Source: Bdellovibrionales bacterium
GTDB taxonomy: Bacteria; Bdellovibrionota; Bdellovibrionia; Bdellovibrionales; JAGQZY01
Reading direction: 5' to 3'
Length of the DNA: 64,000 nt
Assembly: GCA_964230555.1 (NCBI GenBank)
Contig: CAXRIX010000078.1
Span: 10 to 64,009, forward strand
Shown here piece after piece: positions 1-64,000 of this stretch. The stretch's first letter is position 1; each line of letters begins with the position of its first letter. The translations under genes and the position numbers were made by a program. A model generated the notes under the pieces. It was not told the origin of the DNA and ran no database searches. It saw nothing but the letters and a program-made list of their open reading frames with translations.

Positions 1-73
1 CATTTTGCGAGCTAAAAACAAATGGGTTTCCGTTCAGACAAATGGTCACCCATTCACACAAATAGTCCTTCAT

Positions 74-3000
74 TTATTGCTCAATAAAATCTTCCTCAAT
101 CCCAATGTTATCGTCGTCGCCATCAGACAATACGCCTGACTCGACAAGTTCGACATTAAGACCCAAACTCTGCAATTCTTTAACAAGTACGTTAAAGGAT
201 TCAGGCAATCCAGGCTCGAGAATGTTTTCACCCTTAACAATGCTCTCGTACATTCGCGTTCGTCCAGCAACGTCATCTGACTTCACTGTTAAGAACTCTT
301 GTAGAGAGTAGGCGGCACCATAAGCTTCGATAGCCCAGACCTCCATCTCCCCGAGACGCTGACCACCGAATTGGGCTTTACCACCCAATGGCTGCTGCGA
401 AACAAGTGAGTAAGGACCGATAGAACGTGCGTGAATTTTTTCTTCAACCAAGTGGTGAAGCTTCAGCATGTACATGATTCCAACCGTTACAGGGTTCTCG
501 AAAGCCTCTCCTGTACGACCATCGAACAGAACCATCTGTCCTGATGTCGGCATGTGGGCTTTCTTCAAAAGATCTTTTACTTGAGATTCTTTGGCACCAT
601 CAAAAACGTGAGAGGCCAAGTGAATCCCTTTATCAACGGCTCTAATCATCTTCTTTAATGAAGCTTCGTCAGCGCCGTCGATTTGTCTGGATAGTTCAGG
701 GTCATCGAAAGTGTCCTTCATGGCCTGACGAGCATTTTCTTCGTTCCAGTTATCCAATTGCTCTTGCAATTGCACACCCAAGTAACGAGCGGCCAATCCC
801 AAGTGGATTTCTAGAACCTGTCCAATATTCATCCGCGATGGAACCCCAAGTGGGTTTAACACCATATCAACAGGTGTTCCATCTGCCAGGTAAGGCATAC
901 TTTCGGCAGGTAAGATTTTAGAAACAACACCTTTGTTTCCGTGACGTCCAGCAAACTTATCTCCAACCTGAAGTTTACGTTTAATCGCAACGTAAACCTT
1001 AACCATTTTGATCACTCCAGGAGGAAGCTCATCACCTTTGGTTAGGCGATCGACTTTCTCGTCGAAGACCAATTTAATGGCATCCAGTTGGTTTCGAGCT
1101 TTATCAACAACACGTGAGACTTGATATTCGATCTCTGATTCCATGGGAATATAAGAAAGAAGTTCAAAGGCGATCGACTCAAGATCTTCACCAGCGATGA
1201 CTTGACCTTTTTCCAATAGCTTTTCAGAGCCGTCTTCATTAAGAAGTGCGCCCGTTGTTTTCTTGCCGACAAGAATGTTTTTCAAGTCCTCAAGAGCGTT
1301 GTTTTTAATAACGTTTTGCTCAACATCAAAATCTTTTTCAATTTTCTTTTTCTTTTGCTCAATGATCGATTGCAAACGGGTGTCGCGATCGACACCTTCG
1401 CGGCTATAAACCTGAGCGTCGATAACGGTTCCAGAAACACCAGAAGGAACACGTAAAGAGGTATCCTTCACGTCACCCGCTTTCTCACCAAAGATCGCTC
1501 TTAAGAGTTTTTCTTCCGGAGACAGCTGAGTTTCACCTTTTGGAGTGACTTTACCGACCAATATATTTCCAGGTCGAACTTCGGCACCAATTCGAATAAC
1601 ACCGGACTCATCCAGATCTTTCAGGGCCTCTTCACCCACGTTGGCGATATCACGAGTGATTTCTTCTTTTCCAAGCTTCGTATCACGCGCCACACACTCG
1701 AACTCTTCGACGTGAATGGAGGTGTAAACGTCATCACGGATCAGACGCTCAGAGATAAGAATAGAATCCTCAAAGTTGTAACCCATCCAAGGTGTGAACG
1801 CGACCAGGATATTTTGCCCAATCGCCAACTCACCAAATTCTGTGGAAGGACCATCAGCAATGATGTCGGTCTTCTTCACACGGTCACCTTTTTCAACAAT
1901 TGGTTTTTGGTTGAAACAGGTATTTTGGTTGGTTCTTTGATATTTTGTTAAGTTGTAGATATCGACGTTGGCACCAAGACCTCCGCCTTTGGCTAAACGA
2001 CGAACGACGATACGAGAGGCATCAACCTCTTCAACAATTCCGTCGTTCATGGCTACAACTGAAGTTCCAGAGTCACGAGCGACAAGCTTTTCAACTCCCG
2101 TTCCTACAAGAGGAGAGTGAGAGCGCAAGCACGGAACCGCCTGCCGTTGCATGTTCGATCCCATCAAGGCACGGTTGGCATCATCGTGCTCAAGGAAAGG
2201 AATCAATGAGGCGGCAATTGAAACCAACTGCGACGGCGAAACATCCATAGAGGACACTTTTTCAGCCGGAGTCATCTGGTACTCACCATTACGACGGGTG
2301 GTGAGCTGCTCCACCTTAAGAGATTCAGCACCTTCACGTGTCGCCGGAGCGATATAATGGTCCGTCTCTTCTAAGGCCGAGAGATAAAGAACTTCTCCAT
2401 CGGTTTCCTTTTCCTCAACTTTTACATACGGAGTTTCAATAAATCCATGGTTGTTAATTCGAGCATAGGTCGCCAATGAAGCAATCAAACCAATGTTTGG
2501 TCCCTCTGGAGTCTCGATTGGACAAATTCGACCATAATGCGTGGGATGAACGTCACGAACCTCAAACCCAGCGCGCGAACGCTCAAGTCCACCTGGGCCG
2601 AGAGCGGATAAACGACGCTTGTGGGTGATTTCTGAAAGTGGGTTGGTTTGGTCCATAAACTGAGACAACTGAGAAGATCCAAAAAATTCCTTCACAACAG
2701 CATTCACAGGTTTTGCATTCACAAGATCGTGAGGCATCATGGTTTCAACATCTTGCAGAGACATTCTTTCACGAATGGCGCGTTCCATACGAACCAAACC
2801 GATTCGGTATTGGTTTTCTAGAAGCTCACCCACAGAACGCACACGACGGTTACCAAGGTGATCGATATCATCGACATTCCCTTTACCGTTACGTAGGTTC
2901 AGCAAAGTGCGAGCCACTTCCATGATGTCTTTTTCTGTTAGAGTCCGATGCTCAACAGGACACTCATCGAAAGGAATGTTGAAGCGGTGATTGATTTTTA

Positions 3001-4240
3001 ATCGGCCCACTTCAGAAAGATCGTAAGTTTCAGGATCGAAAAACAAGCGCTGAAAAAAGTTGGTGGCCGCTTCGATGGTTGGTGGCTCGCCAGGACGCTG
3101 TCTTTTGTAGATTTCGATGATGGCTTCTTCTTTGGTTTCCACTTTATCAACTAACAAGGTGTTGCGAAGATAAGGTCCCACAGCCAATCCATCAAAAAAG
3201 ATAAGATTTATAGTTTTAAGCTTCATTGCGTTCACCGCTTCAAGGACTTCTGGAGTCACTTCAGTGTTTGTATCAGCAATGATTTCGCCGGTGGATTCAT
3301 TAACGATCGGAGCGGCCACCACTTTACCCATAAGGTCATCAGCCGTGAGCTTCAGTTCGTTAATTCCAAGTTCTTTAACTTTGCGAACAGCGGCTCGAGT
3401 GATTCGACGCCCAGCCTTTACAATGGCTTCTCCGCTGTTGGGATCCACGATATCCACGATGGCTCTTTGACCCGCGACTTTTTCGACGTCGAAAGGTCGA
3501 AGGTACTCACCGTTTTTGCCAATTTTTACGGCATCAATATCATGGTAATATTCTAGAATCTGTTGAGTGTCATAACCCAAGGCTTTGAGAACGATGGTGG
3601 CTGGCAATTTACGGCGACGATCAATACGAACGTGCAGAAGATCTTTTTGATCAAATTCAAAATCCAACCAAGATCCACGGTAAGGAATCACACGAGCGGA
3701 ATAAATGTATTTTCCACTGGTTGAGCCTTTTCCTGAGTCGTGATCAAAAAAGACACCGGGTGAACGGTGCAACTGGGAGACAACAACGCGCTCGGTTCCG
3801 TTGACGATAAAAGAACCATTTTTTGTCATTAACGGAATTTCACCGAGATAGACTTCTTGCTCTTTAACATCACGAATGCTGCGAGCTTCGGTTTCTTCAT
3901 CGACATCAAAGACGATCAAGCGAAGGGTCACTTTTACAGGTGAGGCATAGGTCATCCCTCTTTGACGACACTCCTCCACATCATATTTGGGAGGCTCGAG
4001 CACATAACTGACGAACTCCAAGCTTGATGTGTTGTTAAAATCGCTAATCGGAAAAACAGACTTAAAAACTCCATTAAGCCCATCTTCACCACGACGATCA
4101 GAATCTACATTTTTTTGCAAAAAGGCTTCATAAGAGCTTTTCTGCATCTCAATAAGATTTGGAATATCGATAGCGACGTTGTTTTGAGAAAATGATTTCC
4201 GTAAACGGACATTCGAAGCGGTCACCGGACTGGTTGCCAT
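74..4240 (-). CDS. rpoB: DNA-directed RNA polymerase subunit beta
   Basis: ORF 74..4291 (1405 aa) is RpoB end to end ([46 protein letters not shown]). The preferred start is ATG 4240 (MATSPVTAS...), with a GAGGGAGAG Shine-Dalgarno-like run just upstream. The ORF-track start at 4291 adds 17 non-conserved residues. Confidence 0.97.
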
Positions 4241-4360
4241 TCGCTCTCCCTCTTTCAGTGACAAACCCCGTTTTGGCGGGTGTTCGTCCATTTTTTAAGC
4301 CAGGGTCCTTTGCGCACGAGCACCCGAGCCTAAATCCACATTAATCCACAAGCACATAAA

Positions 4361-4385
4361 GGGAAGACCCTTCAAAGACCTTCCC
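4361..4385 (-). terminator. Hairpin in the rplL-rpoB spacer, a possible attenuator or processing hairpin
   Basis: gggaagacccttcaaagaccttccc has a 6-bp GGGAAG/CTTCCC stem. Two G-U pairs and a C-G pair extend it in the minus-strand RNA, and TTTAT follows. E. coli has a partial terminator in the equivalent spacer. Confidence 0.35.
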
Positions 4386-4518
4386 TTTTTGCCAAGTCTT
4401 GTTCCGAATTCCTGTTTTCGGCTCCTGCCGCGTATTTTAACGCGGCGATCGCCTTTTTTCGGGATTCAGACCAATTCTCGGCCTTTCATCTTACTAAAAA
4501 TTATCAAAAATCAAAGTC

Positions 4519-4896
4519 TTACTTAACTTCAACTTTTGCACCAGCTTTTTCTAGAGCTTCCTTGATTTTATCAGCTTCTTCTTTAGGAACTCCTTCTTTA
4601 ACTGGCTTTGGGGCACCTTCAACCAAGTCTTTGGCTTCTTTTAGGCCAAGACCAGTGATGGTACGAACTTCTTTAATAACGTTGATTTTCTTGTCTCCAG
4701 CAGAAGCCAAGATAACGTCAAATTCAGTTTTCTCTTCAGCAGCAGCACCACCAGCAGCAGCACCACCAGCAGCAACAGCCACAGGAGCGGCAGCAGAAAC
4801 GCCCCACTTTTCTTCTAGTTCATTTACAAGGTCAGCGATTTCCATTACTGACATGTTCTAAAGAAAATCAATTACTGCATCTTTATTTAAAGCCAT
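4519..4896 (-). CDS. rplL: 50S ribosomal protein L7/L12, with the reading frame interrupted by an in-frame TAG at 4858..4860 (the uninterrupted ORF is 4519..4854)
   Basis: ORF 4519..4854 starts [24 protein letters not shown] and ends [14 protein letters not shown], typical of L7/L12. Upstream in the same frame, ATG 4896 with GGAG at 4904..4907 encodes [12 protein letters not shown], then TAG, then N-MSVMEI. This is collinear with canonical L12 N-termini. Confidence 0.9.
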
Positions 4897-4939
4897 TTTA
4901 ATACTCCGTTTATTCTTTAATATTTAAGTTCAAATTCAA

Positions 4940-5467
4940 TTATTCGCCTTTAGTGTCTTTATAGGCATTCATCACATTCAAGAAACCACTTGGCACAGCG
5001 TTCATGACGCGAACCGCACTGGTTGCTGGAGCCATAAATACACTGAGTAGTTTCGCTCTAAGCTCATCTTTTCCAGGTAGCGTGGCAAGATATTGAATCT
5101 TACCCTCATCCAACTTAGCGCCTTCCATAACACCTGTTTTTACCTTTAAGGCCTCAACCTCTTTGCTAAACTCAGTAAGAGCTTTGGCAGAAGCTGAAGG
5201 ATCTTCATAGGCAAAAACAAAGGCATTTGTGCCAACAAACTCACCATCAAGGGCTTTATCCGTATCTGGATGATCTTTTAGAGCCAATTTGGCGAGAGTG
5301 TTTCTAACCACCTTCATCTCAGAGTCGATATTACGAAGGCCTTTGCGCAAGTTTGTTACCTGCTCAACGTCCATTCCAGTAAAATCAACGAGAAAAGTGG
5401 CTTTCGCACGAGAAAGGTTGCTGGATAGCTGGCTGATTCGCTCCGCTTTTTGCGCGCGTGTTAGCAT
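4940..5467 (-). CDS. rplJ: 50S ribosomal protein L10
   Basis: MLTRAQKAERISQLSSNLSRAKATFLVDFTGMDVEQVTNLRKGLR is typical of L10. ATG 5467 is preceded by AGGAGG (5475..5480) at 7-nt spacing. The ORF-track TTG start at 5473 is less likely. Confidence 0.95.
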   Translation of the reverse strand: MLTRAQKAERISQLSSNLSRAKATFLVDFTGMDVEQVTNLRKGLRNIDSEMKVVRNTLAKLALKDHPDTDKALDGEFVGTNAFVFAYEDPSASAKALTEFSKEVEALKVKTGVMEGAKLDEGKIQYLATLPGKDELRAKLLSVFMAPATSAVRVMNAVPSGFLNVMNAYKDTKGE

Positions 5468-5473
5468 TGGCAA

Positions 5474-5657
5474 TCCTCCTTTCAGTCCCGTTTTGGCGAT
5501 TCAGAAATTTTGCGGAGGCCTTCATTGCTCACGGAGCATCCGGCTTTCCCACAATCTCAATAGGCCCTATGGTTTAAACCCGCTCACCGGGCACCTATCG
5601 TCTTCGATCGCGATTAATCCATGGAGGCTCACCGCTTGCGGGGTGAGCTACCAAAGA
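5474..5657 (-). promoter_or_regulatory. Probable L10 (rplJL) autoregulatory leader RNA region
   Basis: A 184-nt structured spacer lies between rplA and rplJ. It contains the hairpin GCTCACC-CCGCAAGC-GGTGAGC (about 5628..5650). The position matches the known L10(L12)4-binding leader, but the structure was not modelled. Confidence 0.45.
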
Positions 5658-6356
5658 TTAAGTCATTTTAAAGCTGCTGGTATCAACAGAGACACCAGGG
5701 CCCATGCTTGAAGAAACATCCACTTTTCTGAAGTAAACTCCCTTAGAAGAGGAAGGCTTGGCTTTAGAAAGGGCATGAATCAAGCTCATGAAGTTGTCTT
5801 TTAATTTATCAGAACCCATGGATTTCTTACCGATTCCGGCATGAACAATTCCAGCTTTTTCAACTCGGAAGGAACACTTTCCTTTTTTCTCAGCCGAAAC
5901 TGCGTCACCAACGTTCATGGTAACAGTACCCACCTTAGGGTTTGGCATCAGACCACGTGGGCCTAAAATCTTCGCCACTTTCGAGACTGTCGCCATCATG
6001 TCTGGTGTTGCAATGGCCTTGTCAAAATCAAGCCAGCCGCCTTTGATTTTCTCAACCAAATCGTCGGCTCCAACAAAATCCGCTCCAGCTTCTTGAGCTT
6101 CTTTTTCTTTTGGTCCTTTTGCGAAAACCAAAACACGAACGTCTTTACCGACGCCATGGGGAAGAGAAACGGATCCACGCACTTGCTGATCACTTTGCTT
6201 CGGGTCAACACCCAAGCGAATTGCAACATCAACGTTTTCGTCAAACTTAGCCGTTGAAGTTTCTGTTACAAGTTGGAAAGCTTCGGCCACACCATAACGA
6301 TTGGTACGATCGACTTTTTCTTTATTACTTTTTGTTCGTTTTGATAGCTTACCCAT
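5658..6356 (-). CDS. rplA: 50S ribosomal protein L1
   Basis: 232 aa with [33 protein letters not shown] and [15 protein letters not shown]; sits in operon position after rplK. Confidence 0.96.
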
Positions 6357-6367
6357 TTTCTAATCCT

Positions 6368-6793
6368 TTACCCAACGACTTCAATGCCCATGCTTTTGCA
6401 AGTTCCAACAACTTGATTGATAGCACTTTCAACAGTGACACAATTCAAGTCAGGTAGTTTGGTCTCAGCAATCTTTTTAACTTCGTCCATTTTAATTTTT
6501 GCTACTTTGTCTTTTTGAGGCATTTTTGAACCACTTTTCAATTTGCAAGCCTCTTTGATCATGACTGACGTTGGAGGTGTTTTGGTGATGAAAGTGAATG
6601 AACGATCTTGATAGACAGTAATAACCACAGGAATAATTGTATTTCCCGCTTTTTGCGTTTTCGCATTGAACTGCTTACAAAAATCCATGATATTCACACC
6701 ATGCTGACCAAGAGCGGGACCAACAGGAGGCGCTGGATTTGCTTTACCAGCAGGAATTTGCAGCTTAATCATTCCGGTGACTTTTTTAGCCAT
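6368..6793 (-). CDS. rplK: 50S ribosomal protein L11
   Basis: 141 aa starting [43 protein letters not shown]. Confidence 0.96.
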
Positions 6794-7030
6794 TTTAGAA
6801 CTCCAATTTTTTTCGACAATGAAATGACCGATATAGTCGATAAAGTCCAGTGGATCAAGGGCGATTTAGGAATTCTCTTATATTTTTCAGAAACTTGAGG
6901 GGCCAGAAAAACTGTTCTTTTTCCCGCGCGCTGTGCGCGTCATTTTTACCGGGTTATTTTATTCAAATCAGTCCCCAGGTAAACTCTTTCTTGGATGTAA
7001 CCCTTTTTATTTCGATCTGACGGAGCTTCC

Positions 7031-8020
7031 ATGAAAAAAATTTTAGTGACGGGTGGCGCCGGCTACATCGGCAGTCATACTTGCAAAGCTCTGCATAGGA
7101 AAGGCTTTCTTCCGGTCAGCTACGATAATTTATGCCGCGGCCATCGATCGGCGGTCCGCTGGGGCCCCCTGATTGAGGGCGACCTCCACGATCACGCCAA
7201 ACTGACCGAAGTTTTGAAAACTGAGAATATCGATGCGGTCCTGCATTTTGCCGCCTTCGCCTACATTCAAGAGTCTGTGGAAAATCCACAGATGTACTTT
7301 CAAAACAATGTTGAAGGCAGCATTCTGTTGTTTGAGGCCATGGCTCAAGCTGGGGTAAAAAAAATAATTTTTTCAAGCACTTGCGCCACCTACGGGGAGT
7401 CAAAACAGGCCCTCATCGACGAAAACCATCCGCAAAACCCCATCAACCCTTATGGCCTCAGCAAACTGATGGTGGAAACAATTCTTCAGAAATATAAGGA
7501 ACTGGGTGTTATGGATTTTTGTGCTCTTCGATATTTTAACGGAGCCGGTGCTGACCCCGAATTGGAAATCGGCGAAACCCACAACCCCGAACCCCACCTT
7601 ATCCCCAGTCTGATTCAAAAAGTTTTAGACGGCGAACCTCTGACCATCAATGGCAAGAGCTATCCAACGGCCGACGGCACTTGCGTTCGAGACTTTATTC
7701 ATGTTGCAGACCTGGCCAACGCCCACGTTTTAGCCCTGGAGGCTTTATTGGAGCAACGCCATCAACGGAGTTTCTATAATTTGGGGAGCCAACAAGGCTA
7801 TTCTCTTCTAGAAATTGCGGCTGCCATTGGCGAAAGCCTTGGAACTTCTCCCACTCTGGAATTTCACCCACCGCGCTCAGGCGACCCCGCCCGCCTGGTG
7901 GGTGATGCGCAACGTTTCAAGGAAGAATTCCACTGGCAACCAAAACACTCTGATTTAAACACCATGATCGACACCGCCGTCCGTTGGCAAAAAAGACTTA
8001 GAGAAGAGACAGGGCTATGA
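7031..8020 (+). CDS. galE: UDP-glucose 4-epimerase
   Basis: 329 aa with the Rossmann motif VTGGAGYIGSH, an SDR YxxxK (YGLSKLMVE), and GalE-like length and C-terminus. GGAG lies upstream of the ATG. Confidence 0.85.
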   Translation: MKKILVTGGAGYIGSHTCKALHRKGFLPVSYDNLCRGHRSAVRWGPLIEGDLHDHAKLTEVLKTENIDAVLHFAAFAYIQESVENPQMYFQNNVEGSILLFEAMAQAGVKKIIFSSTCATYGESKQALIDENHPQNPINPYGLSKLMVETILQKYKELGVMDFCALRYFNGAGADPELEIGETHNPEPHLIPSLIQKVLDGEPLTINGKSYPTADGTCVRDFIHVADLANAHVLALEALLEQRHQRSFYNLGSQQGYSLLEIAAAIGESLGTSPTLEFHPPRSGDPARLVGDAQRFKEEFHWQPKHSDLNTMIDTAVRWQKRLREETGL

Positions 8021-8596
8021 TTGTTTCCAGTCTTCAAAAAGAGTGCGGATGCTCCCCTTGGGGGGAGGACTGGGCCATAAAGGAATCCATTGAGCCAAGA
8101 AATGGCCTTTGGTTTTTTTTCTAAAAAATACTTCGTGATCCCACTCAAGCTCTCCGAAGGCGAGAAGCTCATCGATATATTGGTGATGTCCCGCCGAATA
8201 AGCGAGACGAGCAGCGACTTCATACTCAAAAATATTCGTACTCTCTAACTTCCCGGCTCCATACATTGGAATGAACCAGCCACCGAAAAGACATAAAAAA
8301 CCAATGGTGAGGCCGATACAAGCAAAGGTCAACTCTCGCAAACGACGAGGCTTAGCGCCTTGTTCTTGCAGCATCTCGCAAATGCGTTGTCGATGATGAA
8401 GCTCTTCGTCGCGAATCTTTTTAATTTCCTTTTTCTCAATCGCACTGGTCACAAACAAGGATTTATAATGACCCGTATAAGCGTAAGCTGCGGCCAGCTC
8501 ACCAGCGTGAGCATTTTGCAGCACTCGCACAAACTGGCTCTGCGCCTCAGTTTGAGACAGTTTTGGAAAATGAGTCAACTGGCTGGGCTTAAACAT
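8015..8596 (-). CDS. Ferritin-like di-iron carboxylate family protein with a central hydrophobic segment
   Basis: 193 aa with an E...ExxH pattern twice (GELAAAYAY, DEELHH, YEVAARL, ELEWDHE) and a hydrophobic stretch CIGLTIGFLCLFGGWFIPMY. Specific function unknown. Confidence 0.5.
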   Translation of the reverse strand: MFKPSQLTHFPKLSQTEAQSQFVRVLQNAHAGELAAAYAYTGHYKSLFVTSAIEKKEIKKIRDEELHHRQRICEMLQEQGAKPRRLRELTFACIGLTIGFLCLFGGWFIPMYGAGKLESTNIFEYEVAARLAYSAGHHQYIDELLAFGELEWDHEVFFRKKTKGHFLAQWIPLWPSPPPKGSIRTLFEDWKQS

Positions 8597-8792
8597 GTCT
8601 CTTTATAGCACGACGATTTCAATTTAAGTATTTTTTAGTTCTTTCTTGGATTTCTAACCTTTCGTTTGTGACTTTGATTTCAAATCAGAAATTCCCCTAT
8701 CTCGTCGTCATCGATGGACTGAATGGTCACAGGAGCCGCCCCTTGGTAGAGGTTTTCACAGCTTTGCAGCGCCACTCGAACCTCCCTTGTTA

Positions 8793-8819
8793 TTAAGCGA
8801 TCTCAGCAACTGACCGAAC
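8793..8819 (+). promoter_or_regulatory. Sigma-28 (FliA)-like promoter: TTAAG-N16-CCGAAC, with the -10 element 7 nt before ATG 8827
   Basis: TTAAG at 8793..8797 and CCGAAC at 8814..8819. The geometry matches that upstream of both fibre genes. There is no Shine-Dalgarno sequence between it and the ATG. Confidence 0.4.
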
Positions 8820-8826
8820 AATTTTT

Positions 8827-10599
8827 ATGTCTACTTTAAAAGTTTTTCTCACCACTGTTGTATTCGCTAGTTTTCAACTTTTTACTTTTCAAGCTCATGC
8901 CTTTGAAGCCTGGTGGCAATGCTCCAGTCGAATCGGCGGAGACTGGACTTTCGGCCGCGCCCCTTATTCCTGCCTAGTCGATCATATGCAAACCCAATCG
9001 ACGGTTAAGAATCAATATGGGCCCATCCTTTTTGAGGACGCACGATCTCGAAACACCGAGCGTGGACGCTACATGAACGAACTGAACGCTGTTGCTAAAG
9101 AGATGGCGCGATTTTATTTACAAAAAAGAAAGCCGCAAGCCAGTGAAGCTGAAATTCAAGCTTTTACAAAAGGTCTTTTGACACTTATGCACCAAGAAAC
9201 TGTGTGGTCCCATTTTCGTGTCGGCACCGACAATCGCGTGCGCTACATGCGTGGAGACAGTGGCCACGGTCACGGACTGATGCAAGTCGATGATCGCTCG
9301 CACCAGTCGGCTCTGTTGAGTGGCAAAGGCGTCGACCTGGCCCACAATATGGTTTACGGGTTGGATATTTTTTACGATGCTTGGCAACGGGCTCCGTCGC
9401 AAAGCTGTGTCAGTAGCTCGTCCAACTATACGGCGCGAACTCGCTCGGCATGGGCGGCTTACAATGGTGGGCCCGCACGCATCTGTCGATGGGCCAATCC
9501 GTCGAGCCCCTTTGCTCACCATGACGAACAGTTTTTAAGTAAATTGCGCAACCAGACCTTTAAAAGTTGGATCAGTTCAGAGACTCACAAAACTGATCTT
9601 AATATTTCTTGTCTGGTTGACGGCTCACGCCCCTGCGCCAACACCGGATCTGGCCCTGTTGTGCCGTCGGAGAATGAGGCTTATCAAATTGGCGATCTTT
9701 TCTGTCGATGGGGACAGTCGCTTTACTGTGTTGAGAGATTGAACGACCTTAAGTGCTTGGAGCTGGCTGACAACAGATCCTATCCCGTGCGTGGATCTCT
9801 TGACGAAGACCAAGTCGGCAACCGCCCTGTGGTGATCGCCGATCGTAATCAGCTTTGTGGTGAAAACGTGCAGGGACTTTTTGAAGTAAGCCAGCAGGTG
9901 GAACTTTTAAAAAATATCAACGTTCGCAAAACACCCGGTGGAGAGCTTTTAACAACCGCCAGCAGCGGCTTGCAGACGCGAGTTCTTGACTTTGCGGTGA
10001 CAAGCTCTTCGGATCAAAAGCGCTATTACAAAATTAACAGTGACGGCACTGAAGGCTACGTCTACGCCGGTGACAAACAAAGCTTTTTGGAGTGGGTCAC
10101 CGATGTCGAGGAACCGGTTGAACCAGAATCTTTGATTGCGCGCGTGGGAGACGACATTGAAGTGGTTGCTCCCTTTGGAATCAATTTACGAACATCACCC
10201 GGTGGCCGACTGCTTGTGCGTGTTCCTAATAGCGAGACTGTAGAGGTTGTTGATCGGATCGTCCAAGGCAGTAAAAACTATCTTTACTACAAAGTGCAGT
10301 ACCAAAACAGCGTTGGCTACATTTACTCGGGCTACCTTGATGATATGGAAACGGTTCCGCAATGGACTGTTGTCGTTAAAAGTTCCAACTTTTTGGCTCT
10401 TAATAGCAGCGTGCCATTCCGCTTTTTAAAGGCCTGCCCCAGCGACAGTTGTGATTTCACCTCGTCGGCTCTTCGCAGCGGCAGTGAACTTGATCAAGTG
10501 GAAGTTCTTGCAAGCCAAGGCCCTTGGGTGCGTGTTGCTAACACTGACAAGACCAAACAAGGCTGGATTCTGCTGTCTGACCTTCAGGAACAAAACTAG
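8827..10599 (+). CDS. Secreted goose-type (GH23) lysozyme / lytic transglycosylase with C-terminal SH3b-like repeats
   Basis: Signal peptide ending AHA-F. Catalytic-region signature HQETVWSHF...GDSGHGHGLMQVDDRSH...AWAAYNGGP, which matches g-type lysozyme GDxGxGxGLMQVDxRxH. The C-terminal half has three SH3b-like segments (NVRKTPGGELL..., NLRTSPGGRLLVRV...YYKVQYQNSVGYIYSGYL, WVRVANTDKTKQGWILLSDL). Confidence 0.75.
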   Translation: MSTLKVFLTTVVFASFQLFTFQAHAFEAWWQCSSRIGGDWTFGRAPYSCLVDHMQTQSTVKNQYGPILFEDARSRNTERGRYMNELNAVAKEMARFYLQKRKPQASEAEIQAFTKGLLTLMHQETVWSHFRVGTDNRVRYMRGDSGHGHGLMQVDDRSHQSALLSGKGVDLAHNMVYGLDIFYDAWQRAPSQSCVSSSSNYTARTRSAWAAYNGGPARICRWANPSSPFAHHDEQFLSKLRNQTFKSWISSETHKTDLNISCLVDGSRPCANTGSGPVVPSENEAYQIGDLFCRWGQSLYCVERLNDLKCLELADNRSYPVRGSLDEDQVGNRPVVIADRNQLCGENVQGLFEVSQQVELLKNINVRKTPGGELLTTASSGLQTRVLDFAVTSSSDQKRYYKINSDGTEGYVYAGDKQSFLEWVTDVEEPVEPESLIARVGDDIEVVAPFGINLRTSPGGRLLVRVPNSETVEVVDRIVQGSKNYLYYKVQYQNSVGYIYSGYLDDMETVPQWTVVVKSSNFLALNSSVPFRFLKACPSDSCDFTSSALRSGSELDQVEVLASQGPWVRVANTDKTKQGWILLSDLQEQN

Positions 10600-10608
10600 G
10601 GAGTTGTC

Positions 10609-11442
10609 TTGAACCGTAAGATTTTTGGATCAACATTTGTCATTCTTTTGATAGGTCTTTGGTTTTTTTCTGATCGCGTTTCAGAAAATCAAAACCAAGG
10701 ACACTCTGATCAAAGGGTCCTTCGGCGGGTTGCAAACACAAAACCAAAAACGGCCAAAAAAACCAAGCCAACTCCTCAAGCAACAGCGTCGACTTCAGCC
10801 CCCACGCAAGCACCCGCAGCCCCCACGCAAGCACCCGCAGCCTCAATGCCGCAGTCTGCAGTGAAGGCTGAGGATCGCCTGCAGCAACTTGAAGACTGCT
10901 ACCAGACAGAGGGACAGTGCGGTTTTGATCTATCAGATCCAAAGGCAGAGCACTTTGCCATTGGTCAGGAAATCAAAAAAGAACTTTTAAAAATTCAGTT
11001 TCAAGCTCAGAAATACAAACTGCAATCCCCTGAGTTTGCGGAGATCGCCCGTCACCACTTAAAAAACCCGGATGGACACGTAAAAGCGGCCGCCTTGCAC
11101 CTGATGTCGACCCAAGAGATCAGCGCAGAGAACCTGGATAGCATCCTCAACGAAATTATTCTGTATCACGACGCTCACCTTATCCAACATGCGATGCTAG
11201 AGCTGACCCGTTATTTGGGACAAGCTTACGATCAAAAAATACATCATGGATTAAGTCGCGCCTTGGCGCAGGGAGCTCCTTTTGTAAGCCTGGAGATCGC
11301 TAAAGGACTTCAACCTTTTATAAACTCTGCTAGTTTCGGTATTTATAGCCATCTGATGACTCAATTGGGCGCCGGATCAAAAACGCGGAGCCTTTTAAAA
11401 GTCAGCTTAGAGGAATTTGAGAGAAGACAATCGGCCGGTTAA
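10609..11442 (+). CDS. Membrane-anchored helical-repeat (HEAT-like) protein with a Pro/Ala/Thr/Gln-rich linker; function unknown
   Basis: 277 aa with a TTG start 9 nt after the lysozyme stop and GGAG 5 nt upstream. It has an N-terminal TM segment FGSTFVILLIGLWFF, a low-complexity linker, then about 190 aa of helical repeats (HLKNPDGHVKAAALHLM, HDAHLIQHAMLELTRYLG). Confidence 0.6.
   Translation: MNRKIFGSTFVILLIGLWFFSDRVSENQNQGHSDQRVLRRVANTKPKTAKKTKPTPQATASTSAPTQAPAAPTQAPAASMPQSAVKAEDRLQQLEDCYQTEGQCGFDLSDPKAEHFAIGQEIKKELLKIQFQAQKYKLQSPEFAEIARHHLKNPDGHVKAAALHLMSTQEISAENLDSILNEIILYHDAHLIQHAMLELTRYLGQAYDQKIHHGLSRALAQGAPFVSLEIAKGLQPFINSASFGIYSHLMTQLGAGSKTRSLLKVSLEEFERRQSAG
10798..10839 (+). repeat. 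Perfect 2 x 21-bp tandem repeat (gcccccacgcaagcacccgca) encoding APTQAPA twice
   Basis: Read directly: 10798..10818 equals 10819..10839. Confidence 0.95.
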
Positions 11443-11453
11443 TAGACGGCCGA
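11431..11453. terminator. GC hairpin between convergent genes (possible terminator)
   Basis: tcggccg-gttaataga-cggccga has a 7-bp stem and overlaps the stop codon of 10609..11442, 7 nt from the nusG stop. It has no strong U-tract. Confidence 0.35.
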
Positions 11454-11459
11454 GTATAA

Positions 11460-11993
11460 TTAATTCTTTTCGACCTGGATGAAATCCAACTCAACAGGCG
11501 TGGGCCGACCAAAGATGGAGACGGAAACTTTCACTTTCGCTTTCTCGTCGTTAATTTCTTCCACAGTTCCATTAAAGTTCGCGAATGGTCCATCGATAAC
11601 GGTCACGGACTCACCCACTTCAAAGGTCACATGAGGACGGGCTTTTTCAGTTCCTTCAACCATTTGTTTGGTGACTTTTTCAACTTCATGCTGAGGAACA
11701 GGCTGAGGTTTTTGGCCTCCGATAAAACCTGTGACTTTGGCTGCACTTTTTACCAAATGCCAAGTGGTGTCTGTCATCACCATGTTGACAAAAATGTAAC
11801 CGGGGAAAAACTTGCGTGCTCGTGTTTGTTTTTTACCCTTAATCAATTGCACGACGTTTTCAGAGGGCACAAGGATGTCTCCAAAATACTCCTGCATATT
11901 TTTAGTTGTAATACGCTCTTCGATGGCCGTTTTGGCGACGTTTTCACAACTGGTTTGAGTATTAACAATGTACCACTTTTTTTCTTGTTCCAC
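11460..11993 (-). CDS. nusG: Transcription termination/antitermination factor NusG
   Basis: [24 protein letters not shown]..., a KOW region [21 protein letters not shown]. The preferred start is GTG 11993, with GGGAGAG upstream and just after the secE stop. The ORF-track TTG start at 12017 would overlap secE. Confidence 0.93.
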
Positions 11994-12003
11994 TTCGCTC
12001 TCC

Positions 12004-12387
12004 CTAGCTCCACTCAATGATGAACTGAATCACCTGACTTGAGAAGAAATCAAAAAGTCCAAGGAGCACCCCAGACATGAGCATAAAAATACAAACAAAG
12101 ATTGTCATCGCTGTCGTGTCTTTTTTAGACGGCCAAACCACTTTACTGACCTCGACGATCACTTCGTTGGCCCAACCTTTTACTTTCTTAGAGGAGTAAC
12201 AGTAGATGAGAAAAACAATTCCACAGGCCACTGGCAACAAGTTGCTGATCAACTCCGAGTCCATCACTCGTGCATAGGGGCCCCAGGAGCTTGAAAGTAA
12301 CGTATTGAGGACTTGAACTGTGTAACCAACCAAAAAGGCCCCACAGACAAAACTGACAAACATGATTTTACCAATTAATTTTTCCAT
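12004..12387 (-). CDS. secE: Preprotein translocase subunit SecE (three-TM form)
   Basis: 127 aa with three hydrophobic segments and the conserved [13 protein letters not shown] motif; sits between tRNA-Trp and nusG. Confidence 0.88.
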
Positions 12388-12456
12388 CCAATACGCTTCC
12401 TCTAAGGTTCGCAGTTGTTGGTTTTAAGACCCGACAACGGCGTCTTTTTTTTAAAA

Positions 12457-12532
12457 TGGCAGGGCAGGAGGGACTCGAACCCCCAACCAACGGATTTGGA
12501 GTCCGTTACTCTACCAATTGAGCCACTACCCT
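12457..12532 (-). tRNA. tRNA-Trp (anticodon CCA)
   Basis: The reverse complement folds as a cloverleaf: AGGGTAG acceptor, anticodon loop CTCCAAA, T-arm GGGGGTTCGAGTCCCTC, encoded CCA end. Confidence 0.93.
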
Positions 12533-12555
12533 ACACATAAGCTAGTATTCCTAAC

Positions 12556-12587
12556 AAAAAAAGGCCCCCATGACTAGAGACCTTTTT
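12556..12587 (-). terminator. Rho-independent terminator downstream of tuf
   Basis: The minus-strand RNA reads AAAGGUCUC-loop-GGGGCCUUU, a 9-bp stem including 2 G-U pairs, followed by a run of 7 U. Confidence 0.6.
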
Positions 12588-12612
12588 ACAAAATCGCAGT
12601 AATTCTGGAGAA

Positions 12613-13803
12613 TTACTCTACGATTTCGGTAACGACGCCGGCACCAACGGTACGGCCACCTTCACGAATGGCAAACTTAAGACCTTTTTCCATGGCGATA
12701 GGAGCAATTAGCTCAACGCTCATTTCAATGTGGTCACCAGGCATAACCATTTCAGTTCCTTCTTTCAAAGAACAAACACCAGTGACATCAGTTGTACGGA
12801 AGTAGAACTGAGGACGGTAGTTAGTGAAGAATGGAGTGTGTCGTCCACCTTCTTCTTTAGTAAGGATATAAGACTCGCATTTGAATTTTTTGTGAGGAGT
12901 GATTGTTCCAGGCTTGGCAAGAACTTGTCCACGCTCAACATCTTTTTTCTTAGTACCACGAAGAAGACAACCAGCGTTATCTCCCGCCATACCTTCATCA
13001 AGAAGCTTACGGAACATTTCGATACCAGTCACAGTTGTTTTAGTGGTTGGCTTGATTCCGACGATTTCGATCTCTTCACCGACTTTTACGATACCACGCT
13101 CGATACGACCAGTAACAACAGTACCACGACCAGAGATAGAGAAAACGTCCTCGATAGGCATCAAGAAGGTCTTATCAACATCACGCTCAGGCTCAGGAAC
13201 TGTGGCATCGACAGCGTCCATTAACTTCATGATCGCTTGAGTACCCATTTCGCTGTCTTCACCCTCAAGAGCTTTAAGAGCCGAACCACGAACGATTGGG
13301 ATATCATCACCAGGGAACTCGTATTTGTTAAGAAGCTCACGAATCTCAAGCTCAACAAGCTCAAGAAGTTCTTCGTCGTCCACTTGGTCACATTTGTTAA
13401 GGAAAACAACGAGAGCTGGAACACCAACCTGACGAGCCAAAAGAATGTGCTCGCGAGTTTGAGGCATAGGTCCGTCAGCAGCAGAAACCACAAGGATTCC
13501 ACCGTCCATCTGAGCCGCTCCGGTGATCATGTTTTTCACATAATCGGCGTGTCCGGGGCAATCAACGTGAGCATAGTGACGTTTCTCAGTCTCGTACTCA
13601 ACGTGAGCGGTCGAGATCGTGATTCCACGCTCTCTCTCTTCAGGGGCTTTATCGATCATGTCGTAATCCATGGCCTGCCCACCACCGTTCACAGATAGAG
13701 TTTTGGTGATTGCAGCCGTCAAAGTTGTTTTACCATGGTCAACGTGGCCAACAGTACCGATATTCACATGGGGTTTTCCCCGATTAAACTTCTCTTTAGC
13801 CAT
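12613..13803 (-). CDS. tuf: Elongation factor Tu
   Basis: 396 aa starting [33 protein letters not shown], with DCPGHADY and NKCD. AGGAGG RBS. Confidence 0.98.
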
Positions 13804-13843
13804 TCAAAGCCTCCTGAAAATTATTTATTTTGTATTTCATGTT

Positions 13844-13872
13844 TAATTAAACGCCTTTACCAATGTAATCAA
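13844..13872 (-). promoter_or_regulatory. Candidate sigma-70 promoter for tuf (TTGATT-N17-TAATTA)
   Basis: On the minus strand, TTGATT (13867..13872) and TAATTA (13844..13849) have a 17-nt spacer, about 40 nt upstream of the tuf ATG. Confidence 0.3.
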
Positions 13873-13901
13873 TAAAAAAATCCACTTGCAGAGCCATAAA
13901 A

Positions 13902-13976
13902 TGGTGCTGATGGAGAGAATCGAACTCTCGACCTCGCCCTTACCAAGGGCGTGCTCTACCACTGAGCCACATCAGC
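13902..13976 (-). tRNA. tRNA-Thr (anticodon GGT)
   Basis: Reverse complement GCTGATGTGGCTCAGTGGTAGAGCACGCCCTTGGTAAGGGCGAGGTCGAGAGTTCGATTCTCTCCATCAGCACCA. Confidence 0.93.
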
Positions 13977-14009
13977 AGGTTCCTCTCCAAAGAGACTTTT
14001 TTTAAAATT

Positions 14010-14085
14010 TGGAGCGGGAGACGGGTCTCGAACCCGCAACATTCAGCTTGGAAGGCTGACACTCTACCAATTGAGTTACTCCCGC
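14010..14085 (-). tRNA. tRNA-Gly (anticodon TCC)
   Basis: Reverse complement GCGGGAGTAACTCAATTGGTAGAGTGTCAGCCTTCCAAGCTGAATGTTGCGGGTTCGAGACCCGTCTCCCGCTCCA. Confidence 0.92.
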
Positions 14086-14190
14086 TCGTGTTGTCTTTTC
14101 CTTTTTGACTCCCCTTGCTTTACACCCCCACAGGTGCTTCTAGCAAATGGTCCGTCAAAATGGCCGAAGCCAAAAATCCACCTTAAAAAA

Positions 14191-14275
14191 TGGTGGAGGA
14201 GAGAGGATTCGAACCTCTGAAGGCTAAGCCAGCAGATTTACAGTCTGCCCTCGTTGACCGCTTGAGTACTCCTCC
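14191..14275 (-). tRNA. tRNA-Tyr (anticodon GTA), long variable arm
   Basis: Reverse complement GGAGGAGTACTCAAGCGGTCAACGAGGGCAGACTGTAAATCTGCTGGCTTAGCCTTCAGAGGTTCGAATCCTCTCTCCTCCACCA. Confidence 0.92.
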
Positions 14276-14374
14276 TCGAACCAATAAGACTCTATTACTT
14301 AGAGCTTCAAGGCAAATTGTTTGATCCATCTACCCGAAATTTCGACCCAAGTTATGGAACCCGATGTCAAAATT

Positions 14375-14450
14375 TGGTGCTGAATGAGGGACTCGAACCC
14401 CCAACCTACTGATTACAAATCAGTTGCTCTACCAATTGAGCTAATTCAGC
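14375..14450 (-). tRNA. tRNA-Thr (anticodon TGT)
   Basis: Reverse complement GCTGAATTAGCTCAATTGGTAGAGCAACTGATTTGTAATCAGTAGGTTGGGGGTTCGAGTCCCTCATTCAGCACCA. Confidence 0.93.
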
Positions 14451-14526
14451 CTGTCGATTTCGATCAGACTGACGGGTTTAAAAAAAAGGGCTGATTAAGT
14501 CAATATGAAAAGGCATTTAGGTTGAT

Positions 14527-15252
14527 CTAAATGTAGCGATGCCGGGTGTACTCGTAAGCACAGAGTGCAAAAGCCACCGAGGCGTTGTAGCTGGAGCCTG
14601 ACTCCACTTGCGGAATGCTTACGAATTGGTCACAAAATTTTTCAGTGGAAGACCGCATTCCCTTGCCCTCAGCGCCAACCACTAAAACCGTTTTGCCTCC
14701 GGGCTTTTGCTGGGGCAACTGAATATCGCCCTTTTCACGCAAACCATGAACCCAATAACCTTGATCCTTGAACCATTGCAACTGTGACCCAAAATGGCAG
14801 GATTCAACAGCCACATGCTCGGCCCCACCCGAGGCCACTTTGCAAACCACAGGGGTCAGATCGACCCGTCGATTTTTAGGAATGAAAATACCATCGACCC
14901 CCAATAGCCAACTGCTGCGGAGAATGGCGCCCATATTCTGCGGGTCGGTGATGCCATCAAGAAAAACCACCAAGCTTTCGTTTTTTTCGGCCGCTTGATC
15001 CTGCCAACGTGGTCGCTCGTTTAATAAAACGGCAATGCCCTGATGACCTTCCGCTAAGGCATTAAAAAATTTTTTTCCTCGAACTTTTGTTTTCAGTTTC
15101 TTTTTTTGGCAGAGATTGGCCAGGGATTGCCAATCTTTTTCTTTGCCTTCCATAAAGTTCACTTCAACGACCCACTGAGAGTTCACCTTGACGGCTTCTT
15201 CGCAAGAATGAATTCCGACGACGGTTCTGTCTTCACCACTGCTTCGACTCAA
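14527..15252 (-). CDS. rlmB: TrmH/SpoU-family 23S rRNA 2'-O-ribose methyltransferase (RlmB-like)
   Basis: 241 aa with VVGIHSCEEAVKV, DGITDPQNMGAILRSSWLLGVDGIFIP and SYNASVAFALCAYE. The TTG start overlaps the proS stop (TTGA). Confidence 0.8.
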   Translation of the reverse strand: MSRSSGEDRTVVGIHSCEEAVKVNSQWVVEVNFMEGKEKDWQSLANLCQKKKLKTKVRGKKFFNALAEGHQGIAVLLNERPRWQDQAAEKNESLVVFLDGITDPQNMGAILRSSWLLGVDGIFIPKNRRVDLTPVVCKVASGGAEHVAVESCHFGSQLQWFKDQGYWVHGLREKGDIQLPQQKPGGKTVLVVGAEGKGMRSSTEKFCDQFVSIPQVESGSSYNASVAFALCAYEYTRHRYI

Positions 15253-16970
15253 AAGGCACCGTCCATTAATTCTTTCGATTTTGTAAGCGCTTCTTCTAAA
15301 GGAACTTTGTATTTGTCTTTTGATTTACGCACAAACAGCTCGACTTCATTGTTGTCAAAGCCACGCTTACCCACGACAACGCGGATCGGGAAACCTAAAA
15401 GGTCGGCATCTTTAAACTTGATTCCTGGTCGTTCTTTGCGGTCATCGACAAAAACATCAAACCCCATACGTTCCATGGACGAACGATAGACGTCCAGCCA
15501 ATCGACAATGGCTTGATCGTCGGGATCTAGCAAACACACGTGGATGTGAAAGGGGGCCACACTTTTGGGCCAACACATTCCATCGTCGTCATGGCTTTGC
15601 TCGATGATGGCTTGCAGACTGCGGGTGACGCCGATACCGTAACACCCCATTTCCACAGTTTGTGCCTTTCCATCTTCATCAAGATATTTTAAACCCATGG
15701 CCTTTGAGTACTTTTGACCAAGATAGAAAATATGACCCACTTCAATCCCACGCTTGGCGGCTAATTTTTTGCCACAATCGGGACACGGATCTCCGCTTTC
15801 GACCTGAGAAATATCAGCATCAAGGGTGACTTTAAAATCTCTTTCGGGCACCACATTCTTTAAATGGAAATTGTCTTTATTAGCGCCAACTACAAAGGAA
15901 TTCAATTGCTTGAGGGCTGGGTCTTGAACGATGGTCACGTCCAACCCCACCGGCCCACAGCTACCGGGACTGGCACCGGTGAGCTTACGAACCTCTTCGT
16001 CATTCAAAGGTTCCACATCAGAAGTCGCCTGCAAAACTGTTTTGGCTTTGATCAAGTTAACCTCGCGGTGCCCCGGCAGTAACAAGGTGGCCTCTTTCCA
16101 CTTGCCGGCTTGATTCTGATATTTTACGAAAAAAGTTTTTACCAATTGCGAGGCGGGAGTTTTTAAAGACTTTTCTAAGTCTTCGATAGATCGGAGCCCC
16201 GGAGTGGCAAACTCCAGCATCGGCTCATCGGTCCAAACCGACGTTGTTTCAGGCAATACAAGGGGAGCCACTTCTGAGTTGGCCGAGTAGCCACAGGCCT
16301 CGCACAACAAAACATGGTCCATCCCATGTTCGGCCACCACTTGGAACTCATTGGAAAGATCACCACCGATGGCGCCAGAATCGGCTTTAACGACGGTATA
16401 ATCCACCCCGAGTCGCTTGAAAATGGCATGGTAGGCGCGTTTCATGGCTTCGTAGGACTCCATGGCTGCATTGCGATCAAGATCAAAAGAGTAGGCATCT
16501 TTCATTATGAACTCACGGCCGCGCATGAGCCCAAAGCGAGGTCTGATTTCATCACGATACTTGGTCTGAATCTGGTAGGCGTTGGTCGGTAGGTCACGAT
16601 AACTTTTAATGTCGTTTCTCATAAAGTCGACCACCACTTCTTCGTGGGTGGCTCCCAAACAAAAATCGTGGTCATTCTTGTTTTTAAACTTTAGTAACTC
16701 TCCCATTTTCGGCCAACGTCCGGACTCTTTCCAAAGCGACGCTGGCTGCACCATCGGCATCAAAATTTCATGACTCCCCTCTTTCCCCAACTCCTCGCGT
16801 AAGATTTGTTCGAATTTTCTAATCGAGCGTAAAAAAAGATAACCGTAGGAGAAAATACCGGGAGCGATTTTCTTTATCATACCTCCTCGGACGAAAAGGC
16901 GGTGGCTTTCCATTTCGGCATCGGCGGGGTTTTCTCTGAGAGTTTTAAGGGTGACTTGTGACCATCTCAT
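15249..16970 (-). CDS. proS: Proline-tRNA ligase (bacterial type with editing insertion)
   Basis: 573 aa starting MRWSQVTLKTLRENPADAEMESHRLFVRGGMIKKIAPGIFSY, with class II motifs FRDEIRPRFGLMRGREF and GCYGIGVTR. Confidence 0.95.
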   Translation of the reverse strand: MRWSQVTLKTLRENPADAEMESHRLFVRGGMIKKIAPGIFSYGYLFLRSIRKFEQILREELGKEGSHEILMPMVQPASLWKESGRWPKMGELLKFKNKNDHDFCLGATHEEVVVDFMRNDIKSYRDLPTNAYQIQTKYRDEIRPRFGLMRGREFIMKDAYSFDLDRNAAMESYEAMKRAYHAIFKRLGVDYTVVKADSGAIGGDLSNEFQVVAEHGMDHVLLCEACGYSANSEVAPLVLPETTSVWTDEPMLEFATPGLRSIEDLEKSLKTPASQLVKTFFVKYQNQAGKWKEATLLLPGHREVNLIKAKTVLQATSDVEPLNDEEVRKLTGASPGSCGPVGLDVTIVQDPALKQLNSFVVGANKDNFHLKNVVPERDFKVTLDADISQVESGDPCPDCGKKLAAKRGIEVGHIFYLGQKYSKAMGLKYLDEDGKAQTVEMGCYGIGVTRSLQAIIEQSHDDDGMCWPKSVAPFHIHVCLLDPDDQAIVDWLDVYRSSMERMGFDVFVDDRKERPGIKFKDADLLGFPIRVVVGKRGFDNNEVELFVRKSKDKYKVPLEEALTKSKELMDGAF

Positions 16971-17097
16971 TTTGATATTCCTTATTGAAATTTTAAGATC
17001 CCTAAACTAGCAAGTTCAACGCTAAGTCTCAATCAAAGAATTGCTTAGCTTGATTGGTAAAACCTATGAAAAAAGTGCTTCAAAAGGAGACTTAACA

Positions 17098-17124
17098 TCA
17101 AGCTTTTTGTAAAAATTCCCGATA
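17098..17124 (+). promoter_or_regulatory. Sigma-28 (FliA)-like promoter: TCAAG-N16-CCGATA, with the -10 element 7 nt before GTG 17132
   Basis: TCAAG at 17098..17102 and CCGATA at 17119..17124, followed by catagac then GTG. The spacing is identical to the fibre-2 promoter. Confidence 0.5.
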
Positions 17125-17131
17125 CATAGAC

Positions 17132-19720
17132 GTGGTTACGTTCGTGCAATTTATTAAATTTAACAGACCTTTGCGTTGTCTCTTTCGATTTCCAACATCG
17201 ACATCGGTGTTCTTGGCCCCCTTAATCTTTGCTTTTGTTTTATTTCACCACCCAGCGATGGCACAAATGGATACCGACTTTTCCGGCGGTGGAGCGGTTC
17301 GCGTCGGCGATTCCACTTCGACTTGTGACAGCGCAACCGCGGGCGCCATCCGTTATGATGCTGATGGCACCAACCTTGTCGGGTTCTGTGACGGATCGAC
17401 GTGGCTCGACTTTGTGACCTCTTCGGTGTCGGGGGTGGTTAATAACGGAAATAGTTTTGCTGCGCCGATGATAATCGGAACCAATGACGCCAATATTCTG
17501 CAGTTTGAAACTGGCGGCACAACACACGTGACCATCGACACCGCTGGTAATGTTGGAGTCGGTACCACCTCTCCTGGCCAGGCCTTAGATGTGCGAGGAT
17601 TCAATAGTCTACCTGCGTCTTCTGGCAGCACCCAAAATGGAGCCCTGAGGGTCTCTTCAACCGGTACCACCATGACCTTAGACGCCGGTGTTCACAGTGG
17701 CTCAGGGGCCTGGATTCAAGCCACCCAGCGCAACCTTTTGAATAACTCATTTAACTTATTACTGAATCCGAATGGCGGAGATGTTGGAATTGGCACTACA
17801 GATCCAGCTGGAAGACTTGAAGTTCAAAGCGCTACAAATGATGACACCAGCTCCGCTCTGATCCTTAAAAATTCGTCGGCCAATAATATTTTGAACGCTC
17901 GCAGTGACGGAAAACTTATCGTTGGCAATGTGAGCGATCCTCACGACGGCCTGGTGGCAATTGGTCATGCCTCATCCCCGACTTATCCCTCGATCGGAAC
18001 TTGGGGAGGCGCCGTCCATATTCTTCCCAGTGGTGGTATCAACGGCAATACCGCTTCAATCACTTTTGGTGCAAATGCTTCTGGCGGCGTTGAAAAAAGA
18101 GCTGAGGCCGGATTGTACGTACAATCGAGCGATGCGTACGGAACGCGGATGCACCTTGCCACCACCAACAGTTATGCCACCGGTTCACAGGCCCGTTTGT
18201 CGATCATGGAGGATGGGAAGGTGGGAATTGGCACTTCAACTCCAGCCGTCGAACTTGATGTGGGCACAGGCTCGATCAATGCAGCCGAAATTTGTGATGA
18301 AAACAATGCCAACTGTTTAGACCTTTCAGCCGGCGCTGGAGGGGGTGGCTACAGTGCTGGTGACACAATTTTATTTGCCGACGGAACCGGAGCCAATCCA
18401 GGATTGGCTTTCAACTCGGATCCGGACACTGGAATTTTCACTCAAGGCAGTGGCGAAATTCGTTATTCAATTAACGGAGGAAATATTGCCACCTTAGACG
18501 GTGGCGGCTTTGTGTCTTGGGGCGGATTGATGGCCGACAATGGTGATGCCACAACCCCTGATTTTCGCTTTGGGCTTGATCCGAATACGGGAATGTTTTC
18601 ACCGGCACCTGACACAATCGGCTTTTCAACGGGCGGCAACGAAGCTCTAACAATAGCCTCTTCCGGTTATGTTGGTGTCAATGAACCTTCGCCCACAAAA
18701 ACTTTACAGGTGGGAGGAGATTTTGGTGCTAGCTCGGTTGAGGTGTATAATGCCTCTGCTGGTGCCAGCCTGACCGCCATGGGTGCCGCAGCGGATGCTT
18801 ACAACTATTCGTACCTGAATCTAGCGAACACCGCGAACAGTAATCAATGGAGTCTTGCCTATAGAAATGGAACCACGATTGGAGCTGACGCCAACAAGTT
18901 AATGTTCAATTATTTTGATGGTAGTACCTATAATGACTTTTTAACATTGGACCCCAGCGGGAACATTGGGATTGGAACCACAGCTCCTTGGGCTCTATTG
19001 CAAATAGAAGACTCAGGTGATGCGCCTCTTATCGCGTTTACCAGCCCAAGTAATCTTAATGGTGGATTGATTATTGGTTCTGATGCAACTTCAGCGTACA
19101 TCGACCAAGTCGAGAATGAACCGCTCTTTATAATGACAAATGATACCACTCGCATGACAATTCTTGCCGGTGGTGATGTTGGAATTGGCACTTCGAGCCC
19201 CAGTTATAAACTGCACGTGAATGGCTCAGTGGCCGGAGTTGGCGCCTACAACAACCTTTCTGACCGACGCCTGAAGCGTGATATCGCGTCGGTGGAAAAT
19301 GCTTTGGACAAATTACTGCAGATTAATGGGGTGCTCTACAATTGGCGACGAGACGACTATCAAGACTACGATTTCCCGTCTGGCCATGACATGGGGGTCA
19401 TAGCCCAAGATGTGCAAAAGGTTTTCCCGGAAGCGGTCTCGCAAAGCGACCAAGGTCTTTTGTCGGTGGCTTATAGTAAGCTGATTGCTCCGATCATTGA
19501 AGCGATTCGTGAATTGAATTCTCGACTACAAAAAACTGAAAAAACTTTGCAATTAGAAGTTTCCGAATTAAAGGCTTCTCAGCAATTGAATGCAACTCAA
19601 AAAGACGCCGAGATCCAAAAACTTAAAAAAGATCTTGAACAAAAGAATGAGAAAATAAACCTTTTGTTAGAGCGAATTGAGATTATTGAGAAGCGACTTT
19701 CAGAAGGCGATAAAAATTAA
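17132..19720 (+). CDS. Secreted tail-fibre-like repeat protein (fibre 1) ending in an intramolecular-chaperone / peptidase S74-type autoprocessing domain
   Basis: 862 aa with a long signal region ending AMA-Q. Six modules end in G(N/D)VGIGT(T/S)xPxxxLxV. The C-terminus reads NNL-SDRRLKRDIASVENALDKLLQINGVLYNWRRDD...GVIAQDVQKVFPEAV...LSVAYSKLIAPIIEAIRELN followed by a coiled coil, the classic S74 chaperone signature. The start is uncertain (GTG 17132, GTG 17144 or TTG 17171). Confidence 0.8.
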   Translation: MVTFVQFIKFNRPLRCLFRFPTSTSVFLAPLIFAFVLFHHPAMAQMDTDFSGGGAVRVGDSTSTCDSATAGAIRYDADGTNLVGFCDGSTWLDFVTSSVSGVVNNGNSFAAPMIIGTNDANILQFETGGTTHVTIDTAGNVGVGTTSPGQALDVRGFNSLPASSGSTQNGALRVSSTGTTMTLDAGVHSGSGAWIQATQRNLLNNSFNLLLNPNGGDVGIGTTDPAGRLEVQSATNDDTSSALILKNSSANNILNARSDGKLIVGNVSDPHDGLVAIGHASSPTYPSIGTWGGAVHILPSGGINGNTASITFGANASGGVEKRAEAGLYVQSSDAYGTRMHLATTNSYATGSQARLSIMEDGKVGIGTSTPAVELDVGTGSINAAEICDENNANCLDLSAGAGGGGYSAGDTILFADGTGANPGLAFNSDPDTGIFTQGSGEIRYSINGGNIATLDGGGFVSWGGLMADNGDATTPDFRFGLDPNTGMFSPAPDTIGFSTGGNEALTIASSGYVGVNEPSPTKTLQVGGDFGASSVEVYNASAGASLTAMGAAADAYNYSYLNLANTANSNQWSLAYRNGTTIGADANKLMFNYFDGSTYNDFLTLDPSGNIGIGTTAPWALLQIEDSGDAPLIAFTSPSNLNGGLIIGSDATSAYIDQVENEPLFIMTNDTTRMTILAGGDVGIGTSSPSYKLHVNGSVAGVGAYNNLSDRRLKRDIASVENALDKLLQINGVLYNWRRDDYQDYDFPSGHDMGVIAQDVQKVFPEAVSQSDQGLLSVAYSKLIAPIIEAIRELNSRLQKTEKTLQLEVSELKASQQLNATQKDAEIQKLKKDLEQKNEKINLLLERIEIIEKRLSEGDKN

Positions 19721-19882
19721 ATCGAAAAAAATAATGCTGTCTTTTTTAGAGTACAATTGTTCTAAACCTCATCCCAGAGCTCCTTGTCTTGGGGGAAAAA
19801 TCTTATTTTGACAGGACCACACTGTGCTTTTTTTATTCAAATTAAAAATCACAAATAATTCGTCTCGATATTGGACTTTAGG

Positions 19883-19909
19883 TCAAGACTTTACCTAAAT
19901 AAACCGATA
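19883..19909 (+). promoter_or_regulatory. Sigma-28 (FliA)-like promoter: TCAAG-N16-CCGATA, with the -10 element 7 nt before GTG 19917
   Basis: TCAAG at 19883..19887 and CCGATA at 19904..19909, followed by gttacac then GTG. Confidence 0.5.
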
Positions 19910-19916
19910 GTTACAC

Positions 19917-22900
19917 GTGGAGACGTTGAGCGGTTTTATTAAAATGTTAAAGATTTCAAAGGCACAGTCGTTTTTCAAAAAACCGACAGGTCCACTTTTC
20001 TTTTTTCTTGTTTTCACCTTATTTTTTAATCCAAACTCTTTCGCGCAAGTCGACACCGACTTTTCGGGTGGTGGTGCCGTGCGTGTTGGTGACTCCACAT
20101 CAACCTGTGATTCTTCAACGGCTGGTGCCATCCGCTACGATGCTGATGGAACCAATTTGGTTGGGTTTTGTAATGGTTCGACTTGGCTCGATTTTGTCAC
20201 GTCTTCCGTATCCGGCGTCGTGAACAACGGCAATAGCTTTTCTGCACCGATGATTATTGGAACCAACGACGCCAATGTTTTACAGTTTGAAACGGGCGGT
20301 TCCAATCGAGTGACTATTGATACTTCCGGGAATGTTGGGATAGGCACAGACAGCCCCAGTGAAAAATTAGAAATTTTGCGAAATTTTGCAGGAATATCTG
20401 ACTCCTTGAAACTTACCAACACCAGCGCTTCGGATAGTCGTGGGTCTGGAGTCTTGTTCCACAGCGGAGCTGTCGACTCGGCTCGCTTGGCCTCAACTCG
20501 TGGATCCAACGATGCTTCAGGAGACCTTCATTTCTTCACTCGACAATCAAATGCTTTGGTGGAGTCTTTGTCGATTGTTGGTGCTAGTGGTTTTGTTGGT
20601 ATTGGCACGACCAGTCCGGCGGTTTCATTGGACGTCAATACAGGATCTATCAATGCAGCGGAAATTTGTGACGAAAACAACGCCAACTGTTTGGACCTGT
20701 CAGCCGGTGTTGCCGGAGACAATCTTGGTAGTCATCTTGCAACCACTTTTCTTAATATGGATGGAAATAATATTCGCCATCTTGGAATTGGAGATGCCGC
20801 CAGTCCCGGTTTGACATTTAGCTCTGACCTTAACACCGGTCTCTGGGCGCCAGCCGGTGACACTATCGCGGCCTCGACCGGAGGGGTTGAACGCTTCAGG
20901 ATCGACTCATCCGGCAATGTCGGGATCGGCACTGGAAACCCTACCGACTTGCTTCACATGTACGGCAGTAGCCCCAACTCCATAGGAATGACCATTGAAA
21001 ACAATAGTTCGGGTGCCAACTCCTATGCTGGAACGCTCTACACGGGTTCGACCGCTAACAATTACCTGTGGACGGGTATTGGAAATGCCGGCTCCGGCTA
21101 CCCTGGTGAGGCCTTTATTGAGGCCGGTGGCGGAGCCGCGGCACTGAACATCGGTTACTCTCCTCCCTTGAAACTATTGACTGGCACAACGGAAAGAATG
21201 CGAATCGACACCTCAGGCCGGGTTGGGATTGGAACAACCGCGACCACCAGTTTGTTGGAAGTTTATCGCAATGAAGATGTTGATCACTCCGATGGCGGTA
21301 TTGTGGCGACCAATGCCAATGCTGGAACAGCTTCAGCCATTGGAATGGGACTCGTCAACGACGAGGGCCCTATTGGTGGTATTACGGCCGGTAGCTCCAA
21401 CTATTCCAATGCCCTTTATCAGTCTCGACTGTCTCTGTATTCCAATGATTCGCTTTCCACCGGTGTGAATATAATCGCACCCCGAGCCGACGCCGACATT
21501 CGATTTGTGACAGGTGGCTTAGGTTCAGGCAATGAGAGAGTTCGAATCGATGCCTCCGGAAATGTTGGTATTGGAACAACTTCGCCCGCTGTTGAGTTGG
21601 ATGTTAACACCGGGTCAATCAATGCGGCTGAAATTTGTGATGAGAACAATGCCAACTGCTTGGACTTATCGGCGGGCGCTGGTGGTGGTGGTTACAGTGC
21701 TGGCGACACAATTTTATTTGCCGACGGAACCGGGGCGAATCCAGGTCTCGCTTTTAACTCGGATCCAGACACAGGGATATACACTCAGGGTAGCGGTGAA
21801 ATCCGGTACACGATCAATGGAGGAAACACGGCCACCTTGGATGGTAATGGCTTCGTCTCTTGGGGCGGACTGATGGCTGACAATGGAGACGCTACGAATC
21901 CCGATTTTCGTTTTGGACTCGATACAAATACCGGAATGTTTTCGCCAAGCGCTGATGCCATTGCTTTTTCCAATGGCGGTACAGAGACATTTCGAATTGA
22001 TTCCGCTGGTGATGTTTGGATTGGGAGTGCCAACCCTAACGTAGAACTTGATGTTAATGGTACAATCAAATCCAACTATATTGATGTTAGCTCAACCTCC
22101 AGCCCCCCCGGCTTCCAATATACCTATAATAACTTTTCCCATGAATTTGATGGCGGAGGAATAGGACCTGACGAAACAATTGTATACGGGTTTAATTCTG
22201 AGATAAATAACATCAGTATTGATTTTCAGGATTATGTCATCACAGGGCAATTTACCAATCGACTGACCGCTGGTTTGGCCGCGGGTCAAGTCGCAGTGGA
22301 TGCTCTCAGTTTCATAAGTACAGGAATGAGTACTTACGAAACCACAGGGGTCGCATCAACAGTGAGTGGCTCCGGTAATATCAATCAAGCCTATGGACTC
22401 AAATCCAGAATTCTTAATTCCAACACGTTGGACTCCTACGGGCTTTACATTGGAACGATCAACGGCGGTGACCAATGGGGAGTTTATCAATCGGGTGCTG
22501 ACGACACCAACTATTTCGCCGGCAATATTGGTATTGGCACAGCCACACCAGAGGTGGAGTTGGATGTTCACACCGGCTCGATCAATGCGGCTGAAATTTG
22601 TGACGAGAACAACGCTAATTGCTTAGATCTTTCGGCCGGAGTCGGTGGAGGCAGTGGCGATATTTCTAACGGCGGTAATACCAACGGAGCGGATATTACT
22701 ATTGGTACCAACGATGCTTACGATTTGAACTTAGAAGCCAGTGGTTCAACTGTTGCGACTGTCTCAAGCGATGGCGAGTTTATTGTTGGATCTCCTAACG
22801 CGATGTTTAGTGGTACCAAAAAGTTAAGAGTTGAATCCAATCCCTGGGATGCGTCAGGTGATTTTGCACACATTAATAACGAAATGTATAAAAACGGTAA

Positions 22901-23738
22901 CGCCCACTTCGGAAAAATTATAGGGATTCGCAATCAAATTCGGGGTGACTCTGGTAACAGTCAGGATGAGCAAATCGCAACCTACAATATGATCACCACT
23001 TGGGCGAACAGTCTGAATTCAGGGATGGGGACCTACAATGAACTGGAAAGCAAAGCTGGGAGTACCACTGACATGACCGGCTCCCTATCCAACTTAACAG
23101 TGGATGGCGGTACAGTACAAAATTACTATGGCTTTCGAGCCATGGCTTCAAATTCGGCCACCCTAACTAACGCCTACGGTCTTTATATCGACGACCTTCC
23201 TGGCACCACAACCTACGGGATTTACCAGGATGGCTCTTCAGATGATAACTACTTTTCAGGAAATGTTGGAGTTGGAACAAATGCTCCTTCAGCAAAGTTG
23301 GAAGTGGTGGGAGAGGTTCGCCCCGTGGATAGTTCCGGCAACAATCGACTTTGGGGTCAAGGTCGCCCGGGGGTTGCTCGGTACGGGACATCCGGCGTCG
23401 AAGCCGGGCTTTGTACCAATGGTGGTGTTTCGTTTGGCTTGAGCTACAGTGCTGTGAATTGGGAAGGCTCAGCCTCGGCTTGTCCTCAAGGGACCTGGGT
23501 TTGTACAGCTGCTGAGAAAGGGACTGCCACTTGCAATACGGCCCGTCCTGACCATGTTTCCAACGATGGAACTGACTGCACTGGGAGCTTTGTAAACTAT
23601 CCATCCAATAATCATCAAGGTTGGGTCGCTGATATCGGTGGCTACGTCAATTCCGGTTATACAATTTCAGAAAATGGCACAACAGACAACGGGCTGTTTC
23701 CATGTAATGCGCAACCCGTTTGGTGTTGTAGTGAATAA
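19917..23738 (+). CDS. Secreted tail-fibre-like repeat protein (fibre 2), a paralogue of fibre 1 with an 8-Cys C-terminal domain and no S74 domain
   Basis: 1273 aa with a signal region ending SFA-Q. The first 83 mature residues are nearly identical to fibre 1. Eight GNVGIGT..P...L.V module ends and three copies of GSINAAEICDENNANCLDLSAG. The C-terminal roughly 115 aa contain 8 Cys and end in WCCSE. An alternative start is ATG 19944. Confidence 0.8.
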   Translation: METLSGFIKMLKISKAQSFFKKPTGPLFFFLVFTLFFNPNSFAQVDTDFSGGGAVRVGDSTSTCDSSTAGAIRYDADGTNLVGFCNGSTWLDFVTSSVSGVVNNGNSFSAPMIIGTNDANVLQFETGGSNRVTIDTSGNVGIGTDSPSEKLEILRNFAGISDSLKLTNTSASDSRGSGVLFHSGAVDSARLASTRGSNDASGDLHFFTRQSNALVESLSIVGASGFVGIGTTSPAVSLDVNTGSINAAEICDENNANCLDLSAGVAGDNLGSHLATTFLNMDGNNIRHLGIGDAASPGLTFSSDLNTGLWAPAGDTIAASTGGVERFRIDSSGNVGIGTGNPTDLLHMYGSSPNSIGMTIENNSSGANSYAGTLYTGSTANNYLWTGIGNAGSGYPGEAFIEAGGGAAALNIGYSPPLKLLTGTTERMRIDTSGRVGIGTTATTSLLEVYRNEDVDHSDGGIVATNANAGTASAIGMGLVNDEGPIGGITAGSSNYSNALYQSRLSLYSNDSLSTGVNIIAPRADADIRFVTGGLGSGNERVRIDASGNVGIGTTSPAVELDVNTGSINAAEICDENNANCLDLSAGAGGGGYSAGDTILFADGTGANPGLAFNSDPDTGIYTQGSGEIRYTINGGNTATLDGNGFVSWGGLMADNGDATNPDFRFGLDTNTGMFSPSADAIAFSNGGTETFRIDSAGDVWIGSANPNVELDVNGTIKSNYIDVSSTSSPPGFQYTYNNFSHEFDGGGIGPDETIVYGFNSEINNISIDFQDYVITGQFTNRLTAGLAAGQVAVDALSFISTGMSTYETTGVASTVSGSGNINQAYGLKSRILNSNTLDSYGLYIGTINGGDQWGVYQSGADDTNYFAGNIGIGTATPEVELDVHTGSINAAEICDENNANCLDLSAGVGGGSGDISNGGNTNGADITIGTNDAYDLNLEASGSTVATVSSDGEFIVGSPNAMFSGTKKLRVESNPWDASGDFAHINNEMYKNGNAHFGKIIGIRNQIRGDSGNSQDEQIATYNMITTWANSLNSGMGTYNELESKAGSTTDMTGSLSNLTVDGGTVQNYYGFRAMASNSATLTNAYGLYIDDLPGTTTYGIYQDGSSDDNYFSGNVGVGTNAPSAKLEVVGEVRPVDSSGNNRLWGQGRPGVARYGTSGVEAGLCTNGGVSFGLSYSAVNWEGSASACPQGTWVCTAAEKGTATCNTARPDHVSNDGTDCTGSFVNYPSNNHQGWVADIGGYVNSGYTISENGTTDNGLFPCNAQPVWCCSE

Positions 23739-23741
23739 AGA

Positions 23742-24698
23742 CTAAGTGTCCCACTGCTCTAAAGCACTGTCATACCCGTAGAATAAGATAATTAAAGCTC
23801 GGACTCCGGATTTGGTGTCGCCGTTTTCTGACTTCAAGCGCATTTTATTGTTCAGGTCAGGAAGATCGTCAGCCCAGTAGCCACCATCGTTTATCAAGTT
23901 TTCGTACATCAAGTTGGCGACTGGTTTTTTCACGCGCACGCAACCATGGGAGTCTTGATGTTTTCCAAGCAAACTGTACTTGTTAGTGCTGGTTCCGTGC
24001 ACGGCCAGTCCAGACCATTTTCCCCATGGGTAAATAAGATCAAAGTAAAGCGAGTGCCACATACCGGTGCCATACCGTTTAACATCTGATTTTGAATGAT
24101 TGATGCGATAGATCCCCGTCGGTGTATCGACATAAGGCTGCGGGTCCGCCGCTTTATGGCTGGCGCCACTGGATACGGGAATAAGGTCTCGCATAATTCC
24201 ATGGCCGTTAATCATGGTACCGTCTAAAGCTTTGATCGTGGTTGCGAAAGCGGGCTGTCCGTTATTGCCAGAGACATCGCTGCGGATACCGACAACCTGC
24301 CCCGCTTTTCTTACAAAAAGTTTTTGATTGGCTTCGGTGCGCTCAATGACCTTCATGTGCTGAGCAGGAATTGGATCAGCCATATTTTGGCGACCTTCGT
24401 AATCAACATTGATAATAAGATAAACGTCAAATTCCTCTTCCATTGTTGGAGTAATATAGGAGGCCACTGTCTCCCAAGACATTTTGTAGTTAAAGAAACT
24501 CACCAGGTGTTTCATGTACTGGCGCCCCGACATTTCAAAATATTCTTTTTCAGATAAGGTCACCATCTCACCGGCGTCGTTGACCTCTAAAATCACGCGA
24601 CCATCGACGAACTTTGGACCACCGGTCTCAAGCTTGACTTGTGCTGATGAAAAAGAAAATTGAACTAATATAGCAACTGCCAAAAGAATTCGGCTCAT
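23742..24698 (-). CDS. Secreted L,D-transpeptidase (YkuD-domain) family protein
   Basis: 318 aa with a signal peptide ending SSAQV and the catalytic signature LAVHGTSTNKYSLLGKHQDSHGCVRV. Confidence 0.8.
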   Translation of the reverse strand: MSRILLAVAILVQFSFSSAQVKLETGGPKFVDGRVILEVNDAGEMVTLSEKEYFEMSGRQYMKHLVSFFNYKMSWETVASYITPTMEEEFDVYLIINVDYEGRQNMADPIPAQHMKVIERTEANQKLFVRKAGQVVGIRSDVSGNNGQPAFATTIKALDGTMINGHGIMRDLIPVSSGASHKAADPQPYVDTPTGIYRINHSKSDVKRYGTGMWHSLYFDLIYPWGKWSGLAVHGTSTNKYSLLGKHQDSHGCVRVKKPVANLMYENLINDGGYWADDLPDLNNKMRLKSENGDTKSGVRALIILFYGYDSALEQWDT

Positions 24699-24985
24699 AG
24701 GCTCCCCCCAAGAAATGATTCGTATGGACCCGTCGAGACAGGCCTCTCCCTTGCCCCTATGTGCCTGGATTGCTCGGGGAATGCAAACGAAAAGCCCTAA
24801 CCGACTGAAGTTCCTAATCTTTGCAAAGTCTTTATGAGAGAAATTGAAAGATTTATACGAGACTCCAACACAGCCAAGCGGCGAAATTCAGATTCTGAAT
24901 TCTTTGACCAAGGGCTTCGAGTTGACTGCGGTAAGAAATCGGAATTTTTCTTGAGACCTTTTATTTTTAGTATAAATTGGTCTCC

Positions 24986-25498
24986 ATGAAACTTCGTAAA
25001 GCCGTCTACGCCGGTAGCTTTGATCCTCTTACCAACGGCCATGTTTGGGTTATCCAGCGGGCTGTCACTTTGTTTGACGAACTGACTATCGCTATTGGAG
25101 TTAATCCTGACAAAAATTACTTTCTTTCTGCCGAAGAAAGAAAAGAAAATATTCAAGACCTTATCGATCAGGAGAATTGGTCGTCTTGTAAAGTTGATGT
25201 GACTATTATTAAAAATCAATATTTGGCTCGCTTTGCAGAATCGAAGAATGCTTCATGCCTGATTCGAGGTATCCGCTCGGAGGCTGACTTTAGTTATGAG
25301 TATGCAATGGCCCAAGCCAATCGCGCCTTAGCTCCGTCGATTGACAGTATCTACTTAATGCCCCCACCGAGCTTGGCTCAAGTCAGTTCTTCCCTCGTCA
25401 AAAGCATGATTGGACCCGATGGCTGGCAAGACCTGATTCGGCAATACCTTCCTGACGCCGTTTATGAGTCGATTTTAAAAAAGAATCGCAACGCCTAA
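24986..25498 (+). CDS. coaD: Phosphopantetheine adenylyltransferase
   Basis: Starts MKLRKAVYAGSFDPLTNGHVWVIQRA, with RGIRSEADFSYE. ATG 24986 is preferred over the ORF-track TTG at 24977. Confidence 0.9.
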   Translation: MKLRKAVYAGSFDPLTNGHVWVIQRAVTLFDELTIAIGVNPDKNYFLSAEERKENIQDLIDQENWSSCKVDVTIIKNQYLARFAESKNASCLIRGIRSEADFSYEYAMAQANRALAPSIDSIYLMPPPSLAQVSSSLVKSMIGPDGWQDLIRQYLPDAVYESILKKNRNA

Positions 25499-25586
25499 AG
25501 ACTGCATTCACTTGCAATTCTTATAAATAGGACGACTGTCAGTTAGGGTTGCCAAATTTAAAAAAAACACTTATGTTCAAATTCAT

Positions 25587-26240
25587 ATGAACAAAAATGA
25601 AGATATTGAAATTGCTATGTTTCCCATTCCCAACGTGGTGACGTTTCCCCAAGCTGTAGTTCCCCTGCACGTTTTCGAACCTCGCTATCGAAAATTGATT
25701 ACCGATAGCCTCGAACAGAATCGTCGCATTGGAGTGTGCCATATCGTTCGCCTTCTTCACGAAGCTGAAAAGCCATCCACCTTGGAAGAGAAGCTAAAAT
25801 CCAATCAAGACACCTATGAGCCTCAGTCTATTTTTTCGGCTGGCTTCTGTGAGCTTAAAGAAACCACTGAAGACGGTCGAATGATGATCGAGGTCAAAAT
25901 GGATGGACGCTATGAACTACAAGAACGAATTCAAGAAGTCCCCTACCAAATTTATCGGTGTCGAGAATACACCGATGACACCAGCGATGAATCCAAGGCA
26001 AAAGAAAAGCGCGAAGCGATTGATCGGTTTTTATTGAAGTTCGCTGACCAGAAAGACAGCGAGAAAGTTCAGAAAATGATCGAAGCGCCTTCTTGGCAAG
26101 GACTATCGATGCAAGACTACAGTTTTCAATTATTTAATATGCTGCATTTTGATGCTGAAATTTCGCAGACAATTTTAGAGATGAAATCCAGCGAAGAACG
26201 TCTTGATTTCGCCTGTCGCGTACTCAATATACCGACCTAG
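25587..26240 (+). CDS. Lon N-terminal (LON substrate-binding) domain protein
   Basis: 217 aa with IAMFPIPNVVTFPQAVVPLHVFEPRYRKLI, typical of stand-alone Lon-N domain proteins. Confidence 0.7.
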   Translation: MNKNEDIEIAMFPIPNVVTFPQAVVPLHVFEPRYRKLITDSLEQNRRIGVCHIVRLLHEAEKPSTLEEKLKSNQDTYEPQSIFSAGFCELKETTEDGRMMIEVKMDGRYELQERIQEVPYQIYRCREYTDDTSDESKAKEKREAIDRFLLKFADQKDSEKVQKMIEAPSWQGLSMQDYSFQLFNMLHFDAEISQTILEMKSSEERLDFACRVLNIPT

Positions 26241-26250
26241 AAAAGTTCGA

Positions 26251-27615
26251 CTATTCTAGGTCAATTCCAAACGACTTAATTTTGCGATGCAAATACGAAC
26301 GCTCAAGACCTATGGCTTCTGCTGTTTTCGAAATATTACCATTGTTCTCGTTGATTTTCTTGATGATGTACTCTTTTTCGAACATCGATCGGGCCTCTCG
26401 AAAACTGCCAGCATCGGAAAAGACGGAGCCCGCGTCTTTTTGATTGAGACCCGCGAATGTTAAGTCGTGAACATCGACGACGTCTTCCTCTGTCAGAATG
26501 TAAATACGCTCAATGAAGTTTTTTATCTCTCGCACATTTCCGGGCCAATCATGTTTGACTAACTCCTTCATGGCCTTAGCTGAAAACTTCTTTTCAGGAT
26601 AGCCGCCACTGAGGCAGGATTTTTCAGAGAAATGACAAACCAAGGGTTCAATATCTTCCCGTCGATCTCGCATCGGGGGAATATTGAAAGGCACGACATG
26701 CAGGCGGTAGTAAAGGTCTTCACGGAATTGTCCTTTGGACACCATATCCTGCAGGTCTTGGGTGGTGGCAGCAATCACTCGCACATCCAATTCCAATTGT
26801 CGACTGCCACCAACGCGCTGAATTTTATGATCTTCTAAATATTTGACCAATTTGGCTTGAACCGCCATCGGAAGTTTATCAACATCATCAAGGAACAAAG
26901 TCCCTTTGTCAGCATGGTCAAAAGAGCCTTTGCGCTCATCGCCATTGCCAATAACAGCCCCTTGCTCGTAACCAAACAACTCACCTTCAATCAGGTCTTC
27001 AGTATTGTGGGCACATTTAAAATCAACAAACGACTGACCGGCACGAGGGCTGAGGTAATGAATGTTCATAGCAACAAGTTCTTTGCCAACACCCTGCTCG
27101 CCTTTAACCAAAACCCAGGAGTTGGTCGGAGCAATGCGAGAAATCAATTCTTTTATTTTCTTTGCCTCATTGGAATTACCAATGATCGCCATATTTTGCC
27201 GTAGCTTATTGAGCAAGGATTTTTTCTCTGTACGGATAGTTCGAACATCGATCAGGTTTTTCAAAAGAATCGTGATCTTGTCCATCGATATGGGCTTTTC
27301 GACAAAGTCCCAGGCTCCTAATTTGGTGGCCTCAACAGCGGTCTCAATGGTTCCATGGCCAGACATCATAATCACATCGGGCCGATTCGGTTGCGGCGAT
27401 AGTTCTCTTAACAGGTCCATCCCATCACGATCACCGGGCATCCAAATATCCAAAAGGACAATATCAGGTTGAAAACGTTCGATTTTCTGGAGTCCCACCT
27501 CAGCGTTTTCTGCAGAATCGACGACAAACCCTTCGTCAGCCAGCGATGCGCAAAGAACTTCACGGATCGGGGCTTCATCATCAATCACCAAAATCTTTTC
27601 TGTTTTATATTCCAA
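26251..27615 (-). CDS. NtrC-family response regulator (REC + AAA+ + Fis HTH) with a degenerate GAFTGA loop, NtrX-like
   Basis: 454 aa with a receiver domain (ILVIDDE...DIVLLDIWMPG), Walker A GEQGVGKE, RED(L)YYRL and a C-terminal HTH. The sigma-54 contact motif reads GAVIGN instead of GAFTGA. Confidence 0.8.
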   Translation of the reverse strand: MEYKTEKILVIDDEAPIREVLCASLADEGFVVDSAENAEVGLQKIERFQPDIVLLDIWMPGDRDGMDLLRELSPQPNRPDVIMMSGHGTIETAVEATKLGAWDFVEKPISMDKITILLKNLIDVRTIRTEKKSLLNKLRQNMAIIGNSNEAKKIKELISRIAPTNSWVLVKGEQGVGKELVAMNIHYLSPRAGQSFVDFKCAHNTEDLIEGELFGYEQGAVIGNGDERKGSFDHADKGTLFLDDVDKLPMAVQAKLVKYLEDHKIQRVGGSRQLELDVRVIAATTQDLQDMVSKGQFREDLYYRLHVVPFNIPPMRDRREDIEPLVCHFSEKSCLSGGYPEKKFSAKAMKELVKHDWPGNVREIKNFIERIYILTEEDVVDVHDLTFAGLNQKDAGSVFSDAGSFREARSMFEKEYIIKKINENNGNISKTAEAIGLERSYLHRKIKSFGIDLE

Positions 27616-27682
27616 AATGACTCCTGGTTTTTTTTGGTTCTACACTAGGCTCTCAACCTTGCAAAGTCCTTTATAACTCACT

Positions 27683-29869
27683 TTAGCCTCGACTGTAAGG
27701 CAGCTCAATACGGGCGACAAGCCCCACAGGCTGATTTCTTTCCAACTTCACGTAGCCACCGTGGTCTTCGACGATCTTTTTCACAATGGTAAGGCCAAGA
27801 CCCGAGCCTCCTGGACGCTTCGAGTAATACGGCTCAAACATTCGACGCATCTCCTCATCAGAGACCGCCTTGCCGTTGTCGATCACACTGATGGTGACTA
27901 AATTATTACTTTCATCCGACTCAACCTCAATACGAATTTCTGGCTTGGCGGCCTCGGAGGTGGCGTTAACAGCATTCTCAACTAGATTGAATACCGCTCG
28001 CTTCAACTGTTCAGGGTCAAAATAGCAAGGTTTTAAGTGATTATCGAGGGCACCAACGAAACGAATTTTTCGGTGGGCGTGCTCATAAAAGGCAATCACT
28101 TTTTCTATCATTTCATTGAGATCACCAAGGCGAGCATGGGTCTCGGGAAGGCGAGCAAATTGGCTGAACTCATTGATGAGATATTTTAATGAATCTGTTT
28201 GCTCGATAATCATGTTGGTGCAAGAGGTGAAGGCGGGGTCATCGATCTCTTTTGAAAACTTTTTCTGCAACCGTTGTGCCGACAGCTTAATGGGAGTCAG
28301 GGGGTTTTTGACCTCATGAGCGATTCGTCTGGCCACTTCTTTCCAAGCTGCGGCTCTTTGCCCTTGCACGACATCAGTTAAGTCGTCAAACGCCACCACC
28401 TTACCAAGATCCTGACCCCGGTCATTATAGAGAGTCGAAATTTTTAACATCGACGGGATACTGGTATTTTTACGATCGATGATGATCTCTTTCTCAATGG
28501 TATTGAGCTTGTGGGTTTTCATTTTACTAACCATCTGGCGATACAATCGAAAGTACTTTTCGTCTAAAACTTCTTGGGCATTTTTATTGATGTAATCTTT
28601 GGTGTTAATCTGCAAAAGTTTGGAGGCCTTTTCATTGATCATTGTGATGCGATCACTTGAGTCTAAAGAAATAACACCGGTGTTGACGTTCGACAAAACC
28701 ACATGCATGTAACGTCGGCGCTGATCCAGTTCCTGCAAAGTGGCCTTTAAGCTATCATTGGCTTCGCTGGTTTCACTTCGATATCGCTCGAGTGCATCGA
28801 CCATGACATTAAAATGCTGAGCCAAGGTGTCGACTTCCGTCTCGCCCGCATCGAGCTCCACTTTTTGATAATTGCCTTCAGCAATTTTTTGCGTGGCCTG
28901 CCCTAAGGTCTCTAGAGAATGAGACAGATGTTTTGAAATATAAACGCCAAACCAGACCGAACAGAATAAAATCATCAAGGTCATTAACACCAGAACGATA
29001 ACGTAGATCGATTTTAAAGGATACTCTAAGGGATTCACTCCCTTCATTTCTTCGTAGGCTAAAGAAACATCGTTCATTTTTGAAATAACAGAGACTGGAA
29101 TAAATGTTGAAATAGCCACCAAGCCTCGCTCATCACCCATTGGCACCATCACTCGTACCAAATTGCCTTGGTTCAATGTGTTGATCGCACTTTTTTCTAA
29201 TCCATCACTGATGACTCGCTTTAGAAGATCCATGGAGGGCGGCGGTATTATCGGTACTGTGGCGTCATCAACAATAGAGATCAACCGCTCACTTTCAAGG
29301 TCAGGATAATACTCGACAACGTCCAGGCTTTGCTCTTTTCTAAAATCGATCAACACTTTCTTTTTTTCATCGCTGCCTCCGGCCTCACGCAGACGTTCAG
29401 CGAGAATAAAAGCGGCATTAAAATTCTTCTTTTTTGCGGTCGAATAGTACTCATCCTGAATCACCACCGCACTTTTTAGAACACCTTGCATTTTGTCACT
29501 GAACCATCGATCAAAGCTTGAGTTGATATAAAACAAGGAGATTACGAACATCAGAGCCGTTGGTACCAAACTGAAAACTAAGAAAGTGGCGATGAGTCGC
29601 GATTTTAAAGAATTACCAATCCAACCTTTGCGGTTGTCGACAAAAGCCTTAAATAAATTTCGAAGAATAAAAAAGGAAAGAAGTAAAAGAAGTATAAGGT
29701 TAAAATTGATGAGCCCAAAAAAGAAAATGGATTGGTTGAGAGGGAGTTGCTCACCAAAACTAAAAATTTTGATTTCAAACCAGGCTAAAATACAGAAAAC
29801 AATGGCAAGAACGATCGACAGAGTGATTTCTCTGTTTTTCTTTCTTGCCTCCAGTCTTTTTATCTTCAT
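27683..29869 (-). CDS. Membrane sensor histidine kinase (TM-HAMP-PAS-HisKA-HATPase), NtrY-like
   Basis: 728 aa with N-terminal TM helices, H-box HEVKNPLTPIKLSAQRL, N-box NLVENAVNA and G-box GSGLGLTIVKKIVEDHGG. Confidence 0.8.
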   Translation of the reverse strand: MKIKRLEARKKNREITLSIVLAIVFCILAWFEIKIFSFGEQLPLNQSIFFFGLINFNLILLLLLSFFILRNLFKAFVDNRKGWIGNSLKSRLIATFLVFSLVPTALMFVISLFYINSSFDRWFSDKMQGVLKSAVVIQDEYYSTAKKKNFNAAFILAERLREAGGSDEKKKVLIDFRKEQSLDVVEYYPDLESERLISIVDDATVPIIPPPSMDLLKRVISDGLEKSAINTLNQGNLVRVMVPMGDERGLVAISTFIPVSVISKMNDVSLAYEEMKGVNPLEYPLKSIYVIVLVLMTLMILFCSVWFGVYISKHLSHSLETLGQATQKIAEGNYQKVELDAGETEVDTLAQHFNVMVDALERYRSETSEANDSLKATLQELDQRRRYMHVVLSNVNTGVISLDSSDRITMINEKASKLLQINTKDYINKNAQEVLDEKYFRLYRQMVSKMKTHKLNTIEKEIIIDRKNTSIPSMLKISTLYNDRGQDLGKVVAFDDLTDVVQGQRAAAWKEVARRIAHEVKNPLTPIKLSAQRLQKKFSKEIDDPAFTSCTNMIIEQTDSLKYLINEFSQFARLPETHARLGDLNEMIEKVIAFYEHAHRKIRFVGALDNHLKPCYFDPEQLKRAVFNLVENAVNATSEAAKPEIRIEVESDESNNLVTISVIDNGKAVSDEEMRRMFEPYYSKRPGGSGLGLTIVKKIVEDHGGYVKLERNQPVGLVARIELPYSRG

Positions 29870-29872
29870 CGC

Positions 29873-30340
29873 CTATAGTTTAAGGATGGATTCTATGACT
29901 TGCAACATATCTAAGGCGACTTGTGCCGCCTCTTCGCCTTTGTTGCCTTTGGCGCCGCCACAACGCGACTCAGCTTGTGAGCGATTCTCAGTGGTCAGAA
30001 CCCCGAAGGCGACCGGCTTGTTGTATTGCAGTTGTAACTGAGAGCAGCCTCTTTCTACCGCATTGCAGACATAATCGTAATGGCTGGTCTCGCCACGAAT
30101 CACGATACCGAGGGCCACGACAGCATCGCAATCGCCTTTTTCAAGAAGATTTTTAACCGCCAAAGGGATTTCTACAGCTCCAGGAACGTACACCCGTGCA
30201 TAAGGTTGCATATCGTGCTTGGCCAACTGTTCAATGGCACCCGACTCTAATTTTAAAGTTAATTCCTCGTTAAACTTCGCCGTAACAATGGCCACTTTTT
30301 TTTGTGAACTCACACCTGGCTTTGCTTGTATTACACTCAT
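29873..30340 (-). CDS. ribH: 6,7-dimethyl-8-ribityllumazine synthase
   Basis: 155 aa with VAIVTAKFNEELT, VPGAVEIPLA, IRGETSHYDYVC and FGVLTTE. Confidence 0.93.
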   Translation of the reverse strand: MSVIQAKPGVSSQKKVAIVTAKFNEELTLKLESGAIEQLAKHDMQPYARVYVPGAVEIPLAVKNLLEKGDCDAVVALGIVIRGETSHYDYVCNAVERGCSQLQLQYNKPVAFGVLTTENRSQAESRCGGAKGNKGEEAAQVALDMLQVIESILKL

Positions 30341-30348
30341 AATTTCAC

Positions 30349-31491
30349 CTAGTTTAAGACTCGTTCAGATTCTTCTGTCACTGGCACTGATTCTTCACCG
30401 GTGGAAGTGACCGACACTATTTCAAGGCCAAAGCCTTTAAGACCAATATTTTTCGGCGGCATTCTTGAAACCAAATTGATTTTGCCAACACCAAGAGCGC
30501 GCAGAATTTGCGCGCCAATACCATACTCACGAGGGTCCATTTTTCTTGGCTTCGGCTTTTTGCCAAAGGAATTCACCTGGTCAGCAATAATTGAGCTCAT
30601 TCCCTCTTTACGAAGATAGACAAAGACTCCACTGTCCTGCTTGGCCAACTGTTCTAATATTCCGTGAATTCTTGACTGCGAGTCGTAATTTCCGCCGCGC
30701 AAAACATCACCAAGTACATTTTCGACCTGGACTCTGACAAAGGTGGGCTCGTCCTTTTTAATCTGGCCTTTCTGAATCACAATATTTTCAGAACCATCCA
30801 TGACATTCTTAAACACTTTAACGCGAAAGTCTGAACTGAAAGGATTGGGAAGAGGTTCGTCAGCGACTTCCTTGATGAAGGTTTCGTTTTCAAGACGATA
30901 AGAAATAAGATCTTCAATCGTACCAATCTTTAAATCAAATTTTTTAGCAAACTCGCGCAAATCAGCAAGCCGGGCCATGGTGCCGTCTTCTTTCATGATC
31001 TCACAAATAACAGCCGCTGGATTTAAACCCGCGAGTTTGGCAAGGTCGACACTGCCTTCAGTATGCCCCGCTCTTTTGAGCACCCCACCGTTTTGCGCGC
31101 GAATAGGAAACACATGTCCGGGCATAATCACATCCTGCGGCTCCGCACTGGGACTGGCGGCAACCCGAATCGTGTGGGCTCGATCAGCGGCCGAGATTCC
31201 TGTAGAAACCCCCTTAGAGGCTTCGATACTGACTGTAAAGGCTGTCTTGTTTGGAGAGTTGTTGGTGCGATTACCAACCATTAATGGAATTCCTAACTTT
31301 TCAATCTGGTTGGCGGTTAAAGCCAAGCAAATCAAACCGCGGGCCTCCTTAGCCATAAAATTGATCATTGCCGGGGTGACGAAGTCAGCGGCCAGTACAA
31401 TATCTCCCTCATTCTCTCGATCCTCATCATCGACCAAAATGACCATTCGTCCATTTCGAATATCTTCTATGAGTTCTCTAGCACTATGCAT
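30349..31491 (-). CDS. ribB: 3,4-dihydroxy-2-butanone-4-phosphate synthase fused to a GTP-cyclohydrolase-II-like domain that lacks the zinc cysteines
   Basis: The N-half is RibB (VDDEDRENEGDIVLAA, GHTEGSVDLA). The C-half aligns to RibA, but the SECLTGD...CDCG region reads VENVLGDVLRGGNYDSQSR. Confidence 0.85.
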   Translation of the reverse strand: MHSARELIEDIRNGRMVILVDDEDRENEGDIVLAADFVTPAMINFMAKEARGLICLALTANQIEKLGIPLMVGNRTNNSPNKTAFTVSIEASKGVSTGISAADRAHTIRVAASPSAEPQDVIMPGHVFPIRAQNGGVLKRAGHTEGSVDLAKLAGLNPAAVICEIMKEDGTMARLADLREFAKKFDLKIGTIEDLISYRLENETFIKEVADEPLPNPFSSDFRVKVFKNVMDGSENIVIQKGQIKKDEPTFVRVQVENVLGDVLRGGNYDSQSRIHGILEQLAKQDSGVFVYLRKEGMSSIIADQVNSFGKKPKPRKMDPREYGIGAQILRALGVGKINLVSRMPPKNIGLKGFGLEIVSVTSTGEESVPVTEESERVLN

Positions 31492-32083
31492 TTATTGCTC
31501 CTTGGGATTTCAACAGCCCCTTCATGTAATAATCCGTCTCTATATTTACTTTTGACGATTCATTGATCTCTTCAAAATTGGTCTTACGTAAAGTTTCTGG
31601 AATAAGACAGACCTGGAAAACATTATCTTTAATACTATTGACCGTTAACGAAACACCATTGATAGCCACACTTGATTTTTCCCATATCAATTTAGAAAAG
31701 CTTGCAGGAACTTCGAAATCCAACAATAGACACTCACCGGCCCACTGTTTTTTTACTAAAGTTGTCGTCGTGTCGACGTGTCCTGACACCAGGTGACCGT
31801 GGATTCGATCGCCAAACTTCAATGATCTTTCTAAATTTAGAGTCTGAGACTCCAACTGCTGCGGATTCCAGTTTGTTATTTGTAAGGTTTCAAAGCCAAT
31901 CGTAAAGGTAATTGTTTCGGAATCAAAGGCTTCAACAGTTAAGCAGACGCCATTGCAAGCAACACTGTCGCCGATACTGAGGTCATCAAAATCTCGCGGT
32001 CGCCCCACCACAATCTGAATCGATTGGTCCTTGGGAAGAACCTGCAAGATTGTTGCTTTGTCTTCTATAATTCCAGTGAACAA
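31484..32083 (-). CDS. ribE: Riboflavin synthase alpha chain
   Basis: Canonical MFTGIIE N-terminus if TTG 32083 is used, with GGAGGA 8 nt upstream. The ORF-track start is 32098. Two lumazine-binding repeats (GDSVACNGVCLTV, SSVAINGVSLTV). Confidence 0.9.
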   Translation of the reverse strand: MFTGIIEDKATILQVLPKDQSIQIVVGRPRDFDDLSIGDSVACNGVCLTVEAFDSETITFTIGFETLQITNWNPQQLESQTLNLERSLKFGDRIHGHLVSGHVDTTTTLVKKQWAGECLLLDFEVPASFSKLIWEKSSVAINGVSLTVNSIKDNVFQVCLIPETLRKTNFEEINESSKVNIETDYYMKGLLKSQGAINA

Positions 32084-32190
32084 GAGTCGTTCCTCCAACA
32101 GCCTGAATTTGCTGGGAGAATATGGTTTTTGATTCCCATTGTCAATAAGCGTCGAAAAGCTTTTTTAAAGTGATTTCAATAACTTAACTT

Positions 32191-33084
32191 CTAGATCTCG
32201 AGAAAGTTGGCCAAAGATTTAATATCAACGGCACAATGACCACCGGTATTGGGACGCCAGTAGGTCATGGCGCGGGTTTTTTGCAGGTTCATTACAAACG
32301 ATTCGACACCCTCAAAAAGACCAAATTCATCACGGGTACCGGCGGTGATATAAAATTTTGGACGCGATTCAAAAGCCACTCGCTTTACTTTTTCAAGTGG
32401 ACTGAACTGGAGCCATTCATCCACATTAACAAACATGCTGCGACCCAAACCAATGACTGTGAAGATTGATTTGGGCTGAGCTCCGGTTCGATAGGCAAAG
32501 TTCATAAACTTATGCCAACGATCAAAAGGGCTGATTTTAAAAAGTGGAGGACATAAGGCTGCGACTTTTTGAAAATGCCGAGGCATCTCAAGAGCCACGG
32601 TCAAGGCATTCAAAGCGCCCATGGAGTTACCAATCAACCAGCGTTGTTTTGGGTGACCCACTTTTTTTTCAATAACCGGAAAAACTTCATTCTGAAACCT
32701 TTCCATCAACCCAGTATTGTTCTTCGTCATTTTTTTACTAATAACCCAGGTTTCACCAAAAGAGACCGTTATCACTAGGGGGACTTTCGCTAACTGTTTT
32801 TGCCAAATATTTTGCAATAGACCTGTGTAGCCTTTGCCATCACTCCAAAAATTTTCATCACCTCCCCGCCCGTGAAAGCTATAGAGAAAGGCGGTGGTAT
32901 CGGTGGTTGGAGTTAAGTGAACGCAGTACTTCCAATCTTCGCCACCCTGATAGCACTTTTTTTCTGGAGCTACGAATGGAACTTTAAGGGTGCCAAAGCT
33001 GCGAACGAGGAGTCCTTTGTATGTGACAAAGCAAGCCAAAATTATGACGTAGGCATAAAACAAGTATTTGATGGCTTTCCACAT
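32191..33084 (-). CDS. Putative esterase / alpha-beta hydrolase
   Basis: 297 aa with an N-terminal TM or signal segment, HGRGGDENFW and the nucleophile elbow GNSMGA. Confidence 0.65.
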   Translation of the reverse strand: MWKAIKYLFYAYVIILACFVTYKGLLVRSFGTLKVPFVAPEKKCYQGGEDWKYCVHLTPTTDTTAFLYSFHGRGGDENFWSDGKGYTGLLQNIWQKQLAKVPLVITVSFGETWVISKKMTKNNTGLMERFQNEVFPVIEKKVGHPKQRWLIGNSMGALNALTVALEMPRHFQKVAALCPPLFKISPFDRWHKFMNFAYRTGAQPKSIFTVIGLGRSMFVNVDEWLQFSPLEKVKRVAFESRPKFYITAGTRDEFGLFEGVESFVMNLQKTRAMTYWRPNTGGHCAVDIKSLANFLEI

Positions 33085-33134
33085 GAAAATAGTTTAGCCA
33101 CTTTTGCGAGGAATGCAATCAGAGGTTCTGGGCC

Positions 33135-35717
33135 TTAGGAAAATTTCAGACCCAGATCATGCCCTGACACCTTGACCGTGTCTCCCTTGTTGATCTCACC
33201 GGAGAGCAACTTTTTAGAGAGTACGTTGACAATTTCTTTCTGAATCACTCGCTTCAATGGCCGCGCTCCAAAAGTGGGGTCGTAGCCCTTTTTGGCAAGA
33301 TATTCGACCGCGGCATCATCGAGTTCGATATTGATTTCTTGTTCCGCCAGTCTCTGGGTAAAGCGTTTCAACTGAATTTTCACAATACCATGAAGATTTT
33401 CTTGGCTGAGCTTTTTAAACACCACCCGCTCGTCAATTCGGTTTAAAAACTCTGGACGAAAATAACTGGCAAGAGTTTCATCGATCTTTTCTTCAATCTG
33501 GTCGTCCGTGAGCTTATCATCCATAATAAATTCCGATCCTACATTGGAGGTCATGATGATAATTGTATTTTTAAAGTCAACGGTGCGACCCTGACCATCG
33601 GTCAATCGACCTTCATCAAAGACCTGCAACAGGATATTGAAGACGTCCTTGTGAGCTTTTTCGACCTCATCGAGTAAAACCACAGAATAGGGGCGGCGCC
33701 GGACGGCCTCAGTCAACTGACCGCCTTCATCGTAACCAACGTATCCCGGAGGAGCTCCGATCAAGCGGGAGACCGAATGCTTTTCCATGTACTCACTCAT
33801 ATCAATGCGAACAATATTCTCCTCAGTATCAAACATGAATTCTGCCAAAGCTTTAACGACTTCGGTTTTTCCGACACCGGTTGGGCCTAGGAAAAGAAAG
33901 GATCCAATGGGTTTATTAGGATCTGACAAGGCGGAGCGTGATCGACGAATCGCATCGGAAACCACTTCAAGAGCTTGGTCTTGTCCAACCACTCGGCCCC
34001 CGAGCAGCTTTTCCATTTCAAGAAGTTTCTCAGTCTCACTTTTGATCATCTTGTCGACAGGAATACCGGTCCAGCTGGAGACCACCTGCGAAATCAACTC
34101 GGGATCAACAATCTCGCGCAGTAGTTTATTATCATCATCCTCTTTTTCTTTTTCAGATGAGGCTTGATCAAGGCTTTCTTTTTCCTTTTCTAAATTTGGT
34201 AGCTCGCCATATTTTAGTTGCGCGGCTTTTTCGAGGTTACCTTCACGCTCGGCAATTTCAATCTGCGCTTTGGTTTCTTCAATTCTCTTTTTAACCTCTT
34301 TTAATCCTTCAATGCTCTGACGCTCTTTGTTCCACTGGTGTTCAAGGGTTTCTAACTGAGCTTGCAGTTCCTTAATTTCACTTTCTAGCTCACTCAGGCG
34401 TTTGGGGTTGGAGTTTTCATTTTTTAGAGCCTGCTCTTCAATCTGTAGTTGCATGATATCACGCTGGACGCGGTCAATTTCGACCGGCACGGATTTGATC
34501 TCCATACTCAATTTACTGGCGGCTTCGTCAACCAGATCAATGGCCTTGTCTGGCAAGAAACGGTTGGCAATGTAACGGTCAGACAATTGAGCCGCTGCGA
34601 TCAAAGCCGCATCGGTGATTTTCACACCGTGATGAACTTCATACTTGTCTTTTAGGCCCCTAAGAATAGTGATGGTGTCTTGGACTGAAGGTTCGCCAAC
34701 AAAAACGGTTTGGAACCGTCTTTCAAGGGCTTTGTCTTTTTCTATATATTCACGATACTCATCAAGAGTTGTGGCTCCGATACAGCGTAACTCTCCCCGC
34801 GCCAATGCCGGCTTTAGTAACTGCCCAGCATCCATGGCGCCGTCGGACTTACCAGCACCGACAAGAGTATGGAGCTCATCAATAAATAGAATGATCTCAC
34901 CATTCGCATTTTGAACTTCTTTGATGACGCCTTTTAAACGCTCTTCAAATTCTCCGCGGTATTTGGCACCCGCCACCAACGAGCCCATGTCAAGACTGAG
35001 GATTTTCTTATCGTTTAAGACTTCTGGCACATCTTTGCTAATAATCCGCAAGGCCAGTCCCTCGGCGATGGCGGTTTTACCAACGCCCGGCTCACCAATT
35101 AATACAGGATTGTTCTTTTTACGGCGGGCGAGAACTTGAATGGTGCGACGAATCTCTTCATTGCGACCGATCACGGGGTCTAGCTTTCCTTCGCCGGCCA
35201 ACTGGGTCAAATCTCGTGTGTATTTCTCAAGAACTTTGTAGTCACCGTCAGGGTTTTCACTCTGTATGGTCTCTCCACCTCTTAATTCAGTGTAGGCTTC
35301 CATCACTTTCTTTTCTTCGATATTAAGCTTTTTATACAATTGATTGAGTTCGCGATCTCCCATTTTTAGGGAACAAACAAAAAAATGTTCAACAGAAATA
35401 AAACCATCGCCAAGTTCGCCAGCCAAACCTTCACTAAATTTAAACAGAGATTGTAAGCGTTGACTGGCCAATAGGTTCGACTGTCCCGCCGTCACTTTCG
35501 GCATTCCATCAAGCCGACCTTTTAACGCCGCAATCAGCTCACTGCGGTTGGCGCCAATCGCCTTTAACAGATCAGAAATCCGATGAGTCGGCTCAGAGAA
35601 AATTTGAGCCAGTAAATGCTCGGGCTCTACCGAAGAGTGAGACAACTTTTCTGCCGTCTTGGCTGCCTTCTGCATTGTTTGTTTTGCTGGAACTGTCATT
35701 TTTTCTATATCGTTCAT
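33135..35717 (-). CDS. clpB: ATP-dependent chaperone ClpB
   Basis: 860 aa with two AAA+ modules ([19 protein letters not shown]), a long middle coiled coil and a Clp-N domain. Confidence 0.97.
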
Positions 35718-35784
35718 GCTGTCCTCAAAGTGGTTTACAACTTCATTCTATATACTTAAGATGGGGCCGATTTCGGAGTTGTCA

Positions 35785-36042
35785 ATGTCACAAAATGGTC
35801 AAAATCCAGGGGCCTTTACGCCCAAACGAATCCGTCGAACGATCAAACTCGATCGAGTCCAGGCCTCTGATTTCAATAACTTACCATTAACCTATGCCTG
35901 TGAGCACTGCTCTTTTTTTGATCCCGAAAAAGACCGGTGCCTGATGGGAATGCCCACAGCTCCGCATCGTCTCAGCCAACAACACAAAACCTTTGATCTG
36001 ACCGGTCACATGGCGTTTTGCCGCTTTTTAGAGATTGATTAG
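35785..36042 (+). CDS. Small Cys-containing hypothetical protein (85 aa)
   Basis: ATG 35785 with GGAG 6 nt upstream. Cys pattern CEHC-x11-C...FC. The TAG stop overlaps the GTG start of the next gene by 1 nt. The ORF-track start at 35659 would overlap clpB. Confidence 0.55.
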   Translation: MSQNGQNPGAFTPKRIRRTIKLDRVQASDFNNLPLTYACEHCSFFDPEKDRCLMGMPTAPHRLSQQHKTFDLTGHMAFCRFLEID

Positions 36043-36941
36043 TGAGTCATACTCTGACCTTAATTTTGCTATTGATTTGTGTTCTCTTGGTTGTCGGCCT
36101 TGCCATCATCATTCTTTATTTAAAAAAAGACGCCGGCGAGCCTTCCGAAGGTTTGCAGTTTGAAAGTCAGCAAGGCTCTATATATTACAAAGTTTATGGA
36201 AAAAAAGGGCCGGCGGTTGTTTTAGTCCATGGTCTTGGGGCCTCCACCTACTGTTGGCGAAACATTGCCCCCGAACTTGCGTCAAAGTATCAAGTGATCT
36301 GCATTGACTTGTGGGGTTTTGGAGCCAGTTCAAAAAAAATGTTAGCGCCGATGACTCTTGATTCACAAGCGGATGTGATTATCGAACTCATGGACTATTT
36401 AAAAATCAAAGACTTTCACCTGGTTGGACACTCGATGGGTGCGGAGATTGGTTTATGGCTCAAGCATAACAATAACAGAGTTAAAAAATGTGTTGCCATT
36501 ACACCTTCAGCTCACCCCAGCTTGGTTTCAGACTGGTTGCGACGCTTTGCCTGGATCGCCAAACTCACCCCTTTGGTGCTGACCGCTGCTGCCATTAAAA
36601 GGATTTTAGTTCGTTCTTTAAAAGATCCGGGGCAGATTTCAGAGGAGATGATTCAATCCTATTACCGTCCCTATACTGATCCCGCCGCGCATGTGAGTTT
36701 TGCCTCGGCCCTCAATATTATTAGCGATTGGCGAGTTTGGGATTGTCTCGATCAACTGGATAAAGATGTTTATGTCATTTTTGCGGATCATGACCAGGTT
36801 ATTAACCGCAGGCTCACCAAAATGATGATTGATAAATTCGCCACTAAAAACATTGTGGTGCACCCGTGGGCTGGACATTTGCCCATGGAAGATGACCCAC
36901 AGTGGTTGGTCGAGCAACTGTTTTTGACGCTAAAACAATAA
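36042..36941 (+). CDS. Alpha/beta-fold hydrolase with an N-terminal membrane anchor
   Basis: 299 aa with VVLVHGLGASTYCW, the nucleophile elbow GHSMGA, and a C-terminal H in WAGHLPMEDDP. Confidence 0.75.
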   Translation: MSHTLTLILLLICVLLVVGLAIIILYLKKDAGEPSEGLQFESQQGSIYYKVYGKKGPAVVLVHGLGASTYCWRNIAPELASKYQVICIDLWGFGASSKKMLAPMTLDSQADVIIELMDYLKIKDFHLVGHSMGAEIGLWLKHNNNRVKKCVAITPSAHPSLVSDWLRRFAWIAKLTPLVLTAAAIKRILVRSLKDPGQISEEMIQSYYRPYTDPAAHVSFASALNIISDWRVWDCLDQLDKDVYVIFADHDQVINRRLTKMMIDKFATKNIVVHPWAGHLPMEDDPQWLVEQLFLTLKQ

Positions 36942-37078
36942 AAAAACCTCCTATCGACTTTAGATTTGTTGGATTCTTGCTACTTTTTTCCAAGACCTTC
37001 CACTTGAAATCAAGACCTATGCCTTAAGACGTCGGCCTAGAATATAGACGTAAAGTCCTATTCCAGACTCAAGTCTCG

Positions 37079-37106
37079 TCAAGAAGCCAACACAACTCCC
37101 GAATAG
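37079..37106 (+). promoter_or_regulatory. Weak candidate sigma-28-like promoter upstream of flagellin (TCAAG-N15-CCGAATAG)
   Basis: TCAAG at 37079..37083 and CCGAATAG at 37099..37106, about 50 nt before the ATG. The -10 deviates from CCGATAA. Confidence 0.3.
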
Positions 37107-37157
37107 TGGGGTGTTAAAAGTGACAAAAGTTTTTTAAAAAAAACGGGAGGAAACAAT

Positions 37158-37991
37158 ATGTCTATGCGAGTTGCTACAAATATGTCGGCGATCAATGCTC
37201 ACCGAACGATGCAAAAGAATAACCTGGCGATCCAAAGCAGTTTCGAAAAACTGTCTTCTGGTAGCCGAATCAACAAAGCTGCGGACGATGCTGCTGGTCT
37301 AGCCATTTCTGAAGGCTTGAAAGCGCAAATTCGTTCAGCCAGCCAAGCTAAAAGAAACACCAACGATGCGATCTCTTTAGTGCAAACTGCTGAAGGTGGT
37401 TTAAACGAAATTGGAAACATCGTTATCCGTCTTCGCGAGTTGGGAATCCAGGCCGCTTCTGATACCGTTGGAGCTGACGAAAGAGGCTTCATCAACGCAG
37501 AGGTTGCTCAACTTAAAGAAGAAATGCAACGAATCGCCGAAACAACAAAATGGGGAACGACCAACTTACTTGATGGATCAACTCCACAGTTTGATTTTCA
37601 AGTGGGAATCTTCAACAGTGACTCATCTGATCGAATCAGCTGGGATGGCGGAGCGAATGTCGCAACGATCGATGCTCTTGGTTTGTCCGCACTTGATTTC
37701 TCAGACAAAGTCGGAGCACAAAACGGCTTGGCTGAGCTTGATGCAGCACAAACTGAAGTGAACAGAATCCGCGCCAACATTGGTGCTGTTCAGAACCGTT
37801 TCAACTCCACTGTTTCGAATCTATCGAGCATGGAAGAGAACCTTTCTGCTGCGAACAGTCGAATTCGCGATACAGACATCGCTGCTGAGACTGCAAACTT
37901 AACTAGTAATCAAATTTTAATGCAGGCAAATACCGCAACATTAGCTCAGGCTAATCAGAAGAATCAACTTGCTTTGCAACTTCTAGGATAA
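37158..37991 (+). CDS. fliC: Flagellin
   Basis: 277 aa with N-terminus MRVATNMSAINAHRTMQKNN...LSSGSRINKAADDAAGLAISE and C-terminus TANLTSNQILMQANTATLAQANQKNQLALQLLG. GGGAGG RBS. Confidence 0.95.
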   Translation: MSMRVATNMSAINAHRTMQKNNLAIQSSFEKLSSGSRINKAADDAAGLAISEGLKAQIRSASQAKRNTNDAISLVQTAEGGLNEIGNIVIRLRELGIQAASDTVGADERGFINAEVAQLKEEMQRIAETTKWGTTNLLDGSTPQFDFQVGIFNSDSSDRISWDGGANVATIDALGLSALDFSDKVGAQNGLAELDAAQTEVNRIRANIGAVQNRFNSTVSNLSSMEENLSAANSRIRDTDIAAETANLTSNQILMQANTATLAQANQKNQLALQLLG

Positions 37992-38007
37992 ACTTTATTG
38001 CCCGTTT

Positions 38008-38041
38008 CAGGGGGGATCATGGGGGTCCCTCCTGTTTTTTT
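38008..38041 (+). terminator. Rho-independent terminator after flagellin
   Basis: A caggggggatc...gggtccctcctg hairpin followed by a T7 run. Confidence 0.6.
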
Positions 38042-38196
38042 GTCTGGGTAAATAAGACCAACTGTTCGATTTAAGCCAAAATGACCTGCCGGTATTCTGT
38101 GGCGGGCGCGTTAAATCGGTTTCCTTTTGACAATTTTAGCCACCTATCGAAAATAAGCCTTTCGCAAATGTAAATCCGACGGGGGATTTCTATAAT

Positions 38197-39000
38197 ATGG
38201 CTAAGAAGAAGAAAACCACACGCAAAAAAGTGATCAAAAAGAAGGCACCAGGTCGTAAGAAGAAGACCAACAAGAAAAAGGCGCCTGGACGCAAGAAAAA
38301 GGCTCCAAAAAAGAAAGCGTCTCGCAAGAAGGCTTCAAAAAAAGTCTCCAAAAAGAAGGCGAAAAAGAAAACGACCCGCAAAAAAGCCAAAAAAAAGGTA
38401 AAGAAAAAGGCGAAGAAAAAAGCCACCAAGAAAGCTTCTAAAAAGAAAGCTAAGAAGAAAGCCACATCTAAAAAGAAGGCTAAGAAAAAAGCGGCTAAAA
38501 AGGCGAAGAAAAAAACCTCTAAGAAAAAAGCTAAAAAGAAGGTTTCGAAAAAGAAAGCCAGTAAAAAAGCGACGCCTAAAAAAACAACCAAAAAGAAGGC
38601 GGCTCCAAAAAAGAAAAAAGATGAGAAAAAAGAAGTGGCTAAGGCCAACGATGAGGCCGCTAGTGGTGGTTTAACCAAACCCGCAGTCCCCTCCTTTGAG
38701 GACATCTTGTCTTCAGACACTGATGAAAAGCCAATCCTTGGAGCCAACCCGTTTAAAGTTGAAGAAGACAAAGATAAGCAACGCTCTTTCTTTGACGACG
38801 AAGACGATTTGAGTGACATGGAAGAGCTTCGTGGCGATATGGACAGCCTGGGTAGCACTGAAGATTCCGATGAGTTTGAAGAAGCTGAAGAAGACGAACA
38901 GGACGATGATGATCTGTTTGATGATCCTGAGCTCAACCCCTTCGACGATCTTGATGATGACAACGATTTTGACGAAGATGACGAAGGCTCCTACTTCTAG
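38197..39000 (+). CDS. Charge-bipolar protein: histone-H1-like poly-Lys/Ala N-half plus poly-Asp/Glu C-half
   Basis: 267 aa. By my count residues 1-150 hold about 84 Lys and 5 Arg (KKKA/KKAS-type repeats). Residues 151-267 hold about 49 Asp/Glu, ending DDLDDDNDFDEDDEGSYF. The gene is monocistronic between two terminators. Confidence 0.75.
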   Translation: MAKKKKTTRKKVIKKKAPGRKKKTNKKKAPGRKKKAPKKKASRKKASKKVSKKKAKKKTTRKKAKKKVKKKAKKKATKKASKKKAKKKATSKKKAKKKAAKKAKKKTSKKKAKKKVSKKKASKKATPKKTTKKKAAPKKKKDEKKEVAKANDEAASGGLTKPAVPSFEDILSSDTDEKPILGANPFKVEEDKDKQRSFFDDEDDLSDMEELRGDMDSLGSTEDSDEFEEAEEDEQDDDDLFDDPELNPFDDLDDDNDFDEDDEGSYF

Positions 39001-39037
39001 CCTTCATAAACCCAAAAAGCCCGTCCCATTTTTCAAC

Positions 39038-39066
39038 AAACCACCAGTCATTGGTGGTTTTTTTTA
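39038..39066 (+). terminator. Rho-independent terminator
   Basis: ccacca-gtcat-tggtgg stem-loop followed by a run of 9 T. Confidence 0.75.
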
Positions 39067-39143
39067 TCCACTCCCCCATTAAATATCTCAACCTTAGAAC
39101 CCGACCCTAATCGACGTACCGTTTGGGTTTTAATAAATACGTG

Positions 39144-39902
39144 CTATTCGATGCAGAGTTCGCCTTGGCTGTGGAACAGGGCCGTCAACCAACCTTGTGA
39201 TTCATTGATCTCTTTTTGACGTTGAGTGAATTCGGGGATAATCGCTCCACCTTGCTTTTTAAGGTTGAATGTTAGTCCTAGATAACTGGAATTTTCGATC
39301 AATAAATCAATGACATGGGCGTGGAATGGCTGAACGAATTCTTCGTACTCTTCGGCTGTGAAGTCGCGACGAATCTTGTCTGCCAGTTGTTGTTCTAAGT
39401 CTGAGTCGACGTCACTAAATATATTGTGACTCTTTAGCTCTGGGCACTCTGTCTCTAATAGCTCTTGCAAGGGCAGAATCCCCTCCTCCAATCGTTCTCC
39501 CAGATTAAAGTGAGTGGCGGTGCAGATGGGTTGTTCAATACGCACTTGAAGCCGGCTCGGAGTCAACCTGTTGACTCTCAAGAGACTTCTAATTTGGCTT
39601 TCTTTTTGCGCCTGGGTTGACCAGCTCACGCTTCTGAACAGATCGATATAACGACGGCGCACCGTTACTGCTGGATTCATACTATAGGAAAAATCGACGC
39701 GATCTTGCTGCAAATTGACGTAAGCGGAAAGATCACATTGATGAATAATTTTAACTTCTACCGGTGGTGCTGAGGACGTTACGGTCGAAGCCGACTGCTC
39801 TTGGCTGGCCGTCCCGTTGCTCTGATTGACGCCCTCTACGACGCCACAGGCTCCTACAATAAGTAACATGAAATAAGAGATAATTTGTATGGCTACCTTC
39901 AC
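39144..39902 (-). CDS. Hypothetical lipoprotein
   Basis: GTG 39902 gives MKVAIQIISYFMLLIVGAC (lipobox LIVGAC) with a GGGGGG run upstream. The ORF-track TTG start is at 39914. No recognisable domain. Confidence 0.6.
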   Translation of the reverse strand: MKVAIQIISYFMLLIVGACGVVEGVNQSNGTASQEQSASTVTSSAPPVEVKIIHQCDLSAYVNLQQDRVDFSYSMNPAVTVRRRYIDLFRSVSWSTQAQKESQIRSLLRVNRLTPSRLQVRIEQPICTATHFNLGERLEEGILPLQELLETECPELKSHNIFSDVDSDLEQQLADKIRRDFTAEEYEEFVQPFHAHVIDLLIENSSYLGLTFNLKKQGGAIIPEFTQRQKEINESQGWLTALFHSQGELCIE

Positions 39903-40136
39903 AATGCCCCCCAATGCTTGGTTTCCGCTATACCTTTATCATTATGCCCCCGCTCGTCACATTATGACATGTCTCATTTTAAGATAGGATTCTCATTGAT
40001 TTTAAGGGTTTAGCCACGTTTTCGTCGGTAGCAAGCGAAGCTCGATCGTAGAGTTTAGACAACAATAGAATTTTTATAAGCCCTATGCCCCTTAGGTTTT
40101 TTTTACAATATAACCAACGGAGCAGGAGTTATTGCC

Positions 40137-41018
40137 ATGGGATCTTTTTTTTCAATCATTTTATTAATGCTAACCAGTTTTGCGTCGACGGGTTTTTCCC
40201 AGTCCATGCTTGTCGACGACGGCTTGAGTCCCCTGCAACGTTTCGAATCGGGCTATCGAATTTCCGGAGTCTACAATGCCAATAGTATTTTGTATTGCTC
40301 CCCACAAGCCCAGCGGACACACATCCCCCAGTTGCTCCCCGATTTGTACGTTTTAAAACAACTTCCCTCTGGAGCCCTATTAACAACTCAGAATCAGATT
40401 CAAAACTATAACAATCTTATCAAACGTGCTTTGGATACTCTTTCAGAGCAAAATGATGTGGCAACATTGAACAAACATATATGTACAGGATTTTATATCG
40501 ATCGAGACAGTCACATTGGCAACGCCTTATCTTTCATCCATGGTTATTTGATATTTGACTACAAGATGATCGAACACCTGTTTTCACTCCCCGATGAAAA
40601 GCGTACTTTTTGGGTCGAGGATTTTTTGGTGCTACATGAACTGGCTCACCAACTGCAATACTGGAATAATGATGGCGAAGTTTTAAAAACTCTCAATGGT
40701 GAGCAAAGCGCAAAAAGGCCCGAACTTGCGGCCGATTGTGCCGCCGGCGCTTTGATTAAACTCATGAATCTTGATCTTCCCTTAGAGTTATACACCCTCA
40801 GTTTTTCCGGTGTCGAAAATGCAGCCGAGTTGATTGGCGATGATGCTATTGACGACCCCACTCACCACGGGCTTCCCGATGAGAGAAGACAGGCTGTTCG
40901 ATACGGATCGGATATGATTACAGCCTTACGCCCCTTTATCAAAAATAAGACTTTAAAGGTGTCCAGCCGGTACATCCTTGACAACTGCAACCAATTTGTC
41001 CGCGACCAGCTTGACTGA
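40137..41018 (+). CDS. Secreted YpfJ-like putative neutral zinc metallopeptidase
   Basis: Signal peptide, then in order HELAH (HExxH), PELAADCAAG, AELIGDD and THHGLPDERRQAVRYG. This matches the YpfJ/Zn_peptidase motif order HExxH...ELQADCxAG...IGDD...THG..R..F..G. Confidence 0.65.
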   Translation: MGSFFSIILLMLTSFASTGFSQSMLVDDGLSPLQRFESGYRISGVYNANSILYCSPQAQRTHIPQLLPDLYVLKQLPSGALLTTQNQIQNYNNLIKRALDTLSEQNDVATLNKHICTGFYIDRDSHIGNALSFIHGYLIFDYKMIEHLFSLPDEKRTFWVEDFLVLHELAHQLQYWNNDGEVLKTLNGEQSAKRPELAADCAAGALIKLMNLDLPLELYTLSFSGVENAAELIGDDAIDDPTHHGLPDERRQAVRYGSDMITALRPFIKNKTLKVSSRYILDNCNQFVRDQLD

Positions 41019-41156
41019 TTGAAAGATTTTAATAAATAGAGCTTTTAACAGTGATCGGCTTGAGATTAGTCGCGCCGAAGTTCCAAGCCCCGACGTCGTT
41101 GGACTCAATCAGCAACCGAGCCAATCTGAAGGAAAAAACCTCGACAGCGTTTCCGA

Positions 41157-42500
41157 TCAGTTTGCCGATAGTGTGACTGCATTTTTCTGGTTGCGTTCCG
41201 AAAGATATTTGGCGACATAAACCAAAGTCAGAAAAGTAAAACCCCAGATCAGTTTGTTATTATATCGCGACAGTGGTTCAGAAAAGAAACCAATGGCAAT
41301 ACAGTTTAAAATATAGGCGGCGATGTAATAATAGACGACTTTTTTTTCGTCATCAAAAATAAGGTTTTTAATAAACAATAGGCATAAAACCAGCAAGGTC
41401 ACTAATGAAACTGCAAAAAATATAGAACCCGAAATATTCGTATAGTTTTCAAAAGAGATTGTGCGACCATTAAAAATGTTTTGATTAGCAAAAGCCATAA
41501 TACTGGCTTCACCGGCATATTTGCCGTATTGCCGATACAGAGTGATATCGTCCAAAATTATTGGCATTGGCTTGGCGAAGAGAACGGCTTGCAAAAGGCT
41601 TTGCTCCACCCCCTTAAAGAGGTACGACCAAATCAATCTTGATTTTAGAATCTCCTGATTGGCCTGTACCACACTCGGTAAAATATTGAGACCTGGTGCC
41701 ACGCTGTTGGGAGACCTATCACTATTCCAGATAGCGAAATGTCTATTTTTTGATTCACAAAAGACCATCTTTTCGTCAGGACACTTTTGTGAAAAATAAA
41801 CCTCAGTGATTTGAAAGGCTACCAAACGTGAGTAAACAAAGTAATGTGCAGACTCCTCAAAACTCTTTTTTGGGAAGAAAAACAGGAACCGCACCGACAA
41901 AATTGTTAGAACGACGCCAACCCCAGCAAACAAGGCCCGCCGATAGTTTTTTGAGAAATGAAAAATGACCAACGGGATAACACAGATAAAGTTTGAAAAA
42001 TGCATGAATGAGAAAAACGCCGTAGCTAAAAAGTAAAAAGGGCGTTCGGAGGTCCGACATAAAAAGAACCCAATCATCGCGAAAAATGCCAGCGGGCTGA
42101 AAATGTCAGGCATGATAAAGTTACTGACATGAAGCAAAGGCGTCAGCATCAGCAAGATTCCGATAGCAAAAAATACTTTTCTTTGGCATTCCGGCCAGAT
42201 AAGGCGGCTGAACTTAAAAAGGAAACCGACCACCAGAGCGTTCTGCAGAAAAACCACTCCCAAAAAACCGGCCACTTCAAAGGGAGCCCTTAAAAAAAGA
42301 CTGTAAGTCAAAGGACGCCAGGCAATGCTGGCTGGCTCCAAAAGATGAAAAGCATTATAAACATAATAGGCGGAGTCGTAGTAACTTAATGGAAACCCAT
42401 TCAACAAGCTTGGCAGAGTCCAGAGACCTGCAAGAATAAAGCAGACCAACCCATCGAGGATGTGGCTCAGACCACCTAGACCTTTTCTTAGATTTCCCAT
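41157..42500 (-). CDS. Polytopic integral membrane protein (possibly a GT-C-type glycosyltransferase)
   Basis: 447 aa with at least 10 hydrophobic segments. The functional guess rests on topology only. Confidence 0.4.
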   Translation of the reverse strand: MGNLRKGLGGLSHILDGLVCFILAGLWTLPSLLNGFPLSYYDSAYYVYNAFHLLEPASIAWRPLTYSLFLRAPFEVAGFLGVVFLQNALVVGFLFKFSRLIWPECQRKVFFAIGILLMLTPLLHVSNFIMPDIFSPLAFFAMIGFFLCRTSERPFYFLATAFFSFMHFSNFICVIPLVIFHFSKNYRRALFAGVGVVLTILSVRFLFFFPKKSFEESAHYFVYSRLVAFQITEVYFSQKCPDEKMVFCESKNRHFAIWNSDRSPNSVAPGLNILPSVVQANQEILKSRLIWSYLFKGVEQSLLQAVLFAKPMPIILDDITLYRQYGKYAGEASIMAFANQNIFNGRTISFENYTNISGSIFFAVSLVTLLVLCLLFIKNLIFDDEKKVVYYYIAAYILNCIAIGFFSEPLSRYNNKLIWGFTFLTLVYVAKYLSERNQKNAVTLSAN

Positions 42501-42785
42501 CCCTCTATTGTCTTATAGCCCTTCGTGGAAAACAAATTTTCAGGGCCTCGATCAGAAAAGACCCTCTTTTAGACTGGGATCTTTGGTCGCCTGATTTCTT
42601 ACAACCCGAGGTTTGAAAGTTTTGTATAGGGATTGCTCGGTGGCGCTTGCAAAAAATAGTGATTCTAAGAGGTTGAGTGCGATTCCGTGATCCAAAATTG
42701 ATACTTATCAAAGTTTCCGTCAAAACAGGCGCTTGCCGGCTCACCTGACATTTTGCTATGAAGACCCCAATAGAGGAGACGACCC

Positions 42786-43085
42786 ATGCGAATACTCAGT
42801 TTAATTTTTTCTTTAGCCTTAACGATGAACGCCAACGCTGCCAACATATCTTGTCAAAATGTGGATGATTCTTTTGAAGAAGACACTCTTGAGTTTGTTC
42901 AAGAGGGTAAAACCACTTACGCTTACTACTTTGACAACGACAGTTACTACTCCATCCCGTGTGAGACAACAGCCCTGGATGGTTATATTTGCGAAGATGC
43001 CAACGTTACCGTTCGGATGTATGAAAGCGGCGAAGCCTATGTCGATTACGCTGGTGAGGCCTCCGTCGAGTTCAACTGCTTTTAA
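42786..43085 (+). CDS. Small secreted Cys-containing hypothetical protein
   Basis: 99 aa with a signal peptide MRILSLIFSLALTMNANA, GAGGAG RBS and 4 Cys. Confidence 0.6.
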   Translation: MRILSLIFSLALTMNANAANISCQNVDDSFEEDTLEFVQEGKTTYAYYFDNDSYYSIPCETTALDGYICEDANVTVRMYESGEAYVDYAGEASVEFNCF

Positions 43086-43217
43086 GTTTTCACTCTTATA
43101 CTTTTTGAATCTTCGTAAGAGAGGTTGCAGCCACCTTTTGGTTGTACCGCTCAAAGAGTCGCCAACTTTACTGGCCTTTAATACAAGCCACAAACGGCAT
43201 CCTAGTCAGATTTAGGT

Positions 43218-43252
43218 AAAAAAAAGGAGCCAATCGGCTCCTTTGTTATTTT
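43218..43252. terminator. Bidirectional rho-independent terminator
   Basis: An A-run, then aggagcc-aatc-ggctcct, then a T-rich tail, between convergent genes. Confidence 0.6.
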
Positions 43253-43267
43253 AAAATGTGTATTTCC

Positions 43268-44299
43268 TTAAGCTTTTTTCGGTTTGCTGTGGATTGCAAA
43301 CTTCTCAAACTCACCGTACTCGTGCAACTTGTTGTAAAGTGTCTTGATGGTGATTCCAAGAGCGTTAGCGGCTTGGGTTTTGTTTCCTTCAAAGTAGTTC
43401 AGCGCTTTAATAATGTGGCGCTTTTCAAGCTCATAAAGAGTCATTGAAGGATCATACTCATCCATCGAGATGCGATTCTCAGGATTCACTATGGAGTTTG
43501 GTAGATCACTGGCAACAATGATTTCGCCATCCGCTAAGATTTGCAAACGCTCACAAAGGTTTTGCAATTCACGAATGTTTCCTGGCCAGTCATACTTCAT
43601 CAAAATTTGCATTGCTTCTTCGCTCATTTTGCGACCGCGGTTCAAAATTCTTGACGTGTTTTTGGCAAGAAAATGCTCCACTAACAATGGAATGTCTTCC
43701 TTACGTCGACGCAATGGCGGCGAGTGAACCGTAATCGTGTTGATTCGGTAATAGAGATCTTCACGGAAAGTGCCCTTCATAACTTCAGCATCCAACTCGC
43801 GGTTGGTTGCTGAGATCAATCGGATATCAACCTGGATAGGCTCTTTACCACCGACTCGGTAAACCTCTCCTTCTTGGATGAAGCGCAAAAGCTTGGCTTG
43901 CATTCCTGGGCTTAACTCACCAATCTCATCAAGGAACAGGGTTCCTCCAGAAGCCATCTCGGCCAAACCGATTTTCTTGGCATAGGCTCCAGTAAAAGCG
44001 CCTTTTTCATGACCAAATAGCTCACTTTCAAGGAGAGTCTCGCGGAGAGCTCCACAGTTGATAGCGACAAAAGGTTTGTCACGACGTTGGCTTTTTGAGT
44101 GGATGGCATGGGCTAAGAGCTCCTTACCGGTTCCACTTTCACCTAATATCAGCACAGAAGCGTTGCTAGGAGCGACTCGGTCAACCATCCTCATGACCTG
44201 TTTCATTAGGTCCGATTTGTGTATAACCTGGTTTCCAGCTAAAATTGGATTAGAGGCACCACCAGTAATAGGGCTACCCGGAAAAGTTGTATTTGACAT
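43268..44299 (-). CDS. Sigma-54-dependent transcriptional activator without an N-terminal sensory domain (PspF/HrpS-like architecture)
   Basis: ATG 44299 (MSNTTFPG...) with GAGGTGG upstream. Walker A GESGTGKE, intact GAFTGA (ELFGHEKGAFTGA), REDLYYRIN and a C-terminal Fis-type HTH. Only about 30 aa precede the AAA+ core. Confidence 0.85.
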   Translation of the reverse strand: MSNTTFPGSPITGGASNPILAGNQVIHKSDLMKQVMRMVDRVAPSNASVLILGESGTGKELLAHAIHSKSQRRDKPFVAINCGALRETLLESELFGHEKGAFTGAYAKKIGLAEMASGGTLFLDEIGELSPGMQAKLLRFIQEGEVYRVGGKEPIQVDIRLISATNRELDAEVMKGTFREDLYYRINTITVHSPPLRRRKEDIPLLVEHFLAKNTSRILNRGRKMSEEAMQILMKYDWPGNIRELQNLCERLQILADGEIIVASDLPNSIVNPENRISMDEYDPSMTLYELEKRHIIKALNYFEGNKTQAANALGITIKTLYNKLHEYGEFEKFAIHSKPKKA

Positions 44300-44357
44300 A
44301 CGTACCACCTCATTTGTTTCTTTTTGATACAACGTATCATTTTGACACGGAGTATAT

Positions 44358-45362
44358 GTGCAGCGCGTAAAAAATGCAAGAAAAAATTCAAAAACATGCA
44401 CTTTTTCCAATGAAATCGAAATAAACGGTAGTTCAGGTTCTCTGGATCTTGGGGAGTACCTATGCAAATACCTGGAATATCTCGATTTCCAGTCTGGTCT
44501 CTCCCCACACAGCCTCCGCGCCTATAGCACAGATGTACTGCAAGTTTTTCAACTTGATACTTTATATATTCTTTCTGGTCCGAAAATCAATGGGGACAGC
44601 CACTATTTTGTGCAATCTAACGAAAAACAAACAATTACAATGGGATATAAGGATTGGGCGGCGCGCGGGATGGAAAAGCTCCGATCTTGGGACGATATCT
44701 CAATAAAATCCCGCAAAAGGAAAATATCCAGCCTCAATGGATTTCTAAATTGGCTGCGCAGTTTTCACAATATTGATCTGGGCCTGAAGGTCGAGGCGCC
44801 GCGCGGGGTTCACCGAAAGCTTCCTCACTTTATCTCCATGGACGAATGCCTGGGTGTTCTGCAATTCCTGGCCAAAGATCCCATCACAAGTAAAAAAATC
44901 CAACAGCGTAAATTGTTTTCTCTTCTCTATGGGTGTGGGCTGCGGATTTCAGAAGCTTGCCAAGTGCAATGGTCTGACTTCAAGTTTGAGAAGCGGACTT
45001 TGTTAGTGCGAGGAAAAGGCAATAAGGAACGCCTGGCGATCATACCGAAAAGCGTTTGCCTGTCTTTGCAAAAAGAAGAACGAAAAGGCCCCTTTCTATG
45101 GGGTGACAAGCCCTTACCCACTCGCAGCGCTTATCAACGCATCAAAGACTTAGGCAAGGAAAGCGGATTGTTAAAGCCACTTCATCCCCACGCTCTTCGC
45201 CACAGCTATGCCACACACCTTCTAAGTAGTGGATCAGATTTGCGAGTTCTGCAGCAACTTCTTGGTCACCAGAGCCTTGCAGCCACTGAACTTTACACCC
45301 ATCTGGATATGGATCAATTGGCTAATACTATGGAGGCTCACCATCCCCTATCAAAAAAATAA
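44358..45362 (+). CDS. Tyrosine site-specific recombinase, XerC/XerD family
   Basis: 334 aa with a GTG start and GGAG 5 nt upstream. N-terminal SAM-like LSPHSLRAYSTDV. Catalytic region GLRISE...HALRHSYATHLLSSGSDLRVLQQLLGHQSLAATELYTH. Confidence 0.85.
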   Translation: MQRVKNARKNSKTCTFSNEIEINGSSGSLDLGEYLCKYLEYLDFQSGLSPHSLRAYSTDVLQVFQLDTLYILSGPKINGDSHYFVQSNEKQTITMGYKDWAARGMEKLRSWDDISIKSRKRKISSLNGFLNWLRSFHNIDLGLKVEAPRGVHRKLPHFISMDECLGVLQFLAKDPITSKKIQQRKLFSLLYGCGLRISEACQVQWSDFKFEKRTLLVRGKGNKERLAIIPKSVCLSLQKEERKGPFLWGDKPLPTRSAYQRIKDLGKESGLLKPLHPHALRHSYATHLLSSGSDLRVLQQLLGHQSLAATELYTHLDMDQLANTMEAHHPLSKK

Positions 45363-45858
45363 GGCGTTTTTCTACTCTCTGATACTTGCTCTTGCTTTCA
45401 CCTGCGGAGTCGCTTCTGGGAAAAGCACCAAAGCGCATCCGGTCCAAGCCTTTACAACCAACAGACTTCCTGAGATGAAATTTTTATTTAAAACTAAAGA
45501 TATGACTCTCAGAGATGTCCAGAAAAACTTAAAAAACATGTCTCAGAAAAAAGATCGATGGACCTATGAAAATAAAGGCCACAGGGTTTTTGTTTGGGTT
45601 GACGATAAAAATAGAGTCCGTGCTCTTCGCATTAAACTGAAAGTCGATAGGACTTCAAATACTTCGGACGAAATTGCAATTCTCAAACCCTATTTAAAGA
45701 AAATTCGTGAAGGCTCCTTTAAGCCCACGCCCCATAGCTTTGTTTCAGTGATACCTAACAAAGACAAAAGTTTTGCTTTGAGTGTTTTAGATCGAAAAAA
45801 ATATGGAGCTCCTCTTAAGATTGTTGAACTGTTTTTTGATAGGAAGTTTTTCAAATGA
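45343..45858 (+). CDS. Hypothetical lipoprotein (start codon uncertain, possibly ATC)
   Basis: The frame contains ...PYQKNKAFFYSLILALAFTCGVASG (lipobox AFTC). No ATG/GTG/TTG lies just upstream, but GGAGG (45332..45336) sits 6 nt before ATC 45343. Alternatives are GTG 45229 (ORF track) or ATG 45475. Confidence 0.5.
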   Translation: MPYQKNKAFFYSLILALAFTCGVASGKSTKAHPVQAFTTNRLPEMKFLFKTKDMTLRDVQKNLKNMSQKKDRWTYENKGHRVFVWVDDKNRVRALRIKLKVDRTSNTSDEIAILKPYLKKIREGSFKPTPHSFVSVIPNKDKSFALSVLDRKKYGAPLKIVELFFDRKFFK

Positions 45859-47072
45859 AAAAATTAATAGGACTTTTTATTTTCACCATTAGTCTTGATG
45901 GCCATTCACACTTTTCAGTGGAAGAGCATGAAATGCAAAATTTCTACCGACAGTGTGTGCGTCGCGAGTCCGATGAAGTCCTTGTTGCAGGTTTGAATAG
46001 CAGCTTTGAAACTCAAAGAAACCAACCCTTTAGTCCTCACCCGATCTTTGCCCAAGACACCCAGTACGCAAACCTTTTTCAGTTCTACGAAAATCTACCG
46101 GAAAACATAGATCAGGTTGAAATCGATGGATTTCGAATGGAAAGGCCAAGCCTCTTCGACCTGGAAATGGTGCTTCGGCTGACTGAAATCGATGAGGCGG
46201 AGATAAGCTGGGATCCCGATAATAATTTTAGTCTTGAGTATACCGTTTCAAATGGGGTCCTTTCGATCAGACGGAGCTGTCGACCAGGGCACCGCTATCG
46301 AGATTGCCCTGAAAATCAAACTTCCGCACGTCCTGCCTATCAACTGGCTCGTTTTAATCGAGGGGCTGAACCCTGCAGTGACGCGATTTGTGCGGCTCAA
46401 AGGATTTTTGGCGCTTCAGCCACCGAGATTTTGACAAATCAATCCCGCTACCAATTAAATACATCGCCCTACCGCGACCCTGATGTTGCTGACTCCAACG
46501 GATTAAGTGCTCCGACATCAATGGCTCTACGTAACGCCGCCCGTGCACTTCCCGTTCACCTTTACCCTCAAGCATTACACTTTGAACAATTTTTTGCTAT
46601 GGAACCGGGTCAAGGCAGACCTGGCCTTATTGCCAATGCCTCTGGGCGAGTCTTTGATGAAATAGAGTCTTATTCGCCTCCACGAAGAATTCAGGTTTTC
46701 TACCATGAGCTGGGGCACCGTGCTCATGGCTTCGGTGATGATAATCATACTCGTTCCGAGGAGTGGCTGTCGATCTCTGGCTTCGAACAAATTGGAGAGG
46801 ACAGCTTTTTGCCAGACTACAGAACTGTCGAGGGACGCTCGTCCGTGTCCCCTTACGGCAACACCAACCCCAATGAGGACTTCGCCGAGGCCTTCACGAT
46901 GTACCGGTTCGCCCCACAACGACTGCAAGAAATCTCGCCAGAACGATATCGTTATTTAAGAGACAACATCTATAACGGATTGGAGTACACAACCGACATT
47001 TGTAATGGAACGCGACTACCAATCCCGCAGTCAGACAATCCCAGCCGCGACGAAACCCAAGTGGTATTTTAA
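45855..47072 (+). CDS. Secreted HExxH zinc metalloprotease-like protein
   Basis: 405 aa with a signal-like N-terminus, HELGH and a downstream NEDFAEAF motif. Its start overlaps the previous stop (ATGA). Confidence 0.6.
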   Translation: MKKLIGLFIFTISLDGHSHFSVEEHEMQNFYRQCVRRESDEVLVAGLNSSFETQRNQPFSPHPIFAQDTQYANLFQFYENLPENIDQVEIDGFRMERPSLFDLEMVLRLTEIDEAEISWDPDNNFSLEYTVSNGVLSIRRSCRPGHRYRDCPENQTSARPAYQLARFNRGAEPCSDAICAAQRIFGASATEILTNQSRYQLNTSPYRDPDVADSNGLSAPTSMALRNAARALPVHLYPQALHFEQFFAMEPGQGRPGLIANASGRVFDEIESYSPPRRIQVFYHELGHRAHGFGDDNHTRSEEWLSISGFEQIGEDSFLPDYRTVEGRSSVSPYGNTNPNEDFAEAFTMYRFAPQRLQEISPERYRYLRDNIYNGLEYTTDICNGTRLPIPQSDNPSRDETQVVF

Positions 47073-47156
47073 AATAAGTAGGCTTCTGGTGAAGATTATT
47101 AAATTTATGTCCGGAGTTAGTGACCTACAGGTCTTCCTATACTATAACAATGGTAA

Positions 47157-47705
47157 GTGATGAAAAAAGTTGTATTTTTTGATCGTGATGGAACCTTGAT
47201 CGTTGACAAGATTTACCTGAATGATCCTGAGCAGATTGAATACCTTCCTGGCGTTTTTCAAGGCCTTCGCCTGCTACGTGATCAGGGTTTTGAGTTTATC
47301 GTGGTCACCAACCAATCGGGCGTGCCACGTGGCCTTGTCGACGTCAAAAATCTGCATCAAATCCATAAGAACATTCGAGAGGATTGCGCCCGAGCTGGAA
47401 TCGACATTCTTAGTTTTTATTACGCCCCTTTCATGGTGAATTCCGGGCACCCCATGCGTAAGCCTGGCCCTGGCATGCTGGAGGCTGGTGTCCGCGACCA
47501 CAATGTGGACCGCACTGTTTCGTGGATGGTGGGCGACCGCATGACTGATGTTGAAGCCGGTCACCGTGCCCATATGAAAAGTGTCTTCCTTCACGGAACT
47601 GAAGATCCGGCTGAATCCAGTTTTGACGACGCTGAATACTACGCCCAAGACTTTTTAGAACTCAGCCGCTATATCTGCGCCCAAGACCTGAGCCTTAATT
47701 CTTAG
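47157..47705 (+). CDS. gmhB: D,D-heptose 1,7-bisphosphate phosphatase (HAD-IIIA, GmhB-like)
   Basis: FFDRDGTL, VVTNQSGVPRG, RKPGPGML and MVGDRMTDVEAG. Confidence 0.75.
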   Translation: MMKKVVFFDRDGTLIVDKIYLNDPEQIEYLPGVFQGLRLLRDQGFEFIVVTNQSGVPRGLVDVKNLHQIHKNIREDCARAGIDILSFYYAPFMVNSGHPMRKPGPGMLEAGVRDHNVDRTVSWMVGDRMTDVEAGHRAHMKSVFLHGTEDPAESSFDDAEYYAQDFLELSRYICAQDLSLNS

Positions 47706-47798
47706 ACGCTTCAATTTGCAACACCCCTTGAGACCGTGCAAAACAGACAATTGTGCCAGCCGTGGCTGTCTCAAGGTGGCGCAAATATTGGATTTATT

Positions 47799-47825
47799 TT
47801 AAGTTCCCCACCCAGAAACCGATAA
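47799..47825 (+). promoter_or_regulatory. Sigma-28 (FliA)-like promoter: TTAAG-N15-CCGATAA
   Basis: TTAAG at 47799..47803 and CCGATAA at 47819..47825, the closest match in the window to TAAAG-N15-CCGATAA. It lies 36 nt before ATG 47862, which has a GAGGAG RBS. Confidence 0.55.
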
Positions 47826-47861
47826 ATCCTTTAGAAGAATAACCCTAAATTCGAGGAGCCT

Positions 47862-49025
47862 ATGGTTCGTTTATTGATCATCTCCATTGCCTTCTTCTTT
47901 TCTTTTCAAGCAATGGCTGCCGACTGCGGTGTATTTAAAGTCGTCAAAGGCGACGTAACCTACTCCAAAAAAGGCAATAGCAAATTCAGAAAGGCTCGTA
48001 AGAATAAAAAAGTTTGCCAAGGCTATACAGTCAAAACGGCCGTCGATAGCCGAGCGAAAATTCAAATGGCCGACAAAAACGAAATTAACATTTCACCCGA
48101 TTCCGAACTGATCATCGAAGCTTATGAAACTGGCAAAAAAGCGGTTCTTAATGTTATCAACGGTAAAGTTCGCTCTGATGTAAAACAAAAATACAATGAT
48201 ACAAAGCAAAGTCATTATCGAGTTAAAACCAAGTCTGCTGTCGCCGGAGTTCGTGGAACCGAATTCTTAACCAGTTACAGCCGTGCCACCAACCGGTCAC
48301 GAGTCGTGACCTTCGAAGGGGAAGTGGCCGTTGGTCAAATTAAAGGTGGAAACTTCATTCCGCAAGTCACAGTCAAGCCAGGACAATACACTTCCAATAG
48401 CGTTGGTACGGCTCCACACCCTGCTCGCGATGTTCCACCCGCCGAGTTTGCCCAGATGGATCAAGAATCAAAAGTTGATGACGCCAGCCCAAGCAAACAA
48501 CCGGCAAGCGCGACTCAGCCTGAAAAGAAACCGAGTGATGACAAAGGCAGCAAACCTGAACCTAAACTTGAACCCAAAAGTGGCAAAGGCCAGAAAGGTC
48601 CTCAGGGAGCCCGTGGCAATCCGAAGCCGGGCATCGCAGTCAACGGCGATGGTTCGGATGGAATCGTCGGCAACGGTAACCCTGGCGAAGTTAGCGACGA
48701 TCAGTCTTACCGTGACGATGAACAGTATGGCGACCCCAACTTTGATCCTTCGCTGGAAGATGGTTCGGGCGGCGAGCGAGATATCGCCTCGATTGAGCCC
48801 GACGGAGGTATGAACAATCTTTTACCACCTCCAGATCTTGAAGCCGGCCCAGCTATGGAAGATATGATCGGCATCGAACCCAATATAGGGATTGTCGATA
48901 TGGACAACTTCGCTCCGGTGGACTCGCCAATGGACAACCCCATCATTCAAGATGGAGTTATCAACACTTCTGATCGTGTTCAGGTGATCATCAACCCCTG
49001 CCTTCCCGGGCAATGCGGTAACTGA
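47862..49025 (+). CDS. Secreted FecR-domain protein with a Pro/Gly/Asp-rich disordered C-half
   Basis: Signal peptide ending AMA-AD. FecR-like core (GDVTYSKKG...VKTAVDSRAKIQMADKNEINISPDSELII...VKTKSAVAGVRGTEF). The low-complexity C-terminus is about 190 aa. Confidence 0.65.
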   Translation: MVRLLIISIAFFFSFQAMAADCGVFKVVKGDVTYSKKGNSKFRKARKNKKVCQGYTVKTAVDSRAKIQMADKNEINISPDSELIIEAYETGKKAVLNVINGKVRSDVKQKYNDTKQSHYRVKTKSAVAGVRGTEFLTSYSRATNRSRVVTFEGEVAVGQIKGGNFIPQVTVKPGQYTSNSVGTAPHPARDVPPAEFAQMDQESKVDDASPSKQPASATQPEKKPSDDKGSKPEPKLEPKSGKGQKGPQGARGNPKPGIAVNGDGSDGIVGNGNPGEVSDDQSYRDDEQYGDPNFDPSLEDGSGGERDIASIEPDGGMNNLLPPPDLEAGPAMEDMIGIEPNIGIVDMDNFAPVDSPMDNPIIQDGVINTSDRVQVIINPCLPGQCGN

Positions 49026-49035
49026 GGTTTGTTGG

Positions 49036-49055
49036 GAGCCTTTGAGAGAAGGCTC
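49036..49055 (+). terminator. Hairpin after the FecR-domain gene (weak terminator candidate)
   Basis: gagcctt-tgagag-aaggctc has a 7-bp stem; the downstream sequence is only moderately T-rich. Confidence 0.3.
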
Positions 49056-49234
49056 TCTGTTGACTAAATTTCTTGTTTTTTAAGCCGTCGCTCAGCTCCC
49101 TACCTAGGTCGAGAACTGAGACTCTACAAAATGTGCAAATAAGCACAGTCTTTTGCCTATTCTTAGACGCCAATTCATTGTCATAAACTATTGATCACCT
49201 TAGACTATTTAAAAGATAAAACGAGGACTTATAG

Positions 49235-51364
49235 ATGAAACAACTTGTATTGTTCGCCCTTGTGGCTGGACTCGCGCAAACTTCCTTGGCTGCTAAAAGT
49301 CGATTCAAAATTTTCAAAGAGAATAGTGACAAACGGGCTGTTATTGTCAATTCTCGCCCCGTCTCCTTCTTTTACGAAAAAGTTGCCTGGAATCAAAAAC
49401 CGACCTCTATAGAATCTGGATATGTTTATCTAAGGAACAAGAATACAGAGAAATTGTATGAATTGAATATGGTCGAAACGGCGCCGAACTCTGGGGTGTT
49501 TAGTGTGGCCTTTCCTATTGGAGTGCTTGAATCACAAGAAGTGGCCGCCGAAATATACTCCGCTCCACAATCTATGCTGCAGGTTGAAGACAGAATTGCA
49601 CTCATGAAAGATTTTATCGAAGATGGCTCGGTTAAACGAAAACCTTTTTTACTTAGAGTTTTGCGAGTTGAAGGACAAATTGTCGATATTTTTGATGACA
49701 AACAAGTCGCTTTAGCGGCGTACAATAATTACCGCGCCGATATGGGACTGTCTCCAGAGCAATCGGAAAGTCAAAGTATCATCGAACTAGCCAATCAACA
49801 AAAAGTTGAAAATAAAAAGGTGATCGATACGTCAACTTTGCAATCACTTTTTCTAGCCAACGAAAATGACTTGCAAGCCACCAATGCTAAAAATGAAGAA
49901 ATTCGTGAAGTGATGAGGAATATTGAGGAGAAACGCAGACGCGAAGTAAAAAAACAAGCCTCTTATTGGACACGCGCTCAAGTGCGCAGAAACACAGAGC
50001 TCGCAAAAGAACAGATTGTCGAGGGAGTTGCAGCGTTAAAAGCCGATCAGCTAGAAAAATCGATGAATGAATTTTTCGAGGCTTCCAATCTAGCTCCGTC
50101 TGAAGAAAATATCTACGAACAGTATGGTGTAAGCCTTTTTCGTCACAAGAAGTTTAACCAAGCTATAGTCGCTTTGAGCATTTCACAACCAACAAAAGAA
50201 AGAGTTCCTGAAAAACATTTTTATATAGGAATGTCATTTTACAAACTGAAGGATTATGAAAAGGCGATCAAACACTTCGACGAAGTTATAAAAGCAAAAG
50301 ATCGAGCCCTCGCACCGACCGCATCTTTCTATAAGGGGTTGTCTCTCATTGAAATCAACGAGTTTGATAAATCAAAGGAAGCCTTTCAATTCGTTCTTGA
50401 TACCTCTGAAAATCCTGAAATGGACAAAAAAGCTGAAAAATACATTGAGTACGGCCTTGATAGAAAAGCATTGGCAAAAAAGCGCGCCAATTGGTTTCGA
50501 ATCAGTGGCGTCATGGGACTTATGTATGATTCCAATATTATCTTAGCCGACGATCAATTAACCCAGAACAATGACGTCACCGACGAGAATGGTTGGCGTC
50601 TTCTGGCGCAAGTCGCGCCTAAATTTCGCCCCTATTATTCTCAGTCTGATGAAATCAACATCGAACTTAACGTCACGACCCTCAAAAGTTTTGACGAAGG
50701 CTTCCAAAGCAATGAGGTGGCTGAAACAGCCGACCCCTTGGTTCTAGGTGCGAACGTGCCATGGACTCACCGAGGAACTCTGGGTGGTAAAGGTTATGTT
50801 TTTGATCTTATCCCTGGTTATGAGCAAATTATCATGGATCTCGATGGTACCGGTGCAGCCACGATCTCGAATTCCATCAAACTTGGAATTAACAACACGC
50901 TGGTTGTAAACCGCAACTGGATCGCCAAAGGGGATTATACTTTTGCCTCTGTCGATTCAAACATTCTTGGTGAAGAAACTGTCGCGGATGCCTTCAGCGC
51001 CAAAATGAAGTTATCCAGCATTATTGTTTTAAATAAGGATTTGGAGAGATATCTTATTCCGGAATTCTCTTATCGAATTCATGATGCCAAATCTTCAACC
51101 TATGCCTTTAACAGAATGGATATTGGAGTCACCTTTACGACAGCGCTTTGGTCTTCTTTTGTGTGGAACAACAGGTTGGCCTATTTTATTTCCAACTATG
51201 AGAGTACACGAACCGACAATAATTATACGGTTGCCACCGGACTTTCGCGCCGCTTGAACTCGAATTGGAACTGGGGCGTGATTGCTTCTTATATTGTCAA
51301 CGATTCAACAACCAATCGCTACAACAAATACAATGTCCTGACTAACTTTTCTTTCAACTACTAA
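49235..51364 (+). CDS. Outer-membrane protein: N-domain, TPR repeats and a C-terminal beta-barrel of about 285 aa (Slam/DUF560-like architecture)
   Basis: 709 aa with a signal peptide ending SLA-AK and TPR-like helices around residues 260-410. Alternating-pattern beta strands run from RANWFRISGVMGLMYDSNI to the C-terminal NVLTNFSFNY, an aromatic terminus typical of OMPs. Confidence 0.55.
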   Translation: MKQLVLFALVAGLAQTSLAAKSRFKIFKENSDKRAVIVNSRPVSFFYEKVAWNQKPTSIESGYVYLRNKNTEKLYELNMVETAPNSGVFSVAFPIGVLESQEVAAEIYSAPQSMLQVEDRIALMKDFIEDGSVKRKPFLLRVLRVEGQIVDIFDDKQVALAAYNNYRADMGLSPEQSESQSIIELANQQKVENKKVIDTSTLQSLFLANENDLQATNAKNEEIREVMRNIEEKRRREVKKQASYWTRAQVRRNTELAKEQIVEGVAALKADQLEKSMNEFFEASNLAPSEENIYEQYGVSLFRHKKFNQAIVALSISQPTKERVPEKHFYIGMSFYKLKDYEKAIKHFDEVIKAKDRALAPTASFYKGLSLIEINEFDKSKEAFQFVLDTSENPEMDKKAEKYIEYGLDRKALAKKRANWFRISGVMGLMYDSNIILADDQLTQNNDVTDENGWRLLAQVAPKFRPYYSQSDEINIELNVTTLKSFDEGFQSNEVAETADPLVLGANVPWTHRGTLGGKGYVFDLIPGYEQIIMDLDGTGAATISNSIKLGINNTLVVNRNWIAKGDYTFASVDSNILGEETVADAFSAKMKLSSIIVLNKDLERYLIPEFSYRIHDAKSSTYAFNRMDIGVTFTTALWSSFVWNNRLAYFISNYESTRTDNNYTVATGLSRRLNSNWNWGVIASYIVNDSTTNRYNKYNVLTNFSFNY

Positions 51365-51607
51365 TCCCCACCTCCACCGCAACAGCCTGGTTGCGGCGGA
51401 ATAGAATAACGTTGTCTACGAACGAACCTGCTGTCCTTCTGTATCATCACCTTCTGGGTCTTGGTCTCGACTTGAATTTGCAGTTGGCCAACTCGCATGG
51501 CGCATAACCGAATAAACACAGTCTTTGTAATCTTCCAAGGAAACTTGTCGGAATCCCGGCTGCACAATAATAGAATAGAAACCACTGCTTAAGGGCAGAA
51601 TTAGCGG

Positions 51608-52210
51608 TCAAACTTGTAAACCGGATGATCGTTCCAACAAATCACCCTCGCGCAAAAGTTTTTGTGTGAGTTGATTGAGGTACAGATATTCGTCTTCAGT
51701 TAAATGAATTTCATGGTGGGATCGAACCGGCTTGGCAATAAACTCACCGGTGTCATCGTTAAGAGCTAAAAATCCAAGGTAAAATAAATATTTCAATTCA
51801 AATTGTAACCGCAACAGATGAGGAGTGTCAGAAGTTTCTAGAGTCTTTAACGAGTTGCCGAGCAAATCAAACAGATTTTTATTGTCGGACAGGCCCTCGT
51901 AAGTTCCCTTCGAGATAAGTTTCACAAAATGAAAGGCCAACTCCAATTTTCGATAATCTTTTCTAAGGCCAGCGAAGGCTTCGATAACTCGCGCCTCTTG
52001 AACGTAATAGAACCCTGATTTGGCTTGAGTGTAGAAGATCTCTACAAAATTGAACGGCTCAAGGACCCCACCACTAAAACGTCGTCGGCTATTCAATGCA
52101 TTTTTAGCGGTGAATACAAAACGCTCGCCCTCTTTGCTCAGAACATCTAGGATTAAGTCAGCATCTCGAAAGGGTTTGGCTCGAAGGTTGATGAATCTAC
52201 CAGACGGCAT
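51608..52210 (-). CDS. recO: DNA repair protein RecO (short form)
   Basis: 200 aa with FINLRAKPFRDADLILDVLSKEGERFVFTAKNALNSRRRFSGGVLEPFNFVEIFY. Confidence 0.75.
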   Translation of the reverse strand: MPSGRFINLRAKPFRDADLILDVLSKEGERFVFTAKNALNSRRRFSGGVLEPFNFVEIFYTQAKSGFYYVQEARVIEAFAGLRKDYRKLELAFHFVKLISKGTYEGLSDNKNLFDLLGNSLKTLETSDTPHLLRLQFELKYLFYLGFLALNDDTGEFIAKPVRSHHEIHLTEDEYLYLNQLTQKLLREGDLLERSSGLQV

Positions 52211-53537
52211 AATAAAGAACCAAAATTCCTACAGAAAAAATGTTGGAAAGAATCATGCTGATGGAGGGGGCTGAGACAATGGGATCAAAATCCAAGCGAC
52301 CAATCAACAAAGGCAAACCCACCGATACAACAATCGAAGCTAACATCTGCAAACCCAAAACCACGGAAAGAACCAGCGGCACGTGCATCCATTGGGTGGT
52401 CGAAAAAACTCCCACTAAAAAAAGAATACAAGTTAAAATTGTTAAACTGAGCCCGACAGCGAATTCTTTTTTCAGATCCGCCCAGGATCTTTGTGTGGTC
52501 GCCGCGTGAGTTCTGAGGAAACTGACGATCATCGTCACAGTTTGGCTACTGACTGTTGAGACGACAAAAAAGGCCAGTGGCAAAAGACAAATCGCATTGC
52601 GGAGTCGATTGTCGATATCAAAAGGTTTCAGAGTCGTCCACAGCATAAAGAAACAGATCGCGCCACCGGCATAGGCCAACAGCAACCAGGGGATTCGCGC
52701 CTTCATATGAGTCCAATAGGACTCTTCAAGATTGGCACCACCCATCCCCATGGCCTGGATGTCTTCAGCGGCTTCTTCACGAATCACGTCGATCACATCG
52801 TCCACGGTGATCACTCCCACCAAGTCGTTATTGTCGTCAATCACCGGCAAAGAAAGGAAATCATACTTTTCGACGACTCGAGCCACTTCGTTCTGGTCGG
52901 TTTGAATATTCACAGAGATCACATCGGTAGACATGATATCTTTTAAAATATCTTGTGGTCGGGACAGAAGAAGCTGTTTCAAACTTAACACCCCAACCAG
53001 TCTCTGGGTGTCGTTGATAACGTAAATATAAAAAGAGATAAGGTCTTCATCCATACTCTGGATTTTCTCAATGGATTGTTTCACGGAAAAAGATTCATCG
53101 ATGGTCAAAAACTCAGAGCTCATCAAGCCACCGGCTGAGTCCTCTGGATAGCTCATCAGCTCTTCGACTTCTTGCAACTCATCTCGGTTTAAACCACTGA
53201 GGATCTTTTGAGACATCTCATCGGGCAAGTTACCGAGCAGATCCGCCGCATCGTCACTGTCCATGAAACCTAAGAGCTTTTGCAGCTTACCCACTTCGTA
53301 AACATGAGCAATTTCCAATTGAAATTTCTTATTCAAGTGACTCAAGATTTCGGCTTGGCGATCCGGGTCGGAAATCAATTGAAAAACTGAGATTCGAGCT
53401 TCTGTATCAAGGACCTCTAGAACACTGGCGACATCGGCGTCGTGGGTTTTATTGATCATTCGACGAATATTCCGTTCGGCGCCCCGGCGTAATAATTTCG
53501 AAATGCTGTTTGCTAATAATTTGGTTTTCTGATCCAC
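52197..53537 (-). CDS. mgtE: Magnesium transporter MgtE
   Basis: 446 aa with an MgtE N-domain, two CBS domains (VINDTQRLVGVLSLKQLL, VIDDNNDLVGVITVDDVIDVI) and a 5-TM C-terminus. Confidence 0.9.
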   Translation of the reverse strand: MDQKTKLLANSISKLLRRGAERNIRRMINKTHDADVASVLEVLDTEARISVFQLISDPDRQAEILSHLNKKFQLEIAHVYEVGKLQKLLGFMDSDDAADLLGNLPDEMSQKILSGLNRDELQEVEELMSYPEDSAGGLMSSEFLTIDESFSVKQSIEKIQSMDEDLISFYIYVINDTQRLVGVLSLKQLLLSRPQDILKDIMSTDVISVNIQTDQNEVARVVEKYDFLSLPVIDDNNDLVGVITVDDVIDVIREEAAEDIQAMGMGGANLEESYWTHMKARIPWLLLAYAGGAICFFMLWTTLKPFDIDNRLRNAICLLPLAFFVVSTVSSQTVTMIVSFLRTHAATTQRSWADLKKEFAVGLSLTILTCILFLVGVFSTTQWMHVPLVLSVVLGLQMLASIVVSVGLPLLIGRLDFDPIVSAPSISMILSNIFSVGILVLYYAVW

Positions 53538-53539
53538 GG

Positions 53540-54493
53540 TTAAGCCTCTTTCTTCTTGTATAACACAAAAAGCAGGCCTCCGAGAAGACCCACTAAGAAT
53601 TGCACGGCCTGGAAAAAGGTTATGACAAGAACTCCAAACTCTCCGTTACCGGCGACTTTATCAAAAAGATAGAGGAAAGCCGCCTGCCCGACCCCAACGC
53701 CCGCTGGTGAGATCGGAAGTATTGTCGCCAAAAAACCGAAGGGAAAAATCAACATTAAGACCCAAATCGGAAAATCCATCTTTAAATAGAAGATTAGAAA
53801 CACGCCCAGACCGATCACCGTGCCCTGTGAGATTAAACTCAAAAAGAAAGGAAGAATCACCTTCTGGGGACGCTGGAAGAAGAAAAACAGCGGATGCAGG
53901 ACCTTTTCCAATAAAGGGTGGGAGCGAAGCAAGACTCCGATCTTGTCTTTAGGGCTTAAGATTAAAAAGGCAATCAGAAACACAAAGCCAATAAGGATCA
54001 TCACACTCAAAGATAGAAAACTGGCTTGCAGGCTGGGTTGCAGCTGAGAATAAAAGATAACACCGGTCAGGCCCGAATAAAGGAGCAGGGCCAGCAGGCC
54101 AAAAATACGATCAATAAGAATGCTCCAACCGATGAAGACACGTTTGCTTTTTTGGTCGCGCATCAGATAGCCGGCCTTGATAACATCTCCACCGACTCCG
54201 CCAGGCATGAAGAAATTAAAAAAGATTCCCATCAGCGACAGGCGAAAGACTTGCATATAGGGCACCTGAACGTCTTCGAAGCGCAACAGGACTTGCCAGC
54301 GCTTGGAGTTGACAACCAAAACGAACAAAAACATAAGAACGCCAGTGACCCATACTTGAAGGTCACTGATCTTCTTAAGGGCGTTGAGATCGAAGCGTCC
54401 TGAAGCAATCAGCCAATAGATAAGACTACCCGCCAATGCCACCTTTAAAATCGGCATAAGCCATTGCTTAAGGCGTATTTCCTTGCTAACCAT
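53540..54493 (-). CDS. Flippase-like / lysyl-phosphatidylglycerol-synthase-TM-region family membrane protein (UPF0104)
   Basis: ATG 54493 (MVSKEIRLKQW...). The ORF-track start at 54613 would overlap ugd. Multi-TM with the FFNFFMPGGVGGDVIKAGY motif. Confidence 0.65.
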   Translation of the reverse strand: MVSKEIRLKQWLMPILKVALAGSLIYWLIASGRFDLNALKKISDLQVWVTGVLMFLFVLVVNSKRWQVLLRFEDVQVPYMQVFRLSLMGIFFNFFMPGGVGGDVIKAGYLMRDQKSKRVFIGWSILIDRIFGLLALLLYSGLTGVIFYSQLQPSLQASFLSLSVMILIGFVFLIAFLILSPKDKIGVLLRSHPLLEKVLHPLFFFFQRPQKVILPFFLSLISQGTVIGLGVFLIFYLKMDFPIWVLMLIFPFGFLATILPISPAGVGVGQAAFLYLFDKVAGNGEFGVLVITFFQAVQFLVGLLGGLLFVLYKKKEA

Positions 54494-54541
54494 AGACCCT
54501 GTATCTAAGCTTTTGATAGGACTCTTGCCAAGGTAAAGATT

Positions 54542-55852
54542 ATGGAAATTGCTGTAGTAGGAACAGGTTACGTCGGATTGGTTGCCGGAGTCTGTTTTGC
54601 CGACGTGGGTCATAAGGTCACCTGTGTGGACAACAACCCCGACAAAATCAACGCATTGAATGACGGCAAGATTCCCATTTTTGAACCGGGTCTCGAAGAC
54701 ATCCTACGGTCCGCCAAAAGTCGAATCACATTCACTTTGGATCTAAAAAAAGCACTGCAACAGTCAGAGGTTGTGTTTATCGCCGTCGGTACCCCAGAGA
54801 CCGCCGACGGAAGCGCCGACCTGGGGCCCACTTTCAGCGTCCTTGAGGGTATTTGTAAAAATGCCACCTCGGCAAAAATTGTGGTTTTAAAAAGCACCGT
54901 CCCGGTTGGTACCAGTAAAAAAGTAAAAGACTATATCGATGCCAACAGCGAGTGGCCCCACGAGGTTGTGAACAATCCTGAATTTCTAAAAGAGGGTGCC
55001 GCCATTGATGACTTCCTGCGTCCCGACCGAGTGGTGATAGGATGCCAGAGTGAGGCCGCCGCCAAAGTCATGGGGAAAATCTACGCTCCCTTTGTTAGAA
55101 ATGGGCACCCCATTCTGTTTATGTCGAACACATCAGCAGAACTCACTAAATACGCCGCCAATTCATTTTTGTCGGTCAAAATTTCCTTTGCCAACGAACT
55201 CGCCGCACTGGCTGATCAAGTGGGTGCTGATATTGACGAAGTTCGAGCTGGGTTTACCTCAGACAGTCGCATCAACCCGTCTTTTTTCTACCCGGGCTCA
55301 GGCTATGGCGGCAGCTGTTTTCCAAAAGACGTTCAGGCTCTTATTCACACCGCCGAGGACAGTGGCACAACAATGAACATTGTGAAAGCCGCCGACCAGG
55401 TCAATGATAAACAAAAGACAGTCATTTTCGACAAGGTGATGGCAAAGTACGGCAATATCGAAGGCAAGACTTTCGCGCTTTGGGGATTATCATTTAAACC
55501 GCGCACCGATGATGTTCGTGAAGCTCCGGCTGGATATATTATCGAGAAATTGACGGCCGCTGGCGCCAACGTCGTGGCCTACGACCCCATTGCGACTGAA
55601 ACCGCAAAAGCCTATTTCAAAAGTGATTTTAAAATAGCTGAGTCGGCCAACGCAGCCTGCAAAGGGGCTGACGCCTTGTTGATCGTGACCGAATGGAATG
55701 AGTTTCGCAACCCGGATTTTGATGGAATTATTGCAAACTTGAAAGAAAAAGTCATATTTGACGGACGCAATGCTTTGAACCCCAAAGACGTAAAGAAACA
55801 TGGCTTTGAGTATTACTGCATTGGTCGCCAATCTTTTTTCAATGAGGTTTAA
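54542..55852 (+). CDS. ugd: UDP-glucose 6-dehydrogenase
   Basis: 436 aa starting MEIAVVGTGYVGLVAGVCFADVGHKV, with NPEFLKEGAAIDDF and the catalytic GGSCFPKD. Confidence 0.93.
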   Translation: MEIAVVGTGYVGLVAGVCFADVGHKVTCVDNNPDKINALNDGKIPIFEPGLEDILRSAKSRITFTLDLKKALQQSEVVFIAVGTPETADGSADLGPTFSVLEGICKNATSAKIVVLKSTVPVGTSKKVKDYIDANSEWPHEVVNNPEFLKEGAAIDDFLRPDRVVIGCQSEAAAKVMGKIYAPFVRNGHPILFMSNTSAELTKYAANSFLSVKISFANELAALADQVGADIDEVRAGFTSDSRINPSFFYPGSGYGGSCFPKDVQALIHTAEDSGTTMNIVKAADQVNDKQKTVIFDKVMAKYGNIEGKTFALWGLSFKPRTDDVREAPAGYIIEKLTAAGANVVAYDPIATETAKAYFKSDFKIAESANAACKGADALLIVTEWNEFRNPDFDGIIANLKEKVIFDGRNALNPKDVKKHGFEYYCIGRQSFFNEV

Positions 55853-56779
55853 ATGAAAGTTTTAGTAGCTGGCGGCGCAGGATTTATTGGAAGTCACCTG
55901 GTCGATGCTCTTTTAAAAGAAGGTCATAGCGTTGATGCCGTAGACAACCTGATTACGGGTCGCAAGGAAAACATCGCTCACCTGAGCCAAGAGTCGAACT
56001 TTAATTTTGTGGAAATGGACATCTCAAAAGAGGTTCCCGATCAAACTTATGATCGAATTTACAATCTAGCCTCTCCGGCCTCGCCGATTGATTTCTCGAA
56101 AATTCCCTTAGAAATTTTAATGGTGGGTTCGTATGGTCATAAAAATCTATTAGATCTCGCGTCTAACACCGGTGCTCGTATTCTTTTTGCCAGCACCAGT
56201 GAAGTTTATGGCGACCCATTGGTCAACCCGCAGCCAGAAACCTACTTTGGCAACGTCAACTGTCGAGGCGCAAGGTCTTGCTATGACGAAGCCAAACGTT
56301 TTGGTGAAGCCCTAACGGCTGTCTACCAACGTACTGGTAAAGCCGAGACTCGGACCATTCGTATATTCAATACTTACGGACCTCGTATGGCCCCCAATGA
56401 TGGCCGTGTGATTCCAAACTTTTTTATGCAAGCTTTGCAGAATAAAAAATTATCCGTCTATGGTGATGGTAAACAGACTCGTAGCCTTTGTTATGTGTCG
56501 GATATGGTTAACGGAATGATCCGCCTGATGGAGAGTGAGGTTTCCACTCCGGTCAATGTTGGAAACAATGATGAAATGACAGTGCTAAAGATTGGTGAAA
56601 TTATTAATGAGCTCACTGGCAACACCGCTGGCTTTGATTACCACGAGCTTCCAGAAAATGATCCAAAAGTCCGTCAGCCTGATACTCAAAAGGCCAAAGA
56701 GCTCCTCGGCTGGCAAGCCGAAGTCCCGGCTCAAAAGGGATTAGCAGAGACCATGGAGTATTTTAAGAGCTTTCTATAA
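55853..56779 (+). CDS. UDP-glucuronate decarboxylase (UDP-xylose synthase-type SDR)
   Basis: 308 aa with VAGGAGFIGSHLVD, STSEVYG, YDEAKRFGE, RIFNTYGPRM and DGRVIPNF. Confidence 0.8.
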   Translation: MKVLVAGGAGFIGSHLVDALLKEGHSVDAVDNLITGRKENIAHLSQESNFNFVEMDISKEVPDQTYDRIYNLASPASPIDFSKIPLEILMVGSYGHKNLLDLASNTGARILFASTSEVYGDPLVNPQPETYFGNVNCRGARSCYDEAKRFGEALTAVYQRTGKAETRTIRIFNTYGPRMAPNDGRVIPNFFMQALQNKKLSVYGDGKQTRSLCYVSDMVNGMIRLMESEVSTPVNVGNNDEMTVLKIGEIINELTGNTAGFDYHELPENDPKVRQPDTQKAKELLGWQAEVPAQKGLAETMEYFKSFL

Positions 56780-57694
56780 TTCCAACGGCAGCAAGAACAT
56801 CCCGGCTGTTGGCACGAACCAGCCTCGACTGAGCAGGTCTCCGAAAGGAGAATTGACCAAGTCCGGCTGATACCCAGGACTTGGGTACTCGCCAAAAAAT
56901 TGAAAGCCGTTTTGCGCATCTCTTTGGCCACAAAGCTCATCTTCGGAAAAATGATTTGGATCGACTTTTTTCATCAACAGAGTCAAAGCGATCACATTGC
57001 GTGGCCCTTGGAAATATCGCAAACGCATGTTCATTTTTGAGTTGCTACCTATTTTGACAGGAGTGACAGAGCATTTTAATTGCGGGGAATGGTATTCATC
57101 ATTGTCGATCAGTGTTTCGAAAGTTCCATCGCCATCAACATCAAGATCTAAAATCGATCCATCATCAGAGATCACTCCAAAAAGATAGTGACCCGGTTGC
57201 TGTCCGGCGAGCTGCAGACGACCTTTTAAATCCATCGCAAAGGCTTCGACCAAAACCTGATCATTGTGATCTGTTAAATAAGTGGACTCATCAATTTGAA
57301 AGCCATCACTAAAAATTTGAGAGGGAAAGAAAACCTCAGGTACTAAAACTTTATAATCGGCTTCATATCCGGTTTCTAGAATCACATTGACACTGGTAAT
57401 GTGAGAGGCATTGAATGGGACCTCTTCATCAAAACGATTGAATAAGGTCTCGGGACGAACGGCCCCATCGGTTCGGTCTTGCAAGTAGAAAAGCGATCCC
57501 AAAAGACCGTAGGTGGTGTCTTTACAATCAGTCTCTTGTTTCTTATCTGAAAATGTCAGGCAGTCGATATCGCCAAATCGCTCTTGAACCGACGGTTCTT
57601 TCGAAAATCGAACCCCCGAGTTGGTGATAGACCCACAACTTTGAATAAATAAAATGGGTATAACAAATGTTAACATCAAACATTGTTTAGACAT
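56774..57694 (-). CDS. Hypothetical lipoprotein (possible PA14-like fold)
   Basis: 306 aa with lipobox LFIQSC. The segment GHYLFGVISDDGSILDLDVDG resembles the PA14 core; this is weak. Confidence 0.5.
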   Translation of the reverse strand: MSKQCLMLTFVIPILFIQSCGSITNSGVRFSKEPSVQERFGDIDCLTFSDKKQETDCKDTTYGLLGSLFYLQDRTDGAVRPETLFNRFDEEVPFNASHITSVNVILETGYEADYKVLVPEVFFPSQIFSDGFQIDESTYLTDHNDQVLVEAFAMDLKGRLQLAGQQPGHYLFGVISDDGSILDLDVDGDGTFETLIDNDEYHSPQLKCSVTPVKIGSNSKMNMRLRYFQGPRNVIALTLLMKKVDPNHFSEDELCGQRDAQNGFQFFGEYPSPGYQPDLVNSPFGDLLSRGWFVPTAGMFLLPLEL

Positions 57695-57768
57695 AAAGCC
57701 CCCAGCTTTAGCTTTAAATTTAGAGGCTTAAGACGTCATAATTTGACACGTTTCAATTTGAGACAGTT

Positions 57769-58734
57769 TTACTGCGAGAGACCATTCAATTTGACAAGAC
57801 AGTCTTTGAAGACCTGAGCAAAGGCGGTGTTGACCACTTGCCCATCCAGGATCAGAGTCCCTTGCATTTGCTCAGGAGGTAGGCCTTTTTTTTCGGCCTG
57901 GTCAAACCAGGTTTGATTTTGCCAACGACAAAGACTGGTGGTTTCAAATTTGTTGTTTTCTCCCAGCGGAGTTTTCTCGACAGATAGGGTTTTCTTTAAT
58001 AACTCCATCATCGCTGCGCCATCGTGGTCTTGCAAGACCACCACCGACCGATCGTAGAGTCGTCTGGCCGTTCTCTCTCGAAACCAAGGCCGCACCCCGC
58101 CGGGCAGAGTCGATTCAAACTGAGCAATTTCTGGTTGAAAAAGATCGGTTTTCTTTTCTAGCGCCTTTGCCACCCGAACCAAATCGGTTTCTATGGTCCA
58201 AGGGAGTTGCGAAACCGTGAGAATTGGCAAACTGACTTTGTCGCCTGTAAAGACCAAGGCGTAGTTTTTATTGACTGATGCAATGATGATGTCAAATTCG
58301 CTGAGGTTTTTTACAAAACCTTTATTGACGCTGAACAGATGATGCGCCAAATGAATTCGATAGATCTTGTGCTTCTGAAGACTTTTTAGAGTTTCTATAT
58401 TATTGTAGAGCTCTCCGGTAATAGCGTCGTCAAGATCATGGACATAAGCCAGGACGGCTTTTTCTTCTTTTGCCATTTCTTTTTCAAAGCTGTCTTTACA
58501 GCGCACGCCCAGTTTTGCCAACTCCAACTCAACATGGGTGAGGTGATCGCCAAAGCCTGTGCTCTTTACAACTTTTCTTTTGTGGGTGAATCTTAAATGC
58601 AGCCCCAGCAAAGTCTCGAAAAGAGCGTGATGCAAACCTCGGTACAAGTACACGTTGTTGGGGCTTCCCAACTTGTTTTTAATGAATTCATTCATCTGAC
58701 GCCAAACAAATGGCGGCTGGGCATCCAAACGCAT
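57769..58734 (-). CDS. Hypothetical cytoplasmic protein
   Basis: 321-aa ORF with no signal peptide and no motif I can recognise. Confidence 0.55.
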   Translation of the reverse strand: MRLDAQPPFVWRQMNEFIKNKLGSPNNVYLYRGLHHALFETLLGLHLRFTHKRKVVKSTGFGDHLTHVELELAKLGVRCKDSFEKEMAKEEKAVLAYVHDLDDAITGELYNNIETLKSLQKHKIYRIHLAHHLFSVNKGFVKNLSEFDIIIASVNKNYALVFTGDKVSLPILTVSQLPWTIETDLVRVAKALEKKTDLFQPEIAQFESTLPGGVRPWFRERTARRLYDRSVVVLQDHDGAAMMELLKKTLSVEKTPLGENNKFETTSLCRWQNQTWFDQAEKKGLPPEQMQGTLILDGQVVNTAFAQVFKDCLVKLNGLSQ

Positions 58735-58771
58735 ACTTTATTTTACGCGATTCAAACTACCCGTCAATCCT

Positions 58772-59821
58772 TCAAAGCGAGTAACCGAAAGTGGCCAGGG
58801 AGAAGCTTTCTCGGGTATAAACCACTTGATCGTCCACGGAATAAAGAAAACAGTCTCGGCGGCGTCCCCCTGGAGCAGGAGGTGGAATTTTGGCATTGCA
58901 GTCCGCTATCATTTGATTGATCTCGGCTTGGGTGACAGCTTGGGTCGACTGAACCGACTCCCAAAAACCATAGCGATCAAGGGCTAAAGCATAAAAGGCG
59001 CTTTGGCTTTGCTCGGCACGAATGATTTCACGAACATTATCATCGACAAAAGGAATGGTGTCGGCATTAAAAGCAGCGGGACCATATATGATCCTTTTTT
59101 CATCCCATTGATAATCATTCAAATCAAAAACCACATTCATCCCAACAGCGTACAAAGTGCAGGGCTCGTCGATGATGGCCTCACAAAACTCCATAGCGCG
59201 GCGAGTGGCATCTTCTTGACTGACGCGACTCCAACCAGAGTGGGTGGCACCATGCCGACCGACGGCATAAGATTTGAACTCGCCAGGATCAACGTCAGGA
59301 TAGGTCTGTTCTGCATGGTTTTGCCAGTGGTTGATATTACCAGGAATAAATTGCCCACTGAATGTCTCGGGCACAGTAATCACTGAATTGAAGTTTACTA
59401 AAAAATCATTCCGATCTTGCGCAATCAAGTCGCCTGAAGCAAACAAAGAACAGGGTCGATTCATGTATTGAAGTTGGCATCTTTCTAAAACGGCTTCGTC
59501 CCAGTCCGCTTGATCTTCGACATTTTGATTATCACCTGAACTTGAAACATACATCTCACCAATTTCGGTGAAAGCCATAGCACGAAACCCATTTCGATTA
59601 TTATAAAATCGAGCCGCATTAATAGCATCCTCAGTCGTGATTTTAAATGGGATCAGAGATGGGTCATAGGGGTCACCTTTAAAAAACGAGGTGTCAGCCA
59701 AACCTTCAATATTAGTAGACTGCGAAGATTCTCCTTTAGAAACCAATTTGCCACAGTTTTGAAAGCTGATAACAGTAACAAAAAGACCAAAAAATAGAAA
59801 AATTCGTGATTTCAAACCCAT
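58772..59821 (-). CDS. Lipoprotein with three DUF4189-like Cys-pair repeats
   Basis: ATG 59821 with GGGGAGAG upstream gives MGLKSRIFLFFGLFVTVISFQNC (lipobox). Three segments have the pattern (hydrophobic)A(hydrophobic)...C-x(6-20)-C-x-L(F/Y): ...VLERCQLQYMNRPCSLFA, ...AMEFCEAIIDEPCTLYA, ...IADCNAKIPPPAPGGRRRDCFLYS. Confidence 0.55.
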   Translation of the reverse strand: MGLKSRIFLFFGLFVTVISFQNCGKLVSKGESSQSTNIEGLADTSFFKGDPYDPSLIPFKITTEDAINAARFYNNRNGFRAMAFTEIGEMYVSSSGDNQNVEDQADWDEAVLERCQLQYMNRPCSLFASGDLIAQDRNDFLVNFNSVITVPETFSGQFIPGNINHWQNHAEQTYPDVDPGEFKSYAVGRHGATHSGWSRVSQEDATRRAMEFCEAIIDEPCTLYAVGMNVVFDLNDYQWDEKRIIYGPAAFNADTIPFVDDNVREIIRAEQSQSAFYALALDRYGFWESVQSTQAVTQAEINQMIADCNAKIPPPAPGGRRRDCFLYSVDDQVVYTRESFSLATFGYSL

Positions 59822-60072
59822 TCTACTCTCCCCACCATTGAAAGATGTCTTGAAGTTAATTTTAACAAACTCCAGCACTGAAACCATCGTGTTCTTGGAA
59901 TTCTCAAAATGAAAACTGAAAGTCCTTTTAGCGCTCCCTCGTCTAACTCCATGAATCATACTGAGCCATACTTAGGCACAGGACTGGACTATCCCAAAGT
60001 TTGAGATAACAACACTTATGTTACAAATTAGGGCTTTACTTTGCGACCCTAGCAATGGTTACCTAAAATAGA

Positions 60073-60573
60073 ATGATGAGTGCTCGATTTCTTTTAGGCC
60101 TATTATTATTGCTATCAGCTTGTGCCGTTAACAACAATGAGGTTGATGGACCGGTGTTTTGTAGTATTGATCAGACCGACACCTACGAACTTGGAACAAG
60201 CCCAGCCGGTGACTTCAACGTCACCAACCTTTCCAGAACCCGCGTCTTTAATGGCACCGACTGCCCGAATATAAACACCGACTCGTTTACGACTCTGGTG
60301 AGTCGAGCCAAACGTGTGGATGATGAATTACAGATTTTCGTCAACCAGTATCAAATCGGTCAGTTTCTTCTGGAAATGCAGGTGTCCGGAACCGACCTGC
60401 AGGCCGTCAAAAGGAATGTTAATATTTCAAATTGTAGTATTGTTCGCGAGTGGGACGGCACTCTTAATACAGCCGGCACAACCATTACAATCAACGAGCT
60501 GGTCACTTACCGAGGCGCTTGCCAATCCACCTTTTATAACCCAGATTTAGACACTACGAATCCGGGCAGCTAA
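60073..60573 (+). CDS. Hypothetical lipoprotein
   Basis: 166 aa starting MMSARFLLGLLLLLSAC (lipobox LSAC). Confidence 0.6.
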   Translation: MMSARFLLGLLLLLSACAVNNNEVDGPVFCSIDQTDTYELGTSPAGDFNVTNLSRTRVFNGTDCPNINTDSFTTLVSRAKRVDDELQIFVNQYQIGQFLLEMQVSGTDLQAVKRNVNISNCSIVREWDGTLNTAGTTITINELVTYRGACQSTFYNPDLDTTNPGS

Positions 60574-60629
60574 AAGTTATCGAGTACAATTTTTACTTTA
60601 GTTTTTAATTAAAAAAGTGAGGCCCCGAT

Positions 60630-60649
60630 GGATTCTCTATAGAGAATCC
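60630..60649. repeat. Perfect 20-bp palindrome GGATTCTCTATAGAGAATCC between convergent genes
   Basis: Read directly. It could be a bidirectional terminator hairpin (no U-tract) or a dimeric protein-binding site. Confidence 0.9.
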
Positions 60650-60702
60650 GCAACGGACAACCCGGATAGGCTTGAGTTCTATTCTTTCATTTTTTTTCGC
60701 AA

Positions 60703-61239
60703 TCAAATACCCATTTTGTGGCGATCTTTATCCGAGACCACCGAGGGCACACCTTTGCCTTCATTGAGATTGTCTCGATAAGCCAAATGACGAATGTCAT
60801 AAACAAAATTGTCACCGTTGTTGCCGGGGGTTTGCCACTCGGGCCCCATGCGAATGGCGTCCACCGGGCAGGCCTCTTCGCAGTAACCACAAAATACACA
60901 GCGAAGCATGTCGATTTCATAGTTGATAGGGTATTTTTCAACACTGGGGTCTTCATCTTCTGAAGCCACAATGGTGATGCAATCCGCCGGGCAGGCCGTC
61001 GCACAAAGCATGCAAGCGGTACAGCGAATATCACCATCTTCTTTAACGGTTAAGACATGGTTTCCTTTAAAGCGCGCCGAATACTCATATTTTTGTTCTG
61101 GATAGTTCAGAGTGGCCATTTTCTTTTTGTTAAAAAGATTTTTAAACATGGTACTGAATGTGAAACCCATTCCAGAAAAAATTCCCGGTAAATACCAAAG
61201 ACTGTTTACATTCGGTTTTTGAACTTTAACAACGGCCAT
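60703..61239 (-). CDS. nuoI: NADH-quinone oxidoreductase subunit I (2 x [4Fe-4S])
   Basis: 178 aa with YPEQKYEYSARFKGNHVL, CTACMLCATACP and CVFCGYCEEACP. Confidence 0.88.
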   Translation of the reverse strand: MAVVKVQKPNVNSLWYLPGIFSGMGFTFSTMFKNLFNKKKMATLNYPEQKYEYSARFKGNHVLTVKEDGDIRCTACMLCATACPADCITIVASEDEDPSVEKYPINYEIDMLRCVFCGYCEEACPVDAIRMGPEWQTPGNNGDNFVYDIRHLAYRDNLNEGKGVPSVVSDKDRHKMGI

Positions 61240-61241
61240 AA

Positions 61242-62810
61242 CTATCCTCTCTCATGCACGAATTCATTGTGAATTCTTTCGGTCTGATTCACAGGATCCA
61301 ATTTAACGAAATCGCCCTTCAGGACAGTGGCAATTTCCGACAGGCTCAACGCCTGCTCCACAAAAATATCAATTTTTTCGAACTTCTGCTCTTTACCCTC
61401 AAAGTTCACGAAGGTTCCGGACTTTTCAGCAAATGTCTTAACCGGTATAAATTGAAAGTTTCCACCGGCTTGCTCGGCAGATTCAACATGGGTCGCCGAC
61501 AACCAAACCACCGATTTATTACTTGCTAATGATTGGGCCACACTGGGGATATCATCAAATGTCCATGGATTCTCTGGACCAGCGACAACCACAAGATCCA
61601 TATCACTGATATTGGAGATATCTTTTTTAGCGGTGATGCCGGCTTTTTCAAAGGCTTGCTGCAAGCCTTTGGTGTTTGGATTTTTATCTCCTCGGATCAA
61701 TAAACCATCAAATTCGTTCATTTGATCTTCATGGTTGATCCAGTGATAAACATTGTCGACTCCAAACTGACTCTTCCAGAAGCCGAGCAGGTCCGTGTAC
61801 TCTTCCGAGGTGTACTGGCCCGTCAATACCAAGGCTGCCTTTTTCACACCGTTCATTTTTTCACGCAAAAGCCCCAATGAGTCCAGAGCTGTCTTGTAAA
61901 CGGTTTTGCCACTCTCTTTGTGGATGGCTTGAGTTAGACGATTTTCTTTTTTAATGGCGCGCTTTTTATTGTCGTCGCGCTCGCCAACAAATTCAGTGGT
62001 CATGACGTTGGTGGACTTAAAAATCTTTCGCCCCTCATCACACATCCAGTATCCATTGACTTCTGAATACCTTGGTTTAACTCGCCACAGGCCTTCTTTA
62101 TTGAAATAAACATCAACATGACAGCCTGTTGAGCAACCAGTACAAACCGAAGGCTTATCTTTCAAAAACCACACCCGTTGTCGGAAGCGAAACTCTTTAG
62201 AGGTCAAAGCTCCCACTGGGCAGATATCAACAGTATTCACTGAGTAATCATTTTCAAGGGGCTTACCAGCGTAAGTGCCGATCTCTGAATGATCCCCGCG
62301 ATTAAAGATACCTAATTCATTGGTTTTAGAAACTTCCTCGGTAAAACGCACACAACGAGAACAAAGAATACAGCGTTCAGAATCCAAAACAATTTTAGAT
62401 CCTAAGTCGACTACTTTTTTCTTTTTAACTTTTGGCTGTCCCATTTCAGAATCATAGCGCCCAAATTGCATGTACTGATCTTGTAAGCCACACTCCCCAG
62501 CCTGGTCACAAATAGGACAATCCAACGGGTGATTGATCAAATGGAAATCAAGGCCCCACTTAACCGCATCTTTAACCATTTCACTTTGGTTGGTGACAAC
62601 CATACCTTCAGTGACTGGTGTGTTACAGGCAATTTGCAATCTTGGATTGCCTTCGATTTCAACCATGCAAAGGCGACAAACGCCAGCAACACTAAGACCA
62701 GGGTGCCAGCAATAGTGGGCAATGTCCTGATCGACTTTTTTAAAGGCTTCAATTATTGAGGTGCCTTCTTCAACTTCAACTTCTTTGCCATTTATCTTGC
62801 ACTTAAGCAT
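61242..62810 (-). CDS. nuoG: NADH-quinone oxidoreductase subunit G, short (about 522 aa) form
   Basis: ATG 62810 (MLKCKINGKEVEVEEGTSIIEAF...) overlaps the nuoF stop by 8 nt. It has a 2Fe-2S region (HYCWHPGLSVAGVCRLCMVE), HPLDCPICDQAGEC and CILCSRCVRF. It is much shorter than the roughly 900-aa E. coli type. Confidence 0.85.
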   Translation of the reverse strand: MLKCKINGKEVEVEEGTSIIEAFKKVDQDIAHYCWHPGLSVAGVCRLCMVEIEGNPRLQIACNTPVTEGMVVTNQSEMVKDAVKWGLDFHLINHPLDCPICDQAGECGLQDQYMQFGRYDSEMGQPKVKKKKVVDLGSKIVLDSERCILCSRCVRFTEEVSKTNELGIFNRGDHSEIGTYAGKPLENDYSVNTVDICPVGALTSKEFRFRQRVWFLKDKPSVCTGCSTGCHVDVYFNKEGLWRVKPRYSEVNGYWMCDEGRKIFKSTNVMTTEFVGERDDNKKRAIKKENRLTQAIHKESGKTVYKTALDSLGLLREKMNGVKKAALVLTGQYTSEEYTDLLGFWKSQFGVDNVYHWINHEDQMNEFDGLLIRGDKNPNTKGLQQAFEKAGITAKKDISNISDMDLVVVAGPENPWTFDDIPSVAQSLASNKSVVWLSATHVESAEQAGGNFQFIPVKTFAEKSGTFVNFEGKEQKFEKIDIFVEQALSLSEIATVLKGDFVKLDPVNQTERIHNEFVHERG

Positions 62811-64000
62811 GGGCTTGTCCTTTAACTTTAGAATAACCTTCTCGGATGAAGAACTGAAACTCGTCTCGAAACTTTGGCACAATTCCCAAAACGGGAAGAG
62901 CCGCGGCGTCAGACAACGCGCAGATGGTTCGGCCTTTCATTTTATTGGCCACTTCACATAACAAATCGATATCAGTCTCTTGTGCTGTGCCCTCGACGAC
63001 ACTGCCAACCAATTTGTGAAGCCATCCCGTACCCTCACGGCAAGGTGTGCACTGTCCACAGGATTCATGGTGATAAAAATGTGAAATCACTTTTAACATG
63101 TCCACCATGCACCGTTTGTCGTTCATAATAACAATGGAACCTGAACCAAGCATAGTTCCCATCTCGGCCAGACATTCATAATCAAGAGTCGCTTTTTGAA
63201 TTTCTTCAGCGGTAATTATAGGCGCCGATGTTCCACCCGGAATCGCGGCCTTAAGCTCGCCGCCTTTCATGCCACCACACTCATTGTTGATAAGGTCCAT
63301 CAACGGATAGCCCAAAGGAACTTCGTAGTTTCCTGGTTTGTTGACATCACCGGCCACAGAGAAAAGTTTGGTACCAGCCGATTTCTCGGTGCCATGTTTT
63401 TTATAGGCCTCGGCCCCATCGCGAATAATGTATTTAACGGCTGCCAGAGTTTCAACGTTGTTGACGATCGTTGGTTTTTTTAAATAACCCTGCACCGCCG
63501 GAAACGGAGGTTTTAATTTGGGTTGACCTTTTTTGCCCTCAAGTGAAGAGATCATACCCGTCTCTTCACCACAAATGTAAGCACCCGCTCCTAAGTAAAT
63601 ATCCATGTCGTGATCAAAACCACTGCCCATGATGTTTTTTCCTAATAGGCCAGCGTCATAGGCCTCTTTGATGGCCTTTTCCACAACCTTCGCGGCATAG
63701 ACATACTCACCGCGAATATAAATGTAACTTTTTGGTGAAGAGATCGCGAAGGCGGAAATAATCATGCCCTCTATCAATTGGTGTGGCGCTCTTTCCATCA
63801 TCATACGATCTTTAAACGTACAAGGCTCACCTTCATCAGCATTACAAAGAAGATAACGAGTCTCACCGTTATTTGGCAAAAACCCCCACTTCACACCGGT
63901 AGGAAATCCGGCCCCACCACGGCCACGCAACCCCGAAGCTTTCACTTCAGCGATGATGTCTTCAGGTTTCATCTTAAAAGCTTTTTCAAGCTCGACGTAA
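62803..64000 (-). CDS. nuoF: NADH-quinone oxidoreductase subunit F (5' end beyond the window edge)
   Basis: GLRGRGGAGFPTGVKW, CNADEGEPCTFKDR and ESCGQCTPCREG. The frame stays open upstream of M at 63972 (...YVELEKAFK-M), so the gene is partial here. Confidence 0.93.
   Translation of the reverse strand, partial: YVELEKAFKMKPEDIIAEVKASGLRGRGGAGFPTGVKWGFLPNNGETRYLLCNADEGEPCTFKDRMMMERAPHQLIEGMIISAFAISSPKSYIYIRGEYVYAAKVVEKAIKEAYDAGLLGKNIMGSGFDHDMDIYLGAGAYICGEETGMISSLEGKKGQPKLKPPFPAVQGYLKKPTIVNNVETLAAVKYIIRDGAEAYKKHGTEKSAGTKLFSVAGDVNKPGNYEVPLGYPLMDLINNECGGMKGGELKAAIPGGTSAPIITAEEIQKATLDYECLAEMGTMLGSGSIVIMNDKRCMVDMLKVISHFYHHESCGQCTPCREGTGWLHKLVGSVVEGTAQETDIDLLCEVANKMKGRTICALSDAAALPVLGIVPKFRDEFQFFIREGYSKVKGQAHA

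Follow-up and report, generated by a model that had tools for sequence, protein, structure and literature searches.

A lysine-rich protein with a conserved acidic tail in uncultured Bdellovibrio-like bacteria, a candidate H1-like polyanion binder

The gene described here was found in a window of 64,000 nucleotides (the whole stretch of DNA analysed) from a contig of a Bdellovibrionales bacterium, where it follows a flagellin gene and is flanked by its own expression signals:

37158..37991: flagellin gene, directly upstream; its homologues carry Pfam Flagellin_N/C
38008..38044, forward strand: intrinsic terminator of flagellin, 11-bp stem plus T-run, from the hairpin scan
38104..38157, forward strand: conserved promoter block GGGCGCGTTAAATCGGTTTCCTTTTGACAATTTTAGCCACCTATCGAAAATAAG, from the promoter scan
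38181..38186, forward strand: Shine-Dalgarno-like GGGGGA, 10 nt before the ATG
38197..39000, forward strand: poly-K/acidic gene, ATG start, 267-aa product
38197..38634, forward strand: polycationic N-half, residues 1–146 (83 K and 5 R, 3 acidic residues, no aromatics, pI 11.9)
38635..38997, forward strand: conserved acidic C-half, residues 147–267 (49 D/E, 8 K/R, pI 4.05)
39038..39067, forward strand: intrinsic terminator of the poly-K gene, 10-bp stem plus T-run, from the terminator scan

The front half of the product is ~58% lysine and the back half is an acidic tail with a final phenylalanine. Counting on the translation gave 84 K, 5 R and 3 acidic residues for residues 1–150 (net +86), and 31 D plus 18 E (49 acidic) with 7 basic residues for residues 151–267 (net −42), an exact match to the Lys/Arg and Asp/Glu counts of a first-pass annotation made from the sequence. 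The same annotation had pointed to an acidic tail with a terminal aromatic residue, confirmed here as the C-terminus DDEGSYF (more fully ...DDLDDDNDFDEDDEGSYF), and to a purine-rich tract of ~430 bp, which agrees with the 75% purine of the opening 430 nt of the ORF; the H1/Hc1-like composition that it saw in the N-half, covalently joined to an acidic half, was also borne out. Its description of the two halves as nearly matching holds roughly for size (146 vs 121 aa) but not for charge (+85 vs −41, i.e. a whole-protein net charge of +44). The acidic tail thus offsets only about half of the polycation, making full auto-neutralisation impossible, and since the net charge is +25 to +49 across all orthologues, a strong polycation would persist even with the tail fully engaged.

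Residues 1–146 comprise K 83, A about 23, T 11, S 8, R 5 and P 5, arranged in KKKA, KKAS and KKKAxKKK-type repeats with a period of ~4.5 aa (12- and 27-nt periods in the DNA), and the C-half contains every one of the protein's 10 aromatics. Read from the translation, residues 1–143 hold 81 K and 22 A, followed by K144, K145 and A148. Charge segregation in the protein far exceeds chance, kappa being 0.51 vs 0.15 ± 0.025 (maximum 0.24) in 1000 shuffled sequences. AlphaFold gave no globular fold (pTM 0.21 and 0.26) and predicted no beta structure: the C-half model (pTM 0.21) has three short helices, and over the N-half a single long helix (residues 40–124) is predicted, with no fold. No signal peptide or hydrophobic segment was found in the protein (hydrophobics make up 6/146 residues of the N-half), which argues for a cytoplasmic location. 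From these models and scans the protein is predicted to be intrinsically disordered, cytoplasmic and built of two modules.

A low-complexity, purine-rich tract could remain open by chance, or the ORF could be a decaying gene, and in line with this the DNA is of low complexity, a 257-aa mirror ORF is open on the opposite strand and several metagenomic copies are frameshifted. Against such a non-functional reading, dN/dS vs L002 was 0.06 in the N-half and 0.02 in the C-half, at dS of 0.65–1.1, i.e. saturating; these rates indicate that the ORF is a genuine gene under purifying selection. The poly-K plus acidic architecture appears in 11 other loci, further loci having been found with a back-translated DNA pattern for DDPELNPFDDL in metagenome sequence. 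Six of the 11 are intact in frame (L002, L003, L004, L011, L012 and L013), which with the window makes seven intact orthologues with identities down to 47%, and the same architecture is present in the other five (L001, L005, L007, L008 and L009), where assembly errors or gaps break it up. The contigs behind the frameshifted copies have 2x coverage or are error-prone in some other way, and an intact twin of L007 exists (L012). The Lys codon arrangement is non-random and the promoter and terminators are conserved (see below). On these sequence comparisons we regard the non-functional reading as effectively refuted.

The first-pass annotation had also considered the tract prone to slippage, a view that the codons contradict. 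The longest A-run is 8, shorter than expected from synonymous reshuffling of the Lys codons (mean maximum 10.4, P = 0.005; 11.5 when the Lys codon usage of the window is applied), and A-runs stay at or below 8 in five of the six intact orthologues vs a shuffle mean maximum of 10–11.6. In the gene 46% of the Lys codons are AAG, vs 30% in the long ORFs of the window. This pattern indicates that A-run slippage is selected against, not exploited, and the codon arrangement together with the AAG excess points to selection for faithful full-length poly-K synthesis. Programmed frameshifting or slippage was likewise rejected, given that the contigs with the frameshifts (L001, L008 and L009, and L007 with a different one) are of low coverage or long-read style; the intact twin of L007 and the selection for short A-runs also speak against a programmed event.

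We defined the family by an N-terminal Lys-rich tract (~105 aa or more) joined to an acidic region (~85–121 aa) in which motifs of the NPF[KR], EEL[RH]GDMD and DLF[DE]DP..DDLD types occur and which ends in aromatic-Phe, all of which are found in the seven intact sequences. The fusion is kept in every inspected member and, by this comparison, appears to be ancestral and obligatory. All named loci belong to Pseudobdellovibrionaceae/Bdellovibrionia MAGs, and every family member comes from uncultured MAGs or metagenomes; the nearest is in an uncultured Pseudobdellovibrionaceae MAG, with a C-half 96% identical. The homologues whose pursuit had been advised thus form a clade-restricted family of Bdellovibrio-like organisms, and the searches detected none in cultured B. 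bacteriovorus. When 1.84 billion proteins were searched with a profile, 7 matches came back, all of them miscalled metagenomic fragments, and public protein collections hold C-terminal fragments only (74–145 aa). Assemblers and gene callers break this gene systematically, a cautionary case in that proteins of the poly-K/acidic type are under-counted in public collections.

Nothing significant was found in Pfam, NCBIfam, PHROGs, PADLOC, Rfam or PDB sequences (C-half profile), and the acidic half scanned alone had no match in Pfam, PHROGs or PADLOC. At E ≤ 10, Pfam yielded two sub-threshold bias matches alone, CDC27 and Mitofilin, so that membership of a well-characterised family, which the first-pass annotation had named as a possible refutation of its reading, found no support in these collections. 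A bias-corrected search with the N-half recovered no homologues (one borderline, unrelated Lys-tailed protein, P0008, aside), its low complexity making homology undetectable there.

The two halves evolve in different ways. The N-half varies between 117 and 159 aa in orthologues and changes by indels of repeat units with composition alone conserved. In contrast, the C-half has a fixed length (120–121 aa in the five closest relatives) and shows 36 invariant columns among four sequences 59–66% identical to the window (alignment A1). Its invariant motifs are VPSFEDI, NPFKV, EELRGDMD, DLFDDPELNPFDDLD and the terminal F, and the elements mapped in the window are:

38686..38706, forward strand: VPSFEDI, residues 164–170, from alignments A1 and A4; predicted short helix
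38746..38760, forward strand: NPFKV, residues 184–188, from the alignment
38818..38850, forward strand: MEELRGDMDSL, residues 208–218, predicted amphipathic helix and best-conserved internal element
38911..38997, forward strand: acidic-aromatic tail DLFDDPELNPFDDLDDDNDFDEDDEGSYF, residues 239–267, terminal Phe invariant

NPFKV is kept in the window, L002–L004, L011, L013, P0001, P0002 and P0007/L009; ELRGDMD is invariant in A1 and becomes EELHGDMD in distant members; and the C-terminal tips across the family are GSYF, GNYF, DSYF and ENLF. Retention of charge and composition, and not of sequence or length, is as expected for non-specific electrostatic binding by the N-half, whereas exact length and motifs are as expected for specific contacts by the C-half. 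The acidic half, as the conserved and motif-bearing part, would therefore have a putative specific binding function rather than plain charge balance. AT-hook and SPKK motifs were considered in the basic half, where PGRKKK occurs twice and TPKK once, and rejected, as they are not conserved across orthologues (PGRKKK is not conserved in L003 or L004, and there is no GRP core in the protein).

A polycation with an anionic partner in the same chain may also be read as a self-neutralised precursor of a prey-directed weapon, in which the acidic half would act as an anionic pro-piece that shields the producer until export or cleavage, and the freed poly-K would then make prey membranes permeable or cause prey nucleic acids to collapse. 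Defensin precursors are charge-neutralised in this manner, with an anionic pro-piece accompanying a cationic peptide, and the cationic-plus-anionic layout resembles them; the source organisms are Bdellovibrio-like predators, and restriction to one lineage, as seen in this family, is frequent among predation effectors. We consider this improbable all the same: the protein has no signal peptide or hydrophobic segment, the tail offsets only about half the charge, and it is the acidic half that is more conserved, with motifs suggestive of specific intracellular binding. Beyond EVAKAN there is no conserved junction resembling a cleavage site, and there are no adjacent secretion genes.

As for transcription, the scan placed the two terminator-like hairpins with T-runs at 38008–38034 and 39038–39060. 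The one after the flagellin gene is invariant in five loci (alignment A2) and insulates the poly-K gene from flagellin transcription. Within the promoter block, a −35 TTGACA (38127–38132) and a −10-like GAAAAT (38149–38154) are separated by a spacer of N16 in a sigma-70-like arrangement, with an invariant CTATCGA between the hexamers that reaches two bases into the −10; the predicted transcription start is at ~38160–38165. The string TTGACA-N11-CTATCGAAAAT is exact in L001–L004 and recognisable in L007 and L009. L008 and L013 have a different gene neighbourhood and retain the block (exact in L013, two mismatches in L008) ~150–180 nt upstream of the start codon. GGGGGA/GGGAGA is conserved at the Shine-Dalgarno position (alignment A2). 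With both hairpins found and a promoter of its own, the gene stands as the monocistronic unit between two terminators that had been proposed at the outset. The Bdellovibrio FliA consensus is TTAAG-N16-CCGATA (PMC3627812). A clear FliA (sigma-28) promoter was rejected, since the TTAAA and CGA-core element present in the block lie 32 nt apart and not 16, and aligned alternatives match, by reading, 2–3/5 and 4/6 positions of that consensus; no sigma-54 −24/−12 element was seen by eye. A promoter that is sigma-70-like and not FliA-like does not indicate attack-phase-specific expression.

The flagellin neighbour had drawn attention from the start. The gene is directly downstream of flagellin in the window, L001–L004, L007, L011 and L012, and in L005 one unrelated 251-aa gene intervenes; the adjacency is therefore real in the window but not universal, being missing in L008 and L013. 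This position, and a disorder that recalls FlgM, would suit a flagellar type III export substrate, regulator or chaperone-like factor. Such a role seems very improbable, more so than the weapon reading, given the strong conserved terminator and own promoter that separate the two genes, the retention of the promoter block where flagellin is absent, its misfit to FliA and the lack of similarity to any flagellar family. Membership of a flagellar operon is rejected on similar grounds (terminator, own promoter, L008 and L013), and a promoter that travels with the gene makes any flagellar link unlikely.

The reading that we favour, by analogy and at slightly less than even confidence, is that the protein binds a polyanion (the nucleoid) in the manner of H1/Hc1, and that its acidic tail self-regulates this binding, recruits a partner, or both. 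The N-half (~146 aa, net ~+85), rich in Lys like Hc1, AlgP and the C-terminal domain of H1, would be a sequence-independent polyanion binder, most probably acting on chromosomal DNA, that neutralises phosphate charge and promotes DNA compaction, possibly turning helical upon binding. In the free protein the C-half (121 aa, net ~−41) may fold back electrostatically onto part of the polycation, comparable to an H1/prothymosin-alpha fuzzy complex formed within one chain or to the acidic tails of HMGB1 and SSB, and this fold-back would maintain solubility, accelerate exchange and restrain the irreversible aggregation of DNA. Once DNA out-competes the tail, the freed motifs could dock on a specific partner or on an adjacent molecule's N-half, and these contacts could lead to bridging or coacervation. 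Nucleoid compaction, auto-inhibition and phase separation, the putative roles suggested at first reading, all remain plausible; we only infer DNA as the ligand, the fold-back, the recruitment of a partner and the link to the attack-phase nucleoid.

To such a polycation RNA, ribosomes or polyphosphate would be no less suitable as ligands than DNA, and the protein may instead organise a different polyanion (polyphosphate granules, rRNA/ribosomes or bulk RNA), its tail setting granule spacing or condensate properties; variants include granule tethering in the manner of AlgP/PhaF and ribosome silencing in a non-growing cell. AlgP, the best-studied bacterial H1-like protein, was located on polyP granules, whose spacing it controls (PMC9239181), the composition does not single out DNA among polyanions, and charge segregation as high as that measured here favours coacervation. 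On the other side, the locus offers no link to ppk, phasin or ribosome genes, the folded N-terminal domain of AlgP/PhaF is missing here, and of the fixed polyanions that a +85 tract would encounter, none is more abundant than DNA. We rate this alternative as unlikely, yet as the most serious of the rivals.

A bolder form of the nucleoid-binder reading, to which we give a similarly low probability, is a single-chain linker histone plus chaperone in which poly-K would hyper-compact the chromosome of the small, non-replicating predator cell and the tail would serve both as a prothymosin-like release or fluidising element and as a docking tip, making compaction reversible at the growth switch. Candidate docking partners of the acidic-aromatic tip would be a bacterial histone-fold protein, SSB-tip receptors or RNA polymerase. 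Also in favour of the main nucleoid-binder reading, the cause of the exceptionally compact nucleoid of non-replicating Bdellovibrio is still open, and the nucleoid-associated proteins listed for it do not include an H1-like one (bioRxiv 10.1101/2025.09.24.678257). With no homologue detected in B. bacteriovorus and only 7 fragments in the protein search, the family cannot be the general cause of nucleoid compaction in Bdellovibrio-like bacteria; if the main reading is right, the protein would be a candidate for the unexplained extreme compaction in such predators, at least in this clade. It would also provide a natural one-chain model for the ultra-charged disordered complex of the H1/prothymosin type, and the invariant 29-residue acidic-aromatic tail would be a handle for finding the interacting machinery. 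Bacterial H1-like polycations are known, but to our knowledge a permanent fusion to a conserved, motif-bearing polyanion is not, and no homologue or description of one was found in the sequence libraries or literature searched.

Among known proteins, Coxiella Hq1 is Lys/Ala-rich, H1-like and thought to condense the chromosome in a small non-replicating developmental cell. The chlamydial histone homologues HctA and HctB are thought to remodel the chromosome at the developmental transition (PMC13317200). Our protein resembles Hc1 (HctA), Hc2 (HctB) and Hq1 in being bacterial, Lys/Ala-rich and H1-like in composition, and condensation in a small non-replicating cell is the biology that would be expected of a predator attack-phase cell. 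However, there is no homology to the Hc1/HC2 families (no Pfam/NCBIfam match at E ≤ 10), Hc1 and Hc2 do not have a long acidic half, the Lys density is higher here (58% over 146 aa), and the conserved part is the acidic tail, not the basic one.

AlgP (net charge +55) binds the nucleoid and polyP granules via a Lys-rich disordered tail (PMC9239181). AlgP (AlgR3) and PhaF share with our protein long disordered Lys-rich repeats, DNA/polyanion binding (predicted here) and variation in repeat number, and the net charges are comparable, +55 for AlgP and +35 for PhaF (PMC9239181) vs +44 for the poly-K protein. Their repeats are of the Pro-rich KPAA type and follow a folded N-domain, helical or phasin, whereas here KKKA/KKAS-type repeats (5 Pro in 146 aa) form the N-terminus and are joined to an acidic tail that is disordered.

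In SSB (…DDDIPF) and phage T7 gp2.5 an acidic tail with an essential terminal Phe recruits partners, and in tails of the HMGB1, SSB and gp2.5 type the acidic segment competes with DNA for the basic part. CarD of Myxococcus has a basic DNA-binding domain of HMGA type (PMC2919716). Like HMGB1, HMGA/CarD, SSB and gp2.5, our protein has a basic part followed by an acidic tail, and its terminal Phe is invariant. There was no Pfam match to an HMG box, an AT-hook (R-G-R-P core) or CarD_TRCF, and no OB fold in Pfam, NCBIfam or PDB. The tip, D-E-G-S-Y-F (GNYF, DSYF or ENLF in relatives), has no Pro at −1, while that of SSB is D-D-D-[IL]-P-F, and with 121 aa and several internal conserved motifs the acidic part is far longer than the tails of any of these proteins.

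Lastly, H1 and prothymosin-alpha associate with high affinity in a disordered polyelectrolyte complex whose exchange is rapid and competitive (PMC7661507), and this fold-less electrostatic pairing accelerates exchange on DNA (PMC7661507; bioRxiv 10.1101/2020.04.17.046243). The disordered basic domain of our protein, rich in Lys/Ala/Pro/Ser/Thr, has a compositional resemblance only to that of linker histones H1/H5, and no H1/H5 globular domain was found (no Pfam Linker_histone match at E ≤ 10; AlphaFold pTM 0.26). The analogy is one of composition alone, with a bacterial, covalently linked protein that has no winged-helix domain; what the two systems have in common is a polycation of ~+50 to +85 paired with a disordered polyanion of ~−40, and our protein looks like both partners in a single chain.

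The ORF at 38197..39000 (+) encodes, from an ATG start, a 267-aa product that is conspicuous for the separation of its charges. Counted on the translation, residues 1-150 contain 84 Lys and 5 Arg against 3 acidic residues, while in residues 151-267 there are 49 acidic (31 Asp, 18 Glu) and 7 basic residues, and the chain ends in ...DDLDDDNDFDEDDEGSYF. The recount agrees exactly with the first-pass annotation, which had described a basic N-terminal part followed by an acidic one. The natural boundary falls at residue 146/147, right ahead of a conserved EVAKAN, giving an N-half with a charge of +85 (pI 11.9) and a C-half with a charge of -41 (pI 4.05) that holds all the aromatic residues (10/10). 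Over the whole protein, charged residues make up a fraction of 0.55, with a net charge per residue of +0.165. Its charge patterning (kappa 0.51) lies far above that of 1000 shuffles (0.15 +/- 0.025, maximum 0.24), so the segregation is not a chance property and the charge-bipolar description holds in full. All orthologues are strongly positive (net charge +25 to +49), so that no more than about half of the poly-Lys charge can be masked by the acidic half. The tail, described earlier as nearly matching in size, thus acts as no full counter-charge: it is a module of conserved motifs and neutralises the polycation only by half. The sequence contains neither a signal peptide nor a hydrophobic segment. 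That such a fusion of opposite charges serves as a self-neutralised, prey-directed polycation appears improbable.

A query with the acidic half matched only three proteins, all metagenomic; when 1.84 billion representative proteins were searched exhaustively with a profile, seven matched, and a second profile search added one more. All are short fragments (P0001-P0007 and P0009, 74-145 aa), and the DNA behind every one of them has a poly-Lys coding tract immediately upstream, lost from the protein through a frameshift, a run of N or an internal start call. Among these related loci, L001 (at an A9 run), L008 and L009 are frameshifted, in contigs of low coverage or long-read style, the L005 copy is interrupted by a run of N, and in L013 the ORF is intact, yet the gene caller chose an internal start. 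The frameshifted L007 copy has an intact twin, L012, from another sample. The broken or miscalled copies of the gene are:

L001 4571-5438
L005 3560-4360
L007 1121-1875
L008 2330-3228
L009 480-1211
L013 4503-5312

Scanning one genome for each GTDB species, together with JGI metagenomes, yielded the following intact, in-frame orthologues, the named sources being two uncultured Pseudobdellovibrionaceae MAGs and one Bdellovibrionia MAG:

L002, 274 aa
L003, 238 aa
L004, 276 aa
L011, 229 aa
L012, 247 aa
L013, about 262 aa

The L002 C-half is 96% identical to that of the window, which places the window in the Pseudobdellovibrionaceae. The comparison with L002 yields dN/dS values of 0.06 for the N-half and 0.02 for the C-half (dS 0.65-1.1), which point to strong purifying selection on both. 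The non-gene reading of the ORF is effectively refuted: this is a real gene with a conserved poly-Lys/acidic fusion, encoding a disordered protein that belongs to an uncharacterised family of Bdellovibrio-like predators. Assemblies and gene callers break it systematically, by frameshifts at or close to A-runs, a stretch of N and internal starts, which is why public protein collections hold C-terminal fragments only. The product is currently invisible in protein databases, where extreme poly-Lys proteins are probably under-represented owing to such breakage. On the opposite strand, a 257-aa ORF (38190..38963, -), rich in Phe, Ser and Leu, mirrors the AAG/AAA/GAN low-complexity tract, and every related locus has an equivalent mirror ORF; as the substitution pattern fits the plus frame, it is an artefact that should not be annotated.

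The A-rich tract had been suggested as possibly prone to slippage, and the evidence points the opposite way. AAA accounts for 54% of the Lys codons in the gene versus 70% in the window's long ORFs, and AAA and AAG are interleaved in such a way that A-runs reach 8 at most. When the same Lys codons are reshuffled, the longest run averages 10.4 (P = 0.005) and some 3.7 runs attain 9 or more; with Lys codons at the window's codon usage the average is 11.5 (P < 0.0002); runs are capped at 8 or fewer in five of the six intact orthologues. The gene is thus constructed so as not to slip in transcription or translation, an argument for the importance of the full-length protein.

The two halves have evolved in opposite ways. 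Among the closest relatives the N-half ranges from 117 to 159 aa through gain and loss of repeat units, such indels being present among the relatives, and only its composition and charge are conserved; Tandem Repeats Finder gave periods of 12, 27 and 81 nt in the window, and a bias-corrected homology search with this half returned no related protein. In the distant GNYF sub-lineage (L013 4503-5000) the poly-Lys half consists of three tandem copies of a ~45-aa unit, KKKKTAKKKKVSRKKxGKKVTGKASKKKKxVKKKKAS.KVSG, so the tract also grows by large-unit duplication, besides small indels. The C-half measures 120-121 aa in the five closest relatives. Across four sequences that share 59-66% identity with the window, 36 columns are invariant, and the half has these unchanging blocks:

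residues 164-170, VPSFEDI
residues 184-188, NPFKV
residues 195-199, QRSFF
residues 208-218, (M)EELRGDMDSL
residues 239-255, DLFDDPELNPFDDLDDD
C-terminus, tip DEGSYF

The tips of the most distant members (GNYF, DSYF, ENLF) all end in Phe, so the terminal Phe is invariant. AlphaFold2 predicted no globular fold, either for the C-half with alignment (pTM 0.21, mean pLDDT 62; three short helices over EVAKANDEAAS, SFEDIL and DDLSDMEELRGDMDSLG) or for the full-length single sequence (pTM 0.26; one long helix, residues 40-124). The signature is that of a disordered protein, a compositional polycation with a tail of short linear binding motifs.

As the first-pass annotation had it, the gene is bracketed by two terminators and stands beside flagellin, whose gene is immediately upstream in the window. 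The signals around it are:

38008-38034, terminator-like hairpin upstream of the gene (scan)
38127-38154, TTGACA-N16-GAAAAT ahead of the gene (scan)
ahead of the gene, Shine-Dalgarno GGGGGA (read from the sequence)
39038-39060, terminator-like hairpin downstream of the gene (scan)

The promoter is sigma-70-like (10/12 matches in a simple scan). A promoter block of ~54 nt (38104-38157), holding GCGTTAAAT ... CCTTTTGACAAT-N9-CCTATCGAAAAT, is near-invariant in the window and L001-L004 while the flanks diverge, and can be made out in L007 and L009. At L013 and L008 the gene lies in another neighbourhood, without flagellin (a ParA-like gene and transposases are upstream in L013), and the block is kept as TTGACAAT-N9-CTATCGAAAAT (exact; L013 4330-4374) and TTGACAAT-N9-CTACTGAAAAT (two mismatches; L008 2148-2190). 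It lies some 150-180 nt ahead of the start codon, implying a long 5' UTR at these two loci. A conserved promoter of its own thus accompanies the gene from one neighbourhood to another, and the flagellin adjacency found at most loci is incidental, a matter of local synteny and not a functional link. The promoter does not fit the attack-phase FliA consensus reported for B. bacteriovorus, TTAAG-N16-CCGATA (PMC3627812). With flagellin absent beside the gene in L008 and L013, a promoter of its own and the FliA consensus unmatched, a flagellar role, which the neighbouring flagellin might suggest, is very improbable. An invariant CTATCGA, located between the -35 and -10 hexamers, could serve as an operator or belong to an atypical -10 element; no Rfam elements are present. 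Upstream of the flagellin gene itself (37027-37157), TCAA-N15-CCCGAATA, read by eye, bears a loose likeness to a FliA-type promoter, in contrast to the promoter of the poly-Lys gene. What stands of the earlier interpretation is a real, conserved, charge-bipolar disordered protein; the tail's role, the slippage and the flagellin link had to be corrected.

The neighbours (ClpB, alpha/beta hydrolase, flagellin, three genes without Pfam domains and a sigma-54 activator) offer no functional clue. Downstream lie:

within 39144-42500 (-), 256-aa ORF without Pfam domain, lipoprotein-like LIVGAC start
within 39144-42500 (+), 293-aa ORF without Pfam domain
within 39144-42500 (-), 447-aa ORF without Pfam domain
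43268..44467 (-), sigma-54 activator

In L001, L005 and L012 the activator follows the poly-Lys gene almost directly, so 39144-42500, with the three ORFs in between, has the look of a lineage-specific insertion; L002 has the 256-aa ORF too.

By analogy, we tentatively favour, at slightly less than an even chance, a nucleoid or DNA-binding polycation with a competing, partner-binding acidic tail. The N-half would bind polyanions without sequence specificity, and its main target is probably chromosomal DNA, the protein being cytoplasmic, with no export or membrane segment; an organiser of polyP, RNA or ribosomes, which such binding would also allow, seems rather unlikely. On DNA, the ~85 positive charges of each molecule could, by simple arithmetic, neutralise roughly 40 bp. 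The tail would probably compete with DNA for part of the polycation, keeping the free protein soluble and speeding exchange, and after DNA binding its exposed motifs could bind a specific partner or neighbouring molecules. The acidic tails of HMGB1 and SSB/T7 gp2.5 serve as analogues for this DNA-binding mechanism. Further analogues are H1/prothymosin-alpha (PMC7661507; bioRxiv 10.1101/2020.04.17.046243), AlgP (PMC9239181) and chlamydial HctA/HctB (PMC13317200). The unusual nucleoid compaction of non-replicating Bdellovibrio is still unexplained, and no H1-like protein figures among the nucleoid-associated proteins listed for it (bioRxiv 10.1101/2025.09.24.678257). The profile search of 1.84 billion representative proteins did not detect the family in cultured B. 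bacteriovorus, so it would explain compaction in its own clade at most. The proposed mechanism is clear and testable and bears on the open question of predator nucleoid compaction, in a family of extreme and robustly conserved anatomy that is narrowly distributed among uncultured organisms.

Known systems resemble one half or the other. The N-half has its counterpart in the bacterial H1-like polycations (Hc1/Hc2, Hq1, AlgP/PhaF, the HupB tail) and the C-half in the auto-regulatory acidic tails of HMGB1, HMGA/CarD, SSB and gp2.5. However, the globular domain of linker histones is absent, there is no homology with Hc1/HC2, the KPAA repeats of AlgP/PhaF stand behind a folded domain, an arrangement not seen here, and the OB fold of SSB, the HMG box, the AT-hook and the CarD domain are all missing; the tip is like that of SSB only in its acidity and terminal Phe. 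The acidic half is a new, clade-restricted family without detectable relatives, and by analogy the whole protein would work like an H1-like polycation and an auto-regulatory acidic tail combined, while being a member of neither group.
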